Of a stretch of DNA of 64,000 nt, positions 1 through 64,000 are shown piece after piece. How positions within the stretch are numbered: position 1 is the stretch's first letter; each line of letters begins with the position of its first letter. This DNA comes from Zootoca vivipara (taxonomy: Eukaryota), in the NCBI RefSeq assembly GCF_963506605.1, contig NC_083283.1:83762001-83826000 (forward strand). Reading direction: 5' to 3'. The notes under the pieces are model-generated. The model was given only the letters and a program-made list of their open reading frames with translations, ran no database searches and was not told the DNA's origin. A program made the translations under genes and the position numbers.

Positions 1-839
1 CTGTACTGCCAATAGGCAGACACAGATAATAGAAATGTAATTTGTTGAGATGTGTTATTTCTTCTCCTCACCTGAGAGGGGGGGGGAATCATATGGAATA
101 TTCCTTTCTCTCTTCCCGTTTCTCTTTGATAAGCAATAGGAGCAGATATATATCCAACTGTTCCAGCTCAGGCACATGCCTGAGGCTGTTTATACTGGAA
201 ATATAAGTATTTTGCCTGCATTTATTTTCCTGCTGTTGCTGCTGAGAATGAATGCAGCATTATGACTTTTTCTGTTAAGGATGGAACTTTAAACTTTGCT
301 CAGCCCTACATTTTAAATGAAGTGGTAAGCTGATCTCTTTGTATGTTCAGTGCACACATGGGCACCTGGAGGGATAAACTGCAATTAATGTATCCTCTCC
401 TACCTATTAAAACCCATCTCACATGAAGATCGTGAACCAGACAGCAAATTGTGCATGACATACATACAGGTAGAATAATCTGTACTTCCCTGCTCCATCA
501 CCACTCTCTCTATCTAGAAGAGAAAGGGAGATTCTGAAGGATGGCAATGAGCTGCAGAATCTGAAGTTTTCAGGGAGTGAAAGGTGCGTGTGCCCAGAGT
601 GCTTGTGTCTGATGACAGGGACGAGTGCCGCTTCTGTCCATCTGCTAGCATGCAGGCTGCAAAGGTGGGAGGGAAAAGGCTCTTTGTGGGACTGCAGGTT
701 CCACAAGAGAGGAAGTCTAACTTTAGGGATGGCAGGAGGTTTAATGACATGCTTGTAGCCAGAGGCTTTATGGTGAAGGCTGTAATGGTACAAGGGGCAG
801 TTTGCTTCTCTATCTCTTTCTAGAAACCACAGGAGTGAA

Positions 840-968
840 GAGCACTTGTACTTGGGTGTGTTGGTCTTGCTTTGGGTCTTGGCACAATCAATTGGTTGGT
901 CACAGTGAGAACAGGATGCTTGACTAGATGAGCCATTGGCTTAATACACCAGCCTCTTCTTATGTACT
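840..968 (+). mobile_element. Old CR1-type LINE 3' end fragment
   Basis: ggttggtcacagtgagaacaggatgct...ttcttatg resembles a squamate CR1 3' UTR; the related reverse complement is at ~25635-25665. Confidence 0.4.
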
Positions 969-1780
969 TTTTGCAGAACAGCCAGATCCTGTCTACCTTA
1001 GACAGTCAAATGCTGACTTGGGAGCTCCCCACAAGGACCAGATATTTCCTCGATGATGATCCTTCAGCAGACGTTTGAGATTATTGGTCACTAAATGGCA
1101 CTTGTTGCAGTTCTGTACAACTGTAGGGGGTGGGGAGGCCAAGAGGCCCAGTAGTACCCTTCATTTTGCTCAACTTGAAAAAAATTCCTTGGCTGTGCTA
1201 TTTTTTATATGGATTCTAATTAATACTGTTTTGATTTATTATTTTTAACACTGTTATATTGTTCTAACTTGTCAATATTGCTTGCCACTTTTTATATTTT
1301 TTAGAAGATGGCAGGCAGAATTTCAAAAGAAATTAAAGTAAAGTATTACAATGTTTAAAATTGAATATTTTTGATGAGATCTATGGGTTGTTCTACCAAT
1401 AGCAATCTGAACAATCTTGGCATTCGTTTGTTATTTTTCTATACTCTCATGTAATTGATCTGCTTTGACATGATAGGCAACATTAAAGTGATTTGTTCTC
1501 CCATTCTACTATTGTAGGGGCAAGACAATGTTCTCTAACATGTAGTACCCTGGCCAGCAGAACAGTCCTGTGCATGTTTATTCAGAAGTTCTAAAATGTT
1601 CATTTGGACTTTCTCCATGTATATAGTACTGCAGCCTTAGACTGATGTATATGTATTAGAAACTGTGACATGAACGCACTTGTCAGATTTGGGTTAGCTC
1701 TGGAACACTTTCAATGATATTGGGGACAAAAATACGTAACAATCAAATAGGATTGATATAAGGCGACACATACACAGAGA

Positions 1781-1808
1781 GGGAGGGAGGGAGGGAGGGA
1801 GGGAGGGA
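1781..1808. repeat. (GGGA)n microsatellite
   Basis: Seven GGGA units. Confidence 0.9.
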
Positions 1809-1891
1809 GACCTCTGAAGACTCTAAAAAGATTTTATAAACTCCAAAGAAGGTGAAGATATCTCTATGGGGTCAGCAAAAACAGAGGGCCC

Positions 1892-1960
1892 AAGGTGCTA
1901 CTGAAGGAATTTTTTTATTTTGCTTCGACTCAGACCAACACGGCTACCTACTTGCAACTA
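1892..1960. mobile_element. Penelope-like element fragment
   Basis: aaggtgctactgaaggaatttttt is almost the reverse complement of the start of 10131-10220. Family assignment from memory of squamate Penelope termini. Confidence 0.4.
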
Positions 1961-2343
1961 GAGGGCCCAATGTTAACATTATTTCTGTTTATTGATTCAC
2001 TTGCTGCCTTGATCATTTGAAAGCTTTTGGTCGCTGAGCAAACTAGCAAAGATGGGGAGGAGAATTCCCCTCCTCCCTTTGCCACTTCCAACAGAAAAGG
2101 TTGTTATCTCATTTGATTTTTAAAAGGTGTAATATACCAACTTGTCATTAGCTCAAAGCAGTTCCGTCTTAAATTAGCACATCATGACAAATTATTCACA
2201 GATTTCAATGTTGTAATTCCTATTTCTCTCATCACCTCCACCAAGTGAGAAAGAAGCCCACCCTGAAGCAGAAAAAGTCTTTCAGGACCCCATAGTAGAA
2301 GCAAACAACTAGTGTGAATTTCTAGTGCAACCATTTCAGTATA

Positions 2344-2407
2344 GAGACATGCTAAGAAGCTTACCCAGATATGAGACATGCTAAGAAGCTTACCCAGATA
2401 TGAGACA
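2344..2407. repeat. 29-bp perfect tandem duplication
   Basis: gagacatgctaagaagcttacccagatat x2 plus a partial third copy. Confidence 0.9.
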
Positions 2408-3019
2408 GATACCAAAGAGAACTCAGTTCCAAGACTGTCTAGTTCTACTCTTCAGTCATCTCTCAAAGTGCTTTGGCTGGCCAATATTCATATGCTCTAT
2501 TGACAATGTCAAACTATCATATAAAATACACTTCGGAAGCATACACAGCAGCATAAATATATTTATAAGGCAAGCACAGCACGTAGACTAGGTCTCAGTC
2601 TATATTGCCTCCTGCTTCTGGGCCTCCAAGCTGCTCCCACCCTCACCCCCCCCCCAAATTAAGTGCTTTTTTTTCCTGCCACAGATAGATGGGCTGGAAA
2701 GCTGTTACTTGAAGTTGGACTGGTCCATAGAGCTGATGTAGTGGTAGACTAGCAGAGTGAAATAAGGAAAAATTAAGTAAAGTCTCCTGAGACATACAGT
2801 GAATGATTTGTAAACGGAAGACTAATTCGGAGACAACTATTACAATATGCACTTGAGCTGAGAGATAGTGAAGTTAATCTGATGGAAAGTAAACTGAAAC
2901 ATGGAAAGAGCTTAAGCACAGCAGCAATTTTTAGAAATTATATCTCTCCTCCTGTTGGATTCAGTCTCCAGGTGTAACAGATTACTTTAAGAATGCTATT
3001 AGATCATTAAACACCCCAT

Positions 3020-3187
3020 AAAGGTAAAGGGACCCCTGACCATCAGGTCCAGTCGTGACCGACTCTGGGGTTGTGCGCTCATCTCACATTATTGGCTGAG
3101 GGAGCCAGAGTATAGCTTCCAGGTCATGTGGCCAGCATGACAAAGCCGCTTCTGGCGAACCAGAGCAGCACACGGAAACACCGTTTA
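3020..3187 (-). mobile_element. Sauria SINE, 5'-truncated
   Basis: (ACCTTT)n tail and body aligning with the copies at 9279, 36215, 52306 and 55481. Confidence 0.85.
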
Positions 3188-3589
3188 TCATGCAAAGCAC
3201 CATAGATTTAGGACCAGAGTTTTTCTTCTCCTAGATTAGGTACCTTCCCAGGTTGGCAAGCCCCATCTGCCCCTCACTTCCTTCTACAGCACTTGCAGAA
3301 ACCGCCTTATTGACCATTGGACCAACTATTGGTCTTGTCTGCTCAATCTGCCAGAGCCTGTCTTCACATGCAGGTGACGTCCCTAACTCACTGAGAGTTT
3401 GAGACCCATTGGCTACCCTCACCTGGTTTAGATGGCTAGTTGAAACCGCTTTCTGGGGTGTGCCCACTGTTGCATGCAGAAGGAACACGATTCATACAAA
3501 TCAACTGCAATTCCTTCATAGATACAAAGACACACACATACCTCAACAGCAAAATGAAGCATTGGCAGCAAAATAACATCGCCTCAGCC

Positions 3590-5260
3590 CATCAAAATCT
3601 GAAGGGAAAGGTAAGTTTTTACCTGAAAAGATGTTAACAAAGGACCAGGTGGGCCTCAACAAGGGCAGCGTCCCACCTCAGAAGAAGATCTAAGAGTGTA
3701 GGTGGCTTCCAGAAGCTACTGAGACTCTGAGTCCTAAAGAGCTTTATAGGTCAAAGCAACATTTTAAAACTTTATAGGTCAAAACCAGCATTTTTAATTG
3801 AGCTCTGAATCTAGAACAAATCTAGTTGTAACAGAATTGGTGTTATAGTATCTGTGAGGGAGAGTAGCTACAGACAGCCTCCTCCCATCTTAAGCACAAG
3901 CTCCTCTCCCAGCGCCAGTGGGAGCGGGGAGGGGGATGTCTCCAGCGGGGAATCAGGAAGTAGAGGGAATGGCTCAGGTAGGGTAGCAGAGCCACTGCTC
4001 CGCTTAGGAAAGGAAGTGGGAAGCAGGGAAAGCGCAACCAGAAGACCTCTCCCGCCAACCCCGGAATTGCGCAAAAAGCGACGGGGGCGGAGATTCAATG
4101 TTCCCAGGCTACTTTGTTGGAGGAAAACGCGGGAACCTCCATTCGGAGGTTCTGACCCAGACTGACAACATGTACATAGTACTGACTCTGCACTGTAAAT
4201 AGTTTGCACTGAATAAAAGTATGAAAAGGCAACGTCGTGAGGAGTCGTTACTCTAGAGTAGCCGCTACCGCGCCTGTGACAGTATCTATTCGCCTTGAAG
4301 CTGTCAACAGTTGGGCAGCCACATTCTTTCCTAATAGAAGCTTCCAAATCATTTTCAAAGGCAGCTCCATGTAGAGCACATTGCAATAGTTCAATCTTGT
4401 AGTTACCAGAGAACAGATTACTGCAGCCATATTACCCCTGCTCAGATAGGGTTGTATTTGAGTCACTGGCCTAAATTGGTGAAAGGCACTCCGTGCCACT
4501 AAGGCTAGCTGTGTGTCAAGTGATAAACATAGATCTAGGAGAACTACAAACTACAAACCCTCTGCTTCAAAGTGAGTGTGAACTCATCTAATGTAGGCAA
4601 TGCGCCACTCAGTCAGAGAAGCACACTGCCCCCAATACCATCTCAGTCTTATCTGGAGTAAGCTTCAGTTTATTTGTCCTCATCCAGTCCACTATCACGC
4701 ACAAGAACTGATTCAACACATCCGCTTCCCCATTTGCAGAAGGTGAAAAGGATAACTAGAGCTGCATCATCAGTGCACTCCAAAGCTCCATATGGCCTCA
4801 CTCAGAAGTTTCATGTAGATCTTAACATTGGGGGACAGACCCAACTCGTGTATGACCCTATGAACCCATGAAACCAAGCAATGCCCCACAAGAACCACCT
4901 TCTGGAGTCTGCCATTCAAGCAGAAGCAGAATAATTGGAATGCAATGCCCAAATATCCAGCTCAGGCAGTCGTCTCAGAATGATACCATGGCCAACAATA
5001 TTGAAAACCTCTTAATGATCAAGGAATATCCACACTTCCCCTTGTCTCTTTTATGACACACATCATTGTACAAGGCAACCAAGTTTCCCTATGAAACCCA
5101 GGTCTGAATCCCAACTGAATGGATCTGGAAAATATGGCTCCTCCAACAGTACCTGGATCTGGTTGGCAACCACCCTCTCAAGAACATCTCTCAAGAGACT
5201 GACTCCATCTTGAGTGGGGTATCTCACACAACTGTTTTTCACAGATTTTACAGAGGGCTT
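3590..5260 (-). mobile_element. Decayed L2-clade LINE ORF2 fragment, interrupted by a solo LTR
   Basis: The minus frame reads LVTTRLNYCNVLYMELPLK (L2 'SRLDYCN' motif) and LERVVANQIQ. Boundaries approximate. Confidence 0.7.
3853..4281 (+). mobile_element. Solo LTR (429 bp) with 5-bp TSD
   Basis: TGT...ACA termini, GTATC duplicated at 3848-3852 and 4282-4286, AATAAA at 4212, CpG-rich relative to the host L2. Confidence 0.85.
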
Positions 5261-5735
5261 GTTGTGCCTTGCAAGGCTGGTATGGTGCCCAGTCAATAAA
5301 TGTGTTTTAAAATTTACTTCTGGCCTGTGAACTACTGGGACCAGAGGGCTAGAGGAGGAAACCCAGCTCATAGAGCTTTCATCTTAACATCAGTGTTTTG
5401 TGGCTGGAGCAGCTCTTAGGATTATCATTGTACACTCTCAAACAGCAGCTTGTGTCCATACTACACGTTACAACAGCTGTGGGTAATGTAATTATAGCTA
5501 TTTCTTTGCTACAAAGAACCACTGGGAGCAATGGAGGCACCTCACTTAGCACAACTGGGGCACTGCCTACCCTAAATCTCCAAACCCACCAAAACTATAG
5601 CCCAGTTCCTCCTTTGTTCCTTACATTCCTATTAAATACACTTAGAGACCCTCTGGAATTGTTTTTGCCCATCTACTGTGCAGGCTAATCATCTCTGGGC
5701 CAGGCACAACAATCCCAATGGGACTTTAAAAGGTT

Positions 5736-6547
5736 TGTAAATACTATAATAAATTCCACTAGAAGTGCTTTCTGGAAGGTAGCAGATCCTTCTGAACCTC
5801 CTTCCTTTTACCACTTTCCCCAGTGGATTAAACTACCAACCAATCAGGATTCTCTCAGAAATGCACTGAAACCTCCACAGGGTTTGGGTAGGATTTTAAA
5901 TGACCTTCCCAACCCCATCAGTTGCTTGCATGCATTTCAATCTGAGCCAATCAGATGCATGAATTTGTGGTCCGCCTGTTACTCTCCTCCTCCTTTGTGT
6001 TGCTATTGTTTCACATTTGCAAGGCAGGAAACTAAAACAGGAAACACAATCTTGCCCCCCCCCCTTCTGTGGAAAGCAGCAATATATCTCTTTTGAGTTC
6101 ATGGGTCCGGATTTATTACTGGTATATAAATGTTAAAGGAGAGGAGTGGCAGTAAACTATTTCAAAATCCTATTTGCTGTCATGGGAAGGGAAGAGAAGG
6201 AAATATCAGACCACTCATAGGGAGGAGGGAGTAACCTGGCCTTTTTGTGTACTGCAAAAGTAGGAAGGGTGAGAGGATATTTCTACATTCCCAGAAGTGG
6301 AGAAGAGCTACCTTTTGTGGGGAAGCCAGTCTCTCCAGCTTTCTTAGGACCTCTAAATATCACTAGCATTTTCAACCTTTAGGTTGGATACTCTATACAT
6401 CATGCTGCTAACTTTGTACCGTAAATAAAATTGTCAATATAATACCTATTGTTTTCCTTGGGCCGTTTGAATATGCTTATTAGCATTCTTTCTCTCTGAC
6501 TCATGCAGCCTTCAGAATTAAAGGATCTGGAGATTTTATATGCAACA
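5736..6547 (+). mobile_element. Possible degenerate solo LTR
   Basis: CCAATCAG boxes (~5840, ~5947), TATATAAA (~6123) and AATAAA (~6424) in LTR order, ending TGCAACA. No TSD found and ends uncertain. Confidence 0.35.
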
Positions 6548-7159
6548 TAATTGATTCCAATTGAGGATAAACAGCAATAAATTATTATAATTACAATAAA
6601 AACTTAGCAGAGGTGTCAGGTTTTTTCCTGGGCCAAGGAACAGGCCTTCTGTGATAGGTGAGCTGTGAAAGCAAGAGGCCCCTTGTGAAAACAGACGATT
6701 GCAGTGCCTTAGAGGCTAACAAATTCATTATGACAATCTGATTCTGTGGCTGTCAATATTGCCTCGTTATCCAACCCCGTTAAAAATCAGTATGCTGTGA
6801 TCTACATATTGCACTCTGGTGTTCTAGCCACATATCGAAGTCCTTACAAAGCTATCTGGCTGGTACAGCTAAGGCAAACTAGTTTCATGAGGTCTACAGT
6901 ACATTTGGTAAATTATGTGCCCAATAATCACTTTTGCTAGCCAGTTCCAAGAATTAAGCGCCCAGGAGCAGGGCTAGCCCAAAGCATTCAGCTATCCAAG
7001 GTGAATTAAAACTTTCCCTGTTCTGTCATATCGTATGCTAACCATACAATAGTACAAAAGGCTGCAAATGAGTACTTACTTGTTTGAGAGCAAGCTCCAT
7101 TGAACCTAAGCAAGCATGTACAGGATCAAGGTACATAGCATCAATAGTTGACTGGGATG

Positions 7160-8378
7160 TAATGGAAACAGAAGAGAAACTAAAATTGAAAGAATTTGAA
7201 GAGATCCGAGAACATGTTAATGATTGGTTACAATATTTTCAAGTAAATGAGGGTTTTAAAGAAGACAAAAAGAAAGGATTTAGTTATACTTTATCTAGAT
7301 TTCAAAGAGAAATTGTAGAGGATAATACTAAGTTACTGAAGAAGTTGTACAATTTATTGTTAGTATGGGAAACCAAAGAGGAAGAAGTCAAATGTGTAAT
7401 GATTAAATGGGCACAAGATCTAGGATACAACTTACAAATGAAAGACTGAGGGGAAATTATGGAAAGTTGATTTAAAATTTACCGCATGCACAACTCTGAA
7501 AGAAAACTACATGAAAATGATGTATTGATTGTATTTAACTCCTGATAAACTTGCAAAAATGTATAGAACAAGCTCTAATAAGTGCTGAAAGTGTATGTGG
7601 AGGCTTTTAATGTTTAATAGATTATTTTATTTCATTTTTCTGTTGTAAGCCACTCAGAGTGGCTGGGGAAACCCAGCCAGATGGGAGGGGTATAAATAAT
7701 AAATTATTATTATATATTATTGTTATTATTATAAAAAGTTATTGGGAAACTTGCAGATGTTCAAAATAACTTTTGTTAAAAAACCAGAAGCATTTTTGTT
7801 AGGAATAATAGGATATCAATTACCAAAAGAATGAAAAAATTATTTATGTATGCAACAACAGCGGCTCGGATTTTCCTCAGAAGGACAAGGAGTCTCCAAT
7901 GAAAGAAGAATGGCAAGTCAAGCTTATGGATTATGCAGAAATGGCAAAACTTACGGGAAGAATCAGAGACAATGATAATGAAGACTTTAAAAAAGACTGG
8001 GAACCTTTCATGTTGTATTTATAGAAATATTGCAAAGAAATGGACTCACTAGCAGGGTTTGATTAAACACTTGCAAGTAAGAAAATAAGATCAAAGGTTA
8101 AGAAAGGATAAGATGGAATGAAATTGATTGTAAGATGTAATCATGAAAGAAAATTTGGTACAAAAATGATAAGAAGTTAAGAGCATTAAAGTATAATAAT
8201 ATAAAAATAAGATAACAATTAAGCAGAAGTAGTAAATATTTAAAGAACCAGAAGGGGAAGTTGGAGGAAGTCATGGGGAGGGGGGGAGTTTCTTTTCTTT
8301 TTTTATGACAAATGTTGTGTCGTGTTGATTGATTGCATATAAAATTGTTAAATTCAATAAAATTGCTTTTAAAAAAAT
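7160..8378 (+). mobile_element. L1-clade LINE 3' fragment (ORF2 C-terminus and A-rich 3' UTR)
   Basis: A-rich broken frame (WLQYFQV...MIKWAQDLG...) typical of squamate L1 ORF2 ends, finishing in aataaa and an A-rich tail. Confidence 0.6.
7599..7732 (+). mobile_element. Young LINE (L2-type) 3' tail nested in the L1 fragment
   Basis: cagagtggctggggaaacccagccagatggg...(ATT)n; the same family occurs on the minus strand at 11668 and 45655. Confidence 0.65.
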
Positions 8379-9278
8379 AGTTGGCTGGGATGTTATTTTA
8401 ATGGCTATCTGTCACTACTTCCTCCTGTTGCACCAGAGGAATCCTTATAAAGGAGCTTACATGTTAATCTGTAGCAGCAAAACAAATACATATTCTTATG
8501 ACACCTTAAATATTAACATATTTATTATGGGGAAAGCTTTTGATGAAGCACCTGATGAAATGGACTATTAAGGTTTACGGTACAATAAATGTGTTAGTTT
8601 TTAAGATGCTGCAATAATTTTAAAGTATAAATCAGTATGGAGGTGTAGGTCCTAAGTGGTTTTGGCAGTCCTGCCTATAAAGGTAAAGGTTAAAAATTGC
8701 CATTCGTGTCAGTGGACCATCTTTGAGCTTGTTCTAAAGGTAGGCCGAGGACACTGCATGAGATTCCAGGGCTGGTTAATAAGCACTTAAGCTTTGCATT
8801 GACTAAAATGATGGTTGATGCAATCATGTACATAATTACATAATAAAACAGATAGTAATTTCAATGCACATAATCGCCTGCACACATTATTTGCATAGTG
8901 GAAAACAACAGCAAAACACAGCAAGACCTGCAGCAAGAGCAAACTAAGCATTTGGAACAGTCTTTACAAATTGCAGGCATCCAATTTGAAAGAATAGATT
9001 ACGAATGCCACTCCAATGTCATGACAAATTGGAACCTCAAAACTTTGTTTTGGGGGGTGGGGAGATGGATTCCGAGGCAGACAATTTTGCATGATCAGAT
9101 AAACCTATAGGGGTGGAGTGAATTCAGAGCGATGTAGTTTGGAATGCATCCTATTACGCAGAAGATCAGATAAGCCATATACAGATCCAATGTGTAGACA
9201 TTACAGTGGAACTATTCATCCTTTTGAGCTACTCAATGGCAATTAGAACTCAATTCATGTTTGTTTTTTACTGCATTT

Positions 9279-9615
9279 AAAGGTAAAGGTAAAGGGACCC
9301 CTGACCATTATGTCCAGTTGCGGACGACTCTGGGTTTGCGGCGCTCATCTCGCTTTACTGGCTCCGGGTCATGTGGCCAGCATGACTAAGCCGCTTCTGG
9401 CCAACCAGAGCAGCACACGGAAATGCCATTTACCTTCCCACTTGGAGCGGTACCTATTTATTTACTTGCACTTTGATGTGCTTTCGAACTGCTAGGTGGG
9501 CAGGAGCTGGGACCGAGCAACGGGAGCTCACACCACCGCAGGGATTCGAGCCACCGACCTTCCGATCAGCAAGCCCTAGGCTCTGTGGTTTAACCCACAG
9601 CGCCACCTGCGTCCC
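9279..9615 (-). mobile_element. Sauria SINE, near full length
   Basis: tRNA-like head GGGACGCAGGTGGCGCTGTGG with a B-box-like GGCTCGAATCC, (ACCTTT)n tail, short internal deletion. Confidence 0.9.
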
Positions 9616-10130
9616 ATTTACTACATTTACTTTATTGCAATTATCTCTGCAGTTCCTCAAACAATCATTAAATCAATGCTCTGCTAATCAAGGGATGAAG
9701 TTTGATGTGAGATATGTAACAATACATTTGACAGCACAAATGCCATTAAATTCATACCATAAACGTCTTATGTGATGTTACCTTGCATCCTGAATTCCCT
9801 TTCCTTAATTGCAGGTGGTTGTTTTTAATATATCATACAGATAATTTTCCAGAAAGTCCTTGTATTTCAAAATTAGTACCACAAACTGTGTACTAATAGT
9901 TCATTCAATATCTAACTAGATATCAGCTGTTTTCAACCGATTCCCTGTTTCCTGGCTGTATCATTATGATCAATAACTGACAGTTCATATTGGCTCAACC
10001 CAGAGTTTGGCATCCTTATTTCACCCAGGGCTGGCCCAAAACATTTGGCTGCCAGAGGTGGACCAGCAAATGGCACCTCACATCCTAATAAAGAGAGCTA
10101 GCACCCAAGGCCAACCAAGTTATTTTAAAT

Positions 10131-10220
10131 AAAAAAAATTCCTTCCAGTAGCACCTTAGAGACCAACTAAGTTTGTCATTGGTATGAGCTTTTGTGTGCA
10201 TGCACACTTCTTCAGATACA
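10131..10220. mobile_element. Penelope-like element fragment
   Basis: ccagtagcaccttagagaccaac...gagcttttgtgtgcatgcacacttcttcagatac. Family assignment from memory. Confidence 0.5.
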
Positions 10221-10759
10221 AGTTATTTTAGCAACTGAAGCAAAAAATTCTACAAGCACATTATAGTCAACCTTCCAACATCTTTTGAGAGGCCCTACAG
10301 AAGACCCCCTCCTTCAGTCCCCAAAGTATACGTGCAAATCAACAGTGGTGGTTTTTAAATTTATTTTTAATATTCAGTTAGCAAATCATAAATCAAACAG
10401 CTCCCTCCATCTGTGTGTCTTTGCTTTGGGGCATATTCCCCTTTTACCTTTTATCAAGTACCCCCCCCCCCCGCTTTTTGTTGTACTTTAACAGCTGCTG
10501 GTATTTCTTCAAAAAGGCTCCCAAATGCCTAAGACGTTGTTGCATCCCAATTTGTGTTATGGAAATAAAGCTCAATTAATTTATTTTAATGCTATAGGAT
10601 TTAATGCTACAATGGATTGCAGGGTGGGATACAATAAAACTATATTTAAAATAGCAAATCAGTTGTAATCATGAGAGAGCAGTTAAAATCAATAAATACT
10701 ATCAATGGTAAAAAATAACATAATGGAATCTCCTGCACTCTCAATTGAACAACTTAATG

Positions 10760-11270
10760 AATCTCAAATGCTTGAGTAAAGAACCATGCTTTAAGTTGGC
10801 ATCAAAGCGAAAACTGAGTCAGAAGCTGCCATTCCTTAGAGTGGATCTGATGCTACCATTGAATAGGCTCTCTCTGGTATTGCCACATGGTATTCAACTC
10901 CTGGCAACAGGACACTGAGAAGGGCCTCTCCAGAAGAACTTAGTATTCGGGCAGGGCAATGTAGGGAGACATTCTTTCAAGTACTTAGGCTGCAAGTAAT
11001 TTAGGGCTTCATAAATCGCCACTAACACCTTGATTTCAGACAGGAAGTGCATTGGCAGCCAGTACAGTTCCTTCAGGAACAGCTGGCTGACCCACTTAAC
11101 AACCTGGCAACTGCATTCCATAGTAGCTGAAGCTTCCGTCTTCAAGAGAAACACCACACCAAGTGCATTACAAAAATCCAAGCAGGTGGTTGTCAGAGCA
11201 TGGATTTCTGTGACAAGGCTATCTCTGTCAAGGAATAGCCATTGCTGGTGAGCCAACAGAAACTAGCCAG
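10760..11270 (-). mobile_element. Decayed L2 LINE 3' fragment
   Basis: The minus frame reads IHALTTTCLDFCNAL...LYWLPMHFLSEIKVLVAIYEAL, the L2 ORF2 C-terminus. Confidence 0.7.
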
Positions 11271-11523
11271 ATGGATGAAAGCTAGTAATTTACTAGCAGC
11301 TGAGAAGTGTCAGTTGAGTACCTTAGGGATGGTATATAATGTTGGCCACACACACACACACAAAAACTGAATGGGAACCAAAAGACAAGTCCTTCTAACT
11401 TTCTACCACCAGTGGTGTTAATATTCTTTCAGAGTTGTCCTTACAAATTCATTCTAAGATCCTAACTACATGTTACATTTTTTTTTACAAAAATGCTTTT
11501 TTTGTAAAATATTTTTTGCGATA

Positions 11524-11667
11524 NNNNNNNNNNNNNNNNNNNNNNNNNNNNNNNNNNNNNNNNNNNNNNNNNNNNNNNNNNNNNNNNNNNNNNNNNNNNN
11601 NNNNNNNNNNNNNNNNNNNNNNNNNNNNNNNNNNNNNNNNNNNNNNNNNNNNNNNNNNNNNNNNNNN
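11524..11667. other. Assembly gap (144 N)
   Basis: Run of N next to a LINE 3' tail. Confidence 1.
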
Positions 11668-11950
11668 TGGCTGGGTTTCCCCAGCCACTCTGGGCGGCTT
11701 CCAACAGAAAAATAAAACACAATAATGATTAAACATTAAAAGCCTCCCTGAACAGGGCTGCCTTCAGATGTCTTCTAAAAGTCTGGTAGTTGTTTTTTTC
11801 TTTGACATCTGTTGGGAGGGCGTTCCACAGGGCAGGCGCCACCACCGAGAAGGCCCTCTGCCTAGTTCCCTGCAACTTGGCATCTCGCAACGAGGGAACC
11901 GCCAGAAGGCCCTCGGTGCTGGACCTCAGTGTCCGGGCAGAATGATGGAG
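11668..11950 (-). mobile_element. Young L2-type LINE 3' end
   Basis: Highly similar to 45716-45882. Confidence 0.7.
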
Positions 11951-13164
11951 GTCACACTTCTTTTTTTATTTCCCAGTGATATTGAAGTTATGTTTACACT
12001 ATATTGTCATCTATTAAGCCTAACTGCAGGGGCAAGAGGGGTAAAACCCAGCTCCAGCCCTAGACTGTTCCACTCCCAAGGCCAGATGAGGGGCAGTGGC
12101 TGGTGGGGAGGGGGGCTCCCTTCCCCTGGAAGCAGCCAGGCTGCCTGCAGCTGCACCCATATCCTCATAAGGAGCAATATCTGTGAAACGCAATAAAAGG
12201 ATGTGTGCCTGTATTTTAACCTTATTAATGGATGCTATTTCTAAGGGGGTAATTCTGAGCAAAGAAACAAGGCATGCTTAACTATTACCCCATCTATCAC
12301 TTCTTCACTCTAAGTTGCCTTCCCTGCCAAATGTTCCCCTCTGAATGGAGTCCCCAAAGCATTTGCCATTGCAAACATACATTTGGAATTCTGCAAGAGA
12401 GAAAACAACAGTGGGGAACAGAAAAAGCAACTGGAGGGGGAAAGAGTTAAGCACCTTCACTTGCCTTATTTTAATCCTTTCTTAAAATACACCCCAAAAA
12501 GAACAAATCGTGTCTTAGATTGACACTAAATTATGAATTAATACAGACTTAAGCTTGTCAGTGGATGTGTGTTCATTCACAATAAGTCATTCATTCACCG
12601 AACAGCAGTTCTCCCTTGGCTATGACAGCTACAAAGGACATTAAAGGAGGACATTAAAACAGAGTGGTAATATCTGAAGTAAAGCTTTGAAGTCTACAAA
12701 TCTTTGAGCAGCATTTGCCTTGGAATCAACAGAACAAAAATGCACAGAAATGGATAAAAAAATTCTTAGGTGCCTTATTAGGTGGTTGCAGTTAATGACG
12801 GAAGAATGAGCTCAGCCATCTATCAGCTATGAAAAATAATGAATCGAGAGATGAATTAACAAATTTAAAAATTAAGCCCGCTATATAATTTCCCATTTCA
12901 GCAAAACAAAAAAAGTCCCACATTATCTAAGCAACACCATAAACAAGTATTGCAAATTTCACTTTGAAACAGAGTTGTACAAAGTAAATGCAAAATTGTT
13001 TAAAATTAATCATAATAACCCCCCAAAAGACACGCTTGGGGGGAACCAGGAATCTCATTCTCTAAGACAATTTCAATGGGAAAATTTACTTTTTATGTTG
13101 CTAGTGACTCCACATGATAACACATCAGAAAAATTAAAGAAAGCAAACTTTCATTACATCTCAC

Positions 13165-15534
13165 CTGCCCAGATATATTTGGGACCAGCTCCTTTCCATT
13201 CTGCAGTTCCCCATTCTCTGAAAAGACTGGTACGTTGGGGGTAAAAACCATGAGGTCATTCCTGGCACCAGCCTCCCCAGCTGGAGCTGCCAGGATGTGG
13301 CTGTGGCGATTTGAATAGGACCAGGTGCCCACTTCGCTGGCACAAACCAGTGTGGCTGTGCCAGGGCCATACATCACGGGCTCCTTGGGTTGACACTGGC
13401 ATCGCAGAGCCATGTATACTATAATCACAAGCAGGAACAAGCTGGACACCGAACAAATAGCGATGATCAGGTAGATATTGGAGTTGTCCGCCAAGGATCC
13501 TGAGTTCACTCCCAACATGGGAAGCCAGGTATCAGTGCGAACAGCCTGAGCACTTGATATCAGTGATACACTGAATGTGACTGTGGCTGACAACACTGGT
13601 TTGCCATGATCCTTCACTACTATCACCAGATTCTGGCTGCTGCCGCCTTCTGTCTCATCCAGGGCTTGGGTTGTACTGATCTCACCACTGTATAACCCAA
13701 CGCGCCAAAGACCACTTTTGGCATCATGCAATTCATAGCGCAGCCATGCATTGTAGCCTGAGTCAGCATCCAAGGCACGGATCTTTCCCACTACATGTCC
13801 AGCTTCCAGTGGGACTGTCAGCAAGATGGGAGCCTCCTCTGGTTCAGACACTGCTGGTGCATTATCATTATCATCCACCACAAAGACCTGAATAGTCACA
13901 TTGCCACATAGGGAAGGCAGCCCAGCATCCTTGGCCCTCACTTGGAACTCCAGCAGCTTCAGCTCCTCGTAGTCCAAGGGTTGCAAGGCATAGACCTTCC
14001 CACTCTCTGAATGCACCGAGATGTAGCTTGTCAGTGGCCAAAGCTTGTCATCCATCCAGTAGCTAACCAGAGCATTCTCAGCCACATCTAGGTCTGAGGC
14101 AGACACCGTGAAGATGTGAGCACCCGGTGGGTTGTTCTCCTTCACAAAGACCATGTAGGAGGGCTGTGCAAATGTAGGCGCATTGTCATTCACATCACTG
14201 ATGGGCACAACCAGACTGCTGCTGGTTGACAGCAATGGCTCCCCTTGATCTTGTGCCATCACCAACAGTCTGTATTCAGCTACTTTCTCCCGATCCAGAG
14301 GCTGAGCTATCACCAGTGAATAATAATTCTTGAAGTTGGACATCAGCTTGAAGGGGAGCCCAGGTGGCCACAAGGAGCAGCTTACTTGCCCATTGGCACC
14401 AACATCTCTGTCAGAAATGCTGAGCAGGGCCACCACTGTCCCTAGTGGGGAGTCCTCTGGCACCGGCACCGACAGTGATGAGACTGATATCTCAGGAGCA
14501 TTGTCATTCACATCCAAGACCTCAATCAGGACTTTACAATGTCCTTTCATTGGTGGGGAGCCTTTGTCTGTTGCCTCTACCCCAATTTCACCTAACTTAA
14601 TGCTTTCAAAATCAAGTTCTCCATTTAATATGATTTGTCCATTGCTTGAATCTAAACTAATCAGTGCACCTAAATTCTGTGGGTTAACACTTCGAATGGA
14701 ATATATAATGTCTTTGTTAATTCCTTCATCGAGATCTGTTGCATTGAGACAGATTATTAATGTTCCTAATTTTGCATTTTCAAAAACTTTAACTTGATAC
14801 ACAGACTGATTAAAAACGGGTGCATTATCATTTGTATCCAGCACACTGATTAGCAACTGAGCTGTGCCAGTTTGCTCTGGTTTCCCTCCATCAGTGGCCG
14901 TAAGCAATAAATTGTATACGTGAGTTAATTCTCGATCAAGAGGTTTCTTTAACACAAGAACTAAAGACTCACCATGCTTCTCATTGTTTTGAACATCCAA
15001 GGTGAAATACTCATTGGGACTGAGTTTGTAGCTGAGATGAGCGTTTGAACCGATATCGTCATCAGAAGCTCCCTCTAGTGGGAAGGATGAACCTGGAAGT
15101 CTAGATTCAGGAACATTCAGGTTTTGCCCAGCAGCTGGGAATATAGGAGCATTGTCATTGATATCCTTGATCTCTACTTCCACATGAAAGACTCTCAAGG
15201 GTTTATCCAGGATCACCTCCAGGTGAATCATGCATACAAGGATCTTGGCGCACATCTCTTCTCGATCTATCCTGGAATTAACAAATAAAATTCCATTTTG
15301 GACATTTACCTCTAAGTAGTCCTCATGGCCTTGGGATATCATCCGGAACATCCGAGGCATAAGCTCCTCCACCTGCAGCCCCAGATCCTGGGCAATGCGG
15401 CCCACAAAGGTGCCATGCTGGGATTCTTCCAGGACAGAGTAATGGAGCTGCCCACTCCCCATCAACCAGACTCTGTGGATTAGAATCAGCTGCAGCAGCC
15501 AGCTCTTCACCAGGGGGCATTGGTTCAAAGACAT
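13165..15534 (-). CDS. PCDHA: Protocadherin-alpha variable exon V1 (signal peptide, EC1-EC6, TM, variable cytoplasmic domain; 790 codons, spliced to constant exons outside the window)
   Basis: ATG at 15534. Pcdha N-terminus [25 protein letters not shown], DxNDNAP/LDRE cadherin motifs, EC1 C-X5-[22 protein letters not shown] and DLMVF motifs. Donor CAG|GTGAGA at 13165/13164. Paralog number cannot be assigned. Confidence 0.95.
15068..15081 (-). promoter_or_regulatory. Exonic CTCF-like site (eCBS candidate) in V1
   Basis: CCACTAGAGGGAGC within the F-P-L-E-G-A codons, same orientation as the CSE and ~650 bp from it. Confidence 0.7.
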
Positions 15535-15729
15535 TGTAACGGTAGGTTTTATCCCTGCTTTGGGGAAAAATTAATCCACTCTCCAGCGTCAGCATAAAAT
15601 GGTGGGGAATAGGCAACTGTTACGCTGCAGTTATCCATGCCATCACCCTGAGCTTCTTGCAGTCTCTTGTTCTTTCTGAATTGCTGGGAGGGGCTTTGCC
15701 TGAAAAGAGTATTTTGATTTTCAGTGGGT

Positions 15730-15745
15730 AGCGACATCTTGTGAC
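15730..15745 (-). promoter_or_regulatory. CSE / promoter CTCF site of V1
   Basis: Minus strand GTCACAAGATGTCGCT fits the CTCF core, contains the CGCT box and lies ~200 bp upstream of the ATG. Confidence 0.85.
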
Positions 15746-15968
15746 AATTGGTATAAATGCCACACAGGTATTTTATTTTAAATTTTCCTCAATTCTTAGA
15801 TTAATTTCATTATTACCTTCTGAAATATATGTGTAGTTCATTGCTATTATTTTCTGGTGTTTTTCCTTGCAAAGTTAACTTGTGTTTTTTGGGGTATATA
15901 ATTTTAATACCTATGAATAATCATAGTAGAATCAAACAATTAGGTAGATTACATGTTGGTTTCAATTA

Positions 15969-16289
15969 CAGTGGTACCTCGGTTTACAAACACAATTGGT
16001 TCCGGAAGTCTGTACTTAACCTGAAGCGTACTTAACCTGAAGCGAACTTTCCCATTGAAAGTAATGGAAAGTGGATTAATCTGTTCCAGACGGGTCCGTG
16101 GAGTACTCAACTTGAAGCGTACTTAACCCGAGGTATGAGTGTAATTGGTTCCGGAAGTCCGTACTTAACCTGAAGCGAACTTTCCCATTGAAAGTAATGG
16201 AAAGTGGATTAATCCGTTCCAGACAGGTCCGCGGAGTACTTAAACTGAAAATACTCAAACCGAGGCGTACTTAAACCGAGGTATGACGG
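15969..16289. mobile_element. Tc1/mariner (Tigger-like) MITE with internal duplication
   Basis: TA|CAGTGGTACCTCGG ... CCGAGGTATGACGG|TA imperfect TIRs; a ~100-bp internal block is duplicated. Confidence 0.8.
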
Positions 16290-17085
16290 TATCCAAAATA
16301 GAGCTCAGTCAGAGTATTGTGGCTTCCACAGGTTATATTTTCAGCTACTTACATTAGAAGACTTTTATGCTGCTATCACAAGACATACCACACTGTTGAA
16401 AAGTTTACATTGTATAGGTCTGTGATACTGAGTCAACTGCATTCCTTCAGAAGAGATCAACTAGGCATTACTTCTGGGACCACCATGTCTAGCAGTCTTC
16501 TCTCCTTTGCCTAATCACATGAGCTGACACATGAAAAAAAAAAGGCAGAGAACATTGGAAAAACCCTGCTGGATCCAACTCAAAATTATTTTAGAACCTC
16601 AAACTAGGGACGCAGCCCAGAACTTGCAACCCAGCCTATTCCATCTTGCCAGGTATAATCACTGAGAGCCAAAAAGCTAATACAGAAATTGCTAGACAAA
16701 GGCTACGTACACGACATACATTTAAAGCATGTGACTTCCCCCCCCAAATTCTAAAAACTGTAGTTTCCACCCCCAAGCTACAATTTCCAGTGCCCTTAAC
16801 TTTCTAACCACTACACCACATTGACTGACTGGAAAATTAGTGTTCCTTCCCTTTAAAAAAAATAATCATAAAAAAGAAATAGCTCTATCCTATATTCAAT
16901 CGGACAATAGTTTTAAGGCTATTATTGAGCCATTATTTGCATCCTCCTGCACTTATGCACTACAGTGGTAAAAAGAATACAACAGTACTGGGGAAGTAAC
17001 TAGTTAATAATTGTATCGTCCCCAAGCAGCAGGGCAAGAAGAACTACCCCTCCTTGACGTTTGCGTTATTGATAAGATGGCTGAT

Positions 17086-17338
17086 AGCTGAGGCTCCAAT
17101 ACTTTGGCCACCTCATGAGAAGAGAAGACTCCCTGGAAAAGACCCTGATGTTGGGAAAGATTGAGGGCACTAGGAGAAGGGGACGACAGAGGACGAGATG
17201 GTTGGTCAGTGTTCTCGAAGCTACCAACATGAGTTTGACCAAACTGCGGGAGGCAGTGCAAGACAGGAGTGCCTGGCGTGCTCTGGTCCATGGGGTCACG
17301 GAAGTCGGACACGACTAAACGACTAAACAACAACAACA
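17086..17338 (+). mobile_element. Bov-B (RTE) LINE 3' end
   Basis: Encodes YFGHLMRREDSLEKTLMLGKIEGTRRRGRQRTRW...WRALVHGVT, followed by a (CAA)n tail. Confidence 0.9.
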
Positions 17339-18801
17339 CCATGCTTCATTAGAAAGTAGCAATGCCTGCTTTTACTCCCAACCCACTACTGCAGCACATA
17401 CACGTGACTGCCTTGCTGCTGGCCTATTATTTATTTATTTATTACTATTTTGAAATATTTATATGCAACTTGTCCCAGAAACGTTTATACCCACCAACAT
17501 TTCTCCACTGAAAATAAGGGGATCCAAAGGAAAAGCAGGACATTCCAGGATCAATTCCGGGATCAAATCAGAAACCAGGATGGCTGCTGTAAATCCTGGA
17601 CTGTCCCTTGAACATAGGGACACTTGGAGGGTCTGAAATTGTTGCCTACAGATCAATAAAGAGCTCAGGAATGTCCTTTTTCTTTTGTTACAGCACAGCA
17701 GTGGGGGATTTTTTAAAAAAGTTATGTCGGGGGAGGGGGAATCCCATGTTGCTTGGCTTTAGCTAAGAAACCTCCAGAGTTCTTCAGAACATTGCAGGCA
17801 TTGTTGGAGACAGACTCCCATTATAAGGCCTATCAGAGAACACAAACAAGCATTGGAAAAGCATGTGTAAAGCTGCAAGGTTTTTTTTTAAAAAAGCATT
17901 CAAGAATACACAGCAGTCAGTCACCTCTTAATTATTTTAAGGTAAGAAAGAGCGAGAGCTAAACACCTGAGCGCACACATGTCAATGGGATTATGGAGGA
18001 AACTGAATCCCTTTTACTTCCACCACAAACAGCCCCTGAAACTACAGTATCTGCAATTTGGCAGGTTTGATCCATTGGGGGTGCGGGGCTCCTGCACCTG
18101 AAACTTTCATCCACCTTGGCCAAAAAAAGTAAAGTTGTAGCCATTTTTAGATTTTCTATTATAGTGAATGTGGAACAGAGAGGCTTGTTTTATACAGAGC
18201 AGCTCCAACCAACTCAAATTACAGATCAAATCAGAGAGAACAGAGAGCGACTCAAAAACAGATCAGAATTTTCAAGAATGCCAGAATAGATACTTGGTAT
18301 CATGGAGGCCATGCAGACCCCTCTTATCTGCCACCTCAGAGGCTCAGACATCCAGCCCAGATCTCACTGATTTAACTGGCGAGGATGTGCACAGATCAAG
18401 CAAACTTCTTCCCTATGACCACCTGTATGTGCCTGACAAGCGTAAAATAATATTTGCACCAAGTGTTTTCATTGGTAGATGAATCAATTAAAGCTATAGT
18501 CCTCTGCACATTTCCTGGGGGTACGCCCCATCCAACATGGTGTAACTTTCTGTTATTGCTGTTGAACAAACATGTTTAGGATTGCACTGAACAAAATGTT
18601 AATTTAGCCGAGAAGAGCAGTTTTAGTGTGAGATAAAATTTTAACCAAGAGCAATAGGCATCCTCTTTTTATTTTATGACGCTGTTTTAGTTTTGGTGTG
18701 ATGCTGTACATAGAAAATGAAGAAGACACAACTGTAAATGGATTTGCCTTCTAACACTCTTGTCAGTCACCCTGAGTCCCTGTCAGGGAAAAAGGTGGGA
18801 T

Positions 18802-18802
<1 letters not shown>

Positions 18803-18852
<50 letters not shown>
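18803..18852. repeat. (CAA)n microsatellite
   Basis: Perfect trinucleotide run, probably a retroposon tail. Confidence 0.9.
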
Positions 18853-19446
18853 CCCAGTGGTAGGTGCTGTTTATTAAATTGTAAGTTGTCATATATTTGT
18901 AAGTTATTGTAAGTTACCGTATACTTTCTTCCTTATCTCAATCAGGCATTTACCTGTATACAATATTGAGCTTTTTCTTTTAAATGTGGTTGTGACTGTA
19001 TTTTAATTAGGTATATTCCAAAGTGATTTCTTTTTTACTTAATGCACACCAAATAAAAATTCAGATATACTTTTACGTTTACTTTATTATCAGCGGCAAG
19101 AAAGTTGGTTAAAGGTGGCTTAAGGAAACTGGGAGATTTTATTCAGCGAGGGTATATTCACAAAAATATCTAGACAGGAGTATAAACTAGAGATTATGGG
19201 CCTCTAATAATACAGTCCTTTACATGGCTACCCAGAACTAATCCCTATGTAGTTCGATTGGACTTATTCCCAGGTAAGTGAATTTGGCATGTAGTCTCTG
19301 GTGTTTCCTTAAATGGTCCAGTTCTGTGTGTGTTTGAAAAACCGTATTCAAAATTATTTCTGCAATCAAATGAGAAAATCCATCCTGTTTGTTCTGCTGG
19401 ATCCCTTTGCAGCTTAGGCACTATTGGCCATGGTATCCTTCTGGAC

Positions 19447-19582
19447 CAGGCATCCCCAAACTGCGGCCCTCCAGATATTTTGGCCTACAACTCCCATGAT
19501 CCCTAGCTAACAGGACCAGTGGTCGGGGAAGATGGGAATTGTAGTCCAAAACATCTGGAGGGCCGAAGTTTGGGGATGCCTG
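19447..19582. mobile_element. hAT-family MITE (136 bp)
   Basis: CAGGCATCCCCAAACT TIRs; 8-bp TSD TTCTGGAC at 19439-19446 and 19583-19590. Confidence 0.9.
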
Positions 19583-19639
19583 TTCTGGACTGCCTGGCTG
19601 TGATGAGTTTGAAAGGCATTGTTTTACAGTAGTTCTGTT

Positions 19640-20420
19640 TCTTCTTATAGGGAAGGTTTCAGAACATGGTGCTGGGGGACTCCTGTTTAGGTCTTTGGCC
19701 AATGGCCTATAGTGTGTCTGTCAAAATTCCACATTGTTTCCTCACATTTCATGAAACTGCTGGGTCAGGTGTCCAGGAGTTTGAGGGTTCATTATCACCA
19801 ATATGCTGATGACACCCAACTCTATTTCTTTTTTCCGTTTAAATCCAAGGAAACTGCCTTCCAAATTAGTGTCTGATATTAGTAATGGACTGGAAGATGG
19901 TACAAAAACCGTAGATTCAGCCAGGCAATAGAAAAGGCAAGCTGGAGAAATGGGGTTCAGCCTGCCTTGGATGTAGTTGTACAGTACTTTGCTTGAAGAC
20001 TCAGCTTTGCAGTTTGGTTACACTCCAGGATTCAGTCCTGAATCTGAATGCTCAGATTTTGGTGGTGGACCTGGTTATCTGAAACATTATATTCTTCCAT
20101 ATGAGCCTGCACAAATTTTAGGATCTTCAAGAGAGGGCTTTTTTTTTGCCTCACCAACATCTGAAGCACATTGTGTAGAAACCCAAAAGATGTACCCAGT
20201 GGCTACTCCCAGGCTCCCTCTTTCAGTGACACATTCACGATTTCCTGGAGTGTACCCATAATATATTGATGGGAAGATATTATACGTGAGGAAGAGCAAA
20301 AATTGTGAAGTCACACTATTTTTGTTGCTGTTGTATGCATGCTCGTGTGCATTTTAACACTTTACCTTTGTGAGCCACCCCAAAAACTGTGCTAATGGGT
20401 GGTCAATATAAATACAGTAA
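19640..20420 (+). mobile_element. Decayed L2 LINE fragment
   Basis: caatatgctgatgacacccaactctat encodes QYADDTQLY, the RT catalytic motif. A separate minus-strand L2 piece follows at ~20520-20850. Confidence 0.65.
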
Positions 20421-21419
20421 AATTTTAAATAACTAAATTAAAACTCCAAGCAACCTTTCAGCATCCTTAGACTATAATAAATGGAACACATCTACACAAT
20501 ATCGGCAAGACCATAGAAGAACAGCTAATTTACGAAACTCAACACCACAGCCATATCAGTACAAACATGAGCAATTTTATCCTTGAGGTGTTTAGCAAAA
20601 AATATTGCCAGAGGTTGCTGAGGCGTCATAAGTTCTGTCTGAAAGCCCACATGAAGCACCTTTCTCACCACATGAAACAGATGTGCTGGACACAGATGTG
20701 CACGGTGATGGGAAAATAATTGCTTTGTTACTATATCTGCCACAGAGTACAGTAAGTTCTAAGATGAGCTCCAGAAAAATGAGGGACCTAAATGGACTTG
20801 AGGTGGTGGGAGATGGCACAAACTGACCAGGGATTCGACAGAACCACCTGCCATGTCATGAGGAAAGTCTCCAAAAATGAAACAGAAACCATTCAGAGCC
20901 TCCTCTTTCTGAAGGTGGACCATCTAAACTGGTCCTTCATTCCTGTGTAGGTTTGAGGGATGGTTTGAGGTTTCGTTAGGATGCGTTGATAATGCTTGAT
21001 ACTTGGCCACAACTCATATGCTACACTGTTCCTTATTTTAATTCAAAAGCCAAATAACCAATATTAAACACAGTCATGCGCTGATTGTCCAAATACTCTG
21101 AACAGAAAGAGAAGCCTGTTTCAGGGGTATTCTTGCTTCCAACAGCAGCAAAAACACTGGCTGTTTTTACATCCAAAAGATCACCTTCACAGGTATAACT
21201 GCTATCAGGCCAATGGCATTTGCCTATAAAATAAGAATAACACTACCTCCACCCCTGCAACATTCTCATTAAAGTCTACCAAAAATCATAAGTGTGAATC
21301 AAAGAAATACTTTTAATTATTGAAAAGTCAAATACCAAACCGTGTCACACAAGCCAAAACATAATAGGTATTTCATAGTAGTAGTTTCATTGATCATAGG
21401 ATCAATTCTCATAACTCAC

Positions 21420-23789
21420 CTGCTCAGATGAATTTGGAACTGGTTCCTTCACAATTCCCACTTGCCCATTTCCCACACAGGCTGGAATGCTGGGGCTGAA
21501 GACCATGAGGTCACTCTTGGCACCAGCCTCCCCACCCATGCCCGCCAGAAGATAGCTGTGACGATTTGAATATGACCAGCTGCCCACTTCGCTGGCGCGG
21601 ACTAGCGTGGCTGTCCCAGGACCGTACACCATGGCCTCCTTGGCCTGGCAACGGCATCGCAGCGCCATGTATACTATGATCGCCAGCAGGAACAAGCTGG
21701 ACACCGAGCAGATAGCAATGATCAAGTAAACATTGGCATTTTCCATCAGTGACTTTGGACTGCCTCCCTTCCTTGAAAGGTGAGCATCGCCATGGACAGC
21801 CTGGGAATTCATCACCATGGACACACTCAAAGTAGCTGTGGATGTCAAAGCTGGCTTGCCATGGTCCTTTACTAGTACGAGAAGTCTTTGGCTGTAGCTG
21901 CCCTCTGTGTCATCCAGGGAATGTGTGGTGCTGATCTCCCCACTGTATAATCCCACACGCCAAGGGCTGCTGATTGCCTCGTGCATCTCATAGCGCAGCC
22001 ATGCATTGTAGCCAGAGTCAGCATCCATGGCATGGATCTTGCCCACCACCTGTCCAGCAGCCACAGGAACAGTCAAAGAGATGGGAACCACTTCTGTCCC
22101 ATACACTACAGGAGTGTTATCATTCTCGTCCACCACAAAGACTTGCACCGTCACATTGCCACACAAGGAGGGCAGCCCAGCATCCTTGGCCCTCACTTGG
22201 AACTCCAGCAGCTTCACCTCCTCGTAGTCCAAGGGCTGAAGAGCATAGAGCTTCCCACTTTCTGAGTGCACCGAGATGTAGCTCGACAGGGGCCAGAGCT
22301 TCTCGTCCAGCCAGTAGCTGATCAGGCTGTTCTCAGCCACGTCGGGATCCGAGGCAGACACTGTGAAGATGTGAGCACCGGGTGGGTTGTTCTCCTTCAC
22401 AAAGACTGTGTAGGAAGGCTGAGCAAAAGCAGGTGCATTGTCATTCACATCACTGATTGGCACCACCAAGGTGCTGGCGGCTGACAGTGATGGAGTCCCT
22501 TGGTCCTGGGCAGTCACTACCAGCCTATACTCAACCTCTTGTTCCCTATCCAGGGGCTGAGCTAGCAACAGTGAATAATAATTCTTGAAGGTGGAAAGTA
22601 GCTTGAAGGGGGTTCCAAGTGGCCATAAGGAAGTGCTCACCTGTCCATTGGCATCAATATCCCTGTCTGATATGCTTATCAGGGCCACCACCATCCCCAG
22701 AGGGGAGTCCTCTGGAACAGGTACCAGCAGGGACGTCACTGAAATTTCAGGTGCATTATCATTCACATCTAGAACCTCAATCAAAACTTTGCAATGCCCT
22801 GATAATGGGGGATTCCCCATGTCTTTGGCCTCAACTTGTATTTCATAAAAATTCTTGTCTTCAAAATCCAGATTTCCTTTCACGTGAATCTCACCAGTCT
22901 TTTGATCAAGTACGAACTTCTCTTTTCCATTTGCAGGAGAAAAAGTGTTTGATGTATATGTGATCTCCTTATTTGTTCCCTCATCTAAATCGGTAGCATT
23001 TAGCTTAATTACTAATAGCCCATTATCTGAGTTTTCTAATAAATGGACTTTGTAAACTGACTGGTTAAAAACAGGAGGATTGTCATTTGCGTCTAGCACT
23101 TTGATTATCAGCTGGACTGTGCCAGTGAGCTGGGGCTGGCCTCCATCCACTGCTGTGAGTAAAAGATGGTGAGCTGCACATTCTTCTCTATCAAGAGGTT
23201 TGTTTAAAACAAGAAATAAAGATGCACCACGTTCATGATTTTCTATTGTCTCTAGACTGAAATGTGGATTTGTGCTAAGTCTGTAGCTGAGTACTGAGTT
23301 TGCACTGATGTCTGCATCAGAGGCTCCCTCTAGAGGAAAACGTGAATCACGAGAGGTATACTCTGCAATAGTAAATTGCTTTTCTGTTACAGGGAAAATG
23401 GGGGCATTGTCATTTATGTCGGTGATCTCCACTTCCACATGGAAAACCTTCAGAGGTTTATCTACAAGGGCCTCCAGGTGAATAACACACACAGCACTCC
23501 TGTCACACAACTCCTCCCTGTCAATCCGGGAATTCACAAATAAAATCCCATTCTGCACATTTACCTCAAAATAGTCCTCCTGTCCTTTGGACACCATTCG
23601 GAACAGCCGAGGCACCAGCTCTCCCACTTCCAGCCCCAAGTCCTGGGCGATGCGGCCCACAAAGGTGCCATGCTGGGATTCCTCTGGCACAGAATAATGG
23701 AGCTGGCCGCTCCCCATTTCCCAGGCTGTGTGGAGCAAAACCAGCTGCAGTAGACATCTCCTTACAGAATTTGTCTTCCATGCAAGCAT
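21420..23789 (-). CDS. PCDHA: Protocadherin-alpha variable exon V2 (790 codons)
   Basis: The ORF-track start at 23876 is TTG; the first ATG is 23789 (MLAWKTNS...). Six cadherin repeats and TM. Donor CAG|GTGAGT at 21420/21419. Confidence 0.95.
23323..23336 (-). promoter_or_regulatory. Exonic CTCF-like site (eCBS candidate) in V2
   Basis: CCTCTAGAGGGAGC in the PLEGA codons. Confidence 0.6.
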
Positions 23790-24021
23790 GACAAACTCAG
23801 CTGCAAATCCCAGCAATGTCTTTCTTGCCTTTTTTTTCGAGGAAGTGATGAGCAGAGTCCCAGACGTTTCCTCCAAACCAATGGCTAAGAGATCAGTTGA
23901 CTCTGGTATGGCAGCTAATGTTTGAAGTCTCTGCTATGAATTTGACAGACAGGATATTCAGCACATTTGAGGGAGGAGCTCTGAATTTTCAGTCTTCCTA
24001 AAAAAAAACTCATTAGACAAC

Positions 24022-24037
24022 AGTGACACCTTGTGAC
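24022..24037 (-). promoter_or_regulatory. CSE / promoter CTCF site of V2
   Basis: GTCACAAGGTGTCACT (CGCT changed to CACT), preceded by CTCCAGTTC resembling the CTCF upstream module; ~230 bp upstream of the ATG. Confidence 0.8.
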
Positions 24038-25000
24038 TGAGTTTTGAACTGGAGAAGCAGACTATTTATTACCTTTTATGTTTTCAAGTAATTGTTTATA
24101 ATAATCCTGTGCCAATACATACCATTTGATACAGTTTTACTTCCAAGTAAATTCCTTAGCCTCCATTTGTCTTTCTATTCAAGTTTCATTTATTTTATTG
24201 TATTCCATTAACTCAGCTCCTTTTTGGAATCTTTCCCCCCTTTATGTCAGGTATGCACCATCACGGTCTTCATTCTTCATCTACACACTCTTAGGTGTCA
24301 TATGTACTTCCAGAAGGAAAAAAACTTCCATCTTCTTCCGAAGATTCACATGGCATTCCCTGGTAAAACTGCTGTGAACTGTCATGTCCTTTTTACTTTC
24401 CTTTTCTGGTAGAATTTTTTTGGGGGGTGGGTGGGTGGGTGGGTTGAAATGTTATCAGCTTCCCTTTTTCCAGCTCCATTGTTAGGGGTGTCTCTCACAT
24501 GAACACATGCCCCCACACAAACACACTAGACATATGAAACTGCTTTATACTGAATCAGACCATTGGCCATCCAGTCTATCATGGCCTGCTCTGATTGGCA
24601 GCATGTCTTCAGGGTCTGCAGAATAATTCATTCTCATCCACTTCTGTCTGGAATTGAGTGGGATTTTGTGCACACATCCGTATAAAGCATGAGCCTCCCA
24701 AGGATATTTGCTAGCTTCTACATTCCTTCCTTCCTCTGCTTTGCATGCAATTTGTTGTTCATTTTGTTGTCAACAAGTGAAAATGGGTTGTGAATAAAAG
24801 CTGCCCCCACCTGCCCCAGGAATACTGGTTCTTGGTTGAGTGGCTGCTTCTTTCCTTCCCTGTGGTGTCATTGCCTCTTTCCGTGTTTGCCATTGCTTAG
24901 AGGGGAGTCTAATGTTTTTATTGAAATTCAAAGGATTTTCTGGGACCAAGAAATACTGTTGCAATGGATTTCAGATTATGTAACACCAAAGGGTATAACT

Positions 25001-25137
25001 GGAGTCTCCTTCTTTGGAGGTCTTTAAGCGGAGGCTTGACAGCCATCTGTCAGGAATGCTTTGATGGTGTTTCCTGCTTGGCAGGGGGTTGGACTGGATG
25101 GCCCTTGTGGTCTCTTCCAACTTTATGATTCTATGAT
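25001..25137 (+). mobile_element. CR1 LINE 3' end
   Basis: ggagtctccttctttggaggtc...(ctatgatt)n tail; nearly identical to 59180-59315. Confidence 0.85.
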
Positions 25138-25599
25138 ACAGCATGGGATTGTAAAGTAATACCAGTAAATCGAGATGGGATAGAATACCGTCTCCTTTTT
25201 AGCCAAGAGGAAGACATCAAGATGCCCAGTGACAGACTGCTGGATTAGATCTCCTAATAGTTAATTCCTGAGAAGTTTTGAACATGGCAATTCTGATCCA
25301 TTTGAGACTTCTGTTGCAAGTACTTTCAATATCTCTGAGGCTTATCAGTCCATGAATACAAGTTTCACACGAACATTCATTTTATATTCTCTGCTCAGGA
25401 TAATGGAAACAACATCTGGAATGTGTGGGACTAGAGAAAAACTTTTGATAATCTTTAGCAGGAAGGGAGAGAGGGCAGTCCTTTTCTGTTAGCCCTTAAG
25501 GCTGCCTGTTTAGCGCAAAGACAAAGGTTCGGGCTGCTTAGGCTGGAATGGTCATACTATATGTTTCCATAATCTGAAAATGAGGTGGGGGGAAGCTTC

Positions 25600-26570
25600 T
25601 AGATAAGAACAGATCAGACCAAAGGCCCACTTAGTTCAGCATCCAGTTCTCATGGTGACCAACCAGATAACTAGGGGAAACATATAATCAGGATATGAAC
25701 ACAACAGTGGTCTTCTATTTGTGTTTCCCAGCAAAGGGCATCCAAATGGCCTTTGATACCAGAGGCGGCACATAGTCCTCGTGAGTATTAGCCCCTGATA
25801 GCCCCATCCTCGATGAATTTGCTGAATCAGCTCTTCAAGCTGTCCAAGTTGATGCAATGATGCACATTGTGTGGTGGTGAATCCCAGAGTTGAACTAGGC
25901 ACTGTGCGCTTCCTTTTGTTTATCCTGAATTTCCCATTTTTTGGCTTCATCGGTCACTCTGACCTGCACATCACCACTGGACGTTTTACGGTCGATTGGT
26001 GATGTGCCAACTACAAAATAAACACCTCCACCAAAACACCACAGACCAGGATACAGATAAAATAAAACGAAATTGCTTTATTGTGTATTCATATGCTTAA
26101 TGGTTGCAGTACAAATCTTAGGTTGTTCTAAATTTCAGATGGTTCCTATACCGGCCTATTACCGCTAATTATAAATTACCGGCCTATTACTGCTAAAGTC
26201 AACTAAGTAAATATTTATTAATAATCTCCCAACTTTGTATCCCGTCTGACTAAATCACCACCTATTCTCCTTCCTCAATATATTAAATTAGCTCTCTCTG
26301 CATATAACCAACCACTCCTAGCTCAACACCAACTGACTCCAACCTCAACTGACTCCCCCCTCAACTGACTCTCCTAACTGCCACTCGGGAGGGGTTTTTA
26401 TCCCTGGGCTGAGCCCGCCCCCGAGGGTTCTATCTGCTCTAAGCTTAACCCCTCACATGCTGGGTCTTGTCTCGGTGGTGAATCGCCACACCCCCAGGCT
26501 CTAGTATTATGAGAAAGGGAGAAAAGGGTCTCCTTCTCCACACCATGCATGATTTTGTACACTTCAGTCA
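25600..26570 (-). mobile_element. Old CR1-type fragment split by an LTR-like insertion
   Basis: CR1-like sequence at 25600-25950 resumes at ~26491 (ccccaggctctagtattatgagaaaggga). Confidence 0.5.
25960..26490 (-). mobile_element. Probable solo LTR
   Basis: The minus strand begins TGTGGCG and has a GC box (26414-26422), a TATA-like GATAAAAA (~26395-26402) and AATAAA (26077-26082). Left end and TSD unresolved. Confidence 0.55.
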
Positions 26571-28600
26571 TGCCTGTTCAGACGGAGGAATTAATAAGGT
26601 TTGGGGGAATTTCTCCTCCACCTACGTACTTTGCATGTTTTAAAATACCGTAAATACCCTACAAAACACTTCAAAGAATGGTCTGTCATGCATATTTTAA
26701 GATGACACCAAATGCAAAATGTGAAAGAGATGAATTTGAAGGTCCTGTCTCATCATAGCCTGTCTCTTATTACTCATGAAATTCTAATTCTGCCTATGAC
26801 AAGAAAAGAAACTCACCTTTATTCTCACCGCCCAGACCCTTCCCTGCATTCATAAAATGAGTTCAAGGTGTTTAAGAAGAAATTTGCTTTCCCAACCACC
26901 ACCTCTGTACTAGGGCCTGGGTTGTCTTTACAGGTGATTTTTTAAAATCCAGTCTAATTTGCAATGTACAGGAGATGAAAAAGCACACACACACACCCCA
27001 AAAATCTCCATTTAAATAAATAAAGAGTAGTCTATGTCATAAATGCCTCAGAAATTAATTTCTGTGCCAAATGGTACTAAAATTTAGGGTTCCATTTCAT
27101 ACATCCCCCCTAGTTAAAACCACTTGTTCTGGAATAAACTAGAAAAAATGCTGTACTTTATAGAGTTAATTCTAAAGGATACAAAAAGAGAGGCTGGTGA
27201 TCACTTCAGTAGGGGCCACATTAAATGAAGCTGCTTCTGAAAGGGAAGTGTTAAGTGGCCATCTGTTTCATGAATATAATCATGTTACAATTGATGGATG
27301 TAGGACTTCATCTCAAGGCCTCCAACTGGGTTCAAGGCTGACATGAGAGTCATGGTAGGCATTGTCTCATATATGATTTCTTTTTTAAAAGAACACTAAG
27401 GTGCTTTGTTCATGTATCTGCTAGCATATTAACTTGGTGGCTGTACCTTTATCTTTCTCTTTAGAAATCACAGAATGAATTCTGATCAATTACAGCTTTT
27501 CTTTGTATTCCCTGTTATTGACATAGAGCCTTCTCGAAAATGTCATTTCTTGTTTCAGCCCCTAAATTTTCCTTGGGACCATCTTCATCCATAGATATCC
27601 CAATTCCCCAATCAATTCTATACCTTTAGTCATATTTAAGCTTCCAATATGGAGTTTTCCTTGCAAAAGGTTCAACAGAAATACTCGCCTTCCTCTCATG
27701 TCAACCATGTGTTGACCAGATGATCTTGGAAAACCCACTGCCACCTAGCCCAGAACACTGCACTCTGAACAAGCCAAGTGGGCCTTTTGGGTTGCACACA
27801 ATGTAAACGGTTTTAATGCTTCTTTCAATGTATTGCTTTTTATTGGTGTATTGTAATATATTTTTGTTGTATTGTGATTTTAAATTGCTGTAAGCTACTC
27901 TGACAGGTGCATGGGTGGTAGAAGGACAATACAGGGGTTTTTTTATACAGTTAAATGTATCTGTTTTATTTAATCTTCTGTGCATTGAAAGTTTCATTTA
28001 CTTGATTTCTCTTTATGGGCTATCTAGCAAATGACATCTGTTTGTGGGTGTTTGGGTGTTTTTAAATGTATAAATATTTGGTTTGATCAGTAGATTATCC
28101 ATGAATGAATTCCATAGAAGCAAGCTACTCCATGGCTGGGCTTTGGAAGAATGCTAGACTGCACTCTCTGAAGGAAAAGGGTGGGTGGGTGTGAACAGGA
28201 CAGTTAAAGCGTTTAAGAGTTGGGAGATTGTGCGTAGAGCAACCAGTTCTCTGTGGATGCCTTGTAAAGTTAGGAATACAGCAGCAGTGGAATGTGCAGG
28301 GTGTGAGCTGGCAGCGAGCTTGGAGGTTCCCTGACCTCACTGTTGTCCCACTTCATCCCAGGGCCTCTGGGAAGTGCCACTGTCACTCTACCCCTCATTT
28401 ACTAACGCTGGAATAAACACTCCAAGGCTTCCATGCCTTGCTGGAAAGCCCCTTGCTGAATCCAAGCATGGATTTCCACCTCTCTTTCTATGCATATTAA
28501 AAAAGAGTGACCCTAATTCTGTGTGCTCCTTCTAGAAGGTAGATGCCACAGAAAATAGTGGAATCTGAGAAGACCTGGAAAGACTTTTACTGTAAATATC

Positions 28601-28664
<64 letters not shown>

Positions 28665-28666
28665 AA
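28601..28666. repeat. (GAAA)n microsatellite
   Basis: Perfect tetranucleotide run. Confidence 0.9.
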
Positions 28667-29184
28667 AGCACTTGGGTAAATCTAGCTGACTGCTCATTAT
28701 GAGGTAATCTTGCTTCTTCTGCCTTCTGTTATTCTCACCCATAGACTCTCTGGGTTGAATGGGAAGGTATTTGGTCACTTAGCACATTTCTTAATTGATT
28801 TTAATTTGTTTAATATTAAATAAGTTTCAGCACATTGGACTATTTCCTCCTCCACCACCAAATGTATCCTTATTTCTACACACAAACACACACACCATGT
28901 TAACATGTCTGGCTATGAGACAGATAAAAGCACTGCACCAATATTCATTGAAAAATCAGTTTTAAACCTATCCATGTCACACGAGACTAGGTGAGATCAC
29001 AGCATGCCAATATCTGCTCTGGCTCCAGAGAGCATTCCTAGCAAAATTACATCAGGTGGTTCTCCCACAGAATACATTAAAGCTTGGGAAGACTACATTC
29101 TTGACATGTCTGGTGGACCTACCCAAGGATTCAAACCTTCTGGCAGCACATATAAAGCATATTTTTAAAAAAGAAAAGAAAGTA

Positions 29185-29472
29185 CAAGTGGTGCCTCGCT
29201 AGACGAATTTAATTCGTTCCACGGGTATTTTCTTATAACGAAAAATTCGTCTAGCGAATCCCATAGGAATGCATTGAATTTTTTTTTTGAATTTTTGTTT
29301 GCCCATAGGAATGCATTAATTGAATTTCAACGCATTCCTATGGGAAACCACGATTCGCTAGATGAATTTTTCGTAAAACGAATTCGTCTAGCGAGGCAAC
29401 CTCTGCTCGAAAAATCCTTTCGTTAAGCAGAAATTTCGTTAAGCAGGGCATTCGTTAAGCGAGGCACCACTG
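29185..29472. mobile_element. Tc1/mariner-type MITE
   Basis: TA|CAAGTGGTGCCTCGCT ... AGCGAGGCACCACTG|TA. Confidence 0.85.
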
Positions 29473-29925
29473 TAATCATCAATTTTTTTGCTGCTAAATA
29501 TAGTACATGACCATAATATTTTCACAAAATCATGGGATTTATTTCCATTTCTTCCTATGGCAGCAGACTGGACAAATCCACACCCTGAAGGAGTCTAATA
29601 GCATTATTTTGATGAACCTATGGTTACACAAAATATGGGCGATCTTATTGTGGAGCATTTATTGCATCAGGGTAAAGAAAAGAGCCCTGGTTTGTCCACC
29701 CCCAAAAAATAAAAATACAACATGGAATTATTCTAGTTTATGTAGAAGCAATCTCTGCATGTATAGAGTGTCATTTTAAATCTGTATTGAACATGCTTAT
29801 TGCATCATGATTGGTCCTAAACTGGCATAAAGAAATTTGTCATTCAGTTCGCAAGAAACATGGTATTAGAAGAATAAAAATATATTGTGTTTTTTCAAGG
29901 ATTCTAATAGTTGCACATGACTCAC

Positions 29926-32328
29926 CTCTCCAGATGCATTCGGGAGCAGTTCCTTCCCATTCCTAACCTCCCCATTATCTGCAAAAACAGGAATGTTGGG
30001 GCTGAAGACCATCAGGTCACTCTTGGCTCCAGCCTCCCCGCTCACACCTGCCAGGATGTGGCTGTGGCGATTCGAATATGACCAGGTGCCCACTTCACTG
30101 GCACATACCAGGGTGGCTGTGCCAGGACCATACACCATGGCCTCCTTCGCCTGGCAACGGCATCGCAAGGCCACATAAAAGATTACTGCGAGGAGGAACA
30201 AGCTGGACACTGAGCAGATGGCAATGATCAGGTAGACATTGACATTGTCCACCAAAGGCTTTGAGCTTTCACCTGTCCTGGAAAGGGTGTCAGTCTTAAC
30301 AGCCTGGGCACTTGCCACCAGTGACAAACTCACTGTGGCTGTGGCCGTGAGTGAAGGTGTGCCATGATCTTTCACCAACACAAGGAGAGTCTGGCTGCTT
30401 CTGCCCTCCACCTCATCCAGGGCACGCGTGGTACTGATCTCCCCACTGTACAGCCCCACACGCCAAGGGCCAGTGGTCAACTCATGCATCTCATATCGCA
30501 ACCATGCGTTGTACCCTGAGTCAGCATCCAGGGCACGGATCTTGCCCACCATGTGTCCAGACAACACAGGAGCCACTAGAACAATTGGAGTCTCTTCTGA
30601 TGGTCCAGCCACTGTAGGCGCATTGTCATTCTCATCCACCACAAACACCTGAACTGTAGTGTTGCCACACAAGGAGGGCAGCCCAGCATCCTTGGCCCTC
30701 ACTTGGAACTCCAGAAGCTTTATGTCCTCATAGTCCAAGGGCTGCAAAGCATAGACCTTCCCACTCTCCGAGTGCACGGAGATGTAACTTGACAGCGGCC
30801 AGAGCGTCTCATCCATCCAGTAGCTGACTAGAGCATTCTCAGCCACATCTGGATCTGAGGCAGACACGGTGAAGATGTGGGCACCTGGTGGATTATTCTC
30901 CTTCACAAAGACCGTGTAGGAGGGCTGCGTGAAAGCTGGAGTGTTGTCGTTTACATCACGGATAGGAACTAAGAGGCTGCTGCTAGCAGACAATGGTGGA
31001 ACACCTTGATCTTGAGCTGTCACTATCAAGCTGTACTCAGCCACCCGCTCGCGATCCAAAGGCTCTGCTAGAGTTAAGGAGTAGTAGTTCTTGAACGTCG
31101 ATGTTAATTTGAAAGGCAGCCCAGGGGGCCACAGGGAGCAACTCACTTGCCCATTGGCTTCAGAGTCCCTGTCTGAGACACTGACAAGGGCCACCACTGT
31201 CCCTGGAGGAGAGTCCTCTGGCACTGGCACAGCAAGAGAAGTCACAGAAACTTCTGGAATGTTGTCATTCATGTCTAACACCTCAATGAGAACCTTACAG
31301 TGTCCAGACAAAGGCAAGCTTCCTTTATCTTCTGCAACAATTTGAAGGTCAAATAGATTAATGTCTTCAAAATCTACTTTCCCAATCACTCTGACCTCAC
31401 CTGTGCTGGCGTTTATGCTAAATATCTTTGTGAAACGGGGTGGTACATTATTGCTAAAAAAATAAGTGATTTCCCCATTAATCCCTTCATCTAAGTCTGT
31501 AGCATTCAGTTTAATAACTGTTGTTCCCTTAGCTGCATTCTCCAATAGTTTTACCTTGTAAGTGGACTGGTTAAATACAGGAGGGTTGTCATTTGCATCC
31601 AGGACATTGATCACCAGCTGGACTGTGCCTGTGAGCTTTGGTTTGCCCCCATCAGTGGCTGTGAGTACCAAGTGATGCACAGGTGTCTTCTCTCTGTCAA
31701 GTGGAGTTTTTAGTATAAGTACTGGAGATTTACTCTGGTCCTCATCACCTCCCGATTCAAGAATGAAATAGTCATTAGGGCTGAGCTTGTAGGTCAGCAA
31801 AGCATTGGCATCTGTATCTGCATCAGAGGCACCAGCTAACAGGAAACGGAAACCTGGTAGACGTGATTCTGCAATAGTCAAATTCTGTTCATTTACTGAA
31901 AAAAGAGGAGCATTGTCATTTATGTCCTTGATCTCCACTTCCACATGGAAGACCCTCAGAGGTTTATCCACAATCATCTCCAGGTGAATGGAGCACACAG
32001 GGTTCTTGTTGCAAAGCTCCTCCCTGTCTATCCGGGAATTCACAAACAAGATTCCATTCTGCACATTTACCTCAAAATGGTCTTCATGTCCTCTAGACAC
32101 CATCTGGAACATCCGAGGCACCAGCTCACTTACATCCAGCCCAAGATCTTGAGCGATGCGGCCCACAAAGGTCCCATGCTGAGATTCCTCCGGCACAGAA
32201 TAATGGAGCTGGCATCTCCCCATTTCCCAGGCTGTGTGGAGAAGGACCAGCTGCAGCAGCTGCTTGACCATGGAAGGATTCTGCCAAGGAACCATTGCAA
32301 ATACAGACACAAATCCCACCAGTGGCAT
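29926..32328 (-). CDS. PCDHA: Protocadherin-alpha variable exon V3
   Basis: ATG at 32328; the ATG at 32295 (GCAATGG) matches the start position of the paralogs and may be the true start. Six cadherin repeats and TM. Donor GAG|GTGAGT at 29926/29925. Confidence 0.95.
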
Positions 32329-32539
32329 CTCTCCTTTAAAAATCTCTTTTCTTGAAGAAGTGAAGAGCAGGGTCCAAAGAGCTCATCAGGGTTGGTGTAA
32401 TCATTTGAAGAGATTCCAGTAGTCTTGCATCTGGTGTGCGATATCCCTATTGTGAATCTCACAGGCAGGCAGAATTTTCAGGCTCTCTAAGGGAGGAGCT
32501 ATGAATTCTCTCTGCTCTTAAAACATTTCCTTAGGCAAC

Positions 32540-32555
32540 AGTGACCCCTTGTGAC
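32540..32555 (-). promoter_or_regulatory. CSE / promoter CTCF site of V3
   Basis: GTCACAAGGGGTCACT in the same flanking context as V2 and V5. Confidence 0.8.
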
Positions 32556-33390
32556 TGAATTTTGAAATGGAGAAGCAAATTATTGCATTCTGTATTTTAA
32601 TCAGACGTTTCCCCCATTTGACTAATAAACCTTTTACTTTTGCTTAACTTTCTCTTACAGTTGTATTTATTTTCCTTTGCTTCTCTGAATACCCTGCATA
32701 AATTCATCTTAGCTTCTTCTAACGTTAATCATTTTAAAATATAATGCATGCAGTACTGTACAAGGGTTAAGTCCACCTAAAAGTCCACGTGTAAATTTGA
32801 TCTGCATGGGTTTGTCAACACACATCAGGCACATCGACACATCATCATCATCATCATCATCATCATTCCACCTTTTTCCCTGACAGGAACTCAAAGCGGC
32901 TTACAGGTAAAAACACCCCTCCTGTCAGGAGAAGCAAATGTCAGCAGTAGAGGAAGCATTGTGGCTTTGTTTTGTTCCTTTGGCCTGACCAAGACAGGTC
33001 TGCTTGAATTGGGCTTCCTCCCTGTGTTCCTCTGGAGCAATATCATAGTAACAATGCCTGAGAGAGAAGCACATTTTGGGACGCTTCTTCCGAAGCAGGT
33101 AGAAAACCCATCACCTGACAACAGCTTCCACAGTGCTTCCCAGTCTGTGGCCTTGGTCCAACTGTGCCAGCAATGTCTGTTTGCTATTGCCTCCTCCATT
33201 TCATTTTCTACTGGTTAAGTTTATATAATGTTAAAAATCCAATGCATAGCTTTAATAATAATTTTTTAAAACCTCTAATGCTGGGTCTGGCAAGTTAATA
33301 TTTTCCTATCTACTTCTTCTGCCGGGGGGGGTGGCTTTTTGTTTAGACAAGCCTATCCAGATGTGTAGAATGTGAATATATGCTTTAATC

Positions 33391-33526
33391 CAGGCATCCC
33401 CAAACTGCGGCCCTCCAGATGTTTTGGCCTACAACTCCCATGATCCCTAGCTAACAGGACCAGTGGTCAGGGATGATGGAAATTGTAGTCCAAAACATCT
33501 GGAGGGCCGCAGTTTGGGGATGCATG
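33391..33526. mobile_element. hAT-family MITE, same family as 19447-19582
   Basis: Same TIRs; 8-bp TSD CTTTAATC at 33383-33390 and 33527-33534. Confidence 0.9.
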
Positions 33527-33921
33527 CTTTAATCAGTTTTAAGTTTCATAGTTTTCTACTCACAATTTTATTGTGTTTTTTTTCTTTTCTTTTTGTAAAC
33601 TGCTTTGGGGGTTTTCTTAAGAATTAAGCAGTATATAAATGTTATTAAATAAAGTAAAATAAATAAGGAAGGAAGGAAGGAACACACAGCCTTCCCTCCA
33701 TAATTGCCTCATCCTCTTTTTCCCTTCCTTATTCTCGCTTGGAAGGAGTAGTAGCTATTTTCTGTTTTTATGTGCAAATAGTGGTACGTGTGCTTGTCTG
33801 ACTCTCTTTCCATGTTCCATGTTCATTACTGCTGAAAGAGCAGAAGTATTTTACTGAAATTCAAATTTTGGGAAAGTATTAACAGACCTGAAACAGTTTT
33901 TCAATAGACTTTAGACTGTTT

Positions 33922-34154
33922 TGTTTTTGTTTTTTGTAAATATTTTTTATTAAAGATTTCTTGAATTACAAAGGTGTGTGCAGTGTCTCTCATATTTTAA
34001 CATGTATCATTTCTGCAAATCAGTTTCATTTGTTAAGACACTAAGAAGAAAGAGGGAAAACGAGATAGATAGGGGATGGGAGGGTGGACGGGGGTGGGAT
34101 TAGGTGACGATGTTTCTGTTTTGCTTAATATATGTAGGGCTTGGTGTCAGCTTT
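33922..34154 (-). mobile_element. Short non-LTR (L1-like) 3'-end insertion with 15-bp TSD
   Basis: GACTTTAGACTGTTT at 33907-33921 and 34155-34169; the T-rich left end corresponds to AATAAA plus an A tail on the minus strand. Confidence 0.7.
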
Positions 34155-34911
34155 GACTTTAGACTGTTTGAGATCATGGGTGTTGTGAAGGACTGAAACT
34201 ATTCAGCCATTTTGTGTTATAAAATTATTGCTCTCAGTTTAGAGGTTATTCTTGTGGGATGTTCAAAAGCTCAGCCCAGGAAACAAACTTAAAATGGGAA
34301 AGAAATATACAAACGTCAGGAAGAAAAAGGAAGCCTAAAGATTATTAGGCAACAGAAGCAAAACTCTACTGCCTTTCTGACTGTCCAAGATAGTGGAGGG
34401 CGAGGTGACATCAGGCATGTAAGTAAAGCTGGCAAATAGGAATAGTTGGCATTAAAGTCAGAAGAAAGAGATGGAATCAGAGGCCAGGATTGAGAGCACT
34501 GTAGAGGACAAACTGTTGATAGTACTAAACAGAGAAGCCTGGAAGCTCGTTTCCTCCAGACAAGGATGAGTTGAAACTGCTTAGGGCTGGATCTTTACAC
34601 ATCAAAAAAAGCATTTCAGGAAAACATGCTGGAAACTTTATAATGGGAATTCATGCTGGTGAAAGACGGAACCCCCACGTCTGATGTCACAGTGTTATTA
34701 CTCATATAAAACACTTTTTCTTTACTAATATAGCTGAGTCCTAAGTGTTGACTTAAGCTGGGAAACAATCCAGACTTGGTAGAATCATTTTCCTAAATGA
34801 TTCTTAAAGCTCTTTCTTTCTCAAAAGCATCTGTCATCACTTCAAAGCAATCTTAAGTGGCCTTGGTGTCCCAACAAGAGAGGCTGGTTCTTGCATCATT
34901 AACCCAGAGGG

Positions 34912-35322
34912 TGGAAATAGTTAGAGATACTGATTTATGGTGCAATCCAACCCCCTGCTGGGTAGCTGGCAGTGAAGGCACTGCTACATCAAGAACCCCA
35001 CTGCTCATGCTGGCCAGGGTAGATGTTAGCTTGGATCCTAAAACAATAGGCAGGTAGGATCCTAGAAGGCAGCAACCTGATTGGTCTGCAGGAGCCGTCC
35101 AATCTGGCTCTAGGAGGAAGTGAATCAGCAACCTGATTGGCCTGCAGGAACAGTCCAATCAGGCTTCAGGAGGGGAGCTGAATCAGCCAATCACATGGGA
35201 CCCATTATGTAAATAATGTATTTTATAGCCAGAGGTTTTTTTGGGGGGGGGGAAGTATTCACTGTTTACCATGAGCTGAAATAAAGAGCATAAAATCAAC
35301 CCTCAACTCTGTGTATATTTCA
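34912..35322 (+). mobile_element. Probable solo LTR with tandem CCAAT-box repeats
   Basis: Duplicated unit cagcaacctgattgg...tccaatc, AATAAA at 35280, ends ATATTTCA. Left boundary uncertain. Confidence 0.55.
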
Positions 35323-36214
35323 GTAGAGGAGCAGAAACATTCTGTATTTTTGCTGCACTAAATCCAGGGTGGTCCAAAAGAGACATTCAAATCGGGCCCA
35401 TTGCTGCAACTTTGCAGCGAATCCCTGACCAGTCCAGCTTCATCCCCTCCCTCCCACTGAATCACCCTGTTTCCGTGTTATACTGCCAACAATGTTATAC
35501 TGCCAACTGCTGGTAGCGGCACAGTGTCTGAAGTGGTGCCACCACCACATCCGTAGGCTTGCCATTCATGCCAGTTGGGGACAAAAGTGAGAAGTGAGCA
35601 AATTGCTGTGCCAATCTGGAGCAGGCACAGAGATTGGGCATAAATTGAGCCCCAAAAGCCATGATCCAATGGTAGTGGAGCGGGCTCAGCCCCTCCCTGC
35701 TTTTTCAACATGGCGTTTTGATGCTTTCTATTGGTTGCTATTGCTGGGGATCCCCCAGGCATAAGGAGGATTGTAAAGGGAAGCCAGATTCTCATGTGAT
35801 GACAGCTATTTCTAAGGAAACATGCTTAGGACTGTGGAGCAAGTGACTGTGCTGTGAACCAGGAAGATTTTTGATCTTGCATTTTTATTGATATGGGCTT
35901 AGGTAAGTTACTAAACCATTCATTCCCCGCTATCCTGCATCTGCAACATGAGGTTGATAATACTGATCTAAATTGCAGGATTACAAGATTTAATGAGGTG
36001 AAGTGTGTGAAGCTGTTTGAAAGCACTATATAAATGAACACCTCCTGCAATAAGAGATTGAGATTATAGCAGAAATGTTAAGTTTTTATTGAAACGATAT
36101 TGTTTCTTGGGAAAAACAAAGGAGGAGAAATAAAAATAAATCTTCATGCAAATAATGCATAGAAAGAGCTAAGAAGGCAATTTCTTCAGAAGAGAAGGTA
36201 GAATAATCTCTCAA

Positions 36215-36480
36215 TGCTTGGTCCCAGCTCCTGCCAACCCAGCAGTTCGAAAGCACGACAAAGTGCAAGTAGATAAATAGGTACCACTCCAGCGGGAAGG
36301 TAAACAGCATTTCTGCGCACTGCTCTGGTTTCACCAGAAGCGGCTTAGTCATGCTGGCCACATGACCTGGGAAAACTGTCTGCGGACAAACGTCGGCTCC
36401 CTCGGCCAGTAAAGCGAGTTAACCCCCTAACCCCAGAGTTGTTCGCGATTGGACTTAACTGTCAGGGGTCCTTTACCTTT
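36215..36480 (+). mobile_element. Sauria SINE, 5'-truncated
   Basis: Body matches the other copies and ends in ctttaccttt. Confidence 0.85.
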
Positions 36481-37184
36481 ATGTATAATTGTAAATTATT
36501 AAATCCTAAGGAGGATGTTAATAACTTGATTAGTAAGCTTGAAATTCCAGCTTTATCACATTTTAGCTTTATCACAAATTAGTTACTGCAGGATGGTGGG
36601 GAGGCAATAAATAAAATCTAACAAGTATTCCAGACAATGTAGCCATGATGCAAATTTCAAGAATGTTTTCAATAATTCCTCTATTTGAAGCAGGTGAAGT
36701 AGAAGAAAATTCATGAAGTGGTGACATAAGGAAATTGCAGTTACTTGGATGAAAACAAAAATTACATTCATCCCTACACCTGATAAATACTATTCAAGTA
36801 TAATATATTGGTAGCAGGTTTTACTTCTAAATGTAGATTATAAATTTTGGTAACTATAATGGCAGAAAACTTAAATCAGATATTAGATTATATTCATAGG
36901 GACCATTATGGACAGGTAAGGAAAATATATGTGTGTGATTGTCAGGAACTACTGACCACTGTCCTGTCCTATGTGGTGACCAAGATAACTGCAGTCATCT
37001 GACCTGGCTGGTCACTGGCTCCTCCTAGGCAAGGAGAAGTATAAAGGACTCCCTTTTGCAGCTGAGTCTTTCTTTTGCAACAAGGTCTGCTTGAACTATA
37101 GGATACTACTGTGCAGTGCCCGGTGCTGCCCAGGTATTTAAAGAAAAGTGGTTTTTAAATAGATAGTGTACTTTGTGAGTTTGG

Positions 37185-37240
37185 GTGTGTGTGTGTGTGT
37201 GTGTGTGTGCGTGTGCGTGCGTGCGTGCGTGCGTGCGTGC
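37185..37240. repeat. (GT)n(GCGT)n compound microsatellite
   Basis: Alternating purine-pyrimidine run. Confidence 0.9.
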
Positions 37241-51230: not shown

Positions 51231-51472
51231 AGCCACAAATATCAGCAGTGTTGTCTTCTTCCTTCCTTCCTTCCTTTTTATAAATCCTTTTCTTTAATGT
51301 AGTGTAGAGCAGAGTCCAAGGAGCCCATCTGAATTGGTATTTGTGAATAGACGCTGGTGCTCTTGCATTCTGTGCTTGATAGCACCATTGTGAATCTGAC
51401 AGGCAGGGTTTTCAGTCACTCTGAGGGAGGAGCTCTGAATGTTCTTTCTTCTTAAATATTTCCCTAGGCAAC

Positions 51473-51488
51473 AGTGACCTCTAGCGAA
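51473..51488 (-). promoter_or_regulatory. CSE / promoter CTCF site of V5
   Basis: TTCGCTAGAGGTCACT with flanks shared with V2 and V3. Confidence 0.75.
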
Positions 51489-52305
51489 CGATTGTTGAAA
51501 TGGAGAAGCAGGTGACTAAACTCTATGAAATGTTTTGTGATAATTGCCTGTTCTTCAGAGATTTTATGCACTTCTGCTTTCAACTGGTTATTAAAGTCCA
51601 TTCATTCTTCTAATGTGGTGGTTCACACTACAACATTCCTGTTGCACACTCAGTTATCATAACAGCTTATATCTGAATGGGTAGACTGACTATTCCAAGA
51701 AGGGTTACACTTGTGCTGACACCAAGTGATAAGAAAGTTCTGCCAGTTAGATGCATGAAGGCTCATCCACCAATTGATATTGAAGTGATAGTACACTTGA
51801 TGATGCTCTTTTATTCTTATTGGGGGGAAAGTGTCATGTATTTTTCAAGATCAAAGTGCCTGTTATATGTAATAGCATGTAGCCCTCTCTTATTATACAC
51901 TTATCCAGCAACCTCTGGCGTGCAACTCCAGAGCCTGTAACTCTCAGAGTTGAGAGGAGTAGACACTGAATGAGTTATATAGGGACACAACAATACACAC
52001 TAGACATTGCACAGCAGATATCTGCGATGGGCCTTGCAGGTGATGCTGGAATCTTGAGCAGAGAAATGGGAGGGGAAGCAGCTTCTTAATCTTTACACAA
52101 CATTTGCTCATGTTTGCATGAAAATTCTAGTTCAGCCAATAAAAAGGGGGGGGGTGTTCTAGCAAGTGCTTTTAAAATCAACAGGAGTTAAATACCACTA
52201 TTATAAGAGTCCATAGGGCCTGAAATTGCACCCATGAAGACTTACCTGGCATCAATTACAATTTAACACAGTTGGGCTCATTTCTGAGTGAGTATGCATA
52301 GGATC

Positions 52306-52663
52306 GGGACGCGGATGGTACTGTGGTCTAAACCACAGAGCCTAGGGCTGGCCGATCAGATGGTTGGCAGTTCGAATCCTCACGACAGGGTGAGCTCCCG
52401 TTGTTCGGTCCCAGCTCCTGCCCCCCTAGCAGTTCGAAAGCACATCAAGTGCAAGTAGATAAATAGGTACCGCTCCGGCGGGAAGGTAAACGGCGTTTCC
52501 GTGTGCTGCTCTGGTTCGCCAGAAGTGGCTTAGTCATGCTGGCCACATGACCTGGAAGCTATCTGCGGACAAACACTGGCTCCCTTGGCCTATAGAGCGA
52601 GATGAGTGCACAACCCCAGAGTTGTCTGCGACTGAACTTAAGGGTCAGGGGTACCTTTACCTT
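52306..52663 (+). mobile_element. Full-length Sauria SINE with 13-bp TSD
   Basis: tRNA-like head with B box GTTCGAATCC, ACCTTT tail, TSD TATGCATAGGATC at 52293-52305 and 52664-52676. Confidence 0.92.
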
Positions 52664-55480
52664 TATGCATAGGATCAGGTGGCATATTTGAGAATTTCCA
52701 CCTAAGTCCTAACTAAATATTTGCCATTTTTTAAAAAGGTAAGAACTGTCATCGAGGGCTTTTGTTAGTTTCACAAATATAATAGCTCCCCTAATACTAG
52801 AACTCTGGTGGTGGAACTGCATTATATACAACTAAAATAGGGTTGACAAACCTACCCTGCCTTCACTGTCAGGGTCTACCCACTAAGTTCAATGGGGCTT
52901 ACTGCCAGTATGTGGGCACAGGACTGCAGCCTTAGACACACCTACGTGGTACTGAAATCAATGGGAACAGTTAGTCATGAAACCCAATTGGCTTCATTTA
53001 CTGTCCTGGCAAATATGATCCAAGATACTTTTAACCAAGCTGCATTTTCATCTTCCTGGACATTGTTCCTGCTTCACTTGTCTCTGGTGCAGTCATAGAA
53101 AAGTAATTAAAAGACCCTCTGTAAAGGATCAGAAGCACTATTTCTCTTGTGTTGCAATTTCAATTTAAGAATTACAAAGAGGATAAACAGATGAGAGACA
53201 AAGTGAAAGCATTCTGCACTTTCTTATGCTTTGGGTAATTCAGTTTACCTTCTTTCCACCCAAAGGTAAATTTTGATAAAATAGAAAAGAGGTAAACAGT
53301 AAAATTGCAATGCTCAGAATTTGACTCGGCAGGAGCTGAAAATATTTTAAATTATTACTATAAATATGGAAACATGCAAAACAATATTAAGAACTCATAA
53401 CACTAGAAGGTATTTAAATATTATTTTACATATTAGTTACCTTTCATACATTCAATGTACTCAAAAACAATTTGGAATTCCCTACAATATTGAAAAGGCT
53501 GTGGTTGATATGGAAAAGGGAATTGCAGCCATTAGTATGAAAATAGAAAAAATGGAAACAACATATACAGAATGTAAACTATTTGAGGAAACAACGCAGG
53601 AACAACACAAGAAGAATTTAAAACTTAGAAGCCTCCCAGAATACCTAGAAAGGGAGGACATAGTCACAATTTTTGAAGAACATCTATCAAATTACATACA
53701 GCTTGATAGATTATGTACAATTGGTACTGAAGTTGTTTTCAGAGGAGAAAGTAAAATCAAGACTGGCCTTAGCAATTTAAGAAAAGCAACTCATGCTAAA
53801 GTCATCTTGGTCAGTTTAATTATTCATCCTGATACTTTGAATAAGGAAAATGAATTTAAGTTTCTTACATCAATGGCCAGCTCTCTCGCTTGCTTGCTTA
53901 CTTGCTCACTCTGTCCCCTTTTAAGTTAATTATTTTGTTTGCTTTTAAAAGAGGTTAAGATTAAGACAAGGAAGGAAGCTTTAAAACTGAAAGCATATAT
54001 AGAGGAAATTTCCATGCCAGATAATGGCCACAGATATGAATACAACAAAATCAGAATAAAAAATTAAGAAGGAAGAAAACCAGAGAAGACAAATAAATGA
54101 TACTGGGGAAAGCGTTGAGCAAGATTCTCTGAAGGAAGCAAAGGAACAAACTATCTCAGATCAGTAAACTCTAATAAATCTGAAGAAGATAAAATAATTA
54201 GTGAGAACAACACTTGTTAGTGTTTTGTTTTGTTTTAATTGTTAAATGACCATAAAACAAATTCAGTAAGAACTCTCTCATTGATTGCAAGGTGCTGAAC
54301 TCTTCAATGAAATGATGGAAATTTACAAGAAAATTGTGTTCAGAAAATGCAGGTTTTATATTTTCTGCAAGAAATACAGATAAAAGCAGGGGAAATATCT
54401 GAATGAAATTAGATTAGGACAAGTCTTCACTGCTTCAGAAGTAGCAGTATTAGTTAAAAATGGGTTAATCAACAAATATTGAGAGAGGATGGGGAAAGAA
54501 CATGTTAGTATTTATTTATGGTCCACAAGGGAAATTCAATTTTAAAAATAGATTCAATTATATTTTATAATAGATACATAATTATGGCAGGTAACTTCAA
54601 TGAGCATTAATGATTTTAAAGAAATTTAAATATACCAAAAATATCTAATGATATCCAGAGAAAACTAGAGGCTCCCTTTTCTTTATCATAGGTAAGACTG
54701 ATGATAATTATTATTTAAATGGCAATTCTCCCAGCCCAGATAGTTTGCCAGATGGATGCTATAAAACCTCTTGAACAACCACTCTTATAGAATATCAATA
54801 AATCAATATGGTAAAAGAAATTGCCACTTGTGGAATATGGCAAGAATCATCATGATATCTAAACCTAATAAATACCCAGCAAACCAGGAATCTTATAGAT
54901 CTATTTCATTGTTAAACCAAGGTGTGAATATCTAGTTCTGTATTATTGCAGAAAAAGTAATATCCATCATTGTGAAGTACATAGATATTGACTGGATTCT
55001 TGAGAGACAGAAAATTAGAGAGAGATTAGAAAACTAATATGAAAATAACCTTTTCATTAATTAATAAGATAAAAAATAGTTCAAGGTGAAAAGCTAATGT
55101 GTGTGCTGTTATTTTTATATGCCAAAACAGCATTTGATAGAGTGGAGTGGAAATATCCGATAGAGGTTATGAACTATTTCAAATTGGGTTTGAATTTCGG
55201 GTCCTAGATCCAACTTTTATATCAGACACCAACAGCACAGGTACAGATGACTGGCTATCTCTTAGATCTTTTTTCACTGTATAGAAGAAATAGGCAAGGA
55301 TCCCCACTCTTACCCTTATTTTTTGTTTTAGCTTTCAAACAATTAGAGCAATTTCATTGAATTTGAGCAATTATTAAGTTAGAGCAATTATAGCAAATAG
55401 AGAAGAATTTGAAATGTATTGAATGTGGTAATTCGTACAAAAAAAATCTTGCTCTTAACGGATGGCATCTTTTAAACATT

Positions 55481-55815
55481 AAAGGGGACCCCTGACCATT
55501 AGATCCAGTCATGAATGACTCTGGGGTTGTGGCGCTCATCTCGCGTTATTGGTTGAGGGAGCCGGCGTACAGCTTCCAGGTCATGTGGCCAGCATGACTA
55601 AGCCGCTTCTGGCAAACCAAAGCAGCACACGGAAATGCCATTTACCTTCCCACCTCTTTATCTACTTGCACTTTGACGGGCTTTCGAACTGCTAGGTTGG
55701 CAGGAGCTGGGACTGAGCAACGGGAGCTCGCCCCATTGCAGGGATTCGAACCGCCAACCTTATGATCGGCAAGCCCTAGGCTCTGTGGTTTAACCCACAG
55801 CGCCACCTGCATCCC
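55481..55815 (-). mobile_element. Sauria SINE nested in the L1
   Basis: Full head and body; TSD TTTTAAACATTA at 55470-55481 and 55820-55831. Confidence 0.9.
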
Positions 55816-56902
55816 TGCATTTTAAACATTAGCACATCCTTAATACTTCTTGTAGACATCTAAAAAAGATATGAGATAGATATGGAAAAAATATCAATAT
55901 ATAAACTCTAGAAAATCTGAATGGAAAGGCCTAGCTCCAGATAAAGAGTTGAAAAAATATTGAACAAGAACAGTGGATATAACTTGGTAATCTAAACTTG
56001 TTAAAAGGTTCTTCATAATTTGTCACAATTAGAATCAATTATGAAAAATTGCACCAGGAGATGGAATCAGCATTAAGATTTTGAATCCAGTTTCCTGGAT
56101 GAGTTGTATTGCAATTGCTAAAATATCTATTTTCTATTTTTTATTCGTTTTTGCGTATTCCATTACAAGTCCCATATTTTGCAAATGTGGCATTAATCCA
56201 TTTGGGGTTCCATGGGGGAGGGAACCAATTGTTGCAGTAAAACAAACTGAACAATCTGATAACACAAACAGAAAACTATTTTAAAGAGGCAATCAAAGAC
56301 AATGCTATAGTTCCAGGAGAATTGGGAAAAGTTTGCTAGTAAACTACCATGTGTTCACAGTGCTCTAATAGGTTGGTATAAATTAAGTAAGAAAATCTTC
56401 CCAGCTTTATCACCCCACATTTCATAATATATTTCTATCACTTACACAAAGGATGATAGGGGATTTGACATTATGGTATCAAACAGAAGAGGATAGTGTT
56501 AAGAACAAAATATCCTGGCTAGAAATTAAATGATACACAAAAGTTATTAAAATTATGGGTGGTCTTCAGCCGCAATTATATTAGTATTTTCTAATAAAAG
56601 AAGCATTTCTATGTTTACTAAGAAAACATTGTGTCTCAAGGGAGGAAACTGAATTGGAAATTCTAACTAATATCAAACTGTGAACTGCTAATATGCGTTC
56701 CATAATTATGAAACTTAATAATAAAACTGGAACGTTCATAAGGAAATAGGCCAGAGACTTAAACGAGTTAACCTTGGAAGAATACAGATGGATTTGGATA
56801 GATATTTCCCTTTCAATTATATCTATGGATTTAAGGAAAACTTTTACAAGATCCAATATCAGTGGTATTTAACTCAATGTAACTCAATGTATTAAACTAA
56901 GA

Positions 56903-57528
56903 CAGAGCTTTCCAAACTTTTCATGTTGGTGACACACTTTTTAGACATGCATCATTTCGCAACACAGTAATTCAGTTTTACTAGGAAACCAGAAGTTAAA
57001 CTAACCCCTTTCCAGCCTCGGGAGGAGAGCAGGGTGTGTTCACGTGACACATCAACACACTGCAGCCAACACACTAACACAGGGGTCCCCAGACTTTCTG
57101 CGCGGCGGGCCGGTGCCCGCCGCGCCGACCGCGCGGTGGGCCGGAGGGCAGGGGAGTGCGCGCGCAGCGGGCCGGAGGGCGGGGGAGTGCGCGCCCGTGC
57201 GCATGCGCACACGCACACGGGCGGGAAAAAATCGCAAAAAATCGCTTGTGCGCATGCGTATGGGCCTCCCCCGACCCGGAAGTGCACCAGAAATGACCTC
57301 TTCCGGGTCGGGAGAGGCCCATACGCATGCGCACAAAGGATTTTCGGCGATTTTTTGCCGATTTTTTAGATCGTCGCTGCGCCGCGCGCCGTGAGAGCGG
57401 GCGGCGGCAGCGGGCGGCGGGAGTCGTCGCGGGCCGGATTGGAAGGCCGATTGGGCCGCATCCGGCCCGGGGGCCGTAGTTTGGGGACCCCTGCACTAAC
57501 ATGTCGTGACACAGTTTGGAAAGTTCCA
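56903..57528. mobile_element. Outer hAT-type MITE nested in the L1
   Basis: CAGAGCTTTCCAAACT ... AGTTTGGAAAGTTCCA TIRs; TSD AACTAAGA/TACTAAGA (7/8). Confidence 0.75.
57080..57493. mobile_element. Young CpG-rich hAT MITE nested in the outer MITE
   Basis: CAGGGGTCCCCA...TGGGGACCCCTG TIRs; perfect 8-bp TSD CACTAACA at 57072-57079 and 57494-57501. Confidence 0.9.
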
Positions 57529-57859
57529 TACTAAGATATACCCAACCACATAAGATTACGGTTGGAGATGTAGCAATCATCTTGCAGACATACATTTTGC
57601 TCAGTAATTCAGAATCATTACTGATACTCAAAAATAGGCCTTAGAAATAACCGGATATCTCTTACCAAATGATTCCTAAGTATGGTTATTGAATTATTTG
57701 GAGGGTATTGTACCAGAGGCAGATTTTGAAGCAATAATAAAATTACTGATAGCTGTAAAGTTAGTTATTGCTAAAGTTTGGAAGAAGAACACAGTACTAC
57801 CAATTCTAGACAAGTTTGAAGTAATCTGGAGAAATAGGAGAGAGGGAAATGAGCAAATA

Positions 57860-58156
57860 CAGTGGTGCCTCGACTTACAAATTTAATCCGTTCCGAAGGC
57901 ACCTTCGTAGGTCCAAAAAATTCGTAAGTCGAAAAGCGCCATTGGAAACGCGATTTCCCATAGGAATGCATTGGAAACGGAAAAATTTGTAAGTCGAAGC
58001 AACCCCATCTAAAAATTCGTAAGTCGAAAAAACCCTATCTAAAACCGCTGCAGTTTCCGTTCGGATGTCGAGAAATTCGTAAGCATGCGGACATTTGCCC
58101 CATTCGTAAGTTGAAAAATTCAGTTGTTGAGTCGTTCATAAGTCGAGGTACCACTG
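57860..58156. mobile_element. Tc1/mariner-type MITE nested in the L1
   Basis: TA|CAGTGGTGCCTCGACTTA ... TAAGTCGAGGTACCACTG|TA. Confidence 0.88.
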
Positions 58157-59091
58157 TATACAGAGTTATGGAACAATGTCAACTTTTATTATGGTTGGAA
58201 ATATAAATATGAAGATAATATATACCCTTATAATTTATTTCCACCATTGTAGTATGATATTACTTACGCCATGTGTATATTCTTTGTTTTCTTTATTTTT
58301 ATATAATTTAGTGGAAATTGTTTATGTTATATACTTAATTGTACTTATAAGTCTTATACGCTCTTTTAGATACAATAAAAATAAAAAGCCTTGCTATGTA
58401 ATTCAAAAGCAGATTCCCTCATTAAAAGTTCTGTAGAGAGATAGACAGACAGATATATCAATCTACTCTACTCACTCAAAATCCTTTTCTGCATCTGCAA
58501 GCATATAGCTATTTTTCTAGAATCCTTGTCATTCAGTACTAATTCATTAGAAATTAGCTGATCTTTTCATTGCTACTTCCATCATTTTGGCAAATTATTA
58601 AAGGATTGTTGTTTGCTTGTGACTTCATAGACAACTGGCTTCTGAACAGCAACATGCTAAAATGTCTGCCTAGAAGAAGCCCTATATTTATTTCCATAAA
58701 GCCATTTATGATATCTCAGTTGTAAACTTATTTACTCAGAAAGAAGGCACACTGATATCAGCAATTTGGATATCTGTCAGTAGAAGTGAAAGAACACAAA
58801 GCAAGCATAAGCTTTTTTAAAAAAACACACACACCAATAAATTCACTTAACACAATATAAATATGCTTTATAGTATGCTCACTACAAAATATTTCTTCTA
58901 TGTCTGTTGAATAAAATATTGCAAAACACTGCAGTAAATGTTCATCAATGCTAAACTCAGGCTAGTTGCATTGCCATCTAATCTTTTCACAAACTGGCAT
59001 CCTATAATATTTTTTTGAATAGATATTTATAATAAATATATCAGACATCAGTAACTGAAGTTCTAAGTATAGGTTTGCATACATAATTGTC

Positions 59092-59315
59092 CAGAAAGAA
59101 GATTCCACCTAAACATTAGGAAGAACTTCCTGACAGTAAGAGCTGTTCGACAGTGGAATTTGCTACCAAGGGGTGTGGTGGAGTCTCCTTCTTTGGAGGT
59201 CTTTAAGCAGAGGCTTGACAGCCATCTGTCAGGAATGCTTTGTGGTGTTTCCTGCTTGGCAGGGGGTTGGACTGGATGGCCCTTGTGGTCTCTTCCAACT
59301 CTATGATTCTATGAT
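59092..59315 (+). mobile_element. CR1 LINE 3' end
   Basis: RFHLNIRKNFLTVRAVRQWNLLP (CR1 ORF2 C-terminus) and a (ctatgatt)n tail. Confidence 0.88.
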
Positions 59316-60131
59316 CCACGATCCACAAACAGAAGTCCTTTCATTTGTGGAAATGTTATTGACCTAATGGATCTGTACGAATGGAAAAAGGGAGGCCATT
59401 TTCACCTATATTGCCTCTGCTCTATAGGTCCCTGTGAATTCTAAGACTCTCCAAAACAGCATGGAGGGTGGTGCAAATTCCTGTAGGAAAAATAGTGAAT
59501 TGGCAAAAATTGTTTCTGCCATTCCATTAGGGGAGCCTTCCCATTTGCAGAAGGACATTGAATGCAACACTCCCTGCCCCCATGCGCAAAAAAAAAGAGT
59601 TTCTCAACTCATCATTGCACAGATATTAGGACTGAGTGCCTTTTCTTTTTCTTTTACCTTAAAATACCTTGTAAAGGACCACCTTAACAGGAAAAGCTGC
59701 ATTGCGTTAAATGTGTTATTTCAGCATCCAACCACCACTTTATCAAATAAGAACAGCAGAACTTGCACCCATAGTTCCACAATATTCTCAGTGGAGGTGC
59801 ACCAAAGATCATGAGTATGAATAAACTTTGCACTTTTTATTAAAATTCTATACTGCCTTTCATCCGAAGAACATAGGGCAGTTTTAGACATAAAAACATT
59901 ACATTTTTATGATGTACATTTTAGGGTTTAACTTTGTTAGAAGCCTTTTTAACTTTGTTAGAAACTTTGGGCAGAATTTTTTTAAAAAAAACAAAACAAA
60001 AAATGTAAAGCCCCCAAAATGTTTGCTAGCTGCTGCTTTCTGTAATAGCCCATATTGCTTCAGTGTTTTCACACCAAAGTATAACAAAGAGAGAGTAACT
60101 GCAAAGATTTTAAAGATTCCATATAACTCAC

Positions 60132-62507
60132 CTCATCTGATGAATTTGAAATAAGCTCCTTTCCATTTCCTACATCCCCATTCATTGCAAATACAGGAAC
60201 ATTTGGAGTGAATACCATGAGGTCACTTTTGGCACCTGCCTCCCCACTCACACCAGCCAGGATGTGGCTGTGACGATTTGAATATGACCAGCTGCCCACT
60301 TCACTGGCACATACCAGTGTGGCTGTGCCAGGACCATACACCATGGCCTCCTTGGCCTGGCAACGGCATCGCAGGGAGATGTATACTATGATCACCAGCA
60401 GGAACAGGCTGGACACTGAGCAGATGGCAATGATCAGGTAGACGTTGACATTGTCCACCTGGGGCTTTGAGCTCCCTCCCATCCTGACAAGGTGGGCATC
60501 AGCCTGAACTGCCTGGGTGCTTGCCACAAGTGACACACTCAGGGTGGCTGTAGCTGACAGCACTGGCTTGCCATGGTCCTTCACCAACACTAAAATATTC
60601 TGGCTTCCACCACTGCCTACTGCTTCATCCAGGGCGTGTGTGGTGCTAATCTCACCACTGTAAAGCCCCACCCGCCAGGGGCCATTATTGGCTTCATGCA
60701 GCTCATAGCACAACCATGCATTGTAACCTGAGTCAGCATCCAGGGCATGGATCTTGCCCACTGCATGTCCAGCTTTTATGGGGACGACCAACATGATGGG
60801 TGACTCTGCTACTCTTGATACTTCAGGTGCATTGTCATTCTCGTCAACCACAAAAACCTGAATAGTCACATTGCCACACAGGGAAGGCAGCCCAGCATCC
60901 TTGGCCCTCACTTGGAACTCCAGCAGCTTCAGCTCCTCATAGTCCAAGGGCTGCAAAGCATAGACCTTCCCACTCTCTGAGTGAACTGAGATGTAGCTTG
61001 TCAGGGGCCAGAGCTTGTCATCAATCCAGTAGCTGATCAGGCTGTTCTCAGCCACATCTGGGTCTGAAGCAGACACTGTGAAGATGTGAGCACCTGGCGG
61101 GTTGTTCTCCTTCACAAAGACCGTGTAGGAAGGCTGAGGAAAAGCAGGTGCATTGTCATTCACATCACCAATGGGCACCAACAAGGTGCTGCTAGCCGAC
61201 AGTGATGGAATCCCTTCATCGTGAGCCATCACCACTAGCACATACTCAGCCACCTGCTCCCGATCCAGTGTTTCTTCCAACATCAGTGAGTAGTAATTCT
61301 TGAAGGTGGATACCAACTTGAAGGGAATCCCAGAAGGCCACAAGGAGCAGCTCACTTGCCCATTGGGTCCAGAGTCTCTGTCTGAGATACTAATCAAGGC
61401 CACCATAGTACCTTGTGGGGAGTCCTCAGGCACAGGCACTGAGAGAGATTTCAGTGAAAGCTGAGGGATGTTGTCATTCATGTCTAGAATCTCTATTACT
61501 ACTTTACAGTGTCCAGCCAAAGGAGGGTTGCCTTTATCTTTTGCTACAACCTGAATTTCCCACAAATTAATGTCTTCATAATCTAATGGTCCTATAACCT
61601 TGATGTCACCAGTGCTGTCACTTATTTGGAAGGTATTTTTAACTTTGGGAGGTACTAGGCTGCTAAAGGAATAAGTAACATCCTTAGAAATACCTTCATC
61701 CAAGTCTGTGGCATTGAGTGTTATTATGTGTGTTCCATTAACGGGATTCTCTGGTACTCTGACTTTGTAAACAGATTGGCTGAATAATGGAGCATTATCA
61801 TTTACATCCAATACATTTATCACAAGCTGGACTGTTCCTGTTAGCTCTGGCTTACCACCATCTGTGGCTGTCAGTAATAAATGGTGGACAGATATGTCTT
61901 CTCTGTCTAATGGTTTCTTTAATTCTAGCCCAGCAGATTTAGTGTGGTCTTCATTCGTTACTACATTCAGCTTGAAATAATCATTTGGACTGATCTTGTA
62001 AGTTAACAGAGCATTGCTGCCAATATCTGCGTCAGAAGCACTCTCCAGTGGGAAAGGAGAATGTGGCAATCTTGATTCTGCAATAATCAATGTTTGCTCT
62101 GTGACAGAGAAAATGGGGGCATTGTCATTTATGTCTGCAATCTCCACTTCCACATGGAAGACTTTCAGGGGTTTATCCACAATCACCTCCAGGTGGATGG
62201 AGCACAAAGGGCTCTTGGCACACAGCTCCTCCCTGTCTATCCGGGAATTCACAAACAAAATGCCATTCTGCAAATTTACCTTGAAATAGTCCTCATGGCC
62301 TTGAGATTCCACCTGGAACAGACGAGGCACCAGCTCACTCACCTCCAGCCCCAGGTCCTGGGCGATACGGCCCACAAAGGTGCCATGCTGGGATTCCTCC
62401 GGCACAGAATAATGGAGCTGACCGCTCCCCATTTCCCAGGCTGTGTGAAGAAGAACCAGCTGCAGCAGCCTCCTCCTCACCCAGAATTCAATCCGCATAA
62501 TAACCAT
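60132..62507 (-). CDS. PCDHA: Protocadherin-alpha variable exon V6 (792 codons)
   Basis: ATG at 62507 (TCCATGG). Six cadherin repeats and TM. Donor GAG|GTGAGT at 60132/60131. Confidence 0.95.
62038..62051 (-). promoter_or_regulatory. Degenerate exonic CTCF-like site in V6
   Basis: CCACTGGAGAGTGC (PLESA), three mismatches to CCACTAGAGGGCGC. Confidence 0.3.
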
Positions 62508-62709
62508 GGAGATTAGGATGCTTCCAAAATGTTTGTTTCAAATGCAGCTGATTCAGGTGATCTGGGGACCACCAGGGAGTAGCATCACTGGTAGAAATCT
62601 CTCTGGATCATGTAATCGTATCCAGCTGTCTCCTGTCTTTTTTCTTCAAATGCCTTTTTAAAGGTAGAGAGCTGTATTTAGAGGTTTCCAATAGGATTGT
62701 TTAGGCAAT

Positions 62710-62725
62710 TGCGACCCCGTGTGAC
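62710..62725 (-). promoter_or_regulatory. CSE / promoter CTCF site of V6
   Basis: GTCACACGGGGTCGCA ~200 bp upstream of the ATG, with upstream CTGCACTG resembling the CTCF upstream module. Confidence 0.7.
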
Positions 62726-63209
62726 TGACTGTGTTCAGTGCAGACAATACCGTGTTCCTTCATTTTGTCTGCTGTTTGAATGTCTGGCATGGATTACTGT
62801 TAGGGGAATAAGTTCATATATTTGTCGCACTTCATGCAAATTGGAAGTCATCAAGAGTCTGCAAGAGTTCGTTCTACCTTCATAGAGATTACATAATGTG
62901 GATTTTCCTCTTCGTTTTCAATGTTTTATAAAAGTTCTTCATTATATAAATTTCTTGACATAATGTGTTAAGTAATAGTTTCCCGGGGTGATGGTTCACA
63001 TACACACAAATTTATCCATTCATTTTCTTAATGATGTATTCTGATTAGTCAGTCTTTTGAAAGAGGGGGTGAAATCTTTCCAAGAAATGAGTTGCTTCTG
63101 ACAAGTGTTTATTTGTGGTTATTATTTCCTCTGATAATGGAGACTGCTCTCCAAAACCAGTTTACACTAACACTTACATTATATTACAAAAGCATTTAAA
63201 CCACTAGTT

Positions 63210-63392
63210 TAGTGTGATTGTTAGTATCTTAACTGTTAGAGTGGTCCAACTAGGACTTAGACGACCTGGGTTCAAATCTGTACTCAGTCATGAAGCTCTT
63301 ACTGTGTTTTTCTCTGAGGATCAAGAGTGTGAGAACATGTAAGCCACCCTGAGCATCTTGGAGGAAAATAAATATATAATCAATAAATAAAT
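63210..63392 (+). mobile_element. Old tRNA-derived SINE fragment
   Basis: B-box-like ggttcaaatc, followed by gtaagccaccctgagc and an A-rich tail. Confidence 0.4.
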
Positions 63393-64000
63393 ACACTTCG
63401 GGATAAAGCACAGAGTGTATGCTTATGTTCCAAAGTGGTCGCCCATGTTATGCCTTCAGTTTTCAGCACCTCTGCTGGTGTTGGAGAATGTAACATCACA
63501 GTAAATTTTGGGGGGTTTCATTATTTTTCATTATAAGATTTACATATAGTTCCCCTCCAATATAATTTTATGCACTCATAGTTCCATCATATACAAAGAA
63601 AATATCACTGATGAGATTTTCAGACATTACTTTCAGACAAAAAAACTACTCTTTTTATATTAGGTCTTTCAGTCACCATTGTGTATCACTTCATTTTCTT
63701 TTATTTAAGAAATTTATACCCCACTTTTCATCATATGTCTCAAAGCAACTATTAGACTACCTTCAAATTTCATCAGTTAAAGAAAGTGTAGAGCTATAAA
63801 TGCAGACCCTAAGCTTGCCTATGCTGCCGTTCTGTGACACACACCAACTGCCATGTATAAACACGCGAGCTGGTCCATTGACATGTAGAGTCTGTCTCAA
63901 GAGACAATGGAGTGAGATTCCAGAGGTGAAGTCAAACCACTGTGTTAGCAGCACCTAAGTGACCTTCCATGGTGCGCAACCCTGGGCAGTGTGTATAGAG

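Follow-up and report, generated by a model that had tools for sequence, protein, structure and literature searches.

The open reading frame carried by a 429-bp solo long terminal repeat (LTR) in the 64,000-nucleotide stretch of lizard DNA analysed here (the window) is almost certainly the C-terminal end of an integrase—i.e., the tail of a Pol polyprotein whose last residues are coded by the element's own 3′ LTR. Taken together with a host-docking role for this tail, the reading becomes a joint claim that we hold with good, if lesser, confidence. The parent is a Tf1/sushi-type Gypsy chromovirus without env, an assignment made from the features of the element (the integrase tree of the recovered sequences is mostly unresolved). 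A preliminary description of the window had proposed an extra, accessory ORF in a parent resembling complex retroviruses. As it held, the frame starts within the parent's internal region, but there it is continuous with integrase and chromodomain (loci L033 and L191); because one frame is shared with the integrase core and chromodomain, we read it as the C-terminus of Pol and not as an accessory ORF.

The solo LTR occupies positions 3853–4281 of the forward strand, begins with TGTG, ends with GACA and is flanked on both sides by the target-site duplication (TSD) GTATC (3848–3852 and 4282–4286), so that the ends and duplications given in the preliminary description stand, as do its frame and motif positions. 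It shares 93–97% identity with the LTRs of two gag-pol elements, L032 and L190. The frame is open without a methionine for 103 codons (3854–4162) and closes at a TGA (4163–4165); frame continuity in relatives and the selection acting on it (below) identify this segment, 3854–4165, as the end of the pol (integrase) frame, stop codon included, which the solo copy keeps without the rest of the gene. It codes a Ser/Gly-rich linker (3893–3979) that differs in length by whole codons among aligned subfamilies, followed by a Pro-rich and basic patch (4040–4093), which comprises RRPLPPTP (4040–4063) and RKKRRGRR (4070–4093), and by RRFNVPRLLCWRK (4088–4126), the best-kept motif coded by the LTR. Past the stop, an AATAAA poly(A) signal (4212–4217) lies 18 nt after a conserved TGTAAATA (4194). 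LTR–LTR recombination would have produced the solo copy, with these codons retained and the start and upstream pol gone. The copy is inert coding debris that cannot make protein, in line with the earlier view that it is probably untranslated. Within the window, it lies antisense to and downstream of the last protocadherin frame, probably within the long intron of a clustered protocadherin variable-exon array (six frames of 813–843 codons at 13096–62537 on the minus strand, one of them checked by Pfam).

A search of the 1.44-Gb genome for LTR copies gave 2195 first-look candidates, from which 40 were scored and 30 retrieved; a 5-bp TSD was present at 19 of the 30 retrieved loci. The decayed element at L032 carries the window's LTR type (family A), while L033 represents a sister family (family B) with a 68% identical LTR. 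Among the recovered loci, none combined an intact element with an LTR >90% identical to the window's. The chromovirus group is young and abundant in this lizard, with 1376–1380-codon open frames in 49 of the 101 rows listed (counted by eye). Several arrangements accompany these copies. Head-to-tail tandem elements with common LTRs, spaced ~5.4 kb apart, occur at L033, L147/L148 and L071/L072, and the family-B array in L033 adjoins a family-A element of opposite orientation. A deletion derivative of 1379 bp (L003/L004; G000:C12:17468692-17470070), with two LTRs and TSD-like flanks of 5 bp, has a 521-bp interior in which just the start of gag, both FxGF units (see below) and the PPT are left. 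Nine of the 30 loci recovered with the internal sequence of family A fall on the small contig G000:C18 (9.3 Mb), far over its share; this contig is possibly a repeat-rich sex chromosome.

Full-length elements, the recovery of which the preliminary description had proposed together with a classification of pol, proved to be of the Gypsy class. In L191, an identical LTR pair and a TSD enclose gag and a 1380-codon pol frame (1821–5960) in the order protease, RT, RNase H, integrase and chromodomain, with the final 100 codons in the 3′ LTR and with no env or spare ORF in the element. Similarly, one 674-codon frame in L033 (5333–7354) runs through the integrase zinc finger, core, SH3-like domain and chromodomain to the stop in the LTR. 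The chromodomain scores above the cut-off of Pfam Chromo at the integrase C-terminus, and beyond it the integrase tail extends for ~220 residues and ends in the LTR. The gag-pol overlap contains GGGAAAC, known from PEG10 as a −1 slip site; a −1 frameshift there would yield Pol.

This read-through recurs across the group. Chromodomain and LTR stop lie in a single frame at 27 of 30 young family-B loci, at five of 30 older loci from the family-A search, among them L036 (LTR 89.5% identical to the window's), and in L046, L053 and L061. Among 42 distinct chromodomain–LTR junctions, 24 are in frame and 18 shifted, the latter mostly older copies with altered G runs ahead of the LTR. Frame breaks in near-identical young family-B copies also fall mostly in G runs, where reverse-transcription slippage and assembly homopolymer error are indistinguishable here. 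The many older copies shifted between chromodomain and LTR would suit a separate accessory or regulatory ORF lying over U3, with its own start or a spliced RNA, in the manner of nef, sag or bel2, as would selection on the frame and a methionine behind the family-B chromodomain (residue 461 of P0001). Yet that methionine is missing in L043, L049 and L061, no conserved methionine being seen; none of the 3,863 RNA reads on L191, a shallow sample, has a GT-AG joint; and in young copies integrase and tail are not parted by a stop. Together with the want of a spare ORF in L191, these observations make an accessory ORF very improbable. HIV nef, MMTV sag and foamy bel2 are separate ORFs of env-bearing retroviruses; the lizard frame is like them in that coding overlaps U3, and unlike them in that it is the end of pol.

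On its own, an open frame in one copy is weak evidence, because 103 or more consecutive codons free of stops arose in 5.4% (three frames) or 16% (six frames) of 2000 dinucleotide shuffles of the LTR. The caution of the preliminary description that GC-rich DNA can stay open by chance is thus apt for the single LTR and fails for the family: no stop interrupts the frame in 27 of 29 distinct ungapped family-A copies picked by DNA similarity, while the other two forward frames hold 2–5 stops in each of the 29. Changes common to several family-A copies divide 25:27 (non-synonymous:synonymous) and singletons 43:21, a contrast of borderline strength (Fisher p 0.058). The two neighbouring frames show 45:6 and 32:16 among shared changes, accompanied by shared stops. 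Among 10 of 12 subfamily representatives (two left out for damaged ends), the dN/dS of the LTR codons is 0.26, as against 1.16 and 1.52 in the shifted frames, the pairs compared being non-independent and the representatives picked for an open frame and LLCW. Since they were selected for both, frame length and LLCW conservation are partly circular, which the codon-position signal is not. Synonymous divergence is 0.88 and non-synonymous 0.23, in this frame only; by block, dN/dS is 0.09 in the Pro-basic segment and 0.36 in the linker. Gap length is divisible by three for 11 of the 16 gaps within coding sequence vs one of 22 after the stop. The LTR part of pol is under purifying selection, and the earlier proposal of a coding, selected frame was correct in this respect. 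A frame held open by chance, or by constraint on LTR DNA or RNA without protein function, could draw on the shuffling odds and on the overlap of the last codons with the self-primer described below, but the frame-specific divergence, the codon-sized indels and the retention of protein motifs in relatives without useful DNA similarity leave it hardly credible.

The motifs conserved in this segment are not those that first attracted notice. The preliminary description had singled out a class I SH3 ligand and a Tat-like basic motif, while allowing that the Tat likeness could be convergent. In 25 distinct tails, RxLPxxP occurs in four and RKKRR in five, whereas the loose pattern [RK]xxPxxP occurs in 16; the conserved features are a Pro-rich lead, then a basic patch whose length varies, and then P[RK]LLCW, the latter passed over earlier although it is the best-kept LTR motif. 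The exact SH3 and Tat likenesses are therefore best read as convergent, given their presence in these few tails, while the looser Pro-rich and basic composition stands. LL[CN]W following a basic patch also forms the end of three distant proteins (P0002, P0006 and P0009). Reading the LLCW and basic motif as PP1 RVxF, BET-ET, ALIX or AT-hook was rejected, the required residues being absent from P0002, P0006, P0009 or L147. No Pfam family matched the LTR peptide, a PDB single-sequence search with it returned designed repeat proteins only, tail homologue searches returned nothing beyond the two input proteins, and the ESM Atlas gave no usable match.

From its composition and by analogy with Ty1 integrase, the basic patch is a candidate nuclear-localisation or nucleic-acid-binding segment, and we lean towards a role in which it would bring the integration complex into the nucleus. 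The LTR-coded end of the tail may make a further host contact. The C-terminal half of Ty1 integrase is disordered and contains a targeting segment of 16 residues (PMC10050235), and this precedent makes short motifs in a disordered tail plausible. The lizard tail is likely a disordered host-docking arm; an AlphaFold model of chromodomain plus tail is uninformative here, its mean pLDDT being 49.7 with the chromodomain itself unfolded.

The most constrained part of the tail lies upstream of the LTR, hence outside the solo copy and beyond the reach of a description of the window. There, between chromodomain and LTR, stand one to three tandem acidic FxGF units, each laid out as a W...[IVLM]F segment, 8–9 acidic S/T-rich residues and FxGF with free x. 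Of 63 distinct units 42 were aligned, having been selected by an FxGF-containing pattern chosen with the known motif already in view; their linkers average 2.8 D/E and 3.5 S/T, and 37 of the 42 carry a CK2-type site. In six intact tails, dN/dS is 0.10–0.13 in the units vs 0.60 between them, and the FxGF pattern appears in ≤0.17% of shuffled tails. Ten distinct units have altered W spacing and retain FxGF. FxGF with free x is found in all families and in P0002, P0004-6, P0008-9 and P0114, among which P0004, P0005, P0008 and P0114 are Podarcis proteins with units.

These units resemble the TND-interacting motifs (TIMs; LEDGF IBD-binding motifs) of JPO2 (CDCA7L), MLL1, IWS1 and JIL-1 in their hydrophobic segment, acidic S/T linker and FxGF, and in tandem copies as in JPO2, as PMC9987994, bioRxiv 624023 and bioRxiv 2023.01.30.526367 describe them; they differ in standing within a mobile-element integrase and in linkers of mostly T/S instead of E. 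According to PMC9987994, a TIM consists of a helix, an acidic linker of 8–16 residues and FxGF, with two TIMs in JPO2; the lizard units have an [IVLM]F anchor. When the unit profile was run against 177,635 PDB sequences, two matches arose at E up to 10, the top one being 5YI9 (LEDGF-CDCA7L/JPO2 chain) at a non-significant E of 0.35 and spanning linker and FxGF only; PDB single-sequence searches gave zero matches for the FxGF region and zero for gag. A candidate partner is encoded by the host, whose genome has an HRP2 IBD; one of its HRP2 exons matches a protein of Zootoca vivipara at all 43 residues compared, and the host is thus a lacertid lizard, as the earlier inference of a squamate had it. 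Among titles and abstracts we found no FxGF or TIM motif in a retrotransposon integrase, nor any account of this lizard group (the family may be catalogued in Repbase, Dfam, subscription journals or supplements, which lay outside this scope); the texts containing both ‘FxGF’ and ‘retrotransposon’ concern JIL-1 and CDCA7 (bioRxiv 624023; bioRxiv 2023.01.30.526367).

We tentatively propose, at somewhat less than even confidence, that the units bind a TND protein, with LEDGF or HRP2 the likeliest partner, and that such docking would tether integration to H3K36me3 gene bodies, replacing the degenerate chromodomain. The W-x-x-I core of the units also fits the Atg8-family LIR pattern, and the strict [E/D]xExFxGF consensus of LEDGF ligands is present in two of 42 units only (33 of 42 if S/T may replace D/E). 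A Pol tail whose units contact another TND (IWS1, TFIIS, Elongin A, MED26 or PNUTS) or a non-TND partner, a reading that rivals the docking step only, is an appreciable but unlikely alternative. The helix and linker of TIMs serve many TNDs, as the same source reports (PMC9987994), which speaks for such a partner; FxGF is described there as both required for binding to LEDGF and HRP2 and specific to it, which, with its retention in all families and in the proteins listed above, speaks against it, and the 10 units with altered W spacing break the LIR pattern yet keep FxGF.

The proposed docking on LEDGF or HRP2 is set beside a decayed chromodomain. The lizard chromodomain lacks the third aromatic of the methyl-lysine cage (by HP1 alignment) and the first (by position), both of which the fish relatives P0019 and P0023 retain. 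In a survey of 119 proteins (112 parsed, 88 with a tail of at least 40 residues), the FxGF unit occurs in six of eight proteins without the third cage aromatic vs none of 80 with it, these 80 controls including cellular proteins. Because all six carriers are relatives, from one lizard lineage, they probably represent one event rather than six. The absence of the first and third aromatics in P0001, P0002, P0006 and P0008 is the group II pattern, which a 2013 account described as plant-only.

A different fate for the same tail would be translation within Pol followed by a protease cut, releasing a small protein, e.g., a transactivator that brings TND elongation factors to the LTR; the tail would then amount to an accessory protein. 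It is long, low in complexity and modular: besides acidic-aromatic units and a basic patch it may hold an NLS, and TIMs are reported to bind elongation factors (PMC9987994). Against release, C-terminal modules of chromoviruses are generally taken as integrase targeting domains, and the Ty1 C-terminal motif acts on integrase (PMC10050235). We regard a cut-off tail as improbable and keep to a tail that stays on integrase.

The same LTR codons run into signals of the element's RNA. An 11-nt self-primer (4141–4151) complements the primer-binding site behind 5′ LTRs; the complement was found in five of seven elements examined and in L033, both sides co-vary in L176, L180 and L191, and L192 with one mismatch gave no match. 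Self-priming marks the Tf1/sushi group (PMC6317226), and the lizard RNA would prime itself likewise. From the position of the self-primer, the U3/R border probably falls at 4141, the predicted RNA 5′ end, within the frame's last codons, so that the frame would span U3 and then 25 nt of R. A U5 segment (4251–4263) pairs with the leader in complete elements, the stem appearing in both MFE and centroid folds of L190; the primer helix is absent from the MFE fold of that element, and its R-U5-leader fold is no stabler than shuffles (z −0.37). RNA reads, a shallow sample of ~6% of three runs, cover L191 over its full length on both strands. Read starts at 5892–5896 are off the predicted 5′ end near 5939, and many U3 reads continue into unrelated flanks. 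RNA depth is highest over U3 (L191:5671-5854), mainly on the sense strand and with mixed upstream flanks, a pattern that suggests transcription of solo LTRs as part of host RNAs.

Set against known systems, the element is like Tf1/sushi elements (V-clade, Sushi-ichi, Amn) in its gag, its PR-RT-RH-IN order and C-terminal chromodomain, its 11-nt self-primer in place of a tRNA PBS, its 5-bp TSD and its AATAAA near the LTR end (PMC6317226; PMC3601003), and unlike them in a chromodomain without the cage aromatics, in its FxGF tail and in a pol stop within the LTR. Plant chromoviruses, too, can have the end of integrase encoded in the 3′ LTR, beyond the PPT; this is described for CRM group A with its CR motif (PMC3059260) and for Beetle7 and Bingo1-4, 7 (PMC3605345), where it is treated as a putative targeting domain. 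The pol-into-3′-LTR layout is a vertebrate case of this known kind. It differs from CRM, whose CR motif takes the place of a chromodomain and is associated with centromeres (PMC3059260), by keeping a chromodomain upstream, by its vertebrate host and by the absence of a Pfam match for the LTR peptide.

By analogy with lentiviral integrase–LEDGF and Ty1/Ty3 tethering, predicted docking of the lizard integrase on a host chromatin or transcription factor would bias insertion, although for Ty1 and Ty3 the docking site is the Pol III machinery. HIV uses LEDGF-type chromatin readers to direct its insertions into active genes; its integrase binds through folded domains and is not known to use FxGF. 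It is conceivable, though we rate it slightly below an even chance, that this vertebrate Gypsy lineage lost the chromodomain cage, gained tandem FxGF units and moved from heterochromatin to active gene bodies—a second, independent capture of LEDGF/HRP2, by TIM mimicry, joined to an LTR-coded docking and import module. If true, a retrotransposon would have reached the lentiviral tethering solution via a different route. The choice of insertion sites by vertebrate LTR retrotransposons is barely known, and the youth and abundance of this group make its insertion pattern mappable. The Pol tail also explains why solo LTRs by the thousand look coding in such genomes, where they can mislead gene annotation.
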